Source: Candidatus Brocadiia bacterium (GTDB taxonomy: Bacteria; Planctomycetota; Brocadiia; CAIUPP01). Taken from it: DNA of 64,000 bases. Shown in pieces: positions 1 through 64,000 of the stretch (position 1 is the stretch's first letter; every line of letters begins with the position of its first letter). The DNA lies in NCBI GenBank assembly GCA_050015075.1, contig JBEKCB010000006.1, positions 121,581 to 185,580 on the forward strand, in the 5' to 3' direction. Under the pieces are notes generated by a model. It had not been told where the DNA came from. It made no database searches and saw only the letters and a program-made list of their open reading frames with translations. The translations under genes were made by a program, and so were the position numbers.

Positions 1-344
1 AAGATCGGCGTGATGTACTTGTTCAGGATCCGCAGCCGGTTTCGAGCGGTGAACGCCTGGATCTCGTCCTCATCGAACAGCCGCCCGCGCGCGCCGCCGG
101 CGGCCCGTTCGGCCTCCATCCGCTCCCATTCCATCTGTTCTTCTTCCGCCAGCCCGACCTGGCGCATCCGGATCAGCGAGATCAGCCAGACCAGGGCGCC
201 GATGAAAAGCTGGCAGCTCAGAACATACGTGCACGAGCATCCCGTGCGCCAACAGATGACCAGGCAGAAGATGACGCCGATCAATTGTACAATCAGGCCG
301 GCAACCGCCACGTGTTCAGCCGGCTTCCGATCGAGCCTTGCCAC
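1..344 (-). CDS. Partial membrane protein, runs off the left edge (possibly the N-terminus of an SPFH-type protein)
   Basis: GTG at 344 preceded by GGAGGAGGAG; open frame VARLDRKPAEHVAVAGLIVQLIGVIFCLVIC... with two hydrophobic segments; not in the ORF track; family is a guess. Confidence 0.65.
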   Translation of the reverse strand, partial: MARLDRKPAEHVAVAGLIVQLIGVIFCLVICWRTGCSCTYVLSCQLFIGALVWLISLIRMRQVGLAEEEQMEWERMEAERAAGGARGRLFDEDEIQAFTARNRLRILNKYITPI

Positions 345-439
345 TGTGTGCTCCTCCTCCTCTGTCCGTCCGCGTAACTGCGCCGTTCAACCGGCCGCCC
401 TCGGCGGTCCGCCCTTCGGCAGGGCCCGCCGAGCATCCG

Positions 440-1501
440 CTATGCTACCTGCCGCTCCTGGAATAACAGCATCCCGAGGAACAGAAAAGCGCTGATGAAA
501 AAGAACGCGTAGATCCCCGTATAAATCACCAGTATCGCCGGCACGGGAATGCCGGCGTTCAGAGTGTCCGAGACCCAGAACACCTGCAGGTTCGGTATCA
601 GAGCGTATAGAATGCCCGCTAACCACTTCAGTTTCGGCGCGTTCGCGCCCAACTGCACGAAGAGATACTCCGACAGGAGCCCCAGCAGGAACATGCCGGA
701 GCACACCGCCACGTTGACCACGACGCTGAGGCGCGTCGAAACCGCCACCGCAAAAGCGGCCATGAGCAGGATCGCCCAGCAGCACATGATGCACGCGCGG
801 ACGACATCCAGGTTGATCCCCTTGCCGAAGGCGCCCCAGTTCTCCTTCAGGGCGCGCGTGTCCACGAAACCGAAAACGACGAAGCAGATCGTCAGCAGCG
901 GAATGGCCGCCCCGATCGCCCGGCTCGCGAACGGCCGGTCATGGAAAAAGTTGTGGTAAAGCCCGTAGCAGACCGCCAGGAACATGCAGCCGAATACGGA
1001 AAGCACGATCCAGAGGCTGAGTTCCGTTTCAAGGTCCCCTTCCAGCGCGCCGCCGCTGACCGTGAGGACGAGCACCAGCGAAAGGAGATAGATGGCGATG
1101 ATCAATCCGGTCATGATCCCGAGGAATTTGCCGAGGACAAACTCCGACCGGCCGACCGGCTTCGAGATCACCGTCAGCACCGTCCGGTTGTCAATTTCCT
1201 GCGAGATGACGTTCGAAGCGGTGAACGCCCCCACGAGCAACCCGGCGAGCATCAGCGTGGCCAGCCCCATGTCGGTGATGAACTTCGCGGACTGCATCAT
1301 CGTGAACATCGTGACGTAAGGGCTGACCAGGATCATCGCCGCCGCCGAACCCACGATCGCGCCGTACACCGGCTGCCGAATGCCTTCGATGAAAGTATTC
1401 GCCGCGACGGAGTAGACTTTGACGAGGAAGTAGACGAACGGCGAAGGCCGTTCCGTCGGCTCCAGTCTGGCGCGACTTTCACCCATGTACTGCGGCCTCA
1501 C
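440..1501 (-). CDS. ABC-2 type transporter permease
   Basis: Multi-TM protein with EIDNRTVLTVISKPVGRSEFVLGKFLG motif typical of ABC-2/NosY-like permeases. Confidence 0.85.
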   Translation of the reverse strand: MRPQYMGESRARLEPTERPSPFVYFLVKVYSVAANTFIEGIRQPVYGAIVGSAAAMILVSPYVTMFTMMQSAKFITDMGLATLMLAGLLVGAFTASNVISQEIDNRTVLTVISKPVGRSEFVLGKFLGIMTGLIIAIYLLSLVLVLTVSGGALEGDLETELSLWIVLSVFGCMFLAVCYGLYHNFFHDRPFASRAIGAAIPLLTICFVVFGFVDTRALKENWGAFGKGINLDVVRACIMCCWAILLMAAFAVAVSTRLSVVVNVAVCSGMFLLGLLSEYLFVQLGANAPKLKWLAGILYALIPNLQVFWVSDTLNAGIPVPAILVIYTGIYAFFFISAFLFLGMLLFQERQVA

Positions 1502-1718
1502 GCGGAGAACAGACGGGCATGTGATCAGACAGTCTTACTTACAGCGTCCGCCTCGGGGACCATGCGTCGTACGAGTACCAAGGAAACTTGACGCTTTACG
1601 AATGCTGCGGACCAGACAGCAGACCGCGCCCCGGCGTCGCGTTTGGCGCCGAGCCCGAATGCGACGGGAGCATTGTATCAAATGTTCAAAAAATTGCAAG
1701 TCCCCTGTCGGAGAAATT

Positions 1719-2501
1719 TCAGAAGCCCCGTTCCGCCGGCCCGAAAAGCCTGATCGCATTGGCCGCGGTCCGCGCGGCGACCTCGTCGGCGGTCATTCCG
1801 CGAAGCGCCGCCAGCGCCTCCGCCACGTATCGCACAAAAGCCGGCTCGTTCCGCCGGCCCCGCACCGGTTGCGGCGCCAGATAGGGGCAATCGGTCTCGA
1901 TCAGCAGTTGCTCCATCGGCGCGAGCCGGCCGATCTCGCGGAGATTCCCGGCGCTGGGGAAAGTCAGCGGTCCCGCAAACGAGATGAAAAAGCCCATCCC
2001 GATCAGCGCTTCCGCCGTCGCCCGGTCCCCCGCGAAGCAGTGCAGCACCCCGCGCAGCCCGTCGCCGGCATGCTCTTTCAGAACCGCCAGGCAATCTGCG
2101 TACGCCTCGCGGCAATGGATCACCACCGGCAGGTTAAGCTGCAGCGCGATCCGAATCTGCGACTCGAAGACCGCCCGCTGAACGTCGCGCGGCGAACGAT
2201 CATAATGATAATCCAGCCCGGTCTCGCCGATCGCCACGACGCCCGGACTTCGTGCAAGCTCAGCCAGCCGCGCCAGCGCCGCCTCGTCCGCGCCCGCCGC
2301 ATCGTGCGGATGAATCCCGACCGACGCGCAGACAAACTCCGGATTCCGCTGCGCGAGCGCAATGGCGGCCTCGCAGGAAGCCAGCCCCGTGCCCACCGTC
2401 ACGATGCGCTGAACTCCCGCCTCGCGCGCCCGGTCCAGAACCGCCGTCAAGTCCGGCGCGAACCGCCCGTCGTCCAGATGTGCATGCGAGTCCGCAAGCA
2501 T
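1719..2501 (-). CDS. tatD: TatD family DNase
   Basis: DSHAHL, GIHPH, AIGETGLDY, IHCRE, LHCF and ETDCPY motifs. Confidence 0.95.
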   Translation of the reverse strand: MLADSHAHLDDGRFAPDLTAVLDRAREAGVQRIVTVGTGLASCEAAIALAQRNPEFVCASVGIHPHDAAGADEAALARLAELARSPGVVAIGETGLDYHYDRSPRDVQRAVFESQIRIALQLNLPVVIHCREAYADCLAVLKEHAGDGLRGVLHCFAGDRATAEALIGMGFFISFAGPLTFPSAGNLREIGRLAPMEQLLIETDCPYLAPQPVRGRRNEPAFVRYVAEALAALRGMTADEVAARTAANAIRLFGPAERGF

Positions 2502-2569
2502 CGCAATCCGCCCTGTCTTGAAAAATCGGCTTCCACCTGATAAACTGTCCGGCGAACTGGGAATCTGAT

Positions 2570-2642
2570 TCCTCGGTAGCTCAATCGGTAGAGCGGGTGG
2601 CTGTTAACCACTAGGTTCGAGGTTCAAGTCCTCGCCGAGGAG
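2570..2642 (+). tRNA. tRNA-Asn(GTT)
   Basis: TCCTCGG...CCGAGGA acceptor stem, TAGCTCAATCGGTAGAGC D-arm, CTGTTAA anticodon loop, GGTTCAAGTCC T-arm; CCA not encoded. Confidence 0.95.
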
Positions 2643-2718
2643 CCTTTCAACTCGCTTCGCTCGCTCAAGGGCGGAGCGAGTTGTGTTTTATTGGCCACCC
2701 GCGCGCGCACCGCCGCGA

Positions 2719-4542
2719 TCATTTCTTCCCAACCGCTTCCCGGATGGCCTCCAGGAACACTCGCCCGTACTTCGCGACCTTGCGCTCGCCCAAGCCGAAG
2801 ACTTCCAGGAGTTCCGCCTCGGTCGTCGGCTTCCGGCGGGCCATGTCGAGCAGCGACGCGTCATGGAAGACGACGTACGCGGGAATGCCTTTCGAGTCGG
2901 CGATCTCGCGCCGCAGCGCGCGCAGCGCCTCGAACAATTCCTGGTCCACGCCCTCCATCGAGACCTTCGCGGCGCGCGCGGACTTCGCCGGCCGCTTCTT
3001 CTTCGGCTCGCGTTTCTTCGGCGGCTCCAGGAGGTTCGGCGTGTCCAGGCCCTTGAGCACGCGCCGGCCCTGCTCGGTCACGGCCAGCACCTTGAACTCG
3101 CCCACGCGGTCCAGGCATCCCTGCGAGGCCAGTTGCTCGATCCAGTCGCGGACGGCGCGCTTGGAATAATCCCGGAGCAGCCCGTACGTCGAGAGCTGAT
3201 CGTGCCGGTTCCGCAGAATCCGCTCGTCGCTCGAGCCGGTGAGGACCAGCGCGGTGTAATCGCCGCCGAACCGCTCGCCCTGCCGGAGGACGCAGGATAG
3301 GATTTTCTGCGCGGTCACGAGCGAGTCTTTCATCCCTTTCACGTCGCCGAGGCATACGTCGCATGCGCCGCAGTTGTCCCTGGCCGGGTCCTGGCCGAAG
3401 TAGGCGAGAATCTCCTTCCGGCGGCAGGCGCTGGCGGTGCAGTACGAATACATGTGGTTGAGCTTCTCCAGCGAAATCGTCCGCGCGACCGGTTCGGTGT
3501 TCTCCAGGATGCTCCTCCACACGCCGTAGTCGCCGCCGGAGTAAAGCAGGATGCATTCGGCGGGAAGCCCGTCGCGCCCGGCGCGGCCGCTTTCCTGCTG
3601 GTAGTGTTCGAGCGATTTCGGCATGCCGGCGTGGATCACGCAGCGGACGTTCGACTTGTCAATGCCCATGCCGAACGCGACGGTCGCGACAATGATGTCC
3701 GCTCGCTCGCGGATGAACGCGTCCTGGTTGGTCTTGCGCGCCTCGTCGTCCATGCCGGCGTGGTATGGCAGCGCGCGATAACCCTTGTCGGCGAGGCCCT
3801 CGCACAGCTCATCCACGTCCACCCGGCGAATGCAGTAGACCAGCGCCGATTCGCCTTTGTGCCGGTCGAGGATCCCGCTGACCTGGCCGAGCCGGTTTTC
3901 GCGGCGCTCGACGCGATAGACCAGGTTCGGCCGGTCGAACGAGCCGACCAGGATTTTCGGATCGGCCAGCCGCAGTTGCAGCGCGACGTCCGCGCGGACC
4001 TTTTCGGTGGCCGTGGCCGTATAGGCGTGAATCGCCATCTTCGGAAACAGGTCGCGCAGTTGCCCGAGCTGCCGATACTCCGGCCGGAAATCATGGCCCC
4101 ACATGCTGATGCAGTGCGCCTCGTCAATGGCGATGAAGGACGGCTTCAGCCGCTTCAGAAGCTCGATGAAGGAATCGGAGACCAGCCGCTCCGGCGCGAC
4201 GTACAGCAGCTTCAGCGCGCGGCAGCGGATTTTCTGCATCGCGTCGTTCTGCTCCGCCGCGGTCAGCGAGCTGTCCAGCCGCGCGGCCGACACGCCGCAT
4301 TCGAGCAAGCCGTCCACCTGGTCCTTCATCAGCGCGATCAGCGGCGAGACGATGACCGCCATTCCCGGCAGGACCACCGCCGGCGCCTGGAAGCACAGCG
4401 ACTTGCCACCGCCGGTCGGCAGCACCACCAGCGAATCCTGCCCGGCGACCACCGCCGACATAGCCTCCTTCTGGAGCGGCAGGAACGAGCCGTATCCCCA
4501 GTACTGCTTCAGTGCTTTTTCAAGGTCGGGCAAGGCGCGCAT
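2719..4542 (-). CDS. recQ: ATP-dependent DNA helicase RecQ
   Basis: PTGGGKS, DEAHC and QESGRAGRDG motifs, Zn-binding CGACDVC, RQC and C-terminal HRDC domains. Confidence 0.95.
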   Translation of the reverse strand: MRALPDLEKALKQYWGYGSFLPLQKEAMSAVVAGQDSLVVLPTGGGKSLCFQAPAVVLPGMAVIVSPLIALMKDQVDGLLECGVSAARLDSSLTAAEQNDAMQKIRCRALKLLYVAPERLVSDSFIELLKRLKPSFIAIDEAHCISMWGHDFRPEYRQLGQLRDLFPKMAIHAYTATATEKVRADVALQLRLADPKILVGSFDRPNLVYRVERRENRLGQVSGILDRHKGESALVYCIRRVDVDELCEGLADKGYRALPYHAGMDDEARKTNQDAFIRERADIIVATVAFGMGIDKSNVRCVIHAGMPKSLEHYQQESGRAGRDGLPAECILLYSGGDYGVWRSILENTEPVARTISLEKLNHMYSYCTASACRRKEILAYFGQDPARDNCGACDVCLGDVKGMKDSLVTAQKILSCVLRQGERFGGDYTALVLTGSSDERILRNRHDQLSTYGLLRDYSKRAVRDWIEQLASQGCLDRVGEFKVLAVTEQGRRVLKGLDTPNLLEPPKKREPKKKRPAKSARAAKVSMEGVDQELFEALRALRREIADSKGIPAYVVFHDASLLDMARRKPTTEAELLEVFGLGERKVAKYGRVFLEAIREAVGKK

Positions 4543-4629
4543 CCGGATACAGAGGTTATTGCGGCCATCGGCGACGGGCTTCGATTATACGAATTCCGCC
4601 CGGCCGGCGCCATGCCCGCGAAAACCCGC

Positions 4630-4658
4630 TTGACAGAACCGCCCGCTAAAGACAGAAT
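4630..4658 (+). promoter_or_regulatory. Putative sigma70 promoter of iorA
   Basis: TTGACA-17bp-CAGAAT just upstream of ATG 4669. Confidence 0.5.
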
Positions 4659-4668
4659 CCTTCGCAAC

Positions 4669-6237
4669 ATGAGCGAGACCGAACGACTGCTGTTGAGTGG
4701 CGACGAGGCCATCGCCCTGGCGGCCCGCGATGCGGGCGTCGCGCTGGGCGCCGGTTATCCGGGAACGCCCTCCACCGAGATCCTTGAGCGTTTCTCGGAA
4801 CTGGGCGGGCGGGCGCAGTGGGCGCCGAATGAGAAGGTGGCGATGGAGGTCGCCCTCGGCGCCGCCTTCGGCAACGCGCGCGCGATGGTGACGATGAAGC
4901 ACGTCGGCCTCAACGTGGCCGCCGACCCGCTCTTCACCGCCGCGTACACCGGCGTGGCCGCTGCGCTGGTCGTAGTCTCCGCCGACGACCCGGGCATGGC
5001 TTCGAGCCAGAACGAGCAGGACAACCGGCACTACGCCGTCGCCGCGGGCGTGCCGATGCTGGAGCCTTCGGATTCGCAGGAGGCGTACGATTTCACCGCG
5101 GCGGCCATCGAGATTTCCGAACGCTGGCACATCCCGGTGCTGCTGCGCATCACCACGCGAGTCTGCCACTCCAAGACCATCGTCCGCCCGCGAAAGCTCG
5201 CGCCGCCGCCGGCCGCGCCGAACTTCGAGCGCGACATTCCAGGCCGCGTCATGATCCCTGCGTACGCCCGGCCCGCGCATCGCCGGCTGAGGCAGAAGCT
5301 CGCGGAGATCGCGCGGTGGAACGAATCGAGCGAATGGAACCGCGTCATACCCGGCGACCCGGCGCTCGGCATCATCACCTCCGGGATTGCGTTCATGCAC
5401 GCGCGCGAGGCCGCGCCGGAGGCGTCCGTGCTCAAGCTCGGCCTGACTTATCCCCTGCCGATCGAGAAGGCCCGGCAGTTCGCGCAGAGCGTCCGGCGCT
5501 GCATCGTGATCGAGGAAGGCGATCCCTGGCTGGCGGATGCCCTCCGCGCGGCGGGCATCGCCGTCGAGGGCAAGCCGGAGATGTACCGCTTCGGCGAGCT
5601 GAACGTCGAGCGCGTCCGGCGGATTCTGGCCGGCGACGTCAGCCCGGAATTCTCGCCGCCGCCGGGCAAGCCGCCGCAGCTCTGCCCGGGCTGTCCGCAT
5701 CGCGCCGTGTTCGAGACGCTGGGCAAGCTCAAGTGCATCGTGGCCGGCGACATCGGCTGCTACACGCTCGGCGTGCTGCCGCCGTTCCAGGCGATGGATT
5801 CCTGCGTCTGCATGGGCGCGAGCATCGGCGTCGGCCTCGGCCTGCGGCACGTGCTGCCGCCGGAGCAGGCCCGGCGCGTGGTGAGCGTCATCGGCGACAG
5901 CACGTTCGTGCACAGCGGCGTCACCGGCCTCATCGAGATGGCGTACAACCCGCCGCTGACCGGGCACGTGGTCGTCATCCTGGATAACGGCACGACGGCG
6001 ATGACCGGCCTGCAGGAGCATCCGGGCACGGGCCGCCGCCTCGCCGGCGAGCCGACGCACCGGCTGGTCTTCGAGGAACTCGCCAGGGTTATCGGAATCG
6101 GGAACGTGCACGTCGTGGACCCGACGAAGGACATGCAGGGGTTCGAGCAGTTGCTCTCGGACAGCCTCGCGCGCGCCGAGTTGACCGTGATCGTTGCGCG
6201 CCGCCCGTGCCTGCTCTCCGCCAAGAAGCGCCAGTGA
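4669..6237 (+). CDS. iorA: Indolepyruvate ferredoxin oxidoreductase alpha subunit (short form)
   Basis: GYPGTPSTEI, MKHVGLNVAAD, LCPGCPHR, GDIGCY and TPP motif GDSTF...DNGTTAMTG; the ORF-track start at 3454 is a spurious extension. Confidence 0.9.
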   Translation: MSETERLLLSGDEAIALAARDAGVALGAGYPGTPSTEILERFSELGGRAQWAPNEKVAMEVALGAAFGNARAMVTMKHVGLNVAADPLFTAAYTGVAAALVVVSADDPGMASSQNEQDNRHYAVAAGVPMLEPSDSQEAYDFTAAAIEISERWHIPVLLRITTRVCHSKTIVRPRKLAPPPAAPNFERDIPGRVMIPAYARPAHRRLRQKLAEIARWNESSEWNRVIPGDPALGIITSGIAFMHAREAAPEASVLKLGLTYPLPIEKARQFAQSVRRCIVIEEGDPWLADALRAAGIAVEGKPEMYRFGELNVERVRRILAGDVSPEFSPPPGKPPQLCPGCPHRAVFETLGKLKCIVAGDIGCYTLGVLPPFQAMDSCVCMGASIGVGLGLRHVLPPEQARRVVSVIGDSTFVHSGVTGLIEMAYNPPLTGHVVVILDNGTTAMTGLQEHPGTGRRLAGEPTHRLVFEELARVIGIGNVHVVDPTKDMQGFEQLLSDSLARAELTVIVARRPCLLSAKKRQ

Positions 6238-6247
6238 GGGACTGCGA

Positions 6248-6550
6248 GTGGGCGCCGACTGCACGATCATTATTAACGGATCGCGCAAGGAGACGGTTAA
6301 GGCCGGCTCCCGCCTTCTGTACGCCCTCTGGAGCAGAAAAATCTTCATCCCGTCGCTCTGCGGCGGACAGGGCAAGTGCGGCCGCTGCAAGGTCAAGGTC
6401 GTGAAAGGCGGCGGCGAGCGGCTGCCGGCCGAAGAGCCGTTCCTGACGCCCGAAGAGAGGGCGCAGGGAATGCGGCTCGCCTGCCAGGTGCAGGTGACCG
6501 GCGACATCGAGATCAGCGTGCCGGAAAATCTCGTTTCAGCGCGCGGATGA
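6248..6550 (+). CDS. 2Fe-2S ferredoxin-like protein
   Basis: CGGQGKCGRC...RLACQ motif as in NqrF/RamA N-terminal domains; GTG start chosen after the iorA stop. Confidence 0.85.
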   Translation: MGADCTIIINGSRKETVKAGSRLLYALWSRKIFIPSLCGGQGKCGRCKVKVVKGGGERLPAEEPFLTPEERAQGMRLACQVQVTGDIEISVPENLVSARG

Positions 6551-6640
6551 CCGCGCAAGAGTTCCATCGTCCATCGTCCCTGGTCTATCGTCCGTCTTGC
6601 GCCTCTTCGCGGCTGAACTTTTTCAGGTGAGAGCAGGATC

Positions 6641-8047
6641 ATGGAGATCAAGCTGACGTTCCTAGGCGCGGCGCAGACCGTCACCGGCTCGCGATACCTG
6701 CTCGAAGCGAACGGCGTCAGGCTCCTCGTGGACTGCGGCCTCTGCCAGGAACGCGAACTCCAGTCGCGCAACTGGCAGCCGTTCCCGGTCCCTCCCAATA
6801 CGATCCAGGCGGCCTTCTTCACGCACGCGCACCTCGACCACTGCGGCCTCTTCCCCAAGTTCTATCGCGAAGGATTCCGCGGCAAGCTGTACTGCACCGC
6901 GGCCACGTCCGAGGTCGCAGGGCTCGTCCTCGAGGACTCCGCGCGGCTGCAGGAAGAGAGCGCGCAGTTCAAGCAGAACCGGCATCGGCAGGAAGGCCGG
7001 AAGGCCGAGCATCCCGAAGTGCCGCTCTACGGCGTCGAGGACGCGCGCGCCTGCCAGGGCTGCTTCACCGCGGCGAAATACGGCGAGCCGGTCCGCATTG
7101 CGGATGGGATCGAGGCGACGTTCTACAACGTCGGCCACGTCCTCGGCGCCTCGTTCATCCGGATCGTCATCCGGAGCAACGGCCGGCAGACCGCGATCGT
7201 TTTCTCCGGTGATATCGGCCGATGGAACATGCCCATCCTCCAGGATCCCACCCTTCCGACGCAGGCCGATTACGTGCTGATTGAATCCACCTACGGCGAC
7301 CGGCTCCATCCGCCCGAGAGCGATATGGCCGGCCTGCTCGCCGCCGAGGTCAACCGGGTCCGCGACGCCGGCGGCAACCTCGTGATCCCGGCGTTCGCTT
7401 TCGAGCGCGCGCAGGACGTCCTCTTCGAGCTTAACGAACTGCTCCTGGCGAATAAGATTCCGCACCTGATGACCTTCCTCGACAGCCCCATGGCCGTCAG
7501 CATCTGCGAGGTGTTCGAGCGCCATCCCGAACTGTATGACCACCAGATGGCCGAGCGCGTCGGCGAACACGAATCGCCGTTCGATCTTCCCGGCCTGAAG
7601 CTCACCCGCACGGCCCAGGAATCGAAGGCCATCAATCACATCCGCGGCTCGTGCATCATCATGGCCGGCGCGGGCATGTGCAACGGAGGCCGCATCAAGC
7701 ATCACCTGACACGCAACATCACGCGGCCCGAGAGCACCATCCTCTTCGTCGGATACCAGGCCGCCGGCACCCTCGGCCGCCAGATCGCAGACGGCGCAAA
7801 AGAGGTGCGCATCCTCGGCCAGACCTACCCGGTCCGCGCGCGCGTCGCGCGGCTCGACGGCTGCTCCGGCCACGCCGACCGCGACGAACTGCTCCGCTGG
7901 CTCGGGAAACTCCAAGCGCCGCCGAAGAAGACCTTCGTAGTCCACGGCGAATCCGAATCCGCCCTAAGCTTCGCCGCCCTGGTCTCCCAAAAACCCGGCT
8001 GGACCGCCCTGGCGCCGAACTACGGTGACTCGTTCGCATTGGAATAA
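6641..8047 (+). CDS. MBL-fold beta-CASP ribonuclease
   Basis: LGAAQTVTGS, THAHLDH, ESTYG, SGHAD and VHGE motifs. Confidence 0.92.
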   Translation: MEIKLTFLGAAQTVTGSRYLLEANGVRLLVDCGLCQERELQSRNWQPFPVPPNTIQAAFFTHAHLDHCGLFPKFYREGFRGKLYCTAATSEVAGLVLEDSARLQEESAQFKQNRHRQEGRKAEHPEVPLYGVEDARACQGCFTAAKYGEPVRIADGIEATFYNVGHVLGASFIRIVIRSNGRQTAIVFSGDIGRWNMPILQDPTLPTQADYVLIESTYGDRLHPPESDMAGLLAAEVNRVRDAGGNLVIPAFAFERAQDVLFELNELLLANKIPHLMTFLDSPMAVSICEVFERHPELYDHQMAERVGEHESPFDLPGLKLTRTAQESKAINHIRGSCIIMAGAGMCNGGRIKHHLTRNITRPESTILFVGYQAAGTLGRQIADGAKEVRILGQTYPVRARVARLDGCSGHADRDELLRWLGKLQAPPKKTFVVHGESESALSFAALVSQKPGWTALAPNYGDSFALE

Positions 8048-8086
8048 ACGCCGTTGTGTCGCACCAACAAAGAAAGGAAGAAAGCC

Positions 8087-8953
8087 ATGAATTCGATCTC
8101 GACGAAGATGCGTCTTGCTGCAAAGCCTGCCGTCGCCGCGTTAGTCCTGGCAATGACATGCATATCGTGCGCCAATCGCGACCCCGGAGATACAACGGGC
8201 ACGCTTCCTCAGCAGGCAGCTACTCTAAAACCGGCTCTCTTTCAGGATTTTCATACGGGCTGGATCAACAATACGTCGCAGGATGGCCTCTGGAAAATCA
8301 ATGGGATTTGGGTAGGCACGGGGCAAAACACGTTCGATCCCGCCAACGTCACCTTTACGGAAACCTATCCCGGCGAGAAGAGCAAAGGTTTCATGTATTT
8401 CAAGTCCAAAGCCAATACAACCAATGGATCTGAAATACAGACGATCTCTTCGGGCCCGTGTTATGGCTACGGCTATTACGAAGTCAGGATGAAATTAACC
8501 AGCGTCGGCGACCCTGCAACCAACCGGGGGGTTTGCGCTTCCTTCTTCTGGAAGGAAAAGAACTATGCCGCGGGCGAATGGGATCTCGAGTTCCTGACCA
8601 ACGATAAATGGATCACCTCGCCCGACAGCGGCCAGGTCACCATGAACTATCACCTGGATGACAACCGGAGCAAGGTCCACTACCAGGACCTTCCCTTCAA
8701 TCCCTCCAAAGGGTTTCACCGGTACGGGTTTCTCTGGCAGCCGACCCGCCTGGACTGGACCGTTGACGGAAAGATTGTCTACAGCTTCGAGGATCCGGGA
8801 GTCGCCAGCGAGCCCGGCTGGATCATGATGAATAGCTGGACCGGCAACAGAAACTGGGGCGGCCTGGCCCCGACAGAAGATGCCGTGACGATCTACGACT
8901 GGGTAAAGTTCTATCCCAACGTGACATCGGTCCCCAATGACGGGAAGGAATAA
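8087..8953 (+). CDS. GH16 family glycoside hydrolase, putative lipoprotein
   Basis: YGYGYYEVRMK, catalytic EWDLE (ExDxE), FHRYGFLW; signal ending in TCISC. Confidence 0.85.
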   Translation: MNSISTKMRLAAKPAVAALVLAMTCISCANRDPGDTTGTLPQQAATLKPALFQDFHTGWINNTSQDGLWKINGIWVGTGQNTFDPANVTFTETYPGEKSKGFMYFKSKANTTNGSEIQTISSGPCYGYGYYEVRMKLTSVGDPATNRGVCASFFWKEKNYAAGEWDLEFLTNDKWITSPDSGQVTMNYHLDDNRSKVHYQDLPFNPSKGFHRYGFLWQPTRLDWTVDGKIVYSFEDPGVASEPGWIMMNSWTGNRNWGGLAPTEDAVTIYDWVKFYPNVTSVPNDGKE

Positions 8954-8960
8954 GTGGGCG

Positions 8961-9149
8961 TTGCGGGGGACATAAAGCGTATTTCTAATTGAGATGCGCA
9001 AGGCAGAAGGTTAGATTGAACGCCCACGCAGAATAGCGCGAGTAGTATTAGGCAGGCATCCGCATCATGCCGCGCAGCGCGGCGTGACGCCAAGAGCCGG
9101 CCGCTCAGCGAGAAGGAGCAGGAAATAGGGTTTATGTCACCGGAATTCC
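8961..9149 (+). mobile_element. Internally deleted RAYT-like (REP-associated transposase) relic
   Basis: Left end cgggggacataaagcgtatttc and inverted right end ggaaatagggtttatgtcaccgg enclose a promoter-like segment, an ATG-CCG-CGC (MPR) stub and a short basic tail. Confidence 0.45.
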
Positions 9150-9365
9150 AAACACTACGAGATATCGGTCGAAAACGGGTGCCTTTCCCCGGTTTGTCTA
9201 AAGGAATAGAACTACACGGCACGAGCCGTCCGTCCTACGCGATTGCGGCCCCGCACAATCTCAGGATGAATGGCTTGACATCACGCGCCTCCAGAGCGAT
9301 AGTACAGCGCCTTCTTTCGACAGCTCTTTCGGCCCGCGTACAAGGATAACGGTTAGGCACTCGCG

Positions 9366-10115
9366 ATGGCCGCAATGACCGATATGGAGGTCAACAACTT
9401 ACCTCAACTCTTTAGCGCCTTAGTCGGCCTCCATAAACAGTTCGGTATCAGGCCTTGGTGGCGCGGTCAAGCCGTCCTAGACTGGGGCTTGCTCGCAGCC
9501 ATCCATCGCCAAGGAAAAGCTTACAGCGAATACAACCTGACTAACCGATTCAGAGCCATGGCAAAACCGCGATATCCGGCATGTCCGGACTCCAACGACC
9601 TCCCTAGCTGGCTGTTCTTGATGCAACACTACCGGCTCCCGACCAGACTTCTAGACTGGAGCGAGTCGCCACTAGTGGCCCTATTCTTCGCAATCGAAAA
9701 CAGAAAACACGACGACGCAGACGGAGCTTTGTGGGCGCTCCACCCTACGATGCTCAACAAGGCCCAAACTGGAGAAGCCACTATCTTCGGCTCCAGCAAC
9801 GCGCGCTTGCAACCGCTCTTCCGCGCGGCCTTTCAATCAGGTCAAAGGCCGCCAGAACAGGTACTTTCCGTGAATGCGGAACAGATAGACACGCGGCAGA
9901 TGGTCCAACAGGCAAAATTCACCATTCATGCATCCCGTGCCCCCATGAACGAGCATCCTTCTCGCGCTGATTTTCTAGCCCGGATTCGAATACCGAAAGG
10001 CACGAAGGAGACTTTCCGTCAGAGCATTCAAGTCTTGAGCATCAGCCGGGAAACCCTCTTCCCCGACCTAGAGAATCTGAGTACTGTTCTTCGCGAACTT
10101 GTGTTTGCGGAGTAG
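9366..10115 (+). CDS. FRG domain-containing protein
   Basis: WWRGQ, MQHYRLPTRLLDWSESPLVALFFA, ISRETLFPDL; visibly lower GC than flanks. Confidence 0.92.
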   Translation: MAAMTDMEVNNLPQLFSALVGLHKQFGIRPWWRGQAVLDWGLLAAIHRQGKAYSEYNLTNRFRAMAKPRYPACPDSNDLPSWLFLMQHYRLPTRLLDWSESPLVALFFAIENRKHDDADGALWALHPTMLNKAQTGEATIFGSSNARLQPLFRAAFQSGQRPPEQVLSVNAEQIDTRQMVQQAKFTIHASRAPMNEHPSRADFLARIRIPKGTKETFRQSIQVLSISRETLFPDLENLSTVLRELVFAE

Positions 10116-10218
10116 CCGTAACGTCCGCATCCATCCGTCACAGAAAAAGGCGAGCCGCGCTTAAGCCACACGTGAGCGGCTATTCGACCCCGGATTCATG
10201 CGACCTCAATGAGGGCGC

Positions 10219-10290
10219 ATTCCGGGGGCATAAACCCTATTTTTAATTGACATCCGCAAGGCAGGCGGTTAGATCGACCTCCGGAATTCC
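10219..10290 (+). repeat. Second, shorter copy of the 8961-9149 element
   Basis: cgggggcataaaccctatttttaattgacatccgcaaggcaggcggttagat matches 8964-9016 over ~55 bp and ends in the same ccggaattcc. Confidence 0.7.
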
Positions 10291-10319
10291 ACCAAAGCCC
10301 GCGCACCGACAGTTCACGG

Positions 10320-11333
10320 TCAGGCCGACCGCGCCTCCCGAATCCGCTCCTCGGCGAACTCCATCATCTTCATCCACTTCACCCGGCCGGAGAGGTGTTT
10401 TTCAACGCGTTGCACGACGAGCTGGAGAGATTGGAAACCTTTTCGCGCGCCGTTGGAGAAGAGCGTCTGCCCGTGGGCATGGAAGACCAGGGGCGAGCCC
10501 GTCGAGAGCAGGTCAACGAGCCGGCCGCTCTTGCCGTCGGCCGAGATAAAGTAGTCGGCCATCTTTTCGATGTCCCCGCCGCCGTAGAGGCTCTCCCAGA
10601 ATGGCTCGTCGGCTCGCACCGCGCTGGTGGCCGAGACGACGTATTCGCCCTTCGCCTCGTCCGCGATCATCACGGGCGAGTTGATGGGGTTCGTCGCGCC
10701 GTCGGCGTTCAGAAAGTAGAAGGTCCGCGAGATGCCGCATGCAGACTTCATCGCCTTCAGGACCGCGCGGGCGTAAAGATCTTCGCTCCCGCCGAAGCTG
10801 CACGGCTGCGTGATGCCCGTCGGCCGGATGCCGACCCTTTTCAGGATTCGCAGCGCCTCGGCCATGTATTCCGCCAGCGCATCCTCGCTCTGCTGCGCCA
10901 TCCACTCGTGCTCCGTGATCGGCAGGAGCCGGCGTTCCTTGATGTTCCAGGCCATCGAGTGCGTGAGGATTTCGGGCGTGATGTCGAAGCGCGGCGAGAT
11001 CTCCTCGCGCACCAGCGCGATCAGCTCCGACAGCTCCGCCGCGCTGTACCCCTCGACCCGCTCGTCAATGCACCCCAGGCCCGCCGGGCAGGGCAGGAAC
11101 GTGAACTTGCCCTTCACGCCGGCCGACTTTGCCCAGCGAATGAAATCCCGCCAGAAACCATTGGGGATGATCTTGCTGGGCTCCTGATCGCGCCATCGCT
11201 GCACCCACAGGCCGAACGCGCCGCTCGGCGGCTGGCCGATGCCCATCTCCTCCGGCTGGCGGCGAAGCCAGTACGACGCGTTGATCGGCGAGTCGTCAAC
11301 GATGAATGAGATGGGGATGCGCGTTTGGGCCAT
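10320..11333 (-). CDS. Hypothetical protein, polysaccharide-deacetylase-like fold possible
   Basis: AAAGGAG RBS before ATG 11333; N-terminal ISFIVDDS and EILTHS motifs. Confidence 0.65.
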   Translation of the reverse strand: MAQTRIPISFIVDDSPINASYWLRRQPEEMGIGQPPSGAFGLWVQRWRDQEPSKIIPNGFWRDFIRWAKSAGVKGKFTFLPCPAGLGCIDERVEGYSAAELSELIALVREEISPRFDITPEILTHSMAWNIKERRLLPITEHEWMAQQSEDALAEYMAEALRILKRVGIRPTGITQPCSFGGSEDLYARAVLKAMKSACGISRTFYFLNADGATNPINSPVMIADEAKGEYVVSATSAVRADEPFWESLYGGGDIEKMADYFISADGKSGRLVDLLSTGSPLVFHAHGQTLFSNGARKGFQSLQLVVQRVEKHLSGRVKWMKMMEFAEERIREARSA

Positions 11334-11440
11334 GACATCTCCTTTGCTGGTTTGCGTTCGAGCGGTATTCCGCCGACTCTTCGCATGCTTACTTATCATT
11401 TGTCGTTTCGCGGATCAACTCAGGATTGCCGGGGACGCAA

Positions 11441-11586
11441 GGGGCTGTTGAAAAAACGCTCCTTGTCATTCCCGCGAAGGCGGGAATCCAGGAACGCGCA
11501 CCGAAGCGCTGGATTCCCGCTTGCGCGGGAATGACCGAGTGGCGATCGCAGCGGACTTGGGCTATCCTGCGTCTTTTCAACAACAC
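11441..11586. mobile_element. MITE-like element carrying a dRS3/RPE-type palindrome pair
   Basis: Ends ggggctgttgaaaaa / cttttcaacaacac; internal GTCATTCCCGCGAAGGCGGGAATCCA ... TGGATTCCCGCTTGCGCGGGAATGAC. Confidence 0.65.
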
Positions 11587-11622
11587 TACAGTCGCCTGTT
11601 TTTTCGCCTCGCATCCCCAACT

Positions 11623-12459
11623 TCAAGCACGTGCGAGCGGCTCGTCGCCCACTTGAGCGATCAAACGCCGCGCGTATTCGACCGCGTCCAATTCGAGGTC
11701 GGCAATGCAGCTCGCCAGAAAGATCAAGCCTTCCACTCGTCCTGTCCTCAACCACTCAAGGCCCAGGCGGCATTGATGCTCCATCGCAGCCATCGGCATG
11801 GGCGCGCAGGCCCCGAAATCCCACATGTACAGGCCCAGCACCTTCCGCTTCTGCGGCGATAGTTCTTCGAGCCGGCGGAAGTTGCTCTCGAGGGCCTCGA
11901 GTTCCCTGGCCTGCCATGTCCAGAACGTGATCACGTCCACCGCGTCGAGGTGTTTCTGTATCGGCAGTGCAAGGCTCCGGGAATACGCGACGACGTACAG
12001 GTCCAATGGACGCCGGGCGGAGTGCAGTCGGCGTCTGAAGCCTTCGACCTGTTCCGCCGTGAAGCGCCCGGGAGCGGCCGGGTCATTGCGAAAGAAGTCG
12101 TCCATGATCCCGCCTGTCACGTTGGGGAAATCCTCGGCCAGGGCGATGACTTCCTGCACGTCCGGCTGACGATCGTTGTCTTGCGAAGAGGAGTCCCCGA
12201 TAATGGACCACACAATGCGTTTCAATGGGCGCAATGGAATAGCGTGCGGCCGGAATGGCGGCATCGGCTGGTTCGCGAACCGCACGATCATGATATTGGG
12301 GATTCCCATGTAGAATGCGCCCTCGGCCGGCGTCATGCGGGACATCCCCGGCAGGTTCCAGCAATTGTCCCGATGCCGATGGAAGCATCCGGCTTCCTGC
12401 CCCCAGATCCACAGAGCGTCACGAATCGTTCCTGTCTTCGCGCCGCCTTTCGCTTTCAT
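11623..12459 (-). CDS. Hypothetical protein (PNVTGGIMDDFF motif)
   Basis: Clean ORF with GGGAGA RBS, co-oriented with the upstream URO-D-like gene. Confidence 0.75.
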   Translation of the reverse strand: MKAKGGAKTGTIRDALWIWGQEAGCFHRHRDNCWNLPGMSRMTPAEGAFYMGIPNIMIVRFANQPMPPFRPHAIPLRPLKRIVWSIIGDSSSQDNDRQPDVQEVIALAEDFPNVTGGIMDDFFRNDPAAPGRFTAEQVEGFRRRLHSARRPLDLYVVAYSRSLALPIQKHLDAVDVITFWTWQARELEALESNFRRLEELSPQKRKVLGLYMWDFGACAPMPMAAMEHQCRLGLEWLRTGRVEGLIFLASCIADLELDAVEYARRLIAQVGDEPLARA

Positions 12460-12489
12460 CTGTTCTCCCTTCAGCCCGGAATCCTCGCC

Positions 12490-13650
12490 TCACCGGAACG
12501 TCTCGCGCATCCGGTCACAGTAGTAGCGCACGAGATCCCATTTCGCATCCGGGGCGAGGCGATGGTCCGGGCACGGGATGAAGCCGCCGAGCGCAACCAG
12601 CGGCTTGAGGCGCTCAATCTCGGCGTCCAAGGCTGCCTGGTCGTGGGCGAAAACGGTCTTGTTCATTCCGCCCACGCCCTTGACGGTCCGCCCGTACTGC
12701 TTTCGCCAGGGCGCCAGGTTGCCGTTCCACGTTCCCACTTCGATTGGGAACATGGTATTCACTCCGTTCTCCAGCCAGACCGGCAGCAGCGCGTCAATGC
12801 AGCCATCGCAGTCGAGTGAAACGATGTCCAGGCCGTAGCGACCCGCTAAGTCCGTCAGGCGACGGTAGTGCGGGCCGATCTTCGCGCGGAAGACCCTGGG
12901 CGAGATCAGCGGACCGTTCTTGAAGCAGATGTCCTCCCAGAAATGCGCGAAGTCGAACCGTGCGCCGGCCTTCAGCGCGTATTCGCAACTCCGATAGCAC
13001 AGGTCCGCTACGGTTTCGACGATCTCGTCGAAAAGCGTCTCATCGTCGGCCTGAAGGTAGCACGCGCGCTCGATGCCGAGGATATCCCGGATGTGTCCGA
13101 AGAGGCTTCCGCAGTGGAGGCCGTAGACGAAGTCGCGCGCCGGGGTTGCGCGCTGAAGAGCCGACAGGCCGCCTTCGTTCCAACGCATGACGCCGGAACT
13201 GCCGTTGACCTGGCAGCCGGTCACGCGCTCCTCGGACCAGGCCAGCCGCCACTTGTAATGCTCTTCCCAGGAGGCGCGGTCCTTGAGCAGGTGGTCCACT
13301 TCCGCCGGGATGCCGGAGGTCTCCGGCTTCTGGACCACTACGGTCCCGATATTGGTCAGGACGTGCCTCGTTCCATCCGGGAACTCGCGGAGCACTTTCG
13401 ATTCGAAAGCAGGGTTGAGGAGATTGTTCGGGTACAGGACGCTCTGCCAGGTCATGTCGAAGCCCAGCCGCGCGCCGATGGTCCTGTCCATCGGGGAGCC
13501 GTCGCTCCAGCTCCGCGCCTCCTCCTCGGTAATGTGTCCCTCTTTGGCCCACTTCAGGAGCGTCTCGTCCCAGAAGCCGAAATGAACCAGCGGCATCCGG
13601 TCATAGGGTTGAAAACGCAGGACGGCCAGAGCGCGTTCGCGATTGGTCAT
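12490..13650 (-). CDS. Uroporphyrinogen decarboxylase/MtaA-CmuA superfamily protein
   Basis: MTNRER start, WEDICFKNGPLISP, DCDG, GGFIPCPDH. Confidence 0.85.
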   Translation of the reverse strand: MTNRERALAVLRFQPYDRMPLVHFGFWDETLLKWAKEGHITEEEARSWSDGSPMDRTIGARLGFDMTWQSVLYPNNLLNPAFESKVLREFPDGTRHVLTNIGTVVVQKPETSGIPAEVDHLLKDRASWEEHYKWRLAWSEERVTGCQVNGSSGVMRWNEGGLSALQRATPARDFVYGLHCGSLFGHIRDILGIERACYLQADDETLFDEIVETVADLCYRSCEYALKAGARFDFAHFWEDICFKNGPLISPRVFRAKIGPHYRRLTDLAGRYGLDIVSLDCDGCIDALLPVWLENGVNTMFPIEVGTWNGNLAPWRKQYGRTVKGVGGMNKTVFAHDQAALDAEIERLKPLVALGGFIPCPDHRLAPDAKWDLVRYYCDRMRETFR

Positions 13651-13832
13651 GACGCCGGCATCTCCTTGAGGGACATGGAACACTTCCGGGAGTTTCGGCA
13701 GGAAATCTCCCTTCGCTGGTCAGCCTGACGAGCACTCACAAGAGCCCTTTCGCAAAAATGCGCGAGCGGAGAGACGATCCACTGAAAGTCAACCGGCTGA
13801 AAGCCGGTGGGATTCGACCCGGTGCACGGAAC

Positions 13833-15041
13833 CTAAACGAGATTCAGCCCATACCAGGGCGTCGGCAGCGGGAAAGCCGGTTGCAGTTTTTCGATGACGG
13901 AGGCCGATCCCTCGAAGGCGGGCGGATTCGAGTCCGGCGCGCCGAAGAGGAACCGCGCCACTTCCGCGCGGCCGACGATGCAGGCTTCGTCCGGCCCCAG
14001 CGCGATGTGCAGCCGGTCGCCGGCGCCGGAACGCGAGCCGGGTCCCTCGCCCGATTCGGAGAACCGGAGCGCGCTTCCGGCGAGCGCGGGTCCGCAAATG
14101 CTGTTAATGCGCGGCCGGAGCTTCTCCATGCACGCGGCCATGCGCAGAGGCAGGAAAGTCCCGAAGGCCGTTTCCAGTTTTCCCTCGGAGCGCGCGGCGG
14201 CCGCAAACGCCTCGCGTCCGGCCAAGTCCCAGTCGCCGACGTGCGCCTCGACGAGCGGGACGCCCATTTTCGACGCCGCCTCGGGCAGGGCGCGCGCGGC
14301 GTCCATCCGGTCGCCGGCGAATTCCGCCAGGAGCGTGGCCTGCTTTTCCGGGCGCGGCTCCTGGATGACCAGGTACGCGCTGAGGCGCTCCGACCTGAAC
14401 AAGCCCCAGAAGCGCGCCTTCCAGTTCATGACGAAGCGGTTTTTCGCCGCGCGCAGCCAGGTGTCGCGAGTGCGCAGAAAGCGCACCGGCTCGCGCTCGT
14501 AAAGCGCCGCCGCGGCGGGCTCGTCCGCAAGGGAGATCTCCCGGATGGTCAGATCGGCCGGCACCGATCTGCGCGTTCGACCGGGCTCACGGCAGGCCAC
14601 CTCAGCCGTCAAAGGGCCGCCGGCGGCGACTTGGTAAACCCATTCTCGGCCCACGGCGGCTGAGCCGCGAGAGGTGTAGAGGCCCCGGCCGCCGGAAATC
14701 CAAGCGAGATCGTTCCCCTCGCGCGCCGCCTGGTCGAGCGCGAAATCCAGACAGCGCGTCGCGCAGCCTCTGCCGCGGCATTCCACCGCCGTCGCGACCA
14801 ACCCGACGAGTGCCAGCGCCAGCGGCACCCCTTCAAACGAAATATGCTCCGCCGCCATCCCGACGTGCGAGACGATATCGCCGCCCTCGGTAATCACGAT
14901 CAACCGTCCAACGTTGGCTTCGTTCAGGACCTGCGGGAACTCTTCACCGATGTCCGCCGGAAGTCCGGCGTGGTACATGCGGTTCATGAAACGGACCAGC
15001 GAGGGAAGTTCCTCGGCGCGGATCGGGCGCGGTCCTTCCAT
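13833..15041 (-). CDS. GNAT family N-acetyltransferase (Eis-like)
   Basis: VGLVATAVECRGRGCA acetyl-CoA motif A; GAGGA RBS before ATG 15041. Confidence 0.8.
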   Translation of the reverse strand: MEGPRPIRAEELPSLVRFMNRMYHAGLPADIGEEFPQVLNEANVGRLIVITEGGDIVSHVGMAAEHISFEGVPLALALVGLVATAVECRGRGCATRCLDFALDQAAREGNDLAWISGGRGLYTSRGSAAVGREWVYQVAAGGPLTAEVACREPGRTRRSVPADLTIREISLADEPAAAALYEREPVRFLRTRDTWLRAAKNRFVMNWKARFWGLFRSERLSAYLVIQEPRPEKQATLLAEFAGDRMDAARALPEAASKMGVPLVEAHVGDWDLAGREAFAAAARSEGKLETAFGTFLPLRMAACMEKLRPRINSICGPALAGSALRFSESGEGPGSRSGAGDRLHIALGPDEACIVGRAEVARFLFGAPDSNPPAFEGSASVIEKLQPAFPLPTPWYGLNLV

Positions 15042-15384
15042 TGATCGGTCCTCTCCATCAAAACTTCGGGTTGCCTGAATGGCGGCATCTTCAGCCGCCT
15101 GGCAGCGCCTTGGATGGCGTTTGGTCGCCAGCCATCTTCCGGCCGACAGCATTGTACGCTCATGTAGCCCGCTTTCAAGCGGCATCGCAGATGCTTGGGT
15201 TCGTTTTTTCGGATAGGCTTATCGAGCCGAGCGTTCTTTCAGCGGCCTGCCCGCGATGGCGTCATGAAAGCGAGCAGTTTGCCGGCATGCGCGGCCGGTT
15301 CGACATCATTCCGGCCCGTTGCGGCCCCATGGCGACGGCATGGCGGCGGCATGAAAGCGGCATAGCTATCAGGAATAGTCTGAT

Positions 15385-15400
15385 TGTTCCACGTGAAACA
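15385..15400. other. parS centromere-like site
   Basis: TGTTCCACGTGAAACA exactly matches the TGTTNCACGTGAAACA consensus; intergenic. Confidence 0.85.
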
Positions 15401-15560
15401 ATTTATAAAACATCTTATGTTCCTGCCGGGATTTCGGGGGCGCTGCGCGAGAGTTGACCACGGAGGGCGTCAGCCGGTACAGTGTCGTCGCCATGGCGGA
15501 ATCGGGCCAACGCCAGTTGTGAGATCAGCAGGCAGGCGCTCATCGAGGCGGACCGGACTT

Positions 15561-16694
15561 ATGAACAGGCGCGAGCGGCTGACGGCGACGCTGGAGGGCC
15601 GGCCGGTGGATCGGCCGCCGGTGAACTTTTACGAGATCAACGGCCTCGACGAGGACCCCGCGAACACGGACCCGTTCAACATCTATTCCCACCCGTCCTG
15701 GAAGCCGCTGCTCGACCTGGCCCGCGAGAGGACCGAGCGCATCGTCATGCGGTCGGCCCATTTCCGGAACCTAGGCCCAAGCCCGCTGGACGATGCGACG
15801 GCGACGAGGACCGAATTCGAAAACGGCAGCCGCATCACGACCCGGACGGTGCGGGCGGGCGCGCGCACGCTGACCTCGCGCAGCCGCCGCGACCCGGACG
15901 TGAATACCACGTGGGTCCTGGAGCCGCTGCTCAAGGACGCCGAGGACATCCGGGCGTGGCTCCAGATTCCGGCGGACGAGCGCGCCGGCGAGGTGGACGT
16001 TCAGCCGATCCTCGACGCGGAGCGACAGTTGGGCGACAGCGGTATCGTCATGCTGGACACAGCCGACCCGCTCTGCCTCGCAGCGGGGATGTTCGACCTG
16101 GGGCAGTTCACCGTCCTCGCCCTGACGGAGCCGCGGCTGTTCCATCGCCTGCTCGAGTGGCACGCCCGCGCGCTGTGGCGTCGGACCGAAGCGGTCGCCG
16201 AGACGCTGCCCGGCCGGCTGTGGCGTATCTTCGGGCCGGAATATGCCTCGCCGCCCTACCTGCCGCCCGCGCTTTTCCGCGAGTACGTCATCCAGTACGA
16301 CGAGCCGATGGTGCGGGCGATCCAGCGGCGCGGCGGCTTCGCACGGATCCACTGTCACGGCAAACTGAAGGCGATCCTGAACGCCATCGCGGAGACCGGC
16401 TGCACAGGGCTCGACCCGATCGAGCCGCCGCCCCAAGGCGACGTGGAACTCGCCGAGGTCCGCCGCGCGTACGGCCGCCAGTGGGTTCTCTTCGGCAACC
16501 TCGAGGCCAGCGACATCGAGAACCTGAACACCCGCGATTTCGAGCGGAAGGTCCGCAAAGCGATCGTCGAGGGAACCTCCGGAGAAGGCCGCGGCTTCGT
16601 GCTAATGCCCTCCGCCTGCCCGTATGGCCGAAGGCTGAGCGACCTGGCGCTGCGGAATTACGAGAAGATGGTCTCCGTCGTCGAGCAACTGTGA
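15561..16694 (+). CDS. Uroporphyrinogen decarboxylase/MtaA-CmuA superfamily protein
   Basis: MNRRERL...GRPVDRPPV start, IHCHG, GNLE, FVLMPSAC. Confidence 0.85.
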   Translation: MNRRERLTATLEGRPVDRPPVNFYEINGLDEDPANTDPFNIYSHPSWKPLLDLARERTERIVMRSAHFRNLGPSPLDDATATRTEFENGSRITTRTVRAGARTLTSRSRRDPDVNTTWVLEPLLKDAEDIRAWLQIPADERAGEVDVQPILDAERQLGDSGIVMLDTADPLCLAAGMFDLGQFTVLALTEPRLFHRLLEWHARALWRRTEAVAETLPGRLWRIFGPEYASPPYLPPALFREYVIQYDEPMVRAIQRRGGFARIHCHGKLKAILNAIAETGCTGLDPIEPPPQGDVELAEVRRAYGRQWVLFGNLEASDIENLNTRDFERKVRKAIVEGTSGEGRGFVLMPSACPYGRRLSDLALRNYEKMVSVVEQL

Positions 16695-16719
16695 AGCGAA
16701 CCTGGTCGGGAGACGGCGA

Positions 16720-17901
16720 GTGAAGAAAGTCGCGGCGCTTGCGCGAAAGAAGACGCTGCGGGTTGCCGGGCTGATGTCCGGCACGTCGGCGGACGGCGTC
16801 TCCGCGGCGATTGTCGAGATCGCGTCCCGCCGCGTCCGCACGCTGGCGTTCCGCACGTTCCCGTATCCGCCGAGAATCCGGAAGCGCGTTTTCGCGCTGT
16901 TCCAGCCGGGGACGGCGCGGCTGGACGAGATCTGCCGGCTGAATTTCCTCCTCGGCGAACTGTTCGCCGCGGCGCTGATTGCGCTCGCGAGATCGAGCCG
17001 GATACCGCTCCGCTCGATTGACCTGGTCGGCTCGCACGGGCAGACGATTTGTCACCTTCCGCAGGCCGGACGGTCCGGCCGGCGGAACGCGGGCTCGACG
17101 CTCCAGATCGGCGAGCCGTCCGTGATCGCCGAGCGGACCGGGATCACGACCGTGGCGGACTTCCGCCCGCGCGACATCGCCGCCGGCGGCCAGGGCGCGC
17201 CGCTGGTCCCTTACGCCGACTTCCTGCTCTTCCGCCATCCGCGCAGGAGCCGCGCGATCCAGAACATCGGCGGCATCGCGAATGTGACGTGGCTACCGGC
17301 GCGGCCGAAGATCGGCGACCTGATCGCATTCGACACCGGGCCGGGCAACATGATGATGGACCGCATTGCCCAGCGGATAACGCGCGGCAAGCAGGACTAC
17401 GACGACGGCGGCTGGCTGGCGCGGCGCGGACGCATTGACGCGTCGCTGCTGGCCGAACTGCTGGCGCATCCTTTTCTTCGGCGTCGGCCGCCCAAGTCCA
17501 CCGGCCGCGAGGAATTCGGAGTCGCGTTCGCCGATGAGCTTTTCCGGCGCGCGAGAAGTGCCGGCGTCGCGCCGCTCGACATCCTGGCGACGCTCAACGC
17601 CTTCACCTCGGCGAGCATCCGGGATGCGTATCGGCGCTTCCTGCCGAAGTGGCCTGACGAAGTGATCCTCTGCGGCGGCGGCGCGCGAAACCGGCTGCTG
17701 GTGCAGCGGTTGAAGGCCGACCTCCGGCCGGCGAAGGTGGTCGTGATGGACGAACTCGGACTCCGCGCGGACGCGAAGGAGGCCGTGTCGTTCGCGCTCC
17801 TCGCCCGCGAGACGATCCGCGGCGTGCCGAACAATGTGCCGTCGGCGACCGGCGCGCACAAGCCCGTCGTTCTCGGTAAGATAGTTCCGGGGAACCGATG
17901 A
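16720..17901 (+). CDS. anmK: Anhydro-N-acetylmuramic acid kinase
   Basis: GLMSGTSADG, GSHGQT, GGQGAPLVP, NIGGIAN, FDTGPGN, PPKSTGRE. Confidence 0.95.
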   Translation: MKKVAALARKKTLRVAGLMSGTSADGVSAAIVEIASRRVRTLAFRTFPYPPRIRKRVFALFQPGTARLDEICRLNFLLGELFAAALIALARSSRIPLRSIDLVGSHGQTICHLPQAGRSGRRNAGSTLQIGEPSVIAERTGITTVADFRPRDIAAGGQGAPLVPYADFLLFRHPRRSRAIQNIGGIANVTWLPARPKIGDLIAFDTGPGNMMMDRIAQRITRGKQDYDDGGWLARRGRIDASLLAELLAHPFLRRRPPKSTGREEFGVAFADELFRRARSAGVAPLDILATLNAFTSASIRDAYRRFLPKWPDEVILCGGGARNRLLVQRLKADLRPAKVVVMDELGLRADAKEAVSFALLARETIRGVPNNVPSATGAHKPVVLGKIVPGNR

Positions 17902-18812
17902 AAACGCTCAAGGACCGCGCAAGGCTGACGACGGAAAAGCGGAACGTCCGCAGCCGGGAAATTGACCGGCGCTCCACGCTGGAGATCGTGGCCATCATCA
18001 ACCGCGAGGACATGCAGGTTGCGCCCGCTGTGGCCAGAGAGCGGAAACGGATCGCGGCGGCCGCGGACCTCATCGTGAAGAGCTTCCAGCGCGGCGGGCG
18101 GCTGTTCTACGTCGGAGCGGGGACGAGCGGGCGGCTCGGCGTGCTCGACGCCTCCGAATGCCCGCCGACGTACGGCACGCGGCCGTTCATGGTCCAGGGA
18201 ATTATCGCCGGCGGCGCGCGGTCGCTCCGGCGCGCGGTCGAGGGCGCGGAGGACGACGCCGAGGCCGGCGCGCGGGCGCTCGACCGGAGAAGGCTCAAGC
18301 CGCGCGACGTGGTCGCGGGAATCTCCGCCTGCGGGCTGGCGCCGTTCGTGCGCGGGGCGATGGAGCGCGCGAGGCAGATCGGCGCGGCCACCATCTTCGT
18401 GACCTGCGCGCCCGAGGCGAGGAAGCTGCTCCGCGCGGACGTCGTCATCAATCCAGTCCCCGGCCCCGAAGTCCTCGCCGGCTCCACTCGCATGAAGGCG
18501 GGCACCGCGACCAAGCTCGTACTCAATACGCTGACGACGACCGCCATGATCCGCTGCGGCAAGGCGTACGGCAACCTGATGGTGGACGTGCGGGCCGGAA
18601 GCGAGAAACTGCGCGACCGCGCGGAACGGATCGTCATGGCGGTGACCGGCGTCGCCCGCCCGCGCGCGAGGCGGTTGCTGAAGAAAGCTCGCGGCCGCGC
18701 GAAGGTCGCCATCGTCATGCAGGCTCGAAAGATCGGTTTCGACGCCGCCGTGAAACTCTTGAAGCAGGCCGGCGGCTCGCTCAGGTCCGCCTTGGAGAAC
18801 CAGCCGAGATGA
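17898..18812 (+). CDS. murQ: N-acetylmuramic acid 6-phosphate etherase
   Basis: GAGTSGRLGVLDASECPPT, GSTRMKAGTATKLVLN. Confidence 0.95.
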   Translation: MKTLKDRARLTTEKRNVRSREIDRRSTLEIVAIINREDMQVAPAVARERKRIAAAADLIVKSFQRGGRLFYVGAGTSGRLGVLDASECPPTYGTRPFMVQGIIAGGARSLRRAVEGAEDDAEAGARALDRRRLKPRDVVAGISACGLAPFVRGAMERARQIGAATIFVTCAPEARKLLRADVVINPVPGPEVLAGSTRMKAGTATKLVLNTLTTTAMIRCGKAYGNLMVDVRAGSEKLRDRAERIVMAVTGVARPRARRLLKKARGRAKVAIVMQARKIGFDAAVKLLKQAGGSLRSALENQPR

Positions 18813-20290
18813 TCGCGCCAACGGCCGAGTCCGCGCCGGTCAGCACGCTCGCGCCGCTGGATTTTCTGGTCGTCGGCGTCGCTCTGGCGCTGCTGGGACT
18901 GATCGCCTACGTGGCCGGTCGCAAGGAAAAGGACACGCGCGATTTCTTCCTCGGCGGCCGCAGCGTGCCCACCTTCATTGCGACGCTGTCGTTCGTCGCC
19001 GCGGAAATCAGCGCGTTGACCGTGATCGGCGTGCCCGCCGTCGCCTACTCGGAGAACTGGCATTATCTCCAGTTCTTCGTCGGCTCAGCGGCCGGGCGAA
19101 TCTTCGTGGCGTTCCTGTTCATCCCGGTGTTTTACAGGCACAACTGCACGACGGTTTTCGAGTTCCTGCGGGACCGGTTCGGCGCGGAAACGGAGTACGC
19201 CGGCTCGGCGTTCTTCTTCATCACACGGCTGCTCGGCGCCGGCGTTCGGCTCTACGCGGCGTGCCTGGGCATCTCGCTCATCATGGGCTGGAGCCTCGCG
19301 CAGGCCATCCTGGTCTTCACCGCCATCAGTATCGCTCTCATCGGGTTCGGCGGGATCAAGGCGGTGGTCTGGACGGGCGCATTCGAGGCGTGCGTCTTCT
19401 TCCTCGCCGGCGCGCTCGTCGGGAGCTGGCTGCTCCTGCACATTGACGGAGGGCTGGCGGAGGCGTGGCGCGTCGCGGGCGCGTCGGGGCGGCTCAGCGT
19501 GTTCAACTTCAAACGCGACCTGGGCGACCCCACGACGTTCTGGGCCGGGACGGCGAACGCGTTCTTCGTGAGCCTGGCCGTTTTCGGGGCCGACCAGGAA
19601 CTCGTCCAGCGCTTGCTCACCGTTCGGACGCGGCGTTCCTCGCAGAAAGCGCTCATCTCGACCATTCTCGCCGCCCTGCCGCTGCTGTGCTGCTATCTTT
19701 CGCTCGGCACGCTGCTCTTCGTCTTCTACCAGCAGCGCGGCCAGCCGGCGCTCGGCAAGCCCGACGAAATCCTCGGCTGGTGCGTGACGCACACGCTGCC
19801 GGCGGGGCTCAAAGGACTGGTGCTCGCCGCGATCGTCATGACCAGCATTGACTCGCCGTTGAGTTCGCTCTCCACCTCCTTCGTCACGAACCTGTACCGC
19901 CCGCTGATCCACAAGTCCGGCTCGGAGAAGCATTACTTGTGGGTCTCGCGCGCGGGCATCCTGGGCTTCGGGCTGATCCTCATCGCCCTGGCGCTGGCGT
20001 GCCGGTCGGTCGAGAAGGCGCTATGGCTGGCGTTCCAGATCGTCAGCATCCTCAGCGGCAGCACGCTGGGCGTTTTCCTGCTCGGCATTCTGACGAAGCG
20101 GCGCTCAAACGCCGCAAATATCGTCGCGATGGTCCTCAGCGCGTTGACCTGCGCGGAGCTGTTCTTCCTCTCCGCAACCGGAGCCATTTCGCTCGGCTGG
20201 AGCTGGCTGATCGTGATCGGCACGGCCGAGACGTTCGTGCTGGCGTATCTGCTCGGCCCGGCGATGGAGAGTGAAGTTCCGCCGGCCTGA
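18809..20290 (+). CDS. Sodium:solute symporter (SSS family)
   Basis: DFFLGGRS, SFVAAEISALT, DQELVQRLL, many TM helices; ATGA overlap with murQ. Confidence 0.88.
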   Translation: MIAPTAESAPVSTLAPLDFLVVGVALALLGLIAYVAGRKEKDTRDFFLGGRSVPTFIATLSFVAAEISALTVIGVPAVAYSENWHYLQFFVGSAAGRIFVAFLFIPVFYRHNCTTVFEFLRDRFGAETEYAGSAFFFITRLLGAGVRLYAACLGISLIMGWSLAQAILVFTAISIALIGFGGIKAVVWTGAFEACVFFLAGALVGSWLLLHIDGGLAEAWRVAGASGRLSVFNFKRDLGDPTTFWAGTANAFFVSLAVFGADQELVQRLLTVRTRRSSQKALISTILAALPLLCCYLSLGTLLFVFYQQRGQPALGKPDEILGWCVTHTLPAGLKGLVLAAIVMTSIDSPLSSLSTSFVTNLYRPLIHKSGSEKHYLWVSRAGILGFGLILIALALACRSVEKALWLAFQIVSILSGSTLGVFLLGILTKRRSNAANIVAMVLSALTCAELFFLSATGAISLGWSWLIVIGTAETFVLAYLLGPAMESEVPPA

Positions 20291-20417
20291 TCAGCGGCCG
20301 AACGCCCCGCGCTTTGCTTATACGCCCATGGAAGGTATAATATACAATGTGGCGGTTTGTGACGCGCATGGCCCCGGTCGTGCGGGAAATTCCGGATTCA
20401 AGTTGAAGGGATGGCGG

Positions 20418-21269
20418 ATGGACAAGTTTCCACGAACTCTGGTCGGCGGCGTTTCGCTGCCGCGGATGATCGTCGGGACGAATTGGTTCCTCGGCTGGTC
20501 GCACCAGAGCGGGGCGAAGAACAAATTCATCAAGTCCTTCCAGACGCGCGAGCGGATCGCCGAGTTGCTCGGGGTCTTCCTGGACGCGGGCGTGGACGCG
20601 ATCATGAGCCCGATTTCGCCGATGCTGCGCGACGCGATCCGCGACGCGGAAGACCGCGCCGGCCGCAAGATGATCTCGATCCTCACTCCCGATTTCAACC
20701 TGACGGCGGGCGGGCCGCCGGAGCAGGAACCGGAGCGCGTGTTCGACGTCTGCCGCGAAATGGGCGGCACGTTCTGCATGCCGCACCAGTGCGTGACCGA
20801 CGCGCTCACCGACCGGCGCGCGCGCGTGATCCGCGACCTCGACCGCTACACGAAAATGATCCGCGAGCGCGGCATGATCCCCGGCCTTTCCACGCACATG
20901 CCGGAAGTCGTCCCCTATGCCGACGCCATGAATGCGGACGTCGAGACCTACATCCAGATCTACAACGCCGCCGGCTTCCTGATGCAGGTCGAGGTGGACT
21001 GGGTCATGAAGATCATCGCCGAGGCGAAGAAGCCGGTGATGACCATCAAGCCCTTCGCCGCCGGCCGGCTCATCGTCCCCGTCGGCCTCGCCTTCGTCTG
21101 GAGCACCATCCGCGAGCAGGACATGGTCACCGTCGGCACGACCACGCCGGACGAAGCGAAGGAGGTCATCTCCATTTCGCTCGACCTCCTCAGCCGCCGC
21201 CAGCCGACCATCGAGCTCCAGAAGACGCGGAGCAAACGGTCGCTCGAGCCGGCGAGGAGCGGAACGTAA
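20418..21269 (+). CDS. Conserved hypothetical protein, aldo/keto-reductase-like fold possible
   Basis: RMIVGTNWFLGWSH, PGLSTH, KPVMTIKPFAAGR; typical codon usage. Confidence 0.7.
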   Translation: MDKFPRTLVGGVSLPRMIVGTNWFLGWSHQSGAKNKFIKSFQTRERIAELLGVFLDAGVDAIMSPISPMLRDAIRDAEDRAGRKMISILTPDFNLTAGGPPEQEPERVFDVCREMGGTFCMPHQCVTDALTDRRARVIRDLDRYTKMIRERGMIPGLSTHMPEVVPYADAMNADVETYIQIYNAAGFLMQVEVDWVMKIIAEAKKPVMTIKPFAAGRLIVPVGLAFVWSTIREQDMVTVGTTTPDEAKEVISISLDLLSRRQPTIELQKTRSKRSLEPARSGT

Positions 21270-21305
21270 CCGCCTGTCGCGCCTCCCCGATTGGAGAAGA
21301 CTCGA

Positions 21306-22466
21306 ATGGGAAATCCCGAGCCGACGAACGGGCAGCCGACGGATGCCGAACTGCGCCGGTCGCGGCGGAATTTTCTCGTCGCGGCGGGCACGGTGGGCGC
21401 CGGGATGCTGTTGACCGGCGCCGGCGGCATCGCGGCGGCGGCGGATGAGAAGAATGCCGGGGAAAGGAGCGGGCCAGTGGCTGAGCGACATACCCTCAAC
21501 GTGCGGGATTTCGGCGCAACCGGAGACGGCAAGACTGACGATACCAAGGCGATTCAGAAGGCCTTGGATTCCGCGGCCGGCACCCAGGGAACGGTCTTCG
21601 TGCCGGAGGGCTCGTACATGTCCGGGGAACTGCGGATGTCTCCCGGCACAGCGCTTTGCGGCTTTCCGGTATGGAGTTATCGCCACAGCCAGGGCGCCGT
21701 CATTCGCCTGAACGACAGCGCCGCGAAGTGCCTGTTGAATCTCACAGGGGCCTACGGCGCGATGGTCAATGGAGTCTGCTTTCATGGCGGCAGACTCGGC
21801 GGCGACGGCCCGATCCACGGCATCATGATTGACAAGCCGGATTACGGCTCGCAGGAGGACACGCCGCGGATTGACGGGTGCCGCGTCGAGCAGTTCACCG
21901 GCGATGGCATTCGTCTTGAGCGGATCTGGTGCTTCTCCGTCCGGCACAGCCACTCCGTTCACAACGGCGGTTGCGGGCTGCGCGTGCGCGGCTGGGATGG
22001 GTTCATCCTGGACAACTGGTTTTCGGGGAACGCGATGGCCGGTTACGGCGCCTATGACGAGAGCGCCTCGAACACGCTGACCGCAAACCGCATCGAATGG
22101 AACCGACAGGGCGGGATATTGATCCACGGCGGCTCGACTTATAATATCACCGGAAATTACATTGACCGTTCCGGCCGATGCGGCATCGCCCTGCTGCCGA
22201 GGGGCGAGAGCCACTGCGGCGTCATCACCGCGACGGGCAACGTGATCTACCGGAGCGGCAAACCGGACTGGGGCAAAGAGAGCGACTATGACAGCGCGCA
22301 CGCGCGGTTCGAAGAGGTGCGCGGCCTAGCCTTCATCGGCAATGCCATGACCGCCGGAAGGGATGACGGCAACCGAGGCGCGTTGTCGCCCGATTACTCG
22401 ATCGTGGTCCGGCGGCTGGCCAGCTCGGTCATCAAGGACAACGTCGGCACACTGCAGAAGACCTGA
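21306..22466 (+). CDS. Tat-exported right-handed beta-helix protein (pectate lyase 3-like)
   Basis: SRRNFL Tat motif, NVRDFGATGDGKTDDTKAIQ, Asn-ladder repeats. Confidence 0.85.
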   Translation: MGNPEPTNGQPTDAELRRSRRNFLVAAGTVGAGMLLTGAGGIAAAADEKNAGERSGPVAERHTLNVRDFGATGDGKTDDTKAIQKALDSAAGTQGTVFVPEGSYMSGELRMSPGTALCGFPVWSYRHSQGAVIRLNDSAAKCLLNLTGAYGAMVNGVCFHGGRLGGDGPIHGIMIDKPDYGSQEDTPRIDGCRVEQFTGDGIRLERIWCFSVRHSHSVHNGGCGLRVRGWDGFILDNWFSGNAMAGYGAYDESASNTLTANRIEWNRQGGILIHGGSTYNITGNYIDRSGRCGIALLPRGESHCGVITATGNVIYRSGKPDWGKESDYDSAHARFEEVRGLAFIGNAMTAGRDDGNRGALSPDYSIVVRRLASSVIKDNVGTLQKT

Positions 22467-22493
22467 AAGCCCGGCGCGTTTGCGGCGCCGGTC

Positions 22494-22952
22494 CTACCAC
22501 TCCAGCGCGTTGGGGAACCTCGGGATGAGGAACTGCTTCTCCTCGATGAGCCCGGCCTGTGAAGAGAGCTTCGCGGTGACGGCGATATCGCCTTCGGGCG
22601 GAATCGGGATGACGCAGGTTCCCTGGCGCGCGCTCGGGGCAAAGCCATAAAGCGACGTGCCGCAGACGATCTGGACTCGAAGCCCGCCAAGCGCGCGAGC
22701 GGCGACGTTAAGCGTGAAATCCATCGGCAGCGCGACGGCGCCGCCGGACACCAGCTCATCGCGCGGATGGATGTCGAAGGCGTTCTTCTCCTGCGCGGTC
22801 ACCGATCCGGTTTCAGCCAGGAACCGGACTTCGAATCCCCGCGGCTGCGGCGGCGTTTGGCAGCCTGCGGCGAGCAGCACGAGCGCCAGGCCGGCCCACC
22901 ATCGCATGCGCGCCATTCGCCGCCTTTCGGTTTCAATCGAAGCCGTCTTCAT
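22494..22952 (-). CDS. Putative lipoprotein
   Basis: LLAAGC lipobox; start overlaps the stop of the upstream gene. Confidence 0.6.
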   Translation of the reverse strand: MKTASIETERRRMARMRWWAGLALVLLAAGCQTPPQPRGFEVRFLAETGSVTAQEKNAFDIHPRDELVSGGAVALPMDFTLNVAARALGGLRVQIVCGTSLYGFAPSARQGTCVIPIPPEGDIAVTAKLSSQAGLIEEKQFLIPRFPNALEW

Positions 22953-24856
22953 CTCGCCACGTCCATCAACTTGAGAATATGCCACGCCAGCCGGCCGCGC
23001 CAGATTTGGGCGGTATCGGGCGAGACGACCGTCACCGTATCGCGCTCATTGATCGAGAACCGTGCGACCATATCCGCCAGCTCCTGCCGCGCCACCGCCA
23101 CGTCCTCCGGCTTCGCGCCCTGCTTCTCGCGACAGAGACGTTCGAGCGTCCGCACGTAGCGCACGTCGTCCACCGCCGCGCGAAAACCTTCCCACGCCAC
23201 CGTCGGCAGCGGTCCGTCCGGGCTCGGATACGCGAACGACTCGTGCGCGCCGGGCGCATCGAACGGCGCCGGTGTGCCGTCTCCGGGACGAGACGCCCCC
23301 GTTTGGCTCGATTCGCCGGTGAACAAGTCGTCGTACATGCCGCCGGGTCCCGGCCACTGATACGCCCATTCCAGCGCGCCGGCGGCGCCGATGCGCAACA
23401 GGTACCAGCCGAACCGCATGCGGTTGAAATGAGCGTCCGTGAAGCTGGCCGCGCCGCAAATCCAGACCTGTTGCACGCCGGCTGCCTTGTCCTCGTCGAG
23501 GACCTGCGGTCCGAGAATATCCTTGTGGCAGGCCACATCCAGCTTGCCTCTGAACCGGCCGGACTGGTCCTCGCCATGAGACCCGCCGTTGACGAACAGG
23601 AACGTGAGGTCGTCGAGTTTCCGCGCCATCGCCAGGTATCGCCCGCAGGCCCGGCTGAGTTCCTCCGTGTCGCTGGGCCTGCCGAGGACGCAGATGTACG
23701 GCTCCGTGAGCTGCGCCTCCCGGAACCGGCCGACGCCGGCGCCGAGAGCGGCATCATAGACGCGGTCAAACAGCCACGTGCCGGGCTGGGCGCGGTCCGC
23801 GTCGAACGGCTTCGGGTCCTGCTGATTCCTGAGCTGCAGCAGCTCCCGCGAGAGTTCGGCGAAGTCCGCATCTCCGAACCACACGCAGCGGGTCCGATCG
23901 AAGCCGGCCTCCCTGGCCGAGTTCAACTCCTCGTCGAGAGAAACGAACGTAGCCAGAACGCCCTCGCCGGGCTGCGAGGCATCGAAGACCGGCTCGACAT
24001 CCTCGCCGGTCCCGCGCAAAGCCAGCCTCATCGGCGACGACACCGTCAGGCAATTCATCCCGTGCTCGCGCTGGTCAACGAGGTGCTTCATCCGCTGGCC
24101 GGGAATCACGTCGCCCTCGCCGAACGCCTTGAGCCAGTCGCGATAGAGCGCGTAGAAGACGCCGTAGCTGATGCCCGGAGGATCGAGTTCGAACGGCAGC
24201 ACGCGCAGCGCGATCTCGCGAGTGGCCGAGGGCCGGCCCTTCGCGCGAAATGTCGCCGTGCCGCGATAGACGCCGGGAACCGCGTCCTTCGGCGCGAACA
24301 GCGTCACCCAATAGTGGCGCGTCAGGCCTTTGGTCATCGCGGTCGGATGCGCGGCTTCGAGGATGTCCGGGACGAGACGGTACGTCTTGGCCGCGCGGTC
24401 CGCGGCCCGGCGCTGAATCCAGAGCTGCCGGACGTCAACGTTTTGCGCCCCGAGAAGTTTTCCGCCCGGCCCGACCAGGTCGCTCACGGTGAGCACGGCG
24501 TCCTCGAGGTCCTCCAGCGGGCGGACGCAAAGCAGGATCGGCTCGTATTGCGCGAGCGCCGCGAAGGTGATGATCGGCCGGTCAATTTCGAATCGGAACG
24601 GCGCGTCGCAGACCTGCGGCTCGCCCATCGGATTGCGCGAGAAAAGCACGTAACCGGCGGCGCGCTCCGCATCGGTCAGCGCCGGCATCGCGGCCGCGGC
24701 CGGCGTGACGTCCTTCCAGCCTTTGGGAATTTCGACGCGATCCGCATAACCGGGCACGTGCCGGCCGAGCGCCTGGAAACCCGGCGGCGCTTCCTGCGCG
24801 CCGACCGCCGCGCACCAGAGAATCCCGGCGCCGATCACGCCCCAGTGAATCCGCAT
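22949..24856 (-). CDS. Secreted glycoside-hydrolase-like protein (DUF4091/GH123-like architecture)
   Basis: Signal peptide, YWVTL...PGVYRG, VLPFEL, C-terminal WEGFRAAVDDVRY. Confidence 0.65.
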   Translation of the reverse strand: MRIHWGVIGAGILWCAAVGAQEAPPGFQALGRHVPGYADRVEIPKGWKDVTPAAAAMPALTDAERAAGYVLFSRNPMGEPQVCDAPFRFEIDRPIITFAALAQYEPILLCVRPLEDLEDAVLTVSDLVGPGGKLLGAQNVDVRQLWIQRRAADRAAKTYRLVPDILEAAHPTAMTKGLTRHYWVTLFAPKDAVPGVYRGTATFRAKGRPSATREIALRVLPFELDPPGISYGVFYALYRDWLKAFGEGDVIPGQRMKHLVDQREHGMNCLTVSSPMRLALRGTGEDVEPVFDASQPGEGVLATFVSLDEELNSAREAGFDRTRCVWFGDADFAELSRELLQLRNQQDPKPFDADRAQPGTWLFDRVYDAALGAGVGRFREAQLTEPYICVLGRPSDTEELSRACGRYLAMARKLDDLTFLFVNGGSHGEDQSGRFRGKLDVACHKDILGPQVLDEDKAAGVQQVWICGAASFTDAHFNRMRFGWYLLRIGAAGALEWAYQWPGPGGMYDDLFTGESSQTGASRPGDGTPAPFDAPGAHESFAYPSPDGPLPTVAWEGFRAAVDDVRYVRTLERLCREKQGAKPEDVAVARQELADMVARFSINERDTVTVVSPDTAQIWRGRLAWHILKLMDVAR

Positions 24857-25149
24857 CTCGCTATCGTCCTCGCTCGCCCCGTGCCAGCGTCCGGAAGACC
24901 TCGGATGCGGGGAATCTTACATCCCGCCGTCGCAAACATCAAGATCCCTATCCGCTCGCTTCAGCCTTCCCGCAGCCTTGGAACGCTTCGCAACACCGAC
25001 AGAAGACCGAAAAAACACTTGACAGCGGCAATCCGACCGTATAATCTGGTCTTTGGCAGCCGACTGTCCTTGGGAGGACGGTCAAAACGGGAATCCCTGT
25101 CGAACTGGGGACGTACTGTCCTTCCCGCTGTGTAGGACGTGCCTTATTC

Positions 25150-25986
25150 ATGATCTCGAAGGATAGCGCAACGCCCGCCGAGATGCACGAGGGGGGAAAC
25201 GGCGACCTCGTGATCCGGCCGGCGCATGACCGCGCCGAACTCGAAGGCGCCTACGAGCTGGTCTATCACAATTATCGCCCCCGCGAGTACATTCCCGCCA
25301 ATCCTTTCGGCCTTCGCCTCACGATTTTCAACGCGTTTCCGAGCAGCGTAACTTTCGTCGGCGTCATCCACAACCAGGTGATCGCCACGGTGTCCCTGAT
25401 TCCCGACACGCCGATCGGGCTGCCCATGGACGAAATCTATCGCGAAGAAGTCCAGGCCCTGCGCGATGCCGGCCGGCGGCTGGTCGAGGTCACGATGCTC
25501 GCCGACCGGCGCCTGACGATCCGGCGCTCGCTGGCGACGGTGCTGACGCTCATGAAGCTCGTCTTCGACTGCGCAGCCCTGTCGTTGAAAGCCACCGATC
25601 TGTGCATCACGGTCAACCCGCATCACGACAAGTTCTACCATGAGTACCTGCTCTTCAGCCCGCTCGGCGGGTTGCGCGCCTATCCGAGCGTGAGCGGCAA
25701 TCCCGCCATCGCCCGGCGGCAGGACCTGGAGCGCGTCGAGGAGGAATTCCGGCGCCGACGACCGTCGCTGCTGCACCGCTTTTTCGAGGACCGGACGCCC
25801 ACGAGCCTGTTCGAACAGCGGTATCACATGACGGCCGCCGACCTGCGCTACTTCTTCGTCGAACGCACGCACATCTTCCAGGAGTCGCCCCCCTACATGC
25901 TGAACCGGCTGCGAGATTGCTACCCGGATTTCGACTGGGACGCGCTGGGGGCCGGTCAGTTCAGCGGAGCGCACGGCGCTTCCTGA
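25150..25986 (+). CDS. N-acyl amino acid synthase FeeM-like protein
   Basis: AYELVYHNY, ATVSLIPD...GLPMDEIY, EVTMLA, ITVNPHHDKFY. Confidence 0.75.
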   Translation: MISKDSATPAEMHEGGNGDLVIRPAHDRAELEGAYELVYHNYRPREYIPANPFGLRLTIFNAFPSSVTFVGVIHNQVIATVSLIPDTPIGLPMDEIYREEVQALRDAGRRLVEVTMLADRRLTIRRSLATVLTLMKLVFDCAALSLKATDLCITVNPHHDKFYHEYLLFSPLGGLRAYPSVSGNPAIARRQDLERVEEEFRRRRPSLLHRFFEDRTPTSLFEQRYHMTAADLRYFFVERTHIFQESPPYMLNRLRDCYPDFDWDALGAGQFSGAHGAS

Positions 25987-26001
25987 ATGGCCGGGGACAG
26001 T

Positions 26002-26103
26002 GGGGCTCTTGAAAAAGTCTGTTTGTCATTCCCGCTTGCGCGGGAACGACGCAGCGCAGACGCGGTACGAGCGGGTTCTTCCGACGGCTTTTTCAGCAGC
26101 CCC
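26002..26103. mobile_element. Second MITE-like element of the 11441 family
   Basis: TIRs ggggctcttgaaaaag / ctttttcagcagcccc; one internal GTCATTCCCGCTTGCGCGGGAACGAC palindrome. Confidence 0.65.
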
Positions 26104-26157
26104 TGTCCCTGAAAAACCGAAGGCCGTCGTCCCGTCGTCTTACGGCATACTCCGTAT

Positions 26158-27210
26158 CTATCTCGCCGGCGGGATCTCCTTCAAGCGTTCCACGATCGTC
26201 TCCACGCGGATTTTCTTCATCCCCTCCGCGCTGAGTTTCTTGTCCGGCTGGAAGGTTTCATAGCTCTCGTCCGGCGGGAGGACAGTGTTCGACTTCTCCC
26301 GCGCGTACGGTCCCCAGCGCATCGGGTGGCAGGCCGGGACGGTGCAATAGAAACCGAGCAGCCGCCGGTTGAACGCCCGCGCGATGTGCAGCGGGCCGGT
26401 GCTGTTCGAGAGGAACAGGTCGCAGCCGGAAACCAGCGCGACGAGGTCGGAGAGCGAAAAAGCCCCCGTCGCATCCACAAGCCGGCGCTTCGCGGCGGAG
26501 GCCAGGCCGCGATACAGCGCGGATTCGTCGGAGGTCCCGGTGACGATGACCTCGCCTGGAAACTCAAACGCGTCCATGAGCTTCCCGAAAGTCTCCAGCG
26601 GAAGGTCCACGGCGCTTTGGCCGCTGCCGGGATGGACGATGGTGTAACGAGTGATCTTCCTCGCGTCGAGGAATCGGCGGACGCGCAGGAGCGCCTGATC
26701 GTCGGGCCGCAGGCGGAAATCCACTTCCTCGCGCGCCGGGACCGGGACGTATCCGCGGATCATGTCGAGATTGTAATCCAACTCGTGCCGCTTCGGCTGC
26801 CGGCGGCGCTGGAAGACCGGCACGTTGTAGCGCCAGGAGTGCAGGCGCAGGCCGCTGCCCATCCGGAACGGAATCTTAGCGTCCCAGACGAGCCGCGCCA
26901 CGTCGTCCTTGCTGTGGACGACGATGGCCAGATCGTACTTCTCCGACCGGATTTCGCGCAGGCATTGGTCGTATGCCGCGCGATCTTTCAGCGAGTCCGG
27001 GACGACCACGACCTTGTCCACGTCGGGATGGCCCGCCGCCAGAGGCGCGGTGTAGCCCCGGAGCAGGAAGTGCACTGCAGCCTGCGGGAACCGCCGCCGG
27101 ATCGCCGTGGCCATCGGCAGAGTCAGCACGACGTCGCCGATCCGGTCGTTGCGGACGATCAGGATTCTCTGCGCCCTGTCGAATCGAAAGCCGCCGCCGA
27201 AGATTCTCAT
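26158..27210 (-). CDS. Glycosyltransferase family 9 (heptosyltransferase-like)
   Basis: ILIVRNDRIGDVVLTLP, HPGSG, SNSTGPLHIA; the track's upstream extension is antisense to the tRNA. Confidence 0.9.
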   Translation of the reverse strand: MRIFGGGFRFDRAQRILIVRNDRIGDVVLTLPMATAIRRRFPQAAVHFLLRGYTAPLAAGHPDVDKVVVVPDSLKDRAAYDQCLREIRSEKYDLAIVVHSKDDVARLVWDAKIPFRMGSGLRLHSWRYNVPVFQRRRQPKRHELDYNLDMIRGYVPVPAREEVDFRLRPDDQALLRVRRFLDARKITRYTIVHPGSGQSAVDLPLETFGKLMDAFEFPGEVIVTGTSDESALYRGLASAAKRRLVDATGAFSLSDLVALVSGCDLFLSNSTGPLHIARAFNRRLLGFYCTVPACHPMRWGPYAREKSNTVLPPDESYETFQPDKKLSAEGMKKIRVETIVERLKEIPPAR

Positions 27211-27226
27211 GCCGGGCCCGTCCGCC

Positions 27227-27254
27227 TTGACTCCTGTGAGCGGGAGATTATAAT
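27227..27254 (+). promoter_or_regulatory. Putative sigma70 promoter of tRNA-Gln
   Basis: TTGACT-16bp-TATAAT. Confidence 0.6.
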
Positions 27255-27270
27255 AGACTCCAGCCTGCGC

Positions 27271-27344
27271 TGAGGATTGGTGTAATGGTAACACACCTGA
27301 CTCTGGATCAGGCATTCCAGGTTCGAGTCCTGGATCCTCAGCCA
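27271..27344 (+). tRNA. tRNA-Gln(CTG)
   Basis: TGAGGAT...ATCCTCA acceptor stem, CTCTGGA anticodon loop, GGTTCGAGTCC T-arm, encoded CCA. Confidence 0.95.
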
Positions 27345-27442
27345 TTCGACTCGCTTCGCTCGCTCATGGCCTTCGGCCGGACAGCGGGCGAGGCGAGTTG
27401 CATTTTAAGGCCGGCGAGTCCGGGAGGCAAGCGAGTCGAATG
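27343..27442. repeat. REP-like inverted repeat abutting tRNA-Gln
   Basis: cattcgactcgctt ... aagcgagtcgaatg; the same core follows tRNA-Asn. Confidence 0.6.
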
Positions 27443-27494
27443 ACCCGGGTTCGCACAAACCTTCGCGAGGTTGATTTGGAAAATCCCGATTGAC

Positions 27495-28463
27495 ATGACC
27501 GGACGAGAACGAGTGCTGAGTTGCGTGCGGCGGACGGGACCGGATCGGACACCGTACTTGCGCTGGGATGATTTTGCCAGGACTGACATCGTTGCGGCCT
27601 GGGCGCGGTACGCCGGGAACCCGGCGCCGATTCGTCGCGAATGGGTGGACGAATGGGGTTGCCGATGGGAAACGCTGGACACTACCGCCGGTCACGTCGC
27701 GGGGCACCCGATCGCGTCGGCGGCCGATTATGCGGCCTACCGACTTCCTGAACCGCAGTTGGACCTGGCGGGTCTGCGGGCCAACCGGGCCGAGTATCCC
27801 GACCGAGCGTGCAGCGGCGGGCTGAGTTTCTTCTTTTTCGAACGGCTCGAGAAACTGCGGGAGTTCCGCGAGGCGATGATGGATCTCGCCGCCGAGCGCG
27901 AAACGCTGGAGGCGTTCCTCGACCGGCTGCAGGCGTACTACATCGCGATGGTGGACGCGTACGCCGCAAGCGGGACGGTGGACATCATCTGCGTCAACGA
28001 GGACCTCGGCTTGCAGGACCGGCTGACGATTTCGCCGGCGATGTGGCGCGAAGTGTTCAAGCCGCGCTGCCAGGCGGTATACAACCGCGCGCACGAACAC
28101 GGCTTGCTGGTGTTTCAACATAGCTGCGGCTACGTGCAGGACATCATCAGCGACCTGTCCGAGATCGGCGTGGACATCCTGGAGCTGCAGCAGTTGAACT
28201 GCATGGACATGGACGCCGTGGCCGCCGCGCGCGGCCGGATGTGCATCACGGCGCCGGTGGACATTCAAGCGGTATTGCCGACCGGCGACTGGGAACGGAT
28301 CGCCGAATTTCAAGCCCGGTTGTTCCGCGTCTTCGACCGGCCGGAAGGCGGGTTCATACCGCAAATCTACAGCGACTTATTGTCCCTGGGTGTTTCGGCG
28401 GAACTCGGCGGGCAACTGCAGAAATTGATTTTCCATCTGTGCGATTGGAGAAAGCAGCGCTGA
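27495..28463 (+). CDS. Uroporphyrinogen decarboxylase/MtaA-CmuA superfamily protein
   Basis: MTGRERV...PDRTP, DEWGCRW, EDLGLQDRLTISP, HSCG, GGFI. Confidence 0.85.
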   Translation: MTGRERVLSCVRRTGPDRTPYLRWDDFARTDIVAAWARYAGNPAPIRREWVDEWGCRWETLDTTAGHVAGHPIASAADYAAYRLPEPQLDLAGLRANRAEYPDRACSGGLSFFFFERLEKLREFREAMMDLAAERETLEAFLDRLQAYYIAMVDAYAASGTVDIICVNEDLGLQDRLTISPAMWREVFKPRCQAVYNRAHEHGLLVFQHSCGYVQDIISDLSEIGVDILELQQLNCMDMDAVAAARGRMCITAPVDIQAVLPTGDWERIAEFQARLFRVFDRPEGGFIPQIYSDLLSLGVSAELGGQLQKLIFHLCDWRKQR

Positions 28464-28618
28464 AGCCGACTCAATGAAGGTAGTACCGCCAGAGGAACCC
28501 AAACCGCACGTGCGGGAATGCGATCGCGTAATACGCCGGCATGGAGAAAAAGCGGGTGATCGGCGGGAGTCCGCCGTTTCGCGCACACTGAGCGGCCTCT
28601 ACCGCGCAGCGCGGGAAC

Positions 28619-29965
28619 TCAATCGCGACTGTTCCGCATCGCGAACTCGCGAATGCGGTTCTCCAAGTCGCTGCGCAGGAACCAGTAACAGAACTCGCCG
28701 CGCTTGGCGCCCTGCTTCTGGAAAAGGCGTTGATGAGGACATCCTCCGGCGCATTGCGGAAGGACCGGACAATTCCGGCATTCCTTGTGATCGAACCAGT
28801 CATAGGTCAGCCACGGGATCATGTTGCTGAGTTCAACGTCGGTGTCGAATACGGAGCCATAGGCGCGGTCCGACAGTCCCAGGTCTTCGGGGCACTTGTA
28901 GAGCAACCCGTCGGGACCGACGGCCACGCTGGAGGCGGCCGTCGCCATGCAGCCCGCCTGCAGCTTGAGATACAGCCGCTCGATGGGCAAGCCCAGCTCG
29001 TCCGCTCTTTTGCGCTCGCGCGCCAGGATGTGGACGTATTCCCCGGAGCCGAGCAGCCCCGAGCAGGCGCCGCGTCCGCACTCGGGCTGGCGGACGTTGG
29101 CGAAATAGAGCGCCTGGAGTTTCTTCGAGAGACCCCGACTGAGCAGCGCCCTGTAAAGAGCCTGAATCTCCGCCTCGTCGTCGCGGGAGATATTGATGCG
29201 GAGGACGACCTCCAGCGCGTCGGACAACATGCACGCGCCGTCGAGCGCCTGGTCGAGCGTGTCCCGGCCGCGCCGGTCGCGCTTCTCCGAACTCGGGATG
29301 TCCACCGTGACCTGGGCGCGGCCGACGCGGCATGCCTTGAGCCTCTTTGCCGTGGCGGGGCGAACGAGGGTGCCGTTCGTCTGCATGTGCGCCGCGTAGC
29401 CGATGCTCGCTTTGTCCAACGCAGGCAGCAGCAGCCGGCTGACGCGCTCGATCGTGTCCAGGCCAAGCAAGGGTTCCCCGCCGAACCAGGTCAGCTCGAT
29501 CCGCCGGACTTGCCGCGCCTGGCCGGCGACAAAGCGGACCACGGCGTCCGTAGTCCGGCGGTCCATGGTCTTGCGGGTTGAAAGGGATTGGGCGAGCCCC
29601 TCGAAGCAATAGTCGCATCGAAGATTGCACGCCAGGGTCGGAGTGAGGTACACGCCGAGACAGTCTCGGGAATAGCGCCGGCTGAGGTATCGAACCCGGA
29701 CGACGTCCACTTCATCCACCCCCTGCGGGACCAGGAACCCCTTCTCGCTCAACAGGCGGGCGGTCTTGTCGGTCCGCGCGGCGGCCGGAGAATGCACGGC
29801 GCCGGGAGTCAGAAACCGCCGCCACGCAGCGGTCTCCAACTGGATCAGCGCAGCGGAAAAGGTGTTGAAGACGGCCTTCTGCCCGCCGGGAAGGTCCACG
29901 GACACATTGAACCGCGAAGGCGCCCACGTCCGGGTTGCGGAGGCGTTGCCCGCCGTAGCTGTCAT
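28619..29965 (-). CDS. Radical SAM/SPASM domain peptide maturase (paralog B)
   Basis: CNLRCDYC, WFGGEP; SPASM cysteines GCMA...YKC...ECRNCPVLPQCAGGCP...FC; AGGAG RBS before ATG 29965. Confidence 0.92.
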   Translation of the reverse strand: MTATAGNASATRTWAPSRFNVSVDLPGGQKAVFNTFSAALIQLETAAWRRFLTPGAVHSPAAARTDKTARLLSEKGFLVPQGVDEVDVVRVRYLSRRYSRDCLGVYLTPTLACNLRCDYCFEGLAQSLSTRKTMDRRTTDAVVRFVAGQARQVRRIELTWFGGEPLLGLDTIERVSRLLLPALDKASIGYAAHMQTNGTLVRPATAKRLKACRVGRAQVTVDIPSSEKRDRRGRDTLDQALDGACMLSDALEVVLRINISRDDEAEIQALYRALLSRGLSKKLQALYFANVRQPECGRGACSGLLGSGEYVHILARERKRADELGLPIERLYLKLQAGCMATAASSVAVGPDGLLYKCPEDLGLSDRAYGSVFDTDVELSNMIPWLTYDWFDHKECRNCPVLPQCAGGCPHQRLFQKQGAKRGEFCYWFLRSDLENRIREFAMRNSRD

Positions 29966-30024
29966 CCGAAGCTCTCCTAGGAATTCAGTGGATCGCCGCG
30001 CGGCGAATCCGCTGAGAGTCCGCG

Positions 30025-31443
30025 CTAACCGTGGAACTCCAATCCGGCGACGTCGGAACGGTCCCTGGCTGAAGCCCGGGCCGACTCGTTCATCAAGGCG
30101 TACTCCCGCACGCGGTTCTCCAAATCCCCGCGCAGGTACCAATGGCAGAATTCCTCGCGCGTGAGGTAGTGCGCCTGGAGCAAGCGCCGGTGCGGGCACC
30201 CGCCCGCGCACTGAGGCAGCACGGGACAGCGGCGGCATTCGTCGTGCTGAAACCAGTCGTAAGCGAGCCACGGGAGCAGGTTGCCGAGTTTGACGCCGCT
30301 CTCAAAAACGGAGCCGTAGGCGCGGTCGCGGATTCCGAGATCCACAGGGCACTTATAGAGGAAGCCGTCGGGCCCGATGACCATGCCCGTGCGCCGGGTG
30401 CTGGTGCAGGCCGCCGGCGGGCGGAGCGAGAGGGTTTCCACCGGCAAGCCGAGGGACGCGGCCTTGGCGCGTTCACGCGCGGTGATGCGGACGTAATCCC
30501 GGGCTTGCAGAAAACCGCGCCGGGACGATGCCGGCCCGCGCTCCTGCCGGGTCACCTTGGAGAAGACGAGCGCCTTCAGCTTCTTCTGCAACCCGCGCCG
30601 CAGCAGGCCTTCGTACAGGGCGTTGAATTCCCTTTCACTGTCGCGGGAGATATTAACACGCAGCTCCACGTCCGCCTGTCCGGCGGCGCAGGCCACGCCG
30701 TCCAACGCCCGCTCCAGCGAGTCGCGCCCGCGCCGGTCCCGTTTCAACGCACGCGGGACGTCCACCGTCACCTGAACGTACCCGACATGGCTCCGCCTGA
30801 GCATGCCCCAGGTCTTGCGGTCCAAGAGGACGCCGTTGGTCAGAAGGCCCATCGAGCAGTCCACGCCGGCTTTCTCGAACGCCGGGGCCAGCAGGGAACT
30901 GACCCGCCGGATGGTTCGCAGACCCAATGCCGGCTCGCCGCCATACCAACTGATGGAGACCTTTTTCTTGCCGCGCGCCTGCCGGGCGACATAGCGAACG
31001 ACGGCATCCTCGGTTCGCCGGTCCATGGCCTTCAAGGGCTGGAGGGTGCGGTCGGGCCGCACGAAACAATAACTGCACCGCAGGTTGCACGCGAGCGTGG
31101 GAGCGATGTAAACGGTGAGCGAGTCCTCCGCGCAACGGCTCATTTCGTAGTGAAGCCGGAGGACATCGAGTTCATCAACGTCCTTGGCCACCAGGAAGTT
31201 CTTGCCGTGCAGGAGGCGCGCGGTCCGGCCCGGCAGCCGCCCGCGCGGGGAATACTCGGCGCCGGCTTGAAGGAAGCCGCGCCACGTCGCGGTGTTTACG
31301 GTAGCCAGGGAAGTCGAGAATGTGTTGAAGACCGCCTTGCGTCCATCCGGCAGGTCCGCGGCGACGTTGAAACGCGACGGCACCCACGTCTCCGCGGAGA
31401 GCGAACGAGTCGTCGCGCAGTCCGCCCGTAAAGGCGCTCTCAA
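30025..31443 (-). CDS. Radical SAM/SPASM domain peptide maturase (paralog A)
   Basis: CNLRCSYC, WYGGEP; SPASM cysteines ACTS...YKC...ECRRCPVLPQCAGGCP...FC; TTG start overlaps the precursor stop. Confidence 0.92.
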   Translation of the reverse strand: MRAPLRADCATTRSLSAETWVPSRFNVAADLPDGRKAVFNTFSTSLATVNTATWRGFLQAGAEYSPRGRLPGRTARLLHGKNFLVAKDVDELDVLRLHYEMSRCAEDSLTVYIAPTLACNLRCSYCFVRPDRTLQPLKAMDRRTEDAVVRYVARQARGKKKVSISWYGGEPALGLRTIRRVSSLLAPAFEKAGVDCSMGLLTNGVLLDRKTWGMLRRSHVGYVQVTVDVPRALKRDRRGRDSLERALDGVACAAGQADVELRVNISRDSEREFNALYEGLLRRGLQKKLKALVFSKVTRQERGPASSRRGFLQARDYVRITARERAKAASLGLPVETLSLRPPAACTSTRRTGMVIGPDGFLYKCPVDLGIRDRAYGSVFESGVKLGNLLPWLAYDWFQHDECRRCPVLPQCAGGCPHRRLLQAHYLTREEFCHWYLRGDLENRVREYALMNESARASARDRSDVAGLEFHG

Positions 31444-31697
31444 CCTCTCACCCCGGCGATCGCGACGATCCTGGCGTTACAGCAGCAGTCGGAACACTCG
31501 CCCCAGCACTGGCCGGAGACTTCTCCCTTGCTGGACCCCATCAGCAGTTTCATCACTGCGGCGCGCGAGACCTCTGCCTTGCCCGTGAGCGAGGAGGGCT
31601 TCGGGAAGACCAGGGTCAGTTGGTTCGAGCCGTCCGCGATCACCCTGACGCTCTGCTTCTTGCTCTTGGCCGCCTTCTTCGCCGCTTTCTTCGCCAT
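31440..31697 (-). CDS. Putative Cys-rich RiPP precursor peptide (85 aa)
   Basis: GGAGGT RBS; MAKKAAKKAAKSKK...EVSGQCWGECSDCCCNARIVAIAGVRG; directly upstream of two rSAM/SPASM genes. Confidence 0.8.
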   Translation of the reverse strand: MAKKAAKKAAKSKKQSVRVIADGSNQLTLVFPKPSSLTGKAEVSRAAVMKLLMGSSKGEVSGQCWGECSDCCCNARIVAIAGVRG

Positions 31698-31770
31698 CGC
31701 CCCGACCTCCACCTGAACCGGAACTTGCCATTATGCCGCCATCGGATGACGACCTGCGATCATGTGACGG

Positions 31771-31799
31771 ATTCTGACACTCGGAATCCTGCTTGTCAA
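31771..31799 (-). promoter_or_regulatory. Promoter/operator copy 1 (RiPP operon)
   Basis: TTGACA-17bp-CAGAAT containing the palindrome ggattctgac-a-ctcggaatcc. Confidence 0.7.
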
Positions 31800-31812
31800 G
31801 CGGGGCGCAATT

Positions 31813-31882
31813 TCGTCCTCGTCCTCGTCGTCCTCGAACAAGAGTTCATCACGACCGAGGACGACGACGAGGACGAGTACGA
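31813..31882. repeat. Intergenic palindromic repeat (TCGTCC/GGACGA units)
   Basis: tcgtcctcgtcctcgtcgtcctcg ... cgaggacgacgacgaggacgagtacga. Confidence 0.65.
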
Positions 31883-31902
31883 TCTACGTCGCGGCGGCGA
31901 TT

Positions 31903-33537
31903 CTATCTGCCGCGCTGGCCGGGGTTTTTCAGTTCTTTTTCGACGGCGGTCGTATAGTAGGTATCGTCGTGCTGCTGCTTCCAGCCGTCAATCGGGGGCA
32001 TGCCGGGGCCGGCGCGGTATTTCGCCCACATTTCATTGACGAATTTCTCCGGGCATGAGCCTTCCTGGCACCAGTCTTCGTCATAACCCGCTCCGGTGGC
32101 GGCTTTGATGGCTTTAGTGGGCGGACCGTCATTCTCGTACATCCAGCGGTCAATGTAGTCGAAGAACGCGTCATGGTTCCAGGTTTTTTCGGCGTGCAGG
32201 AAGTGGAGCGCCAGGACCTGGGCGACCCAGCCGTTGCCGCAGCAGGTGCGGCGGTAGGCTTCGCTGGTCTTCTGGCCCGGTCCCCAGGCGGTCGGCGGCG
32301 TGTGTTCGTAGGGACCCCAGGCATCGTTCGTCCGGACGTAGTCGCGGCCGATCCCGGTGACTTCATCTATGCCGGAGTGGCCGGTGAAGACGACCTTGGC
32401 GCCCGTCCAGGAGTTGCCGTAGGCGGTCTGCTCGTCTTCGCCGAAGCAGGCTTTGGGGCAGAACTTGTTGATATTCGCGAGTTCCTCATCGCCGAGGAGG
32501 ATTCCGGCGAACACGATCGGGAACTTGCGGCCGCTGCCGTGGCCGCCCCAGCAGAACCATCCGGGATGCCCGGCGCGGATGATGCCGCCCAGGTCAATGC
32601 CGACCTGGACGAGGTTGTCGAGAAGCGGCTCCTTTTGCTCGGGCGTGAAGTTGCAGCACAGGAGCACGCCTGCAGCGCCGACGACGCGGCCGATCTCGCG
32701 GCCGTACCACGGCATGTTGTCGGCGGGTTGGTCGTGGCCGAAGAAGCCGGTGTTGACCCACGGACGCTGGGTGTAGCGGATGTACTGCGAGAGCTTCGGC
32801 GTGTCGGCCGGCGCGGCGAGCGAGGGCAACAGCTCACGCTTGAGGTTGCGCGCCAGGAAGATTTTCTGGGTGCGGTCGCAAAACGCGGGGCGGAACGCGT
32901 CGGCCGGCTGCGGCTCGGCGACGCAGGTCAGCACGGCGGCATCCTTGACCGGGCTGGAATCGGTGCCGGGCGCGCCGCGGGATTCATCTTTGGGGTTGAA
33001 ACGGCTCTGCTGCTCCCGCAGCGGCGGCACGAACGGCACATTGCCCATCGGAACGCTGATGGTCGAAACGAGCGAATCGCCCGGCTTCATGGAGACGGGG
33101 AGTTTTTGGATGAGCGCCGGGTCGAACCAGTTGTGGACCACGTCGTCATAGGAGACTTTCCGTGCGGCCGGAGGATTGAGCATGAAGCCATTGCGAATGC
33201 GGTCCTTGACCGGCCTGTCTTTCTCATTCGGGTCAAACTGGTCGGCGGGGATCTCGGCGCCGTAGAGAGGCTTGGGCGTGATCTCGGTGATCGTCACCGG
33301 CCCGACGACGTAAAAGTCGCCATTGACGAATTGTCCTACTCGGGCCGGCTTGTCAAACGTCCAAGTCATGCCGTATTGCGAGACGCTGGTTTTCAGCGGA
33401 AGATCGTCGAGCTTCGGCGCCGCCGGCGCGTTGGCTTTTGTGTAGATGACGGCCGGCTTTTCCTGGCTCCAACATGGAGTCGCCAGGCCCGCGACTGCCG
33501 CGACAGAGAGACCGAGCGCTAAAATCTTTCCGAACAT
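31903..33537 (-). CDS. Secreted hypothetical protein (tandem paralog 1)
   Basis: Signal peptide MFGKILALGLSVAAVAGLATPCWS; GGAGGG RBS; colinear with 33702-35255. Confidence 0.85.
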   Translation of the reverse strand: MFGKILALGLSVAAVAGLATPCWSQEKPAVIYTKANAPAAPKLDDLPLKTSVSQYGMTWTFDKPARVGQFVNGDFYVVGPVTITEITPKPLYGAEIPADQFDPNEKDRPVKDRIRNGFMLNPPAARKVSYDDVVHNWFDPALIQKLPVSMKPGDSLVSTISVPMGNVPFVPPLREQQSRFNPKDESRGAPGTDSSPVKDAAVLTCVAEPQPADAFRPAFCDRTQKIFLARNLKRELLPSLAAPADTPKLSQYIRYTQRPWVNTGFFGHDQPADNMPWYGREIGRVVGAAGVLLCCNFTPEQKEPLLDNLVQVGIDLGGIIRAGHPGWFCWGGHGSGRKFPIVFAGILLGDEELANINKFCPKACFGEDEQTAYGNSWTGAKVVFTGHSGIDEVTGIGRDYVRTNDAWGPYEHTPPTAWGPGQKTSEAYRRTCCGNGWVAQVLALHFLHAEKTWNHDAFFDYIDRWMYENDGPPTKAIKAATGAGYDEDWCQEGSCPEKFVNEMWAKYRAGPGMPPIDGWKQQHDDTYYTTAVEKELKNPGQRGR

Positions 33538-33701
33538 GATATCCCTCCGCTTGGTTCCGCCTCGCATCAGGCCGCCCTCCACACGGCCGGCGGGCAAGCC
33601 GAGGAATTTTTCGGTGAGGCGTCAGCCGGGATCCGCTCTATACCCGCCGTCCAGATTCGCACTCCGGCCGTCGGCGTGTCGGCAGCAATTCATCTCCCAC
33701 A

Positions 33702-35255
33702 TCAAGTGGGCCCTTTGAGTTCCTTTGCAATGGCGGCTTTATAGTAGGCGTCATCGTGCTGCTGCTTCCAGCCATCGGTGGGAGGCATGCCGGGCGCGGC
33801 GCGGTATTTCGCCCACATTTCGTTGACGAAGTTTTCCCAGCATCGGTCTTGTGGGCTAAGCTTTTCGTCTGTCTGGTACATCCACCGGTCCACGTAATCG
33901 AAGAATGGGTCATGGTTCCAGGCCTTTTCGGCGTGGAGAAGGCGGAGGGCGAGCGCTTGGGCGACCCAGCCGTAGCTGGCGGTGTGGCGGTAGCCTTCGC
34001 TGGTCCTCTGGGCTGCTCCCCAGGTGGCGGGCTGGGTATGTTCGTACGGCCCCCAGGCCTGCGGTCCACGCGCGTAATCGCGGCCGATTCCGGTGACTTC
34101 ATCAATGCCGGAGTGGCCGGTGAAGACGACTTTGGCGCCGGTCCAGCAGTCGCCGTAGGCGGTCTGCTCATCTTCACCGAAGCAGGCTTTCGGGAAGGAC
34201 TTGTTGATATTCTCAAGCTCCTCGTCGCCGAGGAGGAAGCCGGCAAAGACGATGGGCAGCTTGCGCCCGATGCCGTGGCCACCCCAGCAATACCATCCGG
34301 GATGACCGGCGCGGATCATGCCGCCGTAGTCTATGCCGACCTGGACGAGATTATCCAGGAGCGGCTCTTTCTGTTTGAGGGTGTAGTTGCAGCACAGGAG
34401 CAGCGCCGCGTCGCCGACGACGCGGCCCACCTCGCGGCCGTAGCCGGGCATGTTGGCATTCGGGTGCTCGAACCCGAAGTAGCAGGTGTTGACCCACGGG
34501 CGCTGGGTGTAGCGGACGTAGTCGGAGAGATTCGGCGCGTCGGCCGGGGCGGCGACGGCGGGCAAGAGCTCGCGCTTGAGATTGCGCGCCAGGTAGATTT
34601 TCTCCGTGCGGTCGCAGAATGCGGGGCGGAACGCGTCGGCCGGCAGCGGCTCGGCGACGCAGGTCAGCACGGCAGCGTCCTTGATCGGGCTGGAATCTTC
34701 GAAGCCCCGGACTCCTTTGTTGCTGGTGTGTTCGATCGCCAGCGGAGGCGAAACGGTCAGCCCCACCGGCATGCTGACCGTAGAGACGAGCGAATCGCCC
34801 GGCTTCATCGAGACCGGGAGTTTCTGGATGAGAGCGGGATCGAAGAAGTTTTTCACGCCGCTGTCGTAGGAGACTTTTCGCTCCGCCGGCGGATTGAGCA
34901 TGAAGCCGTTGCGGATGCGGTCCTTCTCCGGGTGCTTCTTATCGGTCGCGTCGAGCTCGGCGGCGGGGATTTCGGCGCCGTAGAGAGGCTTGGGGGTGAT
35001 CTCGGTGATGGTCACCGCGCCGACGACGTAAAAGTCGCCATTGAGGAACTGTCCGACCCGGACCGGCTTGTCGAACGTCCAGGTCATGCCGTATTGCGAA
35101 AGACTGGCTTTCAAGGGAAGCTCCTCCAGCTTGGGTGCCGCCGGGGCGTTGTCCCTGGTGTAAATGACGGCCGGCTTTTCCTGGCTCCAACATGGAGTCG
35201 CCAGGCACGCGACCACCGCGACAGAGAGACCGGCCGCTAAAACCTTTCCGAACAT
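33702..35255 (-). CDS. Secreted hypothetical protein (tandem paralog 2)
   Basis: Signal peptide; GGAGG RBS; shared GQFxNGDFYVVG, GGHGxGRK and FFDYxDRWM motifs. Confidence 0.85.
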   Translation of the reverse strand: MFGKVLAAGLSVAVVACLATPCWSQEKPAVIYTRDNAPAAPKLEELPLKASLSQYGMTWTFDKPVRVGQFLNGDFYVVGAVTITEITPKPLYGAEIPAAELDATDKKHPEKDRIRNGFMLNPPAERKVSYDSGVKNFFDPALIQKLPVSMKPGDSLVSTVSMPVGLTVSPPLAIEHTSNKGVRGFEDSSPIKDAAVLTCVAEPLPADAFRPAFCDRTEKIYLARNLKRELLPAVAAPADAPNLSDYVRYTQRPWVNTCYFGFEHPNANMPGYGREVGRVVGDAALLLCCNYTLKQKEPLLDNLVQVGIDYGGMIRAGHPGWYCWGGHGIGRKLPIVFAGFLLGDEELENINKSFPKACFGEDEQTAYGDCWTGAKVVFTGHSGIDEVTGIGRDYARGPQAWGPYEHTQPATWGAAQRTSEGYRHTASYGWVAQALALRLLHAEKAWNHDPFFDYVDRWMYQTDEKLSPQDRCWENFVNEMWAKYRAAPGMPPTDGWKQQHDDAYYKAAIAKELKGPT

Positions 35256-35308
35256 GATATTCCTCCATTTTGTTCCACATCGTAAGAAGGTCCGCCGTCA
35301 CGCGCCGC

Positions 35309-35337
35309 ATTCTGACCGGCAGAATCACGCTTGTCAA
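35309..35337 (-). promoter_or_regulatory. Promoter/operator copy 2
   Basis: TTGACA-17bp-CAGAAT containing attctgac-c-ggcagaat. Confidence 0.7.
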
Positions 35338-35342
35338 GCGGC

Positions 35343-36752
35343 CTATTCCCCACGCACATAGACCGGCAGCGGCCCGATCTCCAGGCGAATTTTATCCCCG
35401 GTCACTGCAATCGTCTGCCGGTGCCCCACCATGTCGAAGATTGTCGCGCGTGAGGCCTTCATCGGCAGTTCCACAACTTTCGGCCCTGAGACATTCCACG
35501 CCATGAGCACGGGCGTGGCCGCGGGATCTTCCTTCGGCGCGAAACGATATGCAAAATACCCGTCCTCTCCATCGCTCAAGACGCCGATCAGCCGCGGGCT
35601 GGGCATCAGTTGGATCATCGTCTGGACGGCATGCGCGGAGGGCCTCCAGGAACCGTCGCGCTGGAAGAAACCCGAGTTGAAGTTATCCGTGTCATTGACG
35701 GACATGATGTGCACGCGACGCACCCCGAGGCGCTGCGCGAAAGCGTAGAGCCGGCACACGTAGGCGGCCTGGAGATCAGGATTAACCTGAATCCCGGCCA
35801 TCGCATAAGAACCGCCGTCCTGCTTCGAGATGGGCCACCCGACTTCCGTGTACCAGATCGGGACCTCCGCGCGACCGTGAGAGGCGAGATCGGCGCGAAT
35901 CTCAGCCAGGCTGGCAGCTATGCTGTAACGCCCCCAGGAGCGAACGGAAGTGGCTTCGGGAGCCACAGGTTCTACATAGGGATGCGTGGAAAGAATGTCA
36001 TAGCTGCGAAGCGCGGAGGGGCCGGCTCTGTTGACGCTTTGGATAAAACGGATGTCGCCCGCGGACGCACCGCCTGCGCCGAACCCGACGACGTTCACCT
36101 CCTTCGACCAGTTCTTCGCGGCGGTGTATGCCGCGGGCAGAAGCTTTGCATAGAGGGCAAAACGGGCCGCCTCCAGCTCCGCCTGCGGACGATTATCCGG
36201 CCGGATCAAATACTCGAAATTAGGCTCGTTCCATATTTCGATATTGCGAAGAGGACGGTTGGGAATTTTCGGGTTATCCCGGAAGAGCGTGCCGTTGGGA
36301 CCGTAGCGAGTCAGCAGGGCTGTAATGCTCTGCGCGTAATTTCGAATGAAGGCTTCGTCCTCCTGCGGCGTGGCGTCGAGCTTCTGGGGAGCAGTGCCGG
36401 CGCAGTACATGACCTCGGTGTCATCCTCGGCAAACGCCTGCATCGCCTGATCTGACATGGGCCCGCCGCAGCGGTACGCGCGCCAGCCGACCTTTTTGAT
36501 GGAATCCCGGTACTCGAGATATTCGCCCGCCCACTCGTAAAGGCCGTATATGAGCGGATTGGGTTTTGCCTCGCGGAGGACCTTCTCCAGCGGCGGCATC
36601 GGCGGCGGCTCCCACACCCAGTTGCCCGGAATTTTTGTGGGCTGGCTGATTTCGCCGCGAACTACGGGTTGGGATTCTACCGCACTGGCTTGAAATGAGC
36701 CGGCAAGAAGCGTTGAACAAAGCGCTGCGACAGTCGGCCACGATGCTTTCAT
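35343..36752 (-). CDS. Secreted clan GH-A glycoside hydrolase (GH5/GH39-like)
   Basis: EIWNEPN acid/base, STHPY, IWYTEVGW nucleophile; signal peptide. Confidence 0.8.
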   Translation of the reverse strand: MKASWPTVAALCSTLLAGSFQASAVESQPVVRGEISQPTKIPGNWVWEPPPMPPLEKVLREAKPNPLIYGLYEWAGEYLEYRDSIKKVGWRAYRCGGPMSDQAMQAFAEDDTEVMYCAGTAPQKLDATPQEDEAFIRNYAQSITALLTRYGPNGTLFRDNPKIPNRPLRNIEIWNEPNFEYLIRPDNRPQAELEAARFALYAKLLPAAYTAAKNWSKEVNVVGFGAGGASAGDIRFIQSVNRAGPSALRSYDILSTHPYVEPVAPEATSVRSWGRYSIAASLAEIRADLASHGRAEVPIWYTEVGWPISKQDGGSYAMAGIQVNPDLQAAYVCRLYAFAQRLGVRRVHIMSVNDTDNFNSGFFQRDGSWRPSAHAVQTMIQLMPSPRLIGVLSDGEDGYFAYRFAPKEDPAATPVLMAWNVSGPKVVELPMKASRATIFDMVGHRQTIAVTGDKIRLEIGPLPVYVRGE

Positions 36753-36780
36753 GAAGCATCCTTTCTTCTAATCTCGATTA

Positions 36781-38295
36781 TCACTCGAAGCACCGCAGGA
36801 TCACATCGGCGTAGATTTTATGCCCGTTCTTGCCGGGGTGGTTGAGCCAGTTGTGAAGCTGCGAGAAGGGCGGAATGCCGCGGGAGGCCTGGTTGATGAA
36901 CTCGGTCCAGACGTCCGCCGCAGCGACGTTCTCCTCCTTCGCCACGTCCAGCATGGCCTGGCGGTACGCAGGCCAGCGTTTGAACACATCAGGCTTGAGC
37001 CACGGGTTCGACCGCTCGCCGACGACGATGAGGACCTCCACGCCGGCGGCCTTGGCCTTCCTGACCATGGCGCGCATGTCCTCCTTGAACTGCTCGGGCG
37101 GGTTATTCGGTTTCCCTCCGATGGGCCCCGAGACATCGTTGCCGCCGAAGTCAATGAGCACGACGTCGGCTTTGGCGGGGATGACGGTCTTGTCCATCAC
37201 CTCCAGGCCGTACTTGGTTTGCGTGCCGCCCTGGAAGGCCGCGATGGGCGTGACCATGGCTTTGGGGAACCGCTTTCGCAGCCCCACGACCACGCGGCTC
37301 GGGAAGCCCAGGTTCTTCTCGGTCCAGAGATTGGCCCACCACGCCGGGGTCTCGGCGCCGACGGTGACGCTGGCGCCCATGAAGGCGATCTTGAGGTCCC
37401 CGCCGGCGGCGAGCTTTTTCACGCTCCGCGCGAGGGCCTCCTTATTGACGGGCGCCACCGGCGGCGCGGGCTGGATCGGGAAGATCTCGTACGGCGTTAT
37501 GGCGTATCTGCCGGCGGCCTTAAGCCCGCCGACGGCGTCGTAGTTCGGATTGTCCGCGGCGGTCCAGCCGGCGATGTAGATGCCGGCGAGGCCCATGCAG
37601 CCGGCATCGGGCGCGGGCAGTTCCGGGCAGACGATGCGCGGCGCGCCCTTCTTGACGCTCAGCCGGCCGTCGGGGCCGACCTGGACGAGATCGAGCCGCT
37701 GCGTGGCGTACTTGCAGGCGACCTTCAGTTCGGCTTTGAATTCCTCGCCGAGGCCGCCCTTGAGGTTGGCAATCTGGCCCCATTCGGCGTTGTATTTATA
37801 ATCCTCGTTCATCTTGCAGGTCTTCTTGCCGTCGGCGCTTGTGACGAGGACCGAATCGGCAATGACCTGGCGGAACATGTCGCCGAGGATCATCGTGCCC
37901 TCTTCATCCATAGCGGCGTCCAAGTTGCCATCGCGCGACGGGTCGTTCTCCGCGCCTGCCGGCTCCTTGGCGACGTGGGGCTTCAAGTCTATGGTGTTCA
38001 CACCGCCGGGATGCCCATCCCCGCTCGGCCACGGATCCCAAGGCTCGTACCACGAAGCGAAGTTGCGAGGCGCCTTGGTGTAGAAGCACAGACCGCGGAT
38101 CTCGGGCGGATCGAATTTGAGCTGCGCCGCCTCGAACTTAACGGTTTTGCCGCCGGGCAAGGCCGTCTCGCCTGCCGCGATGCGGACGGTCAGGTCGGGC
38201 GGCTCGGCCGGAGTGATCTTGACCTCCGCCGCCTGGATCGTCGAGGCAAGCAGGGCCGTGAGGAGCGATGCAGAGATGATTTTGCTCCGATCCAT
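36781..38295 (-). CDS. Secreted SGNH/GDSL-type esterase
   Basis: FMGASVTVG block I, FGGND block III, NHPGKNGH block V. Confidence 0.8.
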   Translation of the reverse strand: MDRSKIISASLLTALLASTIQAAEVKITPAEPPDLTVRIAAGETALPGGKTVKFEAAQLKFDPPEIRGLCFYTKAPRNFASWYEPWDPWPSGDGHPGGVNTIDLKPHVAKEPAGAENDPSRDGNLDAAMDEEGTMILGDMFRQVIADSVLVTSADGKKTCKMNEDYKYNAEWGQIANLKGGLGEEFKAELKVACKYATQRLDLVQVGPDGRLSVKKGAPRIVCPELPAPDAGCMGLAGIYIAGWTAADNPNYDAVGGLKAAGRYAITPYEIFPIQPAPPVAPVNKEALARSVKKLAAGGDLKIAFMGASVTVGAETPAWWANLWTEKNLGFPSRVVVGLRKRFPKAMVTPIAAFQGGTQTKYGLEVMDKTVIPAKADVVLIDFGGNDVSGPIGGKPNNPPEQFKEDMRAMVRKAKAAGVEVLIVVGERSNPWLKPDVFKRWPAYRQAMLDVAKEENVAAADVWTEFINQASRGIPPFSQLHNWLNHPGKNGHKIYADVILRCFE

Positions 38296-38390
38296 CGGTT
38301 TGGTTCCTTTCGTGATTACTTCAGTCCTGTCCCGGACCAAGCGAAATATAGCGGATGGGCGCCCGATGCGCTTCTCCGTTTTCCAGCCGT

Positions 38391-39734
38391 TCAGTCCCCT
38401 TCCTTCCGCAGCGGCGCGAAGACTTTTCGGACCGCCTCGAAGCTTGCGCTTCCCGGGCGCTTGTCAAGGCAGTAGGTCACAATGCCCTCGATCCGGCCCT
38501 CGCGCGCCAGGTCGGCCAGCATCCGGACGCGGCTGGAGATGTTCTCCGGAGTGCCTTCCTCGTTGTACCGCATCTTGTACTCGGCCGCCTCGCCTGCCGG
38601 CATCACGATCAGCGGAAGCCGGTATCGTCCGGCGGCCGACCGCGCGGGCACGAACTTCACCGAAAAGTCTCCCGCGACATCCACGCGCCAGGCGGCTTCG
38701 TGCCCCAGGTCCGCGTCATTCAACTCCAGGCCGCGCGCAGCCAGCTCTTCGAACGAAGCCTCGATCCCGAAGTTGCTGACGCCCTTCGCGTCGAATAATC
38801 CCACGCTCAACTTGACGCTCCGCTTGCCGCTGACGGCCTTCGCAAGTTGAACGGTCGCGACCCCGTTGTCATGCCCGGCAACGTCTTCGTCCCAAACGAC
38901 CTGGTCGTCCACGCGCACCTGGAGCCGATGATATCCCTGTGTGGGGCCTTGATAACCATGGCGGTAATGGAAACTCAGCACGGCATCCTTGCCCGCGATC
39001 ACTCGCGCCTCCTGGACCACGAAGGCGCGCTGGCCCGGCTGCGACGGCGTGTTCGGCGGGAAAGCGATTTGGACCGAGGCGGGCGTGTGCCATCGGCCCT
39101 CCAGAAATTCCAAGGCCCACTCCACCGCGGCGCGGTCAGGCGGATACGCGGCGACGACGCCGTCGCTCAGCGGCGCGAGGATGTCCACGAACCGGACACC
39201 GATCTCGTTGAAGTACATCAACGGGTAGAATTTGAGCCTCGGGTTGACGGCCTTGCCGGCGGCGACCATGCGGCGAATGTACTCGGGCGAGAACCGGCCC
39301 GGCGCGACGTTTTCCCAGAAATCGTCAATGACATATCCGACCAGGTTCGGGTGCTTAAGCGACAGCTTGGCGATCTCTTCGGCCCAGCGGACGTAGTCGA
39401 GGCGAAACGGTTCCGAATAAGACTCGCGCGGATTCTGGGCAGGCGTTTCGGAGTACGGCACCAGGTAAACCCACACGTTGATCCCGGCGCGCTCCGCTTT
39501 GGGCAGGAAGAGCTTCAGGTCGTCCCAGTCATTGGCGCTGTGCAGGACGAGCCACATGTAGGTATTCGCGCCGAGGTCGCCCAGGCGCCGCACCAGGAGG
39601 TCGGAATCCACGTGACCGCCGGCGCGTGGTTCGGAGTCATAATCGCCGAGCGCGAGCGGCTCCTTCGTCTGCGCACAGGCCGCACAGGCGAGGGTCAGCG
39701 CGAAGGACAGGCAGATGTTTCTCAGGCCGGGCAT
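38391..39734 (-). CDS. Secreted hypothetical protein (PNLVGYVIDDFW motif)
   Basis: Signal-like N-terminus; motif shared with 11623-12459. Confidence 0.75.
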   Translation of the reverse strand: MPGLRNICLSFALTLACAACAQTKEPLALGDYDSEPRAGGHVDSDLLVRRLGDLGANTYMWLVLHSANDWDDLKLFLPKAERAGINVWVYLVPYSETPAQNPRESYSEPFRLDYVRWAEEIAKLSLKHPNLVGYVIDDFWENVAPGRFSPEYIRRMVAAGKAVNPRLKFYPLMYFNEIGVRFVDILAPLSDGVVAAYPPDRAAVEWALEFLEGRWHTPASVQIAFPPNTPSQPGQRAFVVQEARVIAGKDAVLSFHYRHGYQGPTQGYHRLQVRVDDQVVWDEDVAGHDNGVATVQLAKAVSGKRSVKLSVGLFDAKGVSNFGIEASFEELAARGLELNDADLGHEAAWRVDVAGDFSVKFVPARSAAGRYRLPLIVMPAGEAAEYKMRYNEEGTPENISSRVRMLADLAREGRIEGIVTYCLDKRPGSASFEAVRKVFAPLRKEGD

Positions 39735-39747
39735 GGCTTTTTTGCGG

Positions 39748-39776
39748 ATTTTGACCGTCAGAATCCCGCTTGTCAA
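39748..39776 (-). promoter_or_regulatory. Promoter/operator copy 3
   Basis: TTGACA-17bp-CAAAAT containing ggattttgac-c-gtcagaatcc. Confidence 0.7.
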
Positions 39777-39844
39777 ATGATTCATGCGACGGCAACCCGC
39801 CAGGGCGCGCGCGACATCGTCGGCGCGGATGAGGTCGGCGACAA

Positions 39845-40546
39845 CTACTTCGGCGCCGGCGTCCGCGCGGGAAGGTCCTCGCAGGTTTTCTCGATCGCGG
39901 ACCGCATATATTTGGCCATGTCCGGCTGCAGGGCTTCACCCGCTGTGCCGCCGGGCGCGGCGCCGGCGATTCCGCCGATGACCGGCACGGGCGTCTTTTC
40001 GATCACCGCGCCGGGGCCCGATTCGGGCGCCGCGATTCCGTAAGCTTCCATCACGTCGTTCAGAGTGACGACCCCCTTGCCGACCCAGAGCAGCGTGCCG
40101 GTCTGCACGTCCGACATCTCGGCCTTCATAGTGATATCCACTTCGTCCTCGTCCGCGTAGCCGTACCTGGCGCGCCAATGCTCGCCGGTGGGCATGTGCA
40201 CGTTGACGACGATCACGGCGGAGACCTTGTGGCCGGCCAGCTTCGCGCGTCCCTCCGGGCCGGTGATGCCGGAGGCATTCCGGAACGCGGCGTCGTTGCT
40301 CAGGTCCGCGAGGTTGCCGCGGTCCATCACGTCGTAGTTTTTCTGAAGGACGTGCAGGGCGAACAAATCGGCGACCTCCTGCTGCTGCGCCGGGCTGCCG
40401 GCGTTCATCGTGATGAGCACGGCGACTTTACCGACGGACTGGAAGTCGTAACCCGGCTGCACGAAGCCCGTTGAGCATGCCGTCAGCGCGCCCAGACCGG
40501 CGCACAGCGCGATAATCGTCCACGTCCTGAAGTGCTTCATGTTCAT
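39845..40546 (-). CDS. Lipoprotein, CsgG/LpoB-like fold possible
   Basis: LTAC lipobox; YDVMDR and DVQTGTLLWVG segments. Confidence 0.7.
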   Translation of the reverse strand: MNMKHFRTWTIIALCAGLGALTACSTGFVQPGYDFQSVGKVAVLITMNAGSPAQQQEVADLFALHVLQKNYDVMDRGNLADLSNDAAFRNASGITGPEGRAKLAGHKVSAVIVVNVHMPTGEHWRARYGYADEDEVDITMKAEMSDVQTGTLLWVGKGVVTLNDVMEAYGIAAPESGPGAVIEKTPVPVIGGIAGAAPGGTAGEALQPDMAKYMRSAIEKTCEDLPARTPAPK

Positions 40547-40767
40547 CTCCCTTCAGCAGAACTTCCCATTTGACCTTACTCCAAAGGACGGTTAACTTTC
40601 AAACTTGAGACTATAGGATTGAATTACCCCTGTCAATTAGTTTCCTGAAGTTCCGCGGCCCCTGCTTAGCTTATCCTTCTAACTGCGTATGGTGTCTCTG
40701 ACCCGCAACCTTGAAGTGCTGCCAGTCGCTTGATACCATGACTCAAACCCCGGAATAAGGAACATTG

Positions 40768-42240
40768 ATGAAAACGAATATCATCCTTGCAACTTTCTGC
40801 GGCCTCATTTCCACGGCATTGACGGCGGCGCCCGCGGCGCCGAGCGAACCGCCGACGAACCTCAGCAGTGTGACGATCACCGTCAGCTCGCAACCCCGGC
40901 AAACTTTCGCGGGGCTTGGAGCGAGCTGTTTCGGAGGCGGCGACTACATGCAGCTTACTCCCGAGCGACGCGCGGAACTCAATGATCTGGTCTGGCGTCA
41001 GGCGCGGTTCAACACCATGCGGATTTGGCTCCATCTCAAAAAATATGCGCCTGCGCCCGACCAACGCCGTTTCAAGGATGCATTTCCCGACACGGATGCA
41101 ACTCTGGTCCGCGATGCGCAGGCCGCGGGCGTCAAGCATCTGGTGCTCGGGCCTAGCGCCATACCGGGCTACTTGATGGACCGGCTGCCGAGGAAAGGCC
41201 AGGACGGAAATGGACAGTCCGTCGAACCCTATCCGAAGTCGGACCAATTTGACGAGCACGCGGCCATCATCGCGGATTTCATTCGCGATTTGCGGGAGCA
41301 GGATCACATCGCCGTTGAGGCCACCGGCATTCAGAACGAACCGAACGATCCCAACGATTGTGTGTTCACGCCCGAAGACGTCGTCCGAAGCGTCAAGCTG
41401 CTGCGCGCCGCGCTCGATTCCCGCGGCCTGCAGCAGGTGAAGATCATCGCCCCGGAATCGGTCGGCTGCAATGCTCCCGCCGTCGCCCAGGCGGACGCGC
41501 TCAAGGCCGATGAAGCCGCCTGGAAAGCACTCGGCGGCATTGCCTTGCACGACTACGACGGGGGCGCCACCGAACGGTGGACCGACACCCCTGCCGGCGC
41601 CGGCAAGGACTGTTGGATGACCGAATTTTGCCTGGGCGGGCCCGAGGAACCGGGCGATTTCTTTCGCGCCTCGGCAGAGGCCGCGGCGTTCCTCTCCGAC
41701 ATGAACCACCGCGTCAATTACTGGATTCATTTCATCGGTTATCTCAGCAACGATCCAAACGACAACGGAACCCGGCTCATCGCTTTTTACAACGGTAGCG
41801 TCGCCGGCAACGCGTGGATCAAGGTTTTCGAGCCGTACTGCTACCTTCAACAGCTCGGTCAAACATTCGATGCAGGCGCCGTCTTCCGGCAGTCCATCAG
41901 CTCGCTGGAGAACGAAATGACGTGGGCGCGCGACAGCAAGCCGCGCCTCGTTGCTGCGGCGGCCCGGAATCCCGATGGCTCATGGAGCATCGGCATTTCA
42001 GACTTCACATCGGATGCTTTTCCCCAGCATTTCTGGTACCCCGGCAAGCCGGCGCAGAGCTTTGCTGTTACCGTCAAAGTTGAGGAACTGGCCAAAGCCG
42101 GCGAACTCCGTTTTGAGGTCCGCCGCAGCGGCCCGCAGATCAAAAACTCCCGTCAGGAACCCGCGACCATGAGTAACGGTCAACTGACGATCACGATCAA
42201 CCCGCTCGAACTCGTCACACTAAGGTCCACGAGCCCATAG
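40768..42240 (+). CDS. Secreted GH30/GH59-like glycoside hydrolase
   Basis: QTFAGLGAS, GIQNEP, WMTEF; C-terminal beta domain. Confidence 0.75.
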   Translation: MKTNIILATFCGLISTALTAAPAAPSEPPTNLSSVTITVSSQPRQTFAGLGASCFGGGDYMQLTPERRAELNDLVWRQARFNTMRIWLHLKKYAPAPDQRRFKDAFPDTDATLVRDAQAAGVKHLVLGPSAIPGYLMDRLPRKGQDGNGQSVEPYPKSDQFDEHAAIIADFIRDLREQDHIAVEATGIQNEPNDPNDCVFTPEDVVRSVKLLRAALDSRGLQQVKIIAPESVGCNAPAVAQADALKADEAAWKALGGIALHDYDGGATERWTDTPAGAGKDCWMTEFCLGGPEEPGDFFRASAEAAAFLSDMNHRVNYWIHFIGYLSNDPNDNGTRLIAFYNGSVAGNAWIKVFEPYCYLQQLGQTFDAGAVFRQSISSLENEMTWARDSKPRLVAAAARNPDGSWSIGISDFTSDAFPQHFWYPGKPAQSFAVTVKVEELAKAGELRFEVRRSGPQIKNSRQEPATMSNGQLTITINPLELVTLRSTSP

Positions 42241-42489
42241 TTCCGCACTTTTGGTTTAAGAACGGGCAGGAAGAGCCCGGCGCCGTGTCGCAGGAGCCAT
42301 CACGCCGCTATGGATTCGACTACACATGCCGGCTGTTCGCATACTCCTCACGCAAAGCGTACCCGCTGCAACGCATTATCTTTTTGGCACTTGCGATTTC
42401 AGGTCCTTCCGGCCAGTAAACAGGTACGGCGTTTGCTAACCGACCGTCAGCGAGGTGGTTTTGGGCAATTCGGGGAAAGGAGAACCGCC

Positions 42490-42909
42490 ATGCTTAAGCT
42501 CATGACGTTGGTTGTGGGAGTGGCAGCGCTGTGCGGGACGATGGCGTTTGCGCAAACGAGCGCGCCCGCGACCACGGCGGGCGAGAATCCGGAAGGCCGC
42601 TTCAGGCCACCGCCTCCCGGCGGCGACCCCGAGATGCAGCTCATTATTAACGCGATCAGAGATGCCGCGCAGAATCCGGCGCTGGTGCCGCTTCTGAACC
42701 AGGCGCTGACGGACCGGACGACGCTCCTTCAGTCGGAGATCGCCCGGGTGGCGCAACTCCAGGCGCTCTTGACGGCGATTCAGGGCGGCAATAAGGCCGC
42801 CATCCAGTCAGCCCGCGAAGCTTTGAGGACCGCCTCGGAAACAGTCGAGGCCAACATGAAGACTTTCCGGGAGGATTGCAGGGCGATACGCGAGCACATG
42901 CGTCGCTAG
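42490..42909 (+). CDS. Small secreted helical protein
   Basis: AAGGAG RBS; signal peptide ending AFA. Confidence 0.7.
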   Translation: MLKLMTLVVGVAALCGTMAFAQTSAPATTAGENPEGRFRPPPPGGDPEMQLIINAIRDAAQNPALVPLLNQALTDRTTLLQSEIARVAQLQALLTAIQGGNKAAIQSAREALRTASETVEANMKTFREDCRAIREHMRR

Positions 42910-42984
42910 GCGCGCGTCGCGGACTGCCGGCTCGACAACCGCCGCTGCCGGCGCCCGATAATTCGCTCGCGCGAGTTTAATACG

Positions 42985-43024
42985 GAAGCGGGGAGAGGAT
43001 TATTCCTCTCCCCGCTTCGTTTTT
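42985..43024 (+). terminator. Rho-independent terminator
   Basis: gaagcggggagagga / tcctctccccgcttc stem followed by a T tract. Confidence 0.85.
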
Positions 43025-43211
43025 AACCGGGGTTTCCCATCTGTCCGCAGGTGCTATTTTTGCTTTCCGACGAGTTGCGGTATTACAATAAGTGTCCTGC
43101 GATTTCGTCCGGGTGGGCGTGGTTCACTGTCCCTGAAGGAATCCACCCGGCGAGGGTCCTGGCGGCGGAAGCCCTCCGCGTGGGGGAAAAGTCTGATGAA
43201 GGAGGCGTGAA

Positions 43212-43583
43212 ATGGGACGCAAAGGCTGGATTTTATTGGCCGTATGCGTGGCGGCGGTAGTGGTCGGAGCGATCCTTTACGTGCGCTCCGGCAATGACAC
43301 GTGGGTGGTCCGGAAGGTCCAACCGCATGTCAAGGCGCCTGCGACTGCGCCGGTCGCCGACACCGGCGGAACTCAAGCACCCCAAGCCGCAACGGCCCAA
43401 CCCGTCCAGGCCGCGCGCGTTGTGACCTACACGGTCAGAAGAGGCGACACCCTCGGAGCGATCAGTCGCCGGTTCCTCGGCAGTTCCTTGAAGTGGCGCG
43501 CCATCGCCAACGAGAACGGCATCCGGGGCGAGTTCATCAAACCGGGCATGAAGCTGCACATCACGGTTGTCACCGCGACTTAA
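43212..43583 (+). CDS. Membrane-anchored LysM domain protein
   Basis: N-terminal TM segment; YTVRRGDTLGAISRRF...IANENGI...IKPGMKL. Confidence 0.9.
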   Translation: MGRKGWILLAVCVAAVVVGAILYVRSGNDTWVVRKVQPHVKAPATAPVADTGGTQAPQAATAQPVQAARVVTYTVRRGDTLGAISRRFLGSSLKWRAIANENGIRGEFIKPGMKLHITVVTAT

Positions 43584-43614
43584 GCGCGCGCCGGGAAATG
43601 TTCCGGCGGCGGCT

Positions 43615-44298
43615 CTACCCGCCCTTCGCCTCGCTCCGCAGACGAGTGACCAGCGCGTGCGCGCGGCGGATCGGCTCGGTGACGCGGTAACCGGCGCAGC
43701 AGGCGATGACAAGCCGGATCGAATCGGCCAGGTTGGACTTGTGCCCCGCCGAGACGAACAGCGGCTTGACGTTGCGCCGCGTTCGCAGGACCGCGCCGAT
43801 GACGCGGCCGTCGAGCCTGAGCGGCGCGTGGTCGCTCGGCGCCGGGCCCGGTTCCGCAGCCTCGCCGATGAGGCGGCTCTTCGCGCAGCCGACCGTGGGG
43901 GCGTCGAGCCATAATCCGATGTGCGCCGCGAGGCCCATCCCGCGCGGATGCGCGCGCCCCTGCCCGTCGAAAATCGCCGCATCCCACCGGCTCCGAAGCC
44001 GCTTGAACGCCGCGAGCACCGCCGGCGCCTCCCGGAACGTCAGCAGGCCCGGCACGTACGGATAGCGCGCGCGCCGCACGACCCAGCTTTCGGCGACGGT
44101 CTCCAGCCCCGGCAGGCGCAGAACCACGACGGCCGCGATGAGATCATTCGTCTGCTTCGCGTATGAAATGTCCGCGCCGGCGACAAACTCCGGCCAAGGC
44201 CGTATGGGGCAATCCACGATCCGATCGCGCAGCCGCGTCTGAAGCGCGATGGCCCTCTTCGGCGACAGCCGCCATGAATGCAGAGAAGCGGTTCTCAC
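43615..44298 (-). CDS. nfi: Endonuclease V
   Basis: GADISY, YVPGLLTFRE, DGQGRAHPR, GCAKS, VSAGH. Confidence 0.95.
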   Translation of the reverse strand: MRTASLHSWRLSPKRAIALQTRLRDRIVDCPIRPWPEFVAGADISYAKQTNDLIAAVVVLRLPGLETVAESWVVRRARYPYVPGLLTFREAPAVLAAFKRLRSRWDAAIFDGQGRAHPRGMGLAAHIGLWLDAPTVGCAKSRLIGEAAEPGPAPSDHAPLRLDGRVIGAVLRTRRNVKPLFVSAGHKSNLADSIRLVIACCAGYRVTEPIRRAHALVTRLRSEAKGG

Positions 44299-44325
44299 GA
44301 AGACACCCCCGAAAGAGACGAATAC

Positions 44326-44455
44326 TTTGACCGCGAAAGCGCGAAAAAACTAAGGAAATCCCGTCGGTGCTTTTTCCTATTTCGCGCTTTCGCGTTTTCG
44401 CGGTCAAAAACGTCGTTGATTTTCCGTTTTCTGAGCTTTCGGTTTTCGTGGTTAA
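44326..44455. repeat. Intergenic palindromic repeat (CGCGAAA/TTTCGCG units)
   Basis: tttgaccgcgaaagcgcgaaa ... tttcgcgctttcgcgttttcgcggtcaaa, plus a degenerate extra half. Confidence 0.65.
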
Positions 44456-45507
44456 ATTCGAAGATGTTTGCGGATCTTCTGGGCGTTCGGGCGCCGGATG
44501 ATGCCGCGTTCGGTGATGATCGCCGCGATGAGCCGGGCCGGGGTGACGTCGAACGCCGGGTTGTACACTCGCACGCCCGCAGGCGCGGTGCGGCGGCCGA
44601 AGCCGTCAGTGATTTCCTCGGCGGCGCGCTGCTCGATCGGGATCTTCGATCCGTCAGCGATGGAGAGGTCGAACGTGGAGGACGGCGCGGCGACGTAGAA
44701 CGGAATCTTGTGCGCGTGCGCCAGGACGGCGACCGAGTACGTGCCGATCTTGTTGGCGGTGTCGCCGTTGGCGGCGATGCGGTCCGCGCCGACGATCACG
44801 CGCTGCACGCGCCCCTCGCGCATCACCTGCGCGGCCATATTGTCGCAGATCAGCGTCATCTCGACGCCGGCCTGCGTCAGTTCCCAGGCCGTCAGCCGCG
44901 AGCCCTGGAGCAGCGGGCGCGTCTCGTCCACGAAGATGTGCAGCCGCTTGCCCATCTCGTGCGCGACGAAGACCGCGCTCAGCGCCGTGCCATATTCGGC
45001 CGTCGCCAGCGCGCCGGCGTTGCAGTGAGTCAGCACGCCGTCGCCGCTCCTGAAGAGCGCCGCGCCGTGCTCGCCGATGGCGCGGCACATGGCCGCGTCC
45101 TCGTCGCGGATGCGCTTCGCCTCGTCGAGCAGGCGCTGCTTCAACGCCGCCGCGTCGAGCGACGAATTCTCCTCGGCGACGCGCACCATCCGGTCGAGCG
45201 CCCAACTTAAGTTGACCGCCGTCGGACGCGCCGACGCGAGTTGCGCCGCCACGCGCTTCAGCTCGGCGACGAGTTCCCGCGAGTTCGCGCGGGCGAGTTT
45301 CCGGATGCCCAGCACGGCGCCCATCGCCCCGGCGATGCCGATTGCGGGCGCGCCGCGCACCTGCAGGCGGCGGATCGCCTCGAAGACTTGCTCAGGCGTG
45401 CGGCATTCCATCATCCGCACTTCGCCCGGCAGCGTCGTCTGGTCAATGATTCGCAGGCAGCCGTCGAGTCCGCCGATCCATTCCACCGCGAGAAGCTTTT
45501 TCCGCAA
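44452..45507 (-). CDS. mtnA: S-methyl-5-thioribose-1-phosphate isomerase
   Basis: VRGAPAIG, RPTAVNL, THCNAG, DETRPLLQG, NKIGTY, NPAFDVTP. Confidence 0.95.
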   Translation of the reverse strand: MRKKLLAVEWIGGLDGCLRIIDQTTLPGEVRMMECRTPEQVFEAIRRLQVRGAPAIGIAGAMGAVLGIRKLARANSRELVAELKRVAAQLASARPTAVNLSWALDRMVRVAEENSSLDAAALKQRLLDEAKRIRDEDAAMCRAIGEHGAALFRSGDGVLTHCNAGALATAEYGTALSAVFVAHEMGKRLHIFVDETRPLLQGSRLTAWELTQAGVEMTLICDNMAAQVMREGRVQRVIVGADRIAANGDTANKIGTYSVAVLAHAHKIPFYVAAPSSTFDLSIADGSKIPIEQRAAEEITDGFGRRTAPAGVRVYNPAFDVTPARLIAAIITERGIIRRPNAQKIRKHLRI

Positions 45508-45664
45508 GGCCGTCCCTCCTCATCGCGAAACCCCGCTCATTAAATCACCACGCCGCCCGTCCGGTCAACTCGCAGCAGTGGAAAGGCGGGCCGCAGGTTC
45601 CTATAATGCACGCGCGAAAGCTCCCGACGCCGAATGAACTGGACATTGATCGAGCAACCTTGAA

Positions 45665-46762
45665 ATGATCGGCTTCCTGATACTGCTGGTGGCGGCCTCG
45701 ATGGCGATCTCGCTGTTCGGGACGCTGCTGGTGATGCGGTATGCGCCGCGCCTGGGCCTGGTCGCGCACCCCGGCGGGCGGATGATCCACAAGCAGCCGA
45801 CGCCGGTCGGCGGCGGGACGGCGATCTTCCTCGGCCTGTGGCTGCCGATCTGGATTTCCGTGGCGTTCTGTTTCTATCTGCGCGCGGCCAACTTCCCGGC
45901 GACGCTGCCGATCCCGGAGAACCTGAAGATCCAAGTGATGGGCGTCTTGGACAAGGCGCCGCAACTGGCGATGATCTTCCTCGGCGGCGTGATCGTGTAC
46001 CTGGTCGGGCTGGCCGATGACCGATGGAGCCTGTCGCCGTGGCTGCGGCTGGTGATCGAGGTCGGCGTGGCGCTGATGCTGGTGCTGAGCGGCGTCAGCG
46101 TCGAGCTTTTCTTCGAGAGCCGCATCCTCCGCGGCGTGATCACCGTGGTCTGGATCGTGGCCCTGATCAACTCCTTCAACTTCCTGGACAACATGGACGG
46201 CCTGAGCGCTGGCGTGGCGGCGATCATCGCGGTGTTCTTCAGCGTGGTGGCGTTCCAGACCGTGCACTACTTCGTCGGCGGCGCGCTGTGCTGCTTGATC
46301 GGCGCGCTGATGGGGTTCCTGGTGTTCAACTTCCCGCCGGCGAGCCTCTTCATGGGCGACTGCGGCTCGATGACGATCGGGTATTCGCTCGCCGTGCTCA
46401 CCGTTCAGTTCACGTTCTTCCAGGCGGAGCGGCCCTATTTTGCGATCGTGGTGCCGTTGATGATGTTCGGCGTGCCGCTGTTCGATACGATCACGGTCAT
46501 GTGGATCCGAATCCGGTCCGGCCGCTCGCCGTTCATAGGCGACACGAACCATTTCTCGCACCGGCTGGTGGCGCTGGGGATGAAGCCGTGGCAGGCGGTG
46601 CTGACGATCTACCTGGTGACGGCGACCGTAGCCCTCGGCGTGACGGTCCTCTACTACATGGCCAGCTCCGTGGCGATCCTGGTCATCTTCGCGCAGACGG
46701 TGGCGGTCTTTACCATTATCGGAATCCTGGAAACGACCGGCCGGCGGAAGAGCGGCGCATGA
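45665..46762 (+). CDS. MraY/WecA-family polyprenyl-phosphate HexNAc-1-phosphate transferase
   Basis: GLADD, NFLDNMDGL, FMGDCGS, HFSHRL. Confidence 0.9.
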   Translation: MIGFLILLVAASMAISLFGTLLVMRYAPRLGLVAHPGGRMIHKQPTPVGGGTAIFLGLWLPIWISVAFCFYLRAANFPATLPIPENLKIQVMGVLDKAPQLAMIFLGGVIVYLVGLADDRWSLSPWLRLVIEVGVALMLVLSGVSVELFFESRILRGVITVVWIVALINSFNFLDNMDGLSAGVAAIIAVFFSVVAFQTVHYFVGGALCCLIGALMGFLVFNFPPASLFMGDCGSMTIGYSLAVLTVQFTFFQAERPYFAIVVPLMMFGVPLFDTITVMWIRIRSGRSPFIGDTNHFSHRLVALGMKPWQAVLTIYLVTATVALGVTVLYYMASSVAILVIFAQTVAVFTIIGILETTGRRKSGA

Positions 46763-46763
46763 C

Positions 46764-49154
46764 ATGAAGCGGAAGACGACCGACGCCGGACGCCGCGGGC
46801 CGCGCACCAGGAGCGCCGCTCCGCCTCCGGAATCCGCCGTCATCGCGCTCCGCGTCCGGCAGATCGCTTTCGCCATCACGCTGCTCGCCGCGGGCCTTGG
46901 ACCGCTGGCGCCGAATTTCGAGGGCAACCCGGTCCTGCGGCTCATCATCCAGATGTTTTTCATCCTCTCCGGCGCGCTGTGGGTCATCGCGATGGCGCTC
47001 GAGGGCCGCGTGCGGATTCGGAGCACGGGCCTCGAAATCGTCCTGCTGCTCCTGGCGGGCGCGCTGGTCTGCGGCTGCGTCAACGCCGTCTACAAGTACC
47101 CGGCGATGCTGACGCTCTTCTCGTGGCTCTCCGCGATGGTCGCGTTCGTCTTCCTGGTCAACGAGACGCGCTCCCGGTGGCGGCGGCTGATGGTGCTGTT
47201 GATGATCGGCGCGGCGACGTTCACGATCTCGCTGCACGGGCTGCACCAGATTACGGTGGACCTGCCGCGGGCGCGCGCGGTCTTCGCGCAGGACCCGGAC
47301 GCGGTGCTTCGCGATCTGCGGCTGCCGGCGGACGCCGCATTCGACCTGTATGGCCGGCTGGAGAAAGACCGGATCTTCAGCACGTTCTTTCTGCCCAATT
47401 CCCTGGCGGGGTTTCTGATCCTGCTGGCGCCGGCGCTCATCGGGCTGACGATGGACTGGTGGAAAAGCCGTCCTTCTCGCATCCGAGGCAAGAGCGATGG
47501 CGATGTGTCAGACAGTCAGCCCGCGGCGGACGACTTCTCATACGTCAGCCTGGCGATCCGGGCGGGACTGCTCGTCCCGGTGCTGCTGGCTCTTTACTTC
47601 ACGCAGTCCAAGGGCGGCTGGCTGGCGTTTCTGCTCGCGGCGGCCGTTTTCGCGGTCTGGGCGTTCGGGGCGCTGCTGTGGCACCGGAGGCTTCACGTCC
47701 TGGCGGTCTGCGCGGGCTTGATCATCGTCTGGGCTGCCGCGCAGGTCTCCGGACACTTGCCTTCGCTGGGAGACTACTTCGGCTCGACCTCCGTTCGGTA
47801 CGGCTACTGGCGCGCCGGCGTTTCCATCTTCACCGAACACCCGCTGGTCGGAGTGGGGTTGGACAACTACGCGGATTTCTATGCGTCGAAGAAGCAGCCG
47901 GAGGACCAGGACGCACGCCGCGCGCACAACGACTACATTCAACTGGCGGCCGAAACCGGCCTGATCGGGATCCTGACCTACGGGGCATTCCTGGCGCTCT
48001 TCTGGCGAAGGGTAACGCGCATGGGCGCCGAGCCGGTCCTCGCGCAACCGGAGCCCGCCGCCTTGAACGCGACCGCCACGGCCGGCCTGCTGGCGTTGTC
48101 GGTGATGATCCTCGGGCTGGAGGAACTGTGCGGCGGCGCGCTGCGCGCCTCGACGGGCTTCTGGAGCTGGCAATGGCTCGCTGCGCTCTGGCTGGGCTGG
48201 ATGGCTTATCTCCTGTTGAACGCCCGGAGCCAGGACCCGTTCGCGCTGGGCCGCTCATCGTACGCGACCATCGGCATCGCGTGCGGGATCATCGCCTACC
48301 TCGCGCACAGCCTGGGCGATTTCCACCATTACATCGGCGGGACCCTTCAGACGGCGTGGATCCTCATGGCCCTGCTGCTCTCGGCCCGGCTCAGCGAGGA
48401 GAAGGAATCGTACGCGGTGGATCGCCCGATCGGGCCCGGCCAACGGCTCGGACTGGTGTTCGGAGCCGCAGCGATCGTCCTGCTGGTGCTCTACGGTTTT
48501 GTGGCGCGCGTCGCGGAGTCCAACGTCCTGCGCGAGCGCGCGCTCGAGCCGCGCCGTGCCGAAGAGGACTGCCGGCGCGACCTTGAGGAGGCGGTCCAAC
48601 GGTTCCCGATGGACGCGGAGAATCACGCGCTGCTCTCCGATTTTTACCTCGGCGAGTGGCGCATGGGACGCCGGCGGACGGAGCAGAACGTGTCGGTGAT
48701 CTCCCTGGCGATCCACAGCGCCAAGGACGCCATCGAGTTGAACCCGATGCGCTCCGAATATTACTCGCGGCTGGGGCGGCTGTGCGAGATTCAATGGCGC
48801 GAACGCCATCTGCCGCAGGATTACCAGGACGCGACGGCGGCTTACGCGAGAGCCGAGGAACTTTTCCCGAGCAACCCGGAGATGCCGTTGAACCTCGGCC
48901 GACTGTATGACGCGGCCGGGAATTACCAGGCCGCGTTGCCCAAATACATCGGCGCGCGGCGGCTGAGCGACGAGCAATATCACATCCCGCGCAAGTTCAA
49001 CGAGCGCGAACTGGCGGAACTGAGCCAGCGGATTCAGCAGTTGCAACTGGCCGACGTGGACCGGACGCCGCCGCCGCCGAACGCGTTCCGCCAGCCGCGC
49101 CTGCTGGGTTGGCCGCGCGGCGCGTCGCCGGCCGCTGCGCCGGAAGCGCCGTAA
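46764..49154 (+). CDS. O-antigen ligase family protein with C-terminal TPR region
   Basis: TQSKGG, GVGLDNY, AHNDYIQ; TPR-like helices. Confidence 0.85.
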   Translation: MKRKTTDAGRRGPRTRSAAPPPESAVIALRVRQIAFAITLLAAGLGPLAPNFEGNPVLRLIIQMFFILSGALWVIAMALEGRVRIRSTGLEIVLLLLAGALVCGCVNAVYKYPAMLTLFSWLSAMVAFVFLVNETRSRWRRLMVLLMIGAATFTISLHGLHQITVDLPRARAVFAQDPDAVLRDLRLPADAAFDLYGRLEKDRIFSTFFLPNSLAGFLILLAPALIGLTMDWWKSRPSRIRGKSDGDVSDSQPAADDFSYVSLAIRAGLLVPVLLALYFTQSKGGWLAFLLAAAVFAVWAFGALLWHRRLHVLAVCAGLIIVWAAAQVSGHLPSLGDYFGSTSVRYGYWRAGVSIFTEHPLVGVGLDNYADFYASKKQPEDQDARRAHNDYIQLAAETGLIGILTYGAFLALFWRRVTRMGAEPVLAQPEPAALNATATAGLLALSVMILGLEELCGGALRASTGFWSWQWLAALWLGWMAYLLLNARSQDPFALGRSSYATIGIACGIIAYLAHSLGDFHHYIGGTLQTAWILMALLLSARLSEEKESYAVDRPIGPGQRLGLVFGAAAIVLLVLYGFVARVAESNVLRERALEPRRAEEDCRRDLEEAVQRFPMDAENHALLSDFYLGEWRMGRRRTEQNVSVISLAIHSAKDAIELNPMRSEYYSRLGRLCEIQWRERHLPQDYQDATAAYARAEELFPSNPEMPLNLGRLYDAAGNYQAALPKYIGARRLSDEQYHIPRKFNERELAELSQRIQQLQLADVDRTPPPPNAFRQPRLLGWPRGASPAAAPEAP

Positions 49155-49162
49155 CTTTAGTC

Positions 49163-49192
49163 TTGACCCATGACGGAGCGTGGGGCTATAAT
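49163..49192 (+). promoter_or_regulatory. Putative promoter of the lpdA-hydrogenase-metVF operon
   Basis: TTGACC-18bp-TATAAT. Confidence 0.55.
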
Positions 49193-49249
49193 GCGCCCTC
49201 GCGTCATTTTCGCGAACGTTGGAATGCGCAGGGGCGGCCGGAGAGCAGC

Positions 49250-50623
49250 GTGAATTACGACATCCTCGTGGTCGGCGGCGGACCGGGCGGCTACGTCGCC
49301 GCGATCCGCGCCGCACAACTCGGCGCGCGCACGGCGCTCGTCGAGGAACGCGATCTCGGCGGCACCTGCCTGAACCGCGGTTGCATTCCCACCAAGGCGC
49401 TGGTGGAAAGCGCGCGCGCGTTCTCCACCGCTCGCCGCGGCGCGGAGTTCGGCGTCGTTTGCTCCGACCTCCGCCCGGATTACGCGCGGATGGGCCAGCG
49501 CAAGGACGAAGTCGTCGCCCGCCTCCGCAAAGGCGTTCAATCCCTCCTCCAGAAGAACAAGGTGGAGGTGATCGCCGGCCGCGGCAGGCTGGCAGACCGC
49601 CACACAGTCGAGGTGATTTCCTCGGGCGAACCGCGCAAGGTCAGCGCTCATCATCTCATCCTCGCGACCGGCTCCGAACCGCTGAAACCCGCAAGCTTCC
49701 CCTTCGACGGCAAATCGGTGCTGACGAGCGACGACGCGCTGCGGCTCCAGGAGATTCCGAAGAGCCTGCTGGTCGTCGGCGGCGGCTACATCGGCGTCGA
49801 GTGGGCCAGCATCTTCGGCGAACTCGGCGCGCGCGTGACGGTCGTCGAGATGATGGACCAGTTGCTCCCGCGCAGCGACGCCGACCTCGCGAAGGAACTC
49901 TTCCGCATCTTCAAGAAATCGGGGATGGACATCCATCTGCAGACGCAGGTCAAGAGCGTGAAAGTCCAGGCCGAGGGCGTGACGTGCGAGCTTTCCAGCG
50001 GGAAGAGCGTCGTCGCGGAGAAGGTGCTCGTCTCGGTCGGCCGCGCGCTGAACTCGGGCGAGATCGGGCTCGAAGCCGTCGGCGTCAAGTCCGAGCGCGG
50101 CGCGATCCTGATTGACGAACATTGCCGCACGAACGTGCCGAACGTCTACGCCATCGGCGACGTGACCGGCAAGATACAGCTTGCGCACGTCGCCTCGCGC
50201 CAGGGCATCATCGCCGCCGAATGCGCCACCGGGCACGACCGGAAGATGGACTATCGCGTCGTCCCGTCCTGCGTCTTCACGCACGTCGAGATCGGCTCGG
50301 TCGGCATGACCAGCGCCGAGTGCGCGGCGACGAAGATCGAGGTGAAGGAGTCGCGCTTCCCCTTCATGGCGCTCGGCAAGGCGCAGGCGATCGGCGAGAC
50401 GCAGGGTTTTGCGAAAATCATCGCCCAGGCGAAGAGCGGCGAGGTGCTCGGAGTCCACGTGATCGGCGCGCACGCCTCGGACCTGGTCGCCGAGGCCGGC
50501 CTCGCGATGGCGATGGAAGCCACCGTCGAAGAGATCGCGCAAACGATCCACGCGCACCCGACGATGCCGGAGGCGCTCTCCGAGGCCGCCATGGCCTGGC
50601 TCGGGCGCGGCATTCATTTTTGA
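49250..50623 (+). CDS. lpdA: Dihydrolipoyl dehydrogenase
   Basis: GGGPGGY, GGTCLNRGCIP redox disulfide, HAHPTMPE. Confidence 0.95.
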   Translation: MNYDILVVGGGPGGYVAAIRAAQLGARTALVEERDLGGTCLNRGCIPTKALVESARAFSTARRGAEFGVVCSDLRPDYARMGQRKDEVVARLRKGVQSLLQKNKVEVIAGRGRLADRHTVEVISSGEPRKVSAHHLILATGSEPLKPASFPFDGKSVLTSDDALRLQEIPKSLLVVGGGYIGVEWASIFGELGARVTVVEMMDQLLPRSDADLAKELFRIFKKSGMDIHLQTQVKSVKVQAEGVTCELSSGKSVVAEKVLVSVGRALNSGEIGLEAVGVKSERGAILIDEHCRTNVPNVYAIGDVTGKIQLAHVASRQGIIAAECATGHDRKMDYRVVPSCVFTHVEIGSVGMTSAECAATKIEVKESRFPFMALGKAQAIGETQGFAKIIAQAKSGEVLGVHVIGAHASDLVAEAGLAMAMEATVEEIAQTIHAHPTMPEALSEAAMAWLGRGIHF

Positions 50624-50651
50624 ATTCGTCTTTTGCATGAGGATTCTCACG

Positions 50652-50897
50652 ATGCCGGATACCGAAGTGAAACTGCCTTCCCTCGGCGACGGCGCGCCCG
50701 ACGCGGCGAACCTTTCGTTCTTCTTCGTGCGCGAAGGCGACGACGTCAAAGAGGGCGACGATTTCTGCGAGATGTTCACGGACAAGGCGACCTTCACGGT
50801 CCCCTGCCCGCTCAACGGGCGCGTGAAACAGATTCTGGTCCAGGAGAATCAGTCGGTCAAGGTGGGCCAACCGCTGGCGGTCGTCCAGACGGCCTGA
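50652..50897 (+). CDS. Stand-alone lipoyl-carrier domain protein
   Basis: E2-type lipoylation motif TDKA; alternative start at 50637. Confidence 0.85.
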   Translation: MPDTEVKLPSLGDGAPDAANLSFFFVREGDDVKEGDDFCEMFTDKATFTVPCPLNGRVKQILVQENQSVKVGQPLAVVQTA

Positions 50898-50933
50898 GCG
50901 GCGCGGCTCACGTGGAGCAGGAGGAACGGCGCG

Positions 50934-51812
50934 ATGGAACCCACGGTGAAGGAAATCCCGGTCGTCTGGTACCAGGCGGCCAGTTGCAGCGGCGATTCGG
51001 TCTCGCTGCTCAACAGCGCAAGCCCGAACGTGCGCAACATCCTGATTGACGAAATCATCCCTGGACATCACATCAACCTGCTCTTCCAGATGACGGTCAT
51101 GGCCGGCCAGGGCGAGCCGGTCATGGAGATTCTCCGGGATACCGCGGAGAACCGAAAAGGCGGTTACATCCTCGTGGTCGAGGGCACGATCCCGACCGCC
51201 GTCAACGGCGCGATGGGATCGGTCGGCGAGAAAGGCGGCAAGCCGCTGACGATGGTCGAGGCGGTGGACCATCTCGGCCGCAACGCCCTCGCCGCGCTGG
51301 CGGTCGGCACGTGCGCCAGCTTCGGCGGCATCTTCGCCGCCGAGCCCAACCCGAGCGGCTCGATGGGCCTGGCGGACTTCTTCCGCAGCCGCGGGATCAA
51401 GACGCCGGTCATCAACATCCCTGGCTGCCCGATGCATCCGGACTGGTTCACCGGAACGGTGGCGCACATCCTGCTGTTCGGACTGCCGCGCGCGGACCAG
51501 CTCGACGACGCCGGGCGCCCGCTCAGTTTCTTCGGGTCGCAGATTCACGAAAATTGTCCGCGGCGGCCGTCCTTCGACGCCGGCAAGTTCGCCAAGAAGA
51601 TCGGCGACGAAGGCTGCCTTTACCTCGTCGGCTGTAAAGGGCCGGTGAGCTACGCCGATTGCCCCGCGCGCGGGTTCAACAACCATACGAACTGGTGCAT
51701 CCAGGCCGGGTCGCCCTGCCATGGCTGCACGGAGCCCGGCTTCCCGGACAAGCTCTCGCCGCTCTATCAGAAACTGACTGAGGAGCGCCTGGCGCGGTTC
51801 TTCCTGAGTTGA
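50934..51812 (+). CDS. [NiFe] hydrogenase small subunit, no Tat signal
   Basis: VVWYQAASCSGD, VGTCASFGG, PGCP, HENC, CLYLVGCKGP, PCHGC. Confidence 0.92.
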   Translation: MEPTVKEIPVVWYQAASCSGDSVSLLNSASPNVRNILIDEIIPGHHINLLFQMTVMAGQGEPVMEILRDTAENRKGGYILVVEGTIPTAVNGAMGSVGEKGGKPLTMVEAVDHLGRNALAALAVGTCASFGGIFAAEPNPSGSMGLADFFRSRGIKTPVINIPGCPMHPDWFTGTVAHILLFGLPRADQLDDAGRPLSFFGSQIHENCPRRPSFDAGKFAKKIGDEGCLYLVGCKGPVSYADCPARGFNNHTNWCIQAGSPCHGCTEPGFPDKLSPLYQKLTEERLARFFLS

Positions 51813-51845
51813 ACGCGCTCTGGATTCCCCGGAGGAGAATGACCG

Positions 51846-53396
51846 ATGCAGAAGATCGCCATTGACCCCATCAGCCGCGTCGAGGGCCACCTGAAGATCG
51901 AGACGATGGTGGACCAGGGCGTCGTCAAAGAGGCGTCCGTCAGCGGCACGATGTTCCGAGGGTTCGAAATCTTCCTCAAGGGCCGCGACCCGTGGGACGC
52001 GCAGCGCCTGGTGCAGCGCGTGTGCGGCGTTTGCCCGGCCATCCACGGCGTGGCCGCGGCGCAGAATCTCGACGCGGCGTTCGGCATCACGCACCTCGTC
52101 CCGCACAACGGCCGCCACATCCGAAATCTCATCCTGGCGACCAATTACCTGCAGTCGCACATCCTGCATTTCTACGTCCTCGCGGCGCTCGATTTTGTGG
52201 ACCTCGCCGCCGTGGCCGACTACACCGGCGACGACGCGGACCTGAAGGCCGTGCGGCAGTTCCTCGACCGCGGCGCGGCGGCGCCGTTCCTGCCGCGCTA
52301 CGAAGGCGACTACCGGCTGACCAAGGAGCAGAACGTCCTGCTCGCGCGCCACTACGTCCAGGCGCTCCGGATGCGCGCGCTGGCGCACGAGGCGATCGCC
52401 CTCTTCGCCGGCAAGATGCCGCACGACGTCGGAGTTGTGCCCGGCGGCGTGACGGCCGGGCCGACGGCGGATAAGATTCTGGCCTTCGTTTCGAAGATCC
52501 GCGCCATCCGCGAGTTCATCGAGAACGCGTACCTGCCGGACCTGCTCACCGTCGCGCGAGCGTATCCCGATTACGCCGAAATCGGAAAAGGCGTGGAGAA
52601 CTATCTCGCCTGGGGCGCGTTCGACGAGGACCTGCACGTGGACCTCGGCGTGCGGCAGCGATATTTCCCCGGCGGCGTCATCCTCGACGGCAAGCTCAGC
52701 CCGGCAGACCCGTACAAGGTGTTCGAGTACGTGAAGCATTCCTGGTACACCGAGGACTGCGCGCGCGCGCCCGCGCAAGGCCAGACCGTGCCGGCGCCGG
52801 AAAAGCCGGAGGCGTACTCCTGGCTCAAGAGTCCGCGCTACGCCGGAACGGTGTGCGAGGTCGGGCCGCTGGCGCGGACGATGATCGCGTACACGGCCGG
52901 AAACCGCGAATGCAGGACGGAAGTCAACGCCCTGCTCTCGGAACTCAAGGCGACGCCCGCGGCGCTGAAGTCCGTCCTCGGCCGGCACGCGGCGCGCGCC
53001 ATCGAGGCGAAGCGCCTCGGCAAGATGGCGACGGATTGGGCCCTCGTGCTGAAGCCGGGCGAGCCGTTCTGCGCGGAGAGCAAAGTCCCGGAAAAAGGCG
53101 TCGGCTTCGGCTGCGTGGACGGGCCGCGCGGCGCGCTCGGACATTGGATCGAGATCGAGAATAAGAAGATCGCGCGCTACCAGTTGGTGGTCCCGACGAC
53201 GTGGAATTCTTCGCCCAAGGACGACCGCGGCCTGCCGGGTCCGATGGAACAGGCGCTGATCGGCGCGAAGGTGAAGGACGTGAAGAACCCCGTCGAACTG
53301 GCGCGCATCGTCCGTTCCTACGACCCGTGCCTGGCCTGCTCCGTCCACGTGCTGGACGCTCACCGGAACCTGACCGGAGTGGCTCGCATTGTGTGA
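51846..53396 (+). CDS. [NiFe] hydrogenase large subunit (group 1a-like)
   Basis: L1 RVCGVC and L2 DPCLACSVH (TGC Cys, not Sec), plus cleavable C-terminal tail. Confidence 0.95.
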   Translation: MQKIAIDPISRVEGHLKIETMVDQGVVKEASVSGTMFRGFEIFLKGRDPWDAQRLVQRVCGVCPAIHGVAAAQNLDAAFGITHLVPHNGRHIRNLILATNYLQSHILHFYVLAALDFVDLAAVADYTGDDADLKAVRQFLDRGAAAPFLPRYEGDYRLTKEQNVLLARHYVQALRMRALAHEAIALFAGKMPHDVGVVPGGVTAGPTADKILAFVSKIRAIREFIENAYLPDLLTVARAYPDYAEIGKGVENYLAWGAFDEDLHVDLGVRQRYFPGGVILDGKLSPADPYKVFEYVKHSWYTEDCARAPAQGQTVPAPEKPEAYSWLKSPRYAGTVCEVGPLARTMIAYTAGNRECRTEVNALLSELKATPAALKSVLGRHAARAIEAKRLGKMATDWALVLKPGEPFCAESKVPEKGVGFGCVDGPRGALGHWIEIENKKIARYQLVVPTTWNSSPKDDRGLPGPMEQALIGAKVKDVKNPVELARIVRSYDPCLACSVHVLDAHRNLTGVARIV

Positions 53397-53910
53397 TCTC
53401 GCGACATCTCTGCGGAACGACTGCGTGAGCGGCGCGATCGCCGTCGTCGGCGTCGGCAACCTGCTCATGGGAGACGATGGCGTGGGCATTGCCGTCATCC
53501 GGGAACTCGACAAGGCAGCGCCGCTGCCGGGGCACGTGGAGCTGTACGATGCGGGCACGGCGCTGCTGGACGTTCTGCCGGAGATCGAGCACTGCGCGCG
53601 CATCGTCCTCGTGGACTGCTGCCGCGCGGGCGGTGCGCCCGGAAGCATTTACCGGACGCGCATGCAACTGGACCAGTGGCAAACGGATCCGCTGGGCGAA
53701 TCGCTCCATGACCTGAACGTGCTGCACGCGCTGCAACTGCACCGGATCGTCACCGGGAAAATGAACGAGGTCGTCCTGATCGGCGTCGAGCCGGAGAGCG
53801 TTGTGCTCCGCGAAGGATTATCGCCCGTGCTGCGGGAGCGCCTTCCGGCGATCGTCGCAGCCGTGCGCGCGGAACTGGAAGCGCCTGCAAACAGCCGGCC
53901 CATTCAATAA
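53389..53910 (+). CDS. Hydrogenase maturation protease
   Basis: GVGNLLMGDDGVG, DAGT, SLHD; start may be GTG 53425. Confidence 0.92.
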   Translation: MCDLATSLRNDCVSGAIAVVGVGNLLMGDDGVGIAVIRELDKAAPLPGHVELYDAGTALLDVLPEIEHCARIVLVDCCRAGGAPGSIYRTRMQLDQWQTDPLGESLHDLNVLHALQLHRIVTGKMNEVVLIGVEPESVVLREGLSPVLRERLPAIVAAVRAELEAPANSRPIQ

Positions 53911-53960
53911 GGCTCAGGGCCGCCCTGAGCAAAGCCGAACGGGCGGCGAGGAGGAACTGA

Positions 53961-54716
53961 ATGAATGCCACGTCCAAGAAGAAGCTGGCCGAGGTCGTCA
54001 CCGCCTGCGGGCCGGCGAAGAATATCCTGCTGATCGGCTGCGGCGGCTGCCCGGTGGGGATGGAAACCGGCGGACCGGAGCAGCTCAAGAAAACCGCCGC
54101 CGCGCTCACCCAGGCGGAGAAGACCGTCACCGGCCAGATCATGATTGACATGGTGTGCAACAAGGCGCAGGTGGGCGTGCGACTCGGCCGGCATGTCCAG
54201 CAGGCCAAGGCCGCCGACGCCGTCGTCGTCTATTCCTGCGGTGTGGGCGTCCAGTCCGTCGGGAACGTGCTCCTGCGCCGCGTCGTCCCCGGCCTCAACA
54301 CCATCAACGTCGGCGGCCTGCAAGGGCTGTGGCCCGGCAAGGAACGCTGCGGCCAGTGCGGCGACTGCCTCCTGGCGCACACCGGCGGCATCTGTCCGAT
54401 CACCATGTGCACGAAGAGCCTCGTCAACGGCACCTGCGGCGGCACGAACCGCGGGAAGTGCGAAGTCAGCAAGAACAAGGACTGCGGCTGGTACCTGATC
54501 TACGAGCGCCTGAAGGCGCTGGGACAACTCGCCGAGCTTCAGCGCCCCGCCGAGCCGCGCAACCACGCCCTGCAGGACATCCCGGACGACCGCCGCGGGA
54601 CGATGCTCTGGGCGCTCGAGACCGAGGAGAAGGTGCAGCCGCCCGACCCGCCGAAGAAGAAGTTGAAGAAGAAAAAGAAGGGCGCCAAGGCCGTGAAGAA
54701 GGAGGCGAAGGCATGA
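53961..54716 (+). CDS. metV: Methylene-THF reductase Fe-S/Zn subunit MetV
   Basis: CGGC, SCGVGVQ, CGQCGDC...GGICPITMCTKSLVNGTCGG...CEV...CGW. Confidence 0.9.
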   Translation: MNATSKKKLAEVVTACGPAKNILLIGCGGCPVGMETGGPEQLKKTAAALTQAEKTVTGQIMIDMVCNKAQVGVRLGRHVQQAKAADAVVVYSCGVGVQSVGNVLLRRVVPGLNTINVGGLQGLWPGKERCGQCGDCLLAHTGGICPITMCTKSLVNGTCGGTNRGKCEVSKNKDCGWYLIYERLKALGQLAELQRPAEPRNHALQDIPDDRRGTMLWALETEEKVQPPDPPKKKLKKKKKGAKAVKKEAKA

Positions 54717-55612
54717 GCAAGCTCCAGGAATCGCTTCAGTCGGGCCAATTCACGATCACCGGCGAGATCGGCCCGCCCAAGGGCACCGACATTTCCCACT
54801 GCATGCACGGCGCGGACCTGATGAAGACGAAGGTGGTGGCCGTCAACGTGACGGACATCCAGACCGCCGTGATGCGCGTCGGCTCGCTCGCGGTCAGCGC
54901 CAAACTCGTCGAGCGCGGCATCGAGCCGGTGTTCCAGATGGTCTGCCGCGACCGGAACCGTCTGGCCCTGCAGAGCGACCTCCTGAGCGCAGCGATCCTG
55001 GGCATCGAGAACGTGCTGGCGCTCACCGGCGACCACACGCTCATGGGAGACCACCGCGACGCCAAGCCGGTATACGACCTCGACTCCGTCGGCCTGCTCC
55101 GCGCGATGGTCGCGCTCGAGTCGGGCCGGGACCTCGGTCGCGATTTCAAGGGCAACCCCAACCAGCTCGAAGGCGCGCCGAAGTTCCTCAAGGGCTGCTG
55201 CGTCACGCCGTGCGCGGAGGCCGTCGAGCCGCAGATCATCAAGCTCGAGAAGAAAGCCGAGGCCGGCGCCCAGTTCTGCCAGACGCAGGCGGTCTATGAC
55301 CCGGCCGCTTTCGAGCGGTTCATGAACGACGTCCAGCGGCGCAACATCAAGATTCCGATCCTCGTCGGCATCGTGGTCCTGAAGAACCTGGGCATGGCCA
55401 AGTACATGAACGGCAACGTCCCGGGCGTGGTCGTGCCGGAGCCGCTGATGAAAGAGCTGGCGGATACGCCCAAGGATGACATGAAGAAGAAGGCCATCGA
55501 GATCTCGGCGCGGCTCGTGCGCAGCATGCGGGCGATGTGCCAGGGCGCGCACCTGATGACGCTCGGCTGGGACGACACGGTCGCGCCCATCGTCGAGCAG
55601 GCCTCGGCCTAG
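54713..55612 (+). CDS. metF: Methylenetetrahydrofolate reductase MetF
   Basis: EIGPPKG, CRDRNRLALQSDL, LTGDH, GAQFCQTQ; ATGA overlap with metV. Confidence 0.93.
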   Translation: MSKLQESLQSGQFTITGEIGPPKGTDISHCMHGADLMKTKVVAVNVTDIQTAVMRVGSLAVSAKLVERGIEPVFQMVCRDRNRLALQSDLLSAAILGIENVLALTGDHTLMGDHRDAKPVYDLDSVGLLRAMVALESGRDLGRDFKGNPNQLEGAPKFLKGCCVTPCAEAVEPQIIKLEKKAEAGAQFCQTQAVYDPAAFERFMNDVQRRNIKIPILVGIVVLKNLGMAKYMNGNVPGVVVPEPLMKELADTPKDDMKKKAIEISARLVRSMRAMCQGAHLMTLGWDDTVAPIVEQASA

Positions 55613-55613
55613 C

Positions 55614-56078
55614 GTGACCGAGCGCATCCACGTCAGCCAGTCCGTGGACGAGACGCTGGCGCTGGGCGAGCGGATCGGCCGAGCGGCGCTGCCGGGCGAC
55701 GTGGTCGCGCTGTTCGGCGGGCTGGGCGCAGGAAAGACGGTCCTCGCGAAAGGCATCCTCCGCGGATTGGGCGGCGATCCGGACGACGCCACCAGCCCGA
55801 CCTTCACGCTGTTGCGGCAATACCAGGCCCGCCTGCAGTTGCATCACTTCGACGCCTACCGGCTCGGCACGCCGCGGGATCTTCTCGATATCGGCGCCGA
55901 GGAGGCGTTCTACGGCGGCGGAATCTGTGTGATCGAGTGGGCCGAGCGCGTGCTGGATGTGTTGCCCGCCGACCGGCTGGAGATTCACCTGGAAGTCAGC
56001 GGCGAGGCCCGGCGCGAGATCCGACTCTGCGCCGCCGGCCCGCGCGCGGAAGCGCTCCTCGGCCGAATGGGGCTGTAA
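55614..56078 (+). CDS. tsaE: tRNA threonylcarbamoyladenosine biosynthesis ATPase TsaE
   Basis: GGLGAGKT, SPTF, HFDAYRL, IEWAE. Confidence 0.95.
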   Translation: MTERIHVSQSVDETLALGERIGRAALPGDVVALFGGLGAGKTVLAKGILRGLGGDPDDATSPTFTLLRQYQARLQLHHFDAYRLGTPRDLLDIGAEEAFYGGGICVIEWAERVLDVLPADRLEIHLEVSGEARREIRLCAAGPRAEALLGRMGL

Positions 56079-56080
56079 CT

Positions 56081-56569
56081 CTACTCGATATGACGCGTCA
56101 CATCGCGCCAGCCTGAGATCTCTCTGCCGTAGATTCGCACCGGCGTGAGGCTCGTCACCCGCCAGGCGCCGTCCGCCTCTTTCCGGAATTCGGCCGCCCA
56201 TTCCAGGGCGCCCGACCAGACCGGGTATTCTCGCCTCGTGCTGCCCGAAACGCTCAGTTGCACGCGGGCCTGCGCGCCTGAAACGTTCACGGTCATCCAT
56301 TGGATTTTCCCGCTCGCGGAACCGTCGCTCAGGAACCTCTCCGCCAGGGACTTGAGGTGCTCCCGGGACATGGCCTCGGTGTCGAAGTCGGCCGAGATGT
56401 TCGAGAAAAGGAGGTCAATGTTCCCTTTCGCCGCCGCATCCGCCATTTCCTGCACGGTCCGCTCGATGCGCTTCTTATCGGTAACGATGTACCGGTTCAG
56501 CAGCATCGCCAGGGCCATGGCGCCGAGGATCGCCAGCGCAATCCGCACCTGGTTCCATGAAATATTCAT
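56081..56569 (-). CDS. Membrane-anchored hypothetical protein (NTF2-like fold possible)
   Basis: GAGGAGGA RBS, N-terminal TM segment, DGAWRV end. Confidence 0.7.
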   Translation of the reverse strand: MNISWNQVRIALAILGAMALAMLLNRYIVTDKKRIERTVQEMADAAAKGNIDLLFSNISADFDTEAMSREHLKSLAERFLSDGSASGKIQWMTVNVSGAQARVQLSVSGSTRREYPVWSGALEWAAEFRKEADGAWRVTSLTPVRIYGREISGWRDVTRHIE

Positions 56570-56638
56570 GGTTTACGTTCTCCTCCTCGCATGCTATCAT
56601 CCATTCCGAAAGAACTTCTGTCAACCTCCGGAGGCGGC

Positions 56639-57064
56639 GTGCGAATCCTGGGTATAGATTACGGCGGTAGGCGGATCGGGCTGGCCGTGAGCGATCCGGG
56701 CGCCATCATCGCGCGAGGTCTTCCCACGCTCAAGAACGAGGGCGAGGCTGAAGTGCTCGCGGCGATTCGCCGGCTGGTGGAGGAATACGAAATCGCCGAG
56801 ATCGTCGTCGGGCTCCCGCGAAACATGGACGACTCGATCGGGCCGCAGGCGCAAAAGACGATGCGATTCGCCGACGGGCTGAAAGTCCTGGGCTGCAATG
56901 TCCATCTCGTGGATGAGCGACTGACGACGGAGCAGGCGAGGCGGGCGATGACCGAAGCGGGACTCTCCCGTGAACAGCAGCATCGCCGCGTGGACCGCGT
57001 GGCCGCGCAGCTCATACTGCAGATCTACCTGGATTCTTCCCGAAAACCGAAGCCGGAGGATTGA
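56639..57064 (+). CDS. ruvX: YqgF/RuvX pre-16S rRNA nuclease
   Basis: LGIDYGGRRIGLAVSD, VVGLP, DERLTT, DRVAAQLILQ. Confidence 0.93.
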   Translation: MRILGIDYGGRRIGLAVSDPGAIIARGLPTLKNEGEAEVLAAIRRLVEEYEIAEIVVGLPRNMDDSIGPQAQKTMRFADGLKVLGCNVHLVDERLTTEQARRAMTEAGLSREQQHRRVDRVAAQLILQIYLDSSRKPKPED

Positions 57065-57149
57065 GGCCTCAAGCGCAAATCCCGCGCAGCCTGAGAGGGT
57101 CTGTTCTCCCGGGACTGCGCAGGGCTTGCCGCCGCGCGTTCGGCGCGAT

Positions 57150-57215
57150 TTACTTCTTGGCCTTCCTCGCGGCCTTCTTGTGCGCCCTCTTCACGAGCGT
57201 TTTTTTCTTCGCCAC
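57150..57215 (-). CDS. Unannotated 21-aa basic peptide MAKKKTLVKRAHKKAARKAKK
   Basis: AAGGAGGTGA Shine-Dalgarno just upstream of GTG, TAA stop; last gene of a minus-strand run. Confidence 0.65.
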   Translation of the reverse strand: MAKKKTLVKRAHKKAARKAKK

Positions 57216-57254
57216 GCCTCTCACCTCCTTTTTCCAAGGGAAAAACCCGCGGCT

Positions 57255-57710
57255 TCATTCCGCATGCAGGTCGGGAATGGTCACCTTCGAGTCCTCGGCG
57301 ACGCCGTTCCGGGAGAACCAGCCGAAGGGCATTTCAAGGGCGAAACGGCAGTCGGTGCGCGAACGGTGGGTCTCCAGCGAGTACGGCTCCATGTGCGCGA
57401 TGTTGGCGATGACGCCGTTGGACTTGATAAAAGCGATGCTGAGCGGGACGTAGGTGTTCTTCATGTAGAAATCCAGTTCCTCGTCGTGCGGGAAGACGAA
57501 GAGCATCCCCTCGTCGGGCTTCAGGGTCTGACGGTACATCATTCCCATTTCGCGCTGCTGGGGCGTGCAGGCGGCTTCGACCGCCAGCTTCCGGCCGCCG
57601 AGTTCGATCTGGACCTTGTCGAGGCGCTGCGGCTGCGGCCCGCTGTCGCACGCGACCGCCAGGAGCAGGCAGAGCGCCGGCAGGCTAGGGACGAGCTTTC
57701 TCAGGTTCAT
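57255..57710 (-). CDS. DUF192 family lipoprotein
   Basis: GMMYR...GMLFVF...FYMKNTYVPLSIAFI...ALE; AVAC lipobox. Confidence 0.9.
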   Translation of the reverse strand: MNLRKLVPSLPALCLLLAVACDSGPQPQRLDKVQIELGGRKLAVEAACTPQQREMGMMYRQTLKPDEGMLFVFPHDEELDFYMKNTYVPLSIAFIKSNGVIANIAHMEPYSLETHRSRTDCRFALEMPFGWFSRNGVAEDSKVTIPDLHAE

Positions 57711-58467
57711 CGTGAATGAGGACATCCACGTCCTTCGGCGGATCAAACTCGAAAGTGGAATCCCGGATCGTCTCGTTCAGGGCGATGTGGGTGAAGGTGT
57801 GCGTCTCGACGACCTCGTCCTTGCTCTTGTACTCGCGCACCTGGACCGGCAGCCAGGACTGTGTGTCTATCCAGAAGATCAGTCGGCCGTTCGTGTAGGT
57901 GGTGCCGCCCTCGGGCGTCATCTCGAGCGGGATCGTTTCCGCGTCCCCGATTCTCTCCTTCGGCAGTAGCGTCAGCGTATACCCTTCTCGAAGCCCGTGC
58001 ATGTCGCGCGCCAGGCCGTATTCGAGCGGATTCCCGGCCTTCTTGTCCTTATCAATGTCGGCGAGCCGGATGCGCTCGGCCTGCGGGGCGGGCTTATCTT
58101 GCGGCCGGTATATCCAGCCGAACTTCCGGCCGACGTATGAGATCGTCTCTGCCCCGTTCTCCGTATTCTTGAGATCGAGCTTCAACAGGCGCGGCGACTT
58201 GAACTGGATCGTGCCGGTGAAATGGCTGTCGTCCAGGCCCGTCGCCTGGCGCAGCTTGGCGACGTCGGCCTTGAACGTCCTGATTTTCTTCCGCACCGCC
58301 TCCATGTTGTCGAGCACCTGGTCCACCGTAAGCGCCGCCTCTGCCGCCGGCGCGGCGGTCTCCGGCTGGGCAGCCTGCGCAGAACGCGGCGGCGTGAAAA
58401 CGCATCCCGCGAGCGCCCATGCGCCCAACGCTAACGAAATCCCCATCCTGACACGCTTCCGCGTCAC
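57685..58467 (-). CDS. LolA-like outer-membrane lipoprotein carrier family protein
   Basis: GTIQFKSP, WIYRP, WIDTQSWLP, FEFDPPKDVDV; LAGC lipobox. Confidence 0.75.
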   Translation of the reverse strand: MTRKRVRMGISLALGAWALAGCVFTPPRSAQAAQPETAAPAAEAALTVDQVLDNMEAVRKKIRTFKADVAKLRQATGLDDSHFTGTIQFKSPRLLKLDLKNTENGAETISYVGRKFGWIYRPQDKPAPQAERIRLADIDKDKKAGNPLEYGLARDMHGLREGYTLTLLPKERIGDAETIPLEMTPEGGTTYTNGRLIFWIDTQSWLPVQVREYKSKDEVVETHTFTHIALNETIRDSTFEFDPPKDVDVLIHDEPEKARP

Positions 58468-59051
58468 GGCTTTTCTTTCTCCAGAATTCTCTCGATGATC
58501 GCGCGCGCCTCGATGAGCGAAGCGGCCTCATGATCGGGCTGCGCCGTGAACTTATTCCGATGCGGCCCCTGCACGAGAATCGTCCTCGCGCCGGCCGCCT
58601 GGCCGGTCTGGATGTCGTAAAGATAGTCGCCGATCATCAGCGCCTCGCCGGGCTGCACGCCGAACCGTTTGCAGATCAGGAAGATCGGCTCCGGCGAGGG
58701 CTTCGGCGCCGAATCCTCGCGCGAGACGATAAAATCGAATTGCAACTGGTGCCGGGCCAGGACGGTGTTGACCGACTGCCGGGAGTTCCGCGTCAGCAGC
58801 GCCGTGCGGATCCCGCGGGAGCGGAGGAAGCTCAGCATCTCGACCGCGCCATCGCAGAGCCCGCACGTCTCGGCCGCGCGGCGCTCGTGGCGATCGAGGA
58901 TCTCGTCCACGCGCTGCTGCTCCGCCTCACCGGCCGCGGCGCGGTACTCCAGGATCGGCTCCTCGGTCCCGATCTCCGCCCGGATGGCGGCGAAGTCGAG
59001 GTCCGAGTCCACGATCGTATTGTCCAAATCAAAGATGACGCACCGCAGCAT
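58464..59051 (-). CDS. HAD family hydrolase
   Basis: FDLDNT, LTRN, KPSPEP, IGDYLYD. Confidence 0.9.
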   Translation of the reverse strand: MLRCVIFDLDNTIVDSDLDFAAIRAEIGTEEPILEYRAAAGEAEQQRVDEILDRHERRAAETCGLCDGAVEMLSFLRSRGIRTALLTRNSRQSVNTVLARHQLQFDFIVSREDSAPKPSPEPIFLICKRFGVQPGEALMIGDYLYDIQTGQAAGARTILVQGPHRNKFTAQPDHEAASLIEARAIIERILEKEKP

Positions 59052-59145
59052 GGATCTGACACCTTCCATCCTTCCCGCATCAGTATACAGGTTGCAGAAA
59101 GCCGCGTCGAGTCTGACGCGCTCAAGCGGTTGTTTTTCAGTTTCT

Positions 59146-60426
59146 TCAGGTCGCCGCAAGCCGGTCAAGCGCCGCCAGCGCTTCCTCAAGGGCGCTGACA
59201 GCCTCCCGCTCATACGTGTGGATTCCGTCGAGTATGCCACGCTCGCGCTGGCGGACTTCTTCGGTCCAGTCCTCGAACTTCTTCCGGCTCCACGGGCCGA
59301 GGAAGGCGTCCTTTGCGCCGAAGACGCCGCCGAGGAACGCGTCTTCTTTGGCGTACAAAGCCCTTGCGCGTTCCAGCGGCGCCTTGACAATTTCGTCAGC
59401 GGTCTTGCCCTGTGCTCCGAGGAAGCTTATTGCTGTGGCTCGCGCGTCGGCGATAGTGGCGAAGTTCAGCCACGACAGGAAGAAAAGCTTCCTGCAGTCT
59501 TCCTCGTTGAGCGTCTGGGCGCGAAGAAGGTCGTCGGACCAGCGGCGCAACGCGGTGATGCCATACAAGTAGACATTGGCGCCATTGTTGCCGGTGCCGC
59601 GCCGCCAATTGTGTACGGCCATGCGCAACACGTGCCTCAGGGTCTCGGCCGGCGGCAGCCCTTCGCCAAGGTCATTCAGGAACCCCAGCAGGAACCCCAG
59701 TTCCTTCACCGGCAAACGCCGTTCCCTCTCCCCGTGCATGTGGTCGCGCAAGAGCAGAACACGACCCTCCTCGTCGTAGCCATAAGCAACCGCGATGTTG
59801 AGGTCGGGCGGATAAATGAGGACCGGCATTCCGCGATCGAGGGTTTTGCGAATGTCCTCAGTGAAGCGCTCCATTTCCGGCCCGCCTGCGCCCGTCTTCC
59901 AATTGATGCTCCACCCCGTGGTCGTCCTTATCGCGCCCGTTTCTTCCCGCATCTCGCCGACAGTACATGACGGACACCAGCCTTCATGCCAGCGCACACG
60001 AAAAGCCAGCGCGGAACAACCCATAAAATCGGCGTAGGAATACGGGCGGCGCGATACGGCCGTGGCCGCTTCCAACCCGCCGGCGAAGGTGCAGTCCTTT
60101 CCCCGCCCGAACTGCAGGACAGGGACCCCTTCAATCCAGGTGCAGCCATCCTTCTTTCGGAGGCCGCGGGAGGTTGTCACGGCTTCCACGTGCTGCTTGA
60201 GTGCCCGCCAGTTTTCGAACCCGTACTCATTAGCCAGCGCAAACTGGGCATCATTCAGCGTGACGGAGGCCGCAAGCAGTTCGGCATCGGAGGCGGCGGC
60301 CAGCTTTGGGAGGCTGCGAAGTACGCCGCAAGAACCGGCGTCCCCCGCGTGGTGCGCCTTGAGCAGGTCCTTGGCCTGGTGCCTGAGCTGGTCCAGACTC
60401 GGACGAGGCGGAAGTGCGCGCGGCAT
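59146..60426 (-). CDS. Hypothetical protein with LPPRPSLDQLRHQAKDL N-terminal domain fused to a BtrH/C39-like region
   Basis: N-terminal module ending AQFALANEYGFENWRALK, recalled as commonly found on ankyrin-repeat proteins; GGAAGG RBS. Confidence 0.7.
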   Translation of the reverse strand: MPRALPPRPSLDQLRHQAKDLLKAHHAGDAGSCGVLRSLPKLAAASDAELLAASVTLNDAQFALANEYGFENWRALKQHVEAVTTSRGLRKKDGCTWIEGVPVLQFGRGKDCTFAGGLEAATAVSRRPYSYADFMGCSALAFRVRWHEGWCPSCTVGEMREETGAIRTTTGWSINWKTGAGGPEMERFTEDIRKTLDRGMPVLIYPPDLNIAVAYGYDEEGRVLLLRDHMHGERERRLPVKELGFLLGFLNDLGEGLPPAETLRHVLRMAVHNWRRGTGNNGANVYLYGITALRRWSDDLLRAQTLNEEDCRKLFFLSWLNFATIADARATAISFLGAQGKTADEIVKAPLERARALYAKEDAFLGGVFGAKDAFLGPWSRKKFEDWTEEVRQRERGILDGIHTYEREAVSALEEALAALDRLAAT

Positions 60427-60586
60427 GAGGCACCTTCCTTTCCATCGCGCCCAGGGCCTGCACTCACGGGCAGAAAAGAAGGTTGCGGCAATGTTGTCAA
60501 GGTGGTGGACTCGGTCCTACCCGCAGGCCAGGAGGCGCCCACTCTAGCGCCTGGGGGATGCTAACACGCATGCGGGGCGGTGTCAA
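60427..60586 (-). promoter_or_regulatory. Promoter plus ~125-nt candidate structured 5' leader
   Basis: TTGACA-17bp-TAGCAT (60586-60558), then ccaggcgctagagtgggcgcctcctgg hairpin and further stems. Confidence 0.5.
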
Positions 60587-60656
60587 GATGGCTCTAAACG
60601 AAAAAAGACGATGGACGGCAGGCCATGGTCTGCCGCCCATCGTCTTTCGTTGCCGC

Positions 60657-62519
60657 TTAGAACAGCCCCACCACTTTCCCGGTCTTCATGTCGAGGTCCA
60701 CGTCATAGAACACGGGCCGGCTGGGCAGGCCGGGCATGGTGCGCATGTCGCCGCAGAGCGGGTAGAGGAAGCCGGCGCCGACGGAGGCGCGGATGTCGCG
60801 CACCGGGATGCGGAAGCCTTTCGGCACGCCCTTCCAGCCCGGGATGTGGCTGAGGCTCAGGTGCGTCTTGGCCATGCAGATCGGCAGGTTGGCGTAGCCG
60901 AGTTTCTCGTACAGCGCCACCTTCTCGTCCGCCACCGGCAGGAAATCCACGCCGTCGGCGCCGTACACGCGCGTGGCGATCGTCTCGATCTTTTTCTTGA
61001 TCGGCATGTCGAGCGGATACAGGAACTCGAACCGCGTCGTCTTGTTGGCGGCGGAGAGGACCGCCTCGGCCAGCTCGACGGCGCCCGCGCCACCCCGCGC
61101 CCAGTGGTCGGATTTCACCGCCGCCTCGGCGCCGGAACTCTGCGCGATTTTCTTGAGCAGCTCCACCTCGCGGTCCGTATCCGTGGAGAAGGTGTTGATC
61201 GCGACGACGACCGGCACGCCGAACAGGCGGGCGATCTGGATGTTCTTGACCATGTTCGCGGCGCCCTTTTCGAGCGCGGGCAGGTTCTCCTCGATCAGCT
61301 CCTTCGGCAGCGGCTTGCCGGCGACGATCTTGCCGACGCCGCCGTGCATCTTCAGCGCCCGGACGGTGGCGACGATCACGACGCAGTTCGGGATCAGCCC
61401 GCTGATGCGGCACTTGATATCCATGAACTTTTCCATGCCGATGTCGGCGCCGAAACCGCTCTCCGTGACGACGTAGTCGGCCAGCTTCAACGCGATCTGG
61501 TCGGCCACGATCGAGTTGTTCCCGTGCGCGATGTTGGCGAAGGGCCCGGCGTGGACGAAGGCGGGCGTGCCTTCGAGGGTCTGCATCAGGTTCGGCCGGA
61601 TCGCGTCGTTCATCAGCACGGTCATCGCGCCGGCGCAGCCGAGGTCCTCGGCGGTCACGGCGTTGCCCAGGCGATCGGTGCCGATCACGATGCGGCTCAG
61701 GCGCTCGCGCAGGTCTTCCGAGCTGGTCGTCAGCGCGAAGATCGCCATGACCTCGCTGGCCACGGCGATGTCGAAGCCGGTCTCGCGGGGATAACCGTTG
61801 TCGCGGCCGCCGATGCCGCAGACGACCTGCCGGAGGGACCGGTCGCTCACGTCCAGCACGCGGTTCCACGTGATCGTATACGGGTCAATGTTCAGCCGGA
61901 CGAGCCGGGCGCGCTCTTCCACCTTCATGTCGGAGGGCTTCTTCGCCTTGATCCCGAGCCGCCGGGCGCGGCGGAGCAGCGACGGCGCCCATTCGTCCTT
62001 CGGGAACAGCGCTCTGTAGAGCTGCTTGTCGGTCATATTACGCTCGTGCATGATCCGGGCGTCAATGGCCGCGGAGAGCAGGTTGTGGGCGACGCCGACA
62101 GCGTGGATGTCGCCGGTCAAGTGGAGGTTGAAGTCCTCCATCGGCACGATCTGGCTGTAGCCGCCGCCGGCGGCGCCTCCCTTGATGCCGAAGGTCGGGC
62201 CCATGGACGGCTGGCGGATGCAGGTGAAGACTTTTTTCTTGAGATGCGCGCCGAGCGCCTGCGACAGGCCGACGGTGGTCGTCGTCTTGCCCTCGCCCAG
62301 CGGCGTGGGCGTGATCGCGGTCACGTCAATGTACTTGCCCTGCGGCTTACGGGCCAGGCGGTCGCGCACGCTCAGGTGCACTTTGGCCTTGTAGTTCCCG
62401 TAAAACTCCAGTTCCTCCGGCAGAATCCCCGCTTCCTCGGCCACCTGACGGATCAGCTTCATCTTGCACGCCTGTGCAATGTCAATGTCGCTGGGCACGC
62501 TAATCTTGCTGACTGCCAT
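60657..62519 (-). CDS. fhs: Formate--tetrahydrofolate ligase (620 aa, long form)
   Basis: [47 protein letters not shown]. Confidence 0.97.
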
Positions 62520-62707
62520 GCGCGATCTCCTTTCTGGTTTCACCCCGGGCACCCCGCCGGCCAATCACGTCGAGATGCAAGACTTGAATTGTATCAGAGA
62601 TTCGGCACACGTCAAGTGTTCTTGCGGCGCGCCCGAAGCGCCGCAGGGACGAGAATGCCGATTGCGGGCAGGATTACGATCACGAGATCAAATGGAAACG
62701 CGGCGAG

Positions 62708-63775
62708 TCAGTCCGGTCTGACCGCGCCGACCCACTCGACCTTGGCGTCCTTCTGCGCGACCTGCTGCGCCTCCTGCATCCTGGTGTCAACGTATTCCTT
62801 CTGCAGGACGTCGAGCACGTCGGCATCGGCCATGGATTCGCGAAGGACGATATGATAGCCCCACGGCGTTGCGATCGGCTCAGAGTAATCGCCGGGCTTC
62901 AAGGCGGAGGCGGCGTCGGCGAATTCCTTGCCGAAGGCGTCAATCGGAACGCAGCCGAGGTCGCCGCCGTTCACGCGGCTGACGTTGTCCTCGGAGACCT
63001 CCCGCGCGACGTCCTGGAAACGTTCGCCCTTCTGCAGCCGCGCGACCGCCGCTTGGGCCTTCTTCAGGGCCTCGGCGCGGACCCGGTCGGGCGCATCGGC
63101 AAAGTCGGGCTGCTGGAACGTGTTGAAGAAAATCTGGTAGAGCTTCGCATACCGGCGCTCAACGACCGGCTGTTCCTTCTGCAGCAATTCGGTGCGCTTC
63201 GCGCCCTCGGGATAGCGCACCGCCCACATCGCCAGCGCATAGCGCTGAAGCCCCTCGTTATTCCGGATCTCCTCGCGCAGTTCGTCCAGCGTGAGATACT
63301 GGCTCTGCATGAATGCATCCAAGGTGGGAAAGCGGCAGCAGGGACAGCCTAGCGAAGGCGGGTTCTTCCTCATATCCTGGAGAGTTTGCTCGATCACGTC
63401 ATTCGGCACGGAGACCGCGTTTGCGGTCAGGAACTGGCGGACGGAGGCCAGCCGGATGCGGCGCTCGAGCCTGAACTCGCGCACCCACGAGGCGTCCACG
63501 TTGGAGGAACCGGCGGGGACGGCCATGGCGACGTCTTTCTCGAGCACCGGCTCGCCGTTGACCTTCACCAGCACCGCGTCCGCAGGCAGCGGCGGCGATT
63601 CGGCGACCGTTCCCACCGGCGACGATGCGGCGCGGACCGGGCCGGGGATTGCAGCGACGGGGCCGGGAACGGCCGGGTTAAAGTGCCGCCACAACAGCGT
63701 CGCGCCGACCAGCAGGAGCAGCACGCCCGCCGGGATCAGCAGGAACCGAATCTGCATGCCGTTATCGTCAGCCAT
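62708..63775 (-). CDS. PpiC/parvulin-type peptidylprolyl isomerase (PrsA/SurA-like)
   Basis: FQDVAREVSED...NGGDLG...SEPIATPWGYHIV; N-terminal TM segment. Confidence 0.88.
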   Translation of the reverse strand: MADDNGMQIRFLLIPAGVLLLLVGATLLWRHFNPAVPGPVAAIPGPVRAASSPVGTVAESPPLPADAVLVKVNGEPVLEKDVAMAVPAGSSNVDASWVREFRLERRIRLASVRQFLTANAVSVPNDVIEQTLQDMRKNPPSLGCPCCRFPTLDAFMQSQYLTLDELREEIRNNEGLQRYALAMWAVRYPEGAKRTELLQKEQPVVERRYAKLYQIFFNTFQQPDFADAPDRVRAEALKKAQAAVARLQKGERFQDVAREVSEDNVSRVNGGDLGCVPIDAFGKEFADAASALKPGDYSEPIATPWGYHIVLRESMADADVLDVLQKEYVDTRMQEAQQVAQKDAKVEWVGAVRPD

Positions 63776-63904
63776 ACGTCACCCGCTTCAAGCCGTGGGA
63801 GAGCCAGGCCGGGCTGCCAGGCGACGCCCGCCAACCCTCCCCTATCCAGCCTACACGCTCCGTTGCGCAGCGTCAAGATTGCGCCTCGCGAGGGTAGTGT
63901 ACCC

Positions 63905-64000
63905 TATCGTGTGTAAATTGTCGGGAGAAAGAAAAGGGCGTATCCTCCGGTTGGATTCAAGGACACTTTTGGGAGGACACGCCCGTGCAGCATGTGTTGA
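63905..64000 (+). mobile_element. Possible left end of an IS256-like element, truncated by the window edge
   Basis: gtgtgtaaa end-like motif followed by hairpin gggcgtatcctcc/ggaggacacgccc masking a GGAGG RBS before GTG 63985. Confidence 0.35.

Follow-up and report, generated by a model that had tools for sequence, protein, structure and literature searches.

The window (the whole 64,000-nucleotide stretch analysed here) carries a run of eight genes, all on the plus strand and separated by gaps of at most 50 nt: lpd, encoding dihydrolipoyl dehydrogenase from a GTG start (49250–50623); a gene for an 86-amino-acid lipoyl-domain protein, here lip (50637–50897); hydS (50934–51812) and hydL (51846–53396), for the small and large subunits of a [NiFe] hydrogenase; a gene for a hydrogenase maturation endopeptidase of the HyaD/HybD type (53389–53910); metV (53961–54716); metF (54716–55612); and tsaE (55614–56078). 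Based on these coordinates, the gaps from lpd to metF are, in order, 13, 36, 33, −8, 50 and −1 nt, with metF starting on the last nucleotide of the metV stop codon. A sigma-70-like promoter ahead of lpd (TTGACC-18-TATAAT, 49163–49192, plus strand, 11 of 12 matches) is the sole strong plus-strand promoter-like site between 48800 and 57000, and four sites of such strength were observed where shuffled sequence would give 0.7. No plus-strand terminator-like site was detected upstream of 56555 in a scan of the operon region, and a 206-nt contig from an RNA library, which consists of short contigs only, spans the lpd stop codon to the lip start with no differences to the window. The first-pass annotation had described co-oriented lpdA, lipoyl, hydrogenase and metVF genes with gaps of about 50 bp or less behind one promoter, and all seven of these genes have family matches. 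The eighth, tsaE, starts 1 nt downstream of metF, is kept after metF in sister genera too, and is probably co-transcribed with metF, although its function is unrelated to the rest of the operon. The gene for formate-THF ligase of the Wood-Ljungdahl methyl branch (fhs, 60660–62492, minus strand) lies 5 kb past metF, as had been noted from the sequence, and acsB is found 14 kb before the window in the same genome.

HydS (292 aa) matches PF14720 and PF01058, HydL (516 aa) matches NF033181 (660 bits; cut-off 600), and the endopeptidase matches TIGR00072; HypD is also encoded in the genome. HydL contains the motifs RVCGVC and DPCLACSVH and a C-terminal extension of 15 aa, and its residues C60, C63, C495 and C498 are invariant in an alignment of 20 relatives. 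The best solved relatives are periplasmic group 1a/1b hydrogenases (2e-124 for the large and 3e-72 for the small subunit), namely Hys of D. vulgaris Hildenborough (5jsu/3ze6) and the enzymes of Desulfomicrobium baculatum (1cc1/4kl8) and D. vulgaris Miyazaki (1h2a), the nearest being NiFeSe enzymes. The window enzyme shares with this group the Ni-binding motifs, probably the three Fe-S clusters, an all-Cys medial cluster, the C-terminal extension and a protease of its own. It differs in having no Tat signal, Cys in place of Sec, Asp at one proximal ligand and no adjacent cytochrome partner gene, and enzymes of its type always stand beside metVF. Assignment to the [NiFeSe] (Hys) subtype was rejected, as no selenocysteine is encoded in the C-terminal Ni-binding motif of HydL (the position has a Cys codon, and translation with table 11 meets no stop) and NF045518 scores 522 bits, below its cut-off of 780. 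Eleven of the 12 Fe-S ligand positions in HydS are standard, including four Cys at the medial cluster. The exception, Asp21, replaces the second proximal-cluster Cys in the window and in one other locus (L014) out of 45 rows, with Cys in the other 43.

It had been claimed that the small subunit lacks both an RRxFxK signal and a membrane anchor, and both points hold. No Tat signal was found on HydS. Its alignment to 4kl8_S, a periplasmic NiFeSe small subunit in mature form, starts at residue 5, that to NF045520 starts at profile position 37 of 314, and since the reading frame begins only 36 nt past the lip stop codon, there is no space for a signal peptide. The protein ends 13 aa past the family domain with no C-terminal membrane anchor. 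The missing Tat signal therefore places the hydrogenase in the cytoplasm. The reported absence of a cytochrome b gene was likewise confirmed for the operon, in which neither a cytochrome b nor a c3 partner was found, all of its genes belonging to other families; the single PF01292 match in the whole genome is on another contig (C33).

MetF (PF02219), the catalytic subunit, and the adjacent Cys-rich MetV (PF12225, 251 aa, of the hydrogenase-linked type) are together predicted to act as a MetVF-type methylene-THF reductase. MetV ends in a lysine-rich tail and has 12 conserved Cys; across 44 rows no substitution occurs at Cys 27, 30, 66, 130, 133, 136, 145, 150, 159, 167 or 175, and C93 is almost always retained. 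A structural model of MetV with the small subunit, suggested in the first-pass annotation, gave a weak pass: the predicted complex of HydS with MetV residues 1–215 scored 0.34, compared with 0.01 for the best of three controls, with at least 58% of contacts in agreement between runs and a partner pLDDT of at least 85. Of 80 solved complexes 58 attain the pass mark, as do 2 of 110 mismatched pairs; when only passes at scores of 0.60 or less are counted, just 7 of the 80 solved complexes remain, together with both of the mismatches.

Lpd scores 567.5 bits against TIGR01350 (cut-off 408.8) and is the single match above the cut-off in the genome; the next-best candidate, on contig C12, was set aside as an NF004991 'FAD-containing oxidoreductase'. 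The genome also holds GcvH-GcvPA and three E1beta-E2 loci, and no Lpd is encoded in those of their 1.5-kb flanks that were covered. The lip product is a stand-alone E2-type lipoyl domain (PF00364, 1.9e-16) whose 'TDKA' motif has its lysine at the position of the lipoyl lysine of E2. Because its relatives (24 clusters, 65–94% identity) are about 81 aa long, translation may actually begin with the Met at 50652. We rejected a role as a 2-oxoacid dehydrogenase E2, given a lipoyl domain alone without PF00198 (three PF00198 genes lie elsewhere), and as the glycine cleavage H protein, given a match to PF00364 and not to PF01597 (GCV_H); the two true GcvH genes are on contigs C29 and C49. The small lipoyl protein occurs in 36 of 41 relatives of the class, and it follows the lipoyl synthase gene lipA in both of the two loci examined in another family.

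The link between hydrogenase and MetVF extends far beyond the window. In a FastTree phylogeny of 133 full-length large subunits, with linkage defined as metV or metF within 3 kb, one clade of 50 rows (SH-like support 97) comprised 45 linked rows, 5 with too little flank and none unlinked, whereas the 83 rows outside it comprised 65 judged unlinked, 18 too short and none linked. In an IQ-TREE analysis (LG+C20) of 62 rows, a branch with an SH-aLRT of 90 separated the 29 clade rows from the rest. By a strict pattern, the twin-arginine motif was found in 0 of 43 judged small subunits of the clade versus 65 of 73 outside it, and the window hydrogenase shares no more than 41–50% identity with its nearest Tat-bearing relatives. 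The order hydS-hydL-(protease)-metV-metF is kept in all 45 judged clade rows, so that the synteny search proposed earlier found conservation in relatives for the hydrogenase-MetVF part of the operon. A survey of 401 sampled Planctomycetota genomes found hydS-hydL-protease-metV-metF at L186 and at 14 loci of at least 53% identity, and two further loci are cut off inside the protease gene. Translational coupling and gene order are maintained across phylum-level labels. Neighbours of the module are often Wood-Ljungdahl genes: across 48 module loci we counted FolD in 13, Fhs in 12, CooC-like in 9, FchA in 6, AcsB and AcsC in 5 each, and AcsD and AcsE in 4 each, and AcsB was found in all five tested Planctomycetota genomes carrying the module. 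Lpd is near the module in 5 of the 48 loci, among them three (L128, upstream; L094 and L099, after metF) in addition to the window and its 97% twin, which are the only two with a nearby lipoyl gene; both Lpd and Lip are missing from 43.

Two sister genera (G402 and G403) contain a collinear lpd-lip-metV-metF-tsaE operon without the hydrogenase, and no HydL homologue was found in G403 at 1e-20; lpd-lip-metVF-tsaE is kept in three genera of the family. Identity to the window genes is 67% for Lpd, 64–65% for Lip, 75–76% for MetF and 57–59% for TsaE, but just 33–35% for MetV. In the MetF tree the window groups with G402 and G403 (99), and that group pairs with hydrogenase-linked loci (L086 and L102; 100), whereas the sister-genera MetV does not pair with window MetV. 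The sister genera thus appear to have a different type of MetV, a distinction limited to identity and tree placement because the MetV tree contains no hydrogenase-free reference set. By the same comparisons, the association of lpd and lip with metVF would be older than the hydrogenase, or persist without it.

Taken together, we consider it probable (roughly 0.6) that hydS-hydL-protease-metV-metF encodes a soluble cytoplasmic H2:methylene-THF oxidoreductase, present as a cassette inside an older lpd-lip-metVF operon. The Ni-Fe site of HydL would cleave H2, and the signal-less HydS would relay the electrons along its three Fe-S clusters to the Cys-rich MetV, which would hand them on to the MetF flavin, where methylene-THF would be reduced to methyl-THF for the Wood-Ljungdahl pathway. 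Within this same reading, the hydrogenase would probably derive from periplasmic group 1 (1a/1b-like) uptake enzymes that lost their export signal, and would travel with its own MetV type, the window genus having a hydS-hydL-protease-metV cassette placed within the older lpd-lip-metV-metF-tsaE operon. With midpoint potentials of −414 mV for H2/H+ and about −200 mV for methylene-/methyl-THF, reduction of methylene-THF by H2 is exergonic even at a few Pa H2. Most likely, Lpd and the small lipoyl protein are older neighbours with shared housekeeping roles: Lpd would serve the glycine cleavage system and the three 2-oxoacid dehydrogenase loci as E3/L-protein, and the lipoyl protein would be a lipoate-related carrier. 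In clostridial Wood-Ljungdahl clusters lpd is tied to metVF as well; by analogy, the tie seen here would resemble that one and be independent of the hydrogenase. The first-pass annotation had offered a cytoplasmic group-1a-like hydrogenase as electron partner of MetVF and/or of an Lpd-NAD(H) link: the MetVF half passes the gene-order check set there, the order being kept in every one of the 45 judged clade rows and in 15 further Planctomycetota genomes, and the Lpd-NAD(H)/lipoyl half fails it, as Lpd is rare near the module, the sister operons lack the hydrogenase and the lipoyl gene is class-wide. The pairing recurs in many uncultured anaerobes, which suggests that H2 drives methyl-THF formation directly.

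Synteny indicates a functional tie, and a physical complex and the direction of electron flow are beyond its reach. That the hydrogenase and MetVF are mere neighbours, the former reducing a soluble carrier such as ferredoxin that feeds several enzymes, is quite unlikely. Purified C. ljungdahlii MetVF does accept electrons from reduced ferredoxin, according to two reports (PMC8760232, PMC8515935), but exclusive linkage within the clade, a MetV type that shifts with the presence of the hydrogenase while MetF is unchanged, and the coupling and gene order retained across phylum-level labels argue against it. The genome also encodes a second metVF beside an NfnB/GltD-like flavoprotein with an MvhD-like end (C4), and an HdrCBA-MvhD locus (C44), so that alternative partners for MetVF exist, although away from the operon metVF; with these and a group-3b-like NAD(P)-linked hydrogenase in the genome, H2 could also reach MetVF indirectly. 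We regard as very unlikely a reversed module, in which MetVF would oxidise methyl-THF and H2 would be vented in an oxidative use of the Wood-Ljungdahl pathway, such as syntrophic oxidation of acetate or methyl groups. [NiFe] and [NiFeSe] relatives in group 1a are good H2 producers, the nearest solved relatives are NiFeSe enzymes, and the NiFeSe-typical all-Cys medial cluster is present in 37 of 45 clade small subunits. Nonetheless, H2 formation from methyl-THF at −200 mV would require, as calculated from these potentials, an H2 pressure of about 1e-7 bar, and genomic context does not reveal the direction of flow.

The remaining alternatives give Lpd and the lipoyl protein a working part. They might form a hub between H2, NADH and methylene-THF, with electrons moving from H2 through the lipoyl protein and Lpd to NADH, or from NADH to MetVF. 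Tight gene spacing, a single promoter-like site in front, the lack of terminator-like sites between the genes, the RNA contig across the lpd/lip junction and retention of lpd-lip-metVF-tsaE in three genera would fit. This is improbable, however, given that the tie of both genes to metVF is older than the hydrogenase or holds where it is missing, that the operon encodes no enzyme for electron transfer between Fe-S clusters and the disulfide of a lipoyl group, that the glycine cleavage system and three E2 loci have no E3 candidate other than Lpd, and that the lipoyl gene follows lipA in another family. An electron-bifurcating complex resembling MvhADG-HdrABC, in which H2 oxidation would reduce both methylene-THF and a low-potential acceptor (ferredoxin, or the lipoyl protein and through Lpd NAD+), is unlikely. 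It would use a gap of about 200 mV that is otherwise lost, Lpd and a lipoyl carrier are at hand in the operon, Lpd recurs at differing positions beside the module in three other loci, and NuoF- and NuoE-like genes lie near 8 and 7 of the 48 module loci, respectively; yet the operon has no HdrA-like or other known bifurcating flavoprotein, most module loci lack Lpd and Lip, the sister genera hold lpd-lip-metVF without a hydrogenase, and the lipoyl gene is class-wide and stands after lipA in both of the other loci examined. Oeppinger et al. raised a possible LpdA/GcvH-linked bifurcating MetVF but themselves judged the lipoyl scenario 'highly unlikely' (PMC8760232). The more specific proposal that HydSL-MetVF itself is flavin-based and bifurcating, with methylene-THF reduction driving a lower-potential acceptor, here perhaps lipoyl protein, Lpd and then NADH, is speculative and carries low odds. 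If true, it would answer the long-standing question of energy conservation at the MetVF step in acetogens and explain the repeated presence of lpd next to metVF.

The H2:methylene-THF oxidoreductase that we favour has partial counterparts among known systems. As with the type II MetVF of Clostridium ljungdahlii and others (PMC8760232, PMC8515935), the operon combines a PF12225 MetV with a PF02219 MetF without adjacent Hdr, MvhD or RnfC2, and lpd adjoins metVF (PMC8760232); unlike that type, its input would be a dedicated hydrogenase, not free reduced ferredoxin, and its MetV is of the hydrogenase-travelling type. HdrABC-MvhD-MetVF of Moorella thermoacetica (PMC5736913) and marine Chloroflexi (PMC9586279) likewise has MetVF wired to a redox module of the same cluster, but the window operon has no Hdr or MvhD, such genes lying on the other contigs named above. 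The arrangement had been called unrecognised, which is fair: the literature mention found is one sentence on 'HysAB adjacent to MetVF' in two OTUs of a different phylum, Ca. Bipolaricaulia MAGs from Great Salt Lake, in which the hydrogenase was suggested as the electron source for methylene-THF (PMC11287216, 2024). Adjacency and suggestion are the same as for the window, although that sentence comes with no clade analysis, no remark on a missing Tat signal and no Lpd or lipoyl genes. The hydrogen-dependent CO2 reductase (HDCR) of Acetobacterium woodii joins an [FeFe] hydrogenase to a formate dehydrogenase, small Fe-S subunits connecting the hydrogenase module directly to the C1-reducing enzyme with no soluble carrier; the likeness is one of principle, as the catalytic parts are non-homologous. 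Against the favoured reading, direct coupling of H2 to MetVF would forfeit energy that is presumably conserved by other acetogens at the methylene-THF step.

Which donor supplies MetVF-type methylene-THF reductases with electrons is an unsettled question in acetogen bioenergetics, a dilemma laid out in the relevant passages of the study of Clostridium ljungdahlii MetVF by Oeppinger et al. (PMC8760232). As described in those passages, lpdA adjoins metVF in this organism, and a bifurcating MetVF linked to LpdA/GcvH was considered and then set aside. The sections of PMC5736913 and PMC9586279 that deal with MetVF link it to Hdr/MvhD only, and adjacency of a hydrogenase to MetVF takes up one sentence, on two Ca. 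Bipolaricaulia OTUs, in the pertinent part of a 2024 Great Salt Lake metagenome paper, whose survey assigned such enzymes to group 1a 'respiratory uptake' hydrogenases (PMC11287216). That sentence suggests that the hydrogenase supplies the electrons for reducing methylene-THF. Apart from it, a full-text literature search turned up no work, biochemical or comparative, on an enzyme joining hydrogenase and MetVF; supplements may contain more. A dedicated cytoplasmic hydrogenase in a metVF operon, as predicted here, would be a concrete and testable electron donor of MetVF.

The genome carrying the operon is a Planctomycetota MAG of 4.6 Mb and 65% G+C, with the window on contig C6. Pfam and NCBIfam searches identified eight plus-strand genes running head to tail within 49163–56078, namely lpd (TIGR01350, 567.5 bits against a cut-off of 408.8), a stand-alone lipoyl domain of 86 aa (PF00364), the small and large [NiFe] hydrogenase subunits HydS (PF01058 and PF14720) and HydL (NF033181, 660 bits against 600), a HyaD/HybD-type protease, MetV (PF12225), MetF (PF02219) and TsaE. 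Intergenic gaps from lpd to tsaE are, in order, 13, 36, 33, -8, 50, -1 and 1 nt. The sole strong promoter-like site on this strand (TTGACC-18-TATAAT) lies at 49163–49192, and no terminator-like site was found downstream of it on the operon strand until 56555. Families, gaps and promoter-like site thus bear out the operon of lpd, lipoyl, hydrogenase, metV and metF genes described in the first-pass annotation. A metatranscriptome run sharing 0.08 of sampled words gave 17 short contig pieces, five with a likeness of at least 99%, with almost no or no cover over the protease, metV, metF and most of hydS; being RNA-library contigs, these pieces demonstrate neither transcription nor an operon.

The closest solved relatives of the hydrogenase are periplasmic enzymes, of [NiFeSe] and [NiFe] type, from Desulfovibrio and Desulfomicrobium (HydL, 2e-124; HydS, 3e-72). 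The HydL motif DPCLACSVH carries Cys and not Sec, and the C-terminal extension of 15 aa fits the presence of a protease gene. HydS starts where the mature periplasmic proteins start (alignment with 4kl8_S begins at residue 5 of the latter), and the HydS reading frame begins 36 nt past the preceding stop codon; it therefore lacks a Tat signal, and it also has no C-terminal anchor. An alternative upstream start yielding a Tat signal was excluded, since the gap is only 36 nt. The cytochrome b family had a single match in the genome, on a contig other than that of the window, and HypD was found. The proximal-cluster CxxC of HydS reads C-S-G-D (residues 18–21; 50985–50996), the second Cys being replaced by Asp only in the window and its 97% twin L014 (2 of 45 clade rows) and retained in the other 43, so the proximal cluster of these two proteins may be Asp-ligated or otherwise altered. 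At locus L085, Asp occupies the position of the first Cys instead of the second.

Linkage between hydrogenase and MetVF was followed across three sets of relatives: 66 loci from one genome per species, 80 metagenome loci retrieved with an alignment of 20 clade members as query, and 28 sites across 401 sampled Planctomycetota genomes. Window proteins were mapped on the first two sets by tblastn. Scanning genome contigs for exact peptide patterns recovered few clade members (L014, L042), and the alignment-based metagenome scan and genome search were needed. Among 133 near-full-length HydL rows, FastTree placed 50 in one clade (support 97) that took in every one of the 45 rows whose metV or metF lies no more than 3 kb away, while the remaining five clade rows had a downstream flank of less than 1.5 kb and none was unlinked. 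Outside the clade, 65 rows were unlinked, 18 were too short and none was linked to metV or metF. The same split was recovered by IQ-TREE under a mixture model with 62 rows (SH-aLRT 90), and of the 14 partial rows left out of the tree, three (L134, L136, L146) also have MetV beside the hydrogenase. A twin-arginine motif was present in none of the 43 judgeable small subunits of the clade, versus 65 of 73 outside by a strict pattern; the outside remainder comprised three twin-arginine variants recognized by eye (L127, L130, L131), four clostridial rows with none and one row at a contig edge. In the Planctomycetota sample, hydS-hydL-protease-metV(-metF) occurred in 14 loci at 53% identity or more and in the partial locus L186, two further loci were cut inside the protease gene, and metV was absent from loci at 51% identity or less. 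Public data include more than 120 protein clusters of such enzymes at 55% identity or more, and the taxonomy of clade cluster members consisted of the MAG labels 'Armatimonadota' and 'Pseudomonadota' only. Hydrogenase and MetVF thus form a real and conserved module.

Several loci depart from the common arrangement. Nine (L042, L087, L094, L099, L102, L106, L108, L113, L148) carry the module without a protease gene between hydL and metV, and in four of these (L042, L094, L099, L148) HydL ends with the His normally found just before the cleaved extension. At L148, hydL and metF are also separated by two diverged MetV genes in tandem (11576–12921), with acsB, acsC and acsE upstream. A related clade bearing Tat signals (L015, L125, L131, L138, L144, L145, L152; also L178–L180) has the large-then-small gene order and no adjoining metVF. 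Distant Clostridium and Romboutsia enzymes (L059, L060, L072, L074; 33%–34% identity) have a small subunit without the twin-arginine motif and likewise no adjoining metVF.

Established observations are the parts with their metal ligands (11 of 12 Fe-S ligand positions of HydS are standard), the lack of an export signal, a strict synteny and a Wood-Ljungdahl setting; from these we infer an electron path from HydL through HydS and MetV to MetF. H2 would be split in the cytoplasm, electrons would pass over the three HydS clusters to MetV, and MetV would hand them to the MetF flavin, where methylene-THF would be reduced. The potential of H2/H+ is -414 mV and that of methylene-/methyl-THF about -200 mV, so H2-driven reduction of methylene-THF would release energy even when H2 is down to a few Pa. 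If the hydrogenase is the donor, H2 would be used directly for the most oxidizing step of the Wood-Ljungdahl pathway, which would be favorable at very low H2. As judged from sequence comparison, the system represents a new form of MetVF-type reductase, with a hydrogenase as putative input module, and of group 1 hydrogenase, cytoplasmic and predicted to be docked to MetV. Because of its likeness to group 1a, similarity-based metagenome surveys are probably miscounting module enzymes as periplasmic H2 respiration.

Two sister genera of the same family (G402 and G403) have a collinear lpd-lip-metV-metF-tsaE locus from which the hydrogenase genes are absent. Their Lpd shares 67% identity with that of the window, and the figures are 64%–65% for Lip, 75%–76% for MetF and 57%–59% for TsaE, falling to only 33%–35% for MetV. 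No HydL homologue was found in G403 at 1e-20, and the only one in G402 has 48% identity and lies on a different contig. In a FastTree phylogeny of MetF, the window pairs with G402 and G403 (99), and this group of four pairs with hydrogenase-linked L086 and L102 (100), while in the MetV tree, built from a set without reference hydrogenase-free MetVs, the MetVs of the two genera do not pair with that of the window. Whatever the direction of change, the hydrogenase and a particular MetV appear to have been gained or lost together while MetF stayed constant. Such a change of MetV with hydrogenase presence is expected if MetV is the hydrogenase-docking subunit, and the pattern points to this role. 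The window thus offers a natural within-family comparison of an operon with and without hydrogenase, with only MetV different.

Conserved Cys of MetV are split between an alpha/beta N-domain, which has four, and the PF12225 domain, which has eight. Its AlphaFold2 model (mean pLDDT 88.7) had no Foldseek match in the PDB at E ≤0.001, and the matches of a wide VIA-align search were all generic lobes of Rossmann-like binding proteins (best Z 9.7); neither search revealed a specific likeness to MvhD or to any redox protein. No sequence relative was found in the PDB, and the N-terminal 112 residues gave only chance-level Pfam rows at E ≤10. Prediction of a complex between HydS and MetV(1–215) scored 0.34, against 0.01 for the best of three controls; among benchmark pairs, 58 of the 80 solved complexes reached the mark, as did 2 of the 110 mismatched pairs, and of these passes only 7 solved complexes and both mismatches scored 0.60 or less. 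With contact agreement of at least 58% between runs and partner pLDDT of at least 85, the prediction slightly favors a HydS-MetV contact. The C-terminus of MetV (54636–54713) is a lysine-rich tail, PPKKKLKKKKKGAKAVKKEAKA, common to L014 and absent from the other clade MetVs printed.

An Lpd-NAD(H) link of the hydrogenase, also suggested in the first-pass annotation, was not supported by conserved gene order. Lpd is near the module at 5 of 48 loci (upstream in the window, L014 and L128; after metF in L094 and L099); just two of these, the window and L014, have the lipoyl gene there. With its DKA lysine, the 86-aa protein is a lipoyl domain of E2 type. It comes from a small family of about 81-aa members (24 clusters at 65%–94% identity) and occurs in 36 of 41 class relatives. 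At the two loci examined in a different family of the class (L205:1495–3222, L208:1495–3223), a lipoyl gene of about 80 aa directly follows lipoyl synthase (radical SAM and LIAS_N), with a DNA polymerase III delta-prime gene next, and this adjacency hints at a lipoyl-relay role. The window Lpd is the sole match above the TIGR01350 cut-off in the 93.6%-complete genome, the runner-up being a different flavoprotein (NF004991). The genome also has three E1beta-E2 loci and GcvH-GcvPA, with no Lpd within the flanks seen. An economical reading is that Lpd serves as shared E3/L-protein and the small lipoyl protein as a lipoate-related carrier, and the two genes most plausibly belong to an older neighborhood of metVF that does not depend on the hydrogenase.

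Recurrent neighbors in the 48 module loci are FolD (13), Fhs (12), a CooC-like ATPase (9), NuoF-like (8) and NuoE-like (7) proteins, FchA (6), Lpd, AcsB and AcsC (5 each), and AcsD and AcsE (4 each). AcsB was present in all five module-bearing Planctomycetota genomes tested, acsB lies 14 kb upstream of the window in its own genome, and fhs is 5 kb downstream of metF, as had been noted. The acs and fhs neighbors, together with AcsB in module genomes, identify the operon's MetVF as a Wood-Ljungdahl enzyme. A second metV-metF pair on contig C4 (8429–12070, minus strand; L011) stands behind a 658-aa flavoprotein combining Fer4_20 and Pyr_redox_2 with an MvhD-like (FlpD) end. The pair resembles a MetVF of a different, NAD(P)H-linked type, and its MetF clusters with those of some hydrogenase-linked loci (L106, L109, L114, L116). 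An HdrCBA-MvhD locus and a group-3b-like hydrogenase occur elsewhere in the genome, and with the second metVF they imply at least two routes to methyl-THF in the organism. A 'hydrogenase' match on C3 proved to be NuoD of complex I. The C4 locus adjoins two response regulators and a GAF histidine kinase. On C12 (L189:12–1415, plus strand), a 467-aa ORF matches acetyl-CoA synthase beta over the C-terminal part only (NF003379, 5.9e-49, below cut-off) and adjoins an FAD-containing disulfide oxidoreductase of 512 aa (NF004991, 817 bits).
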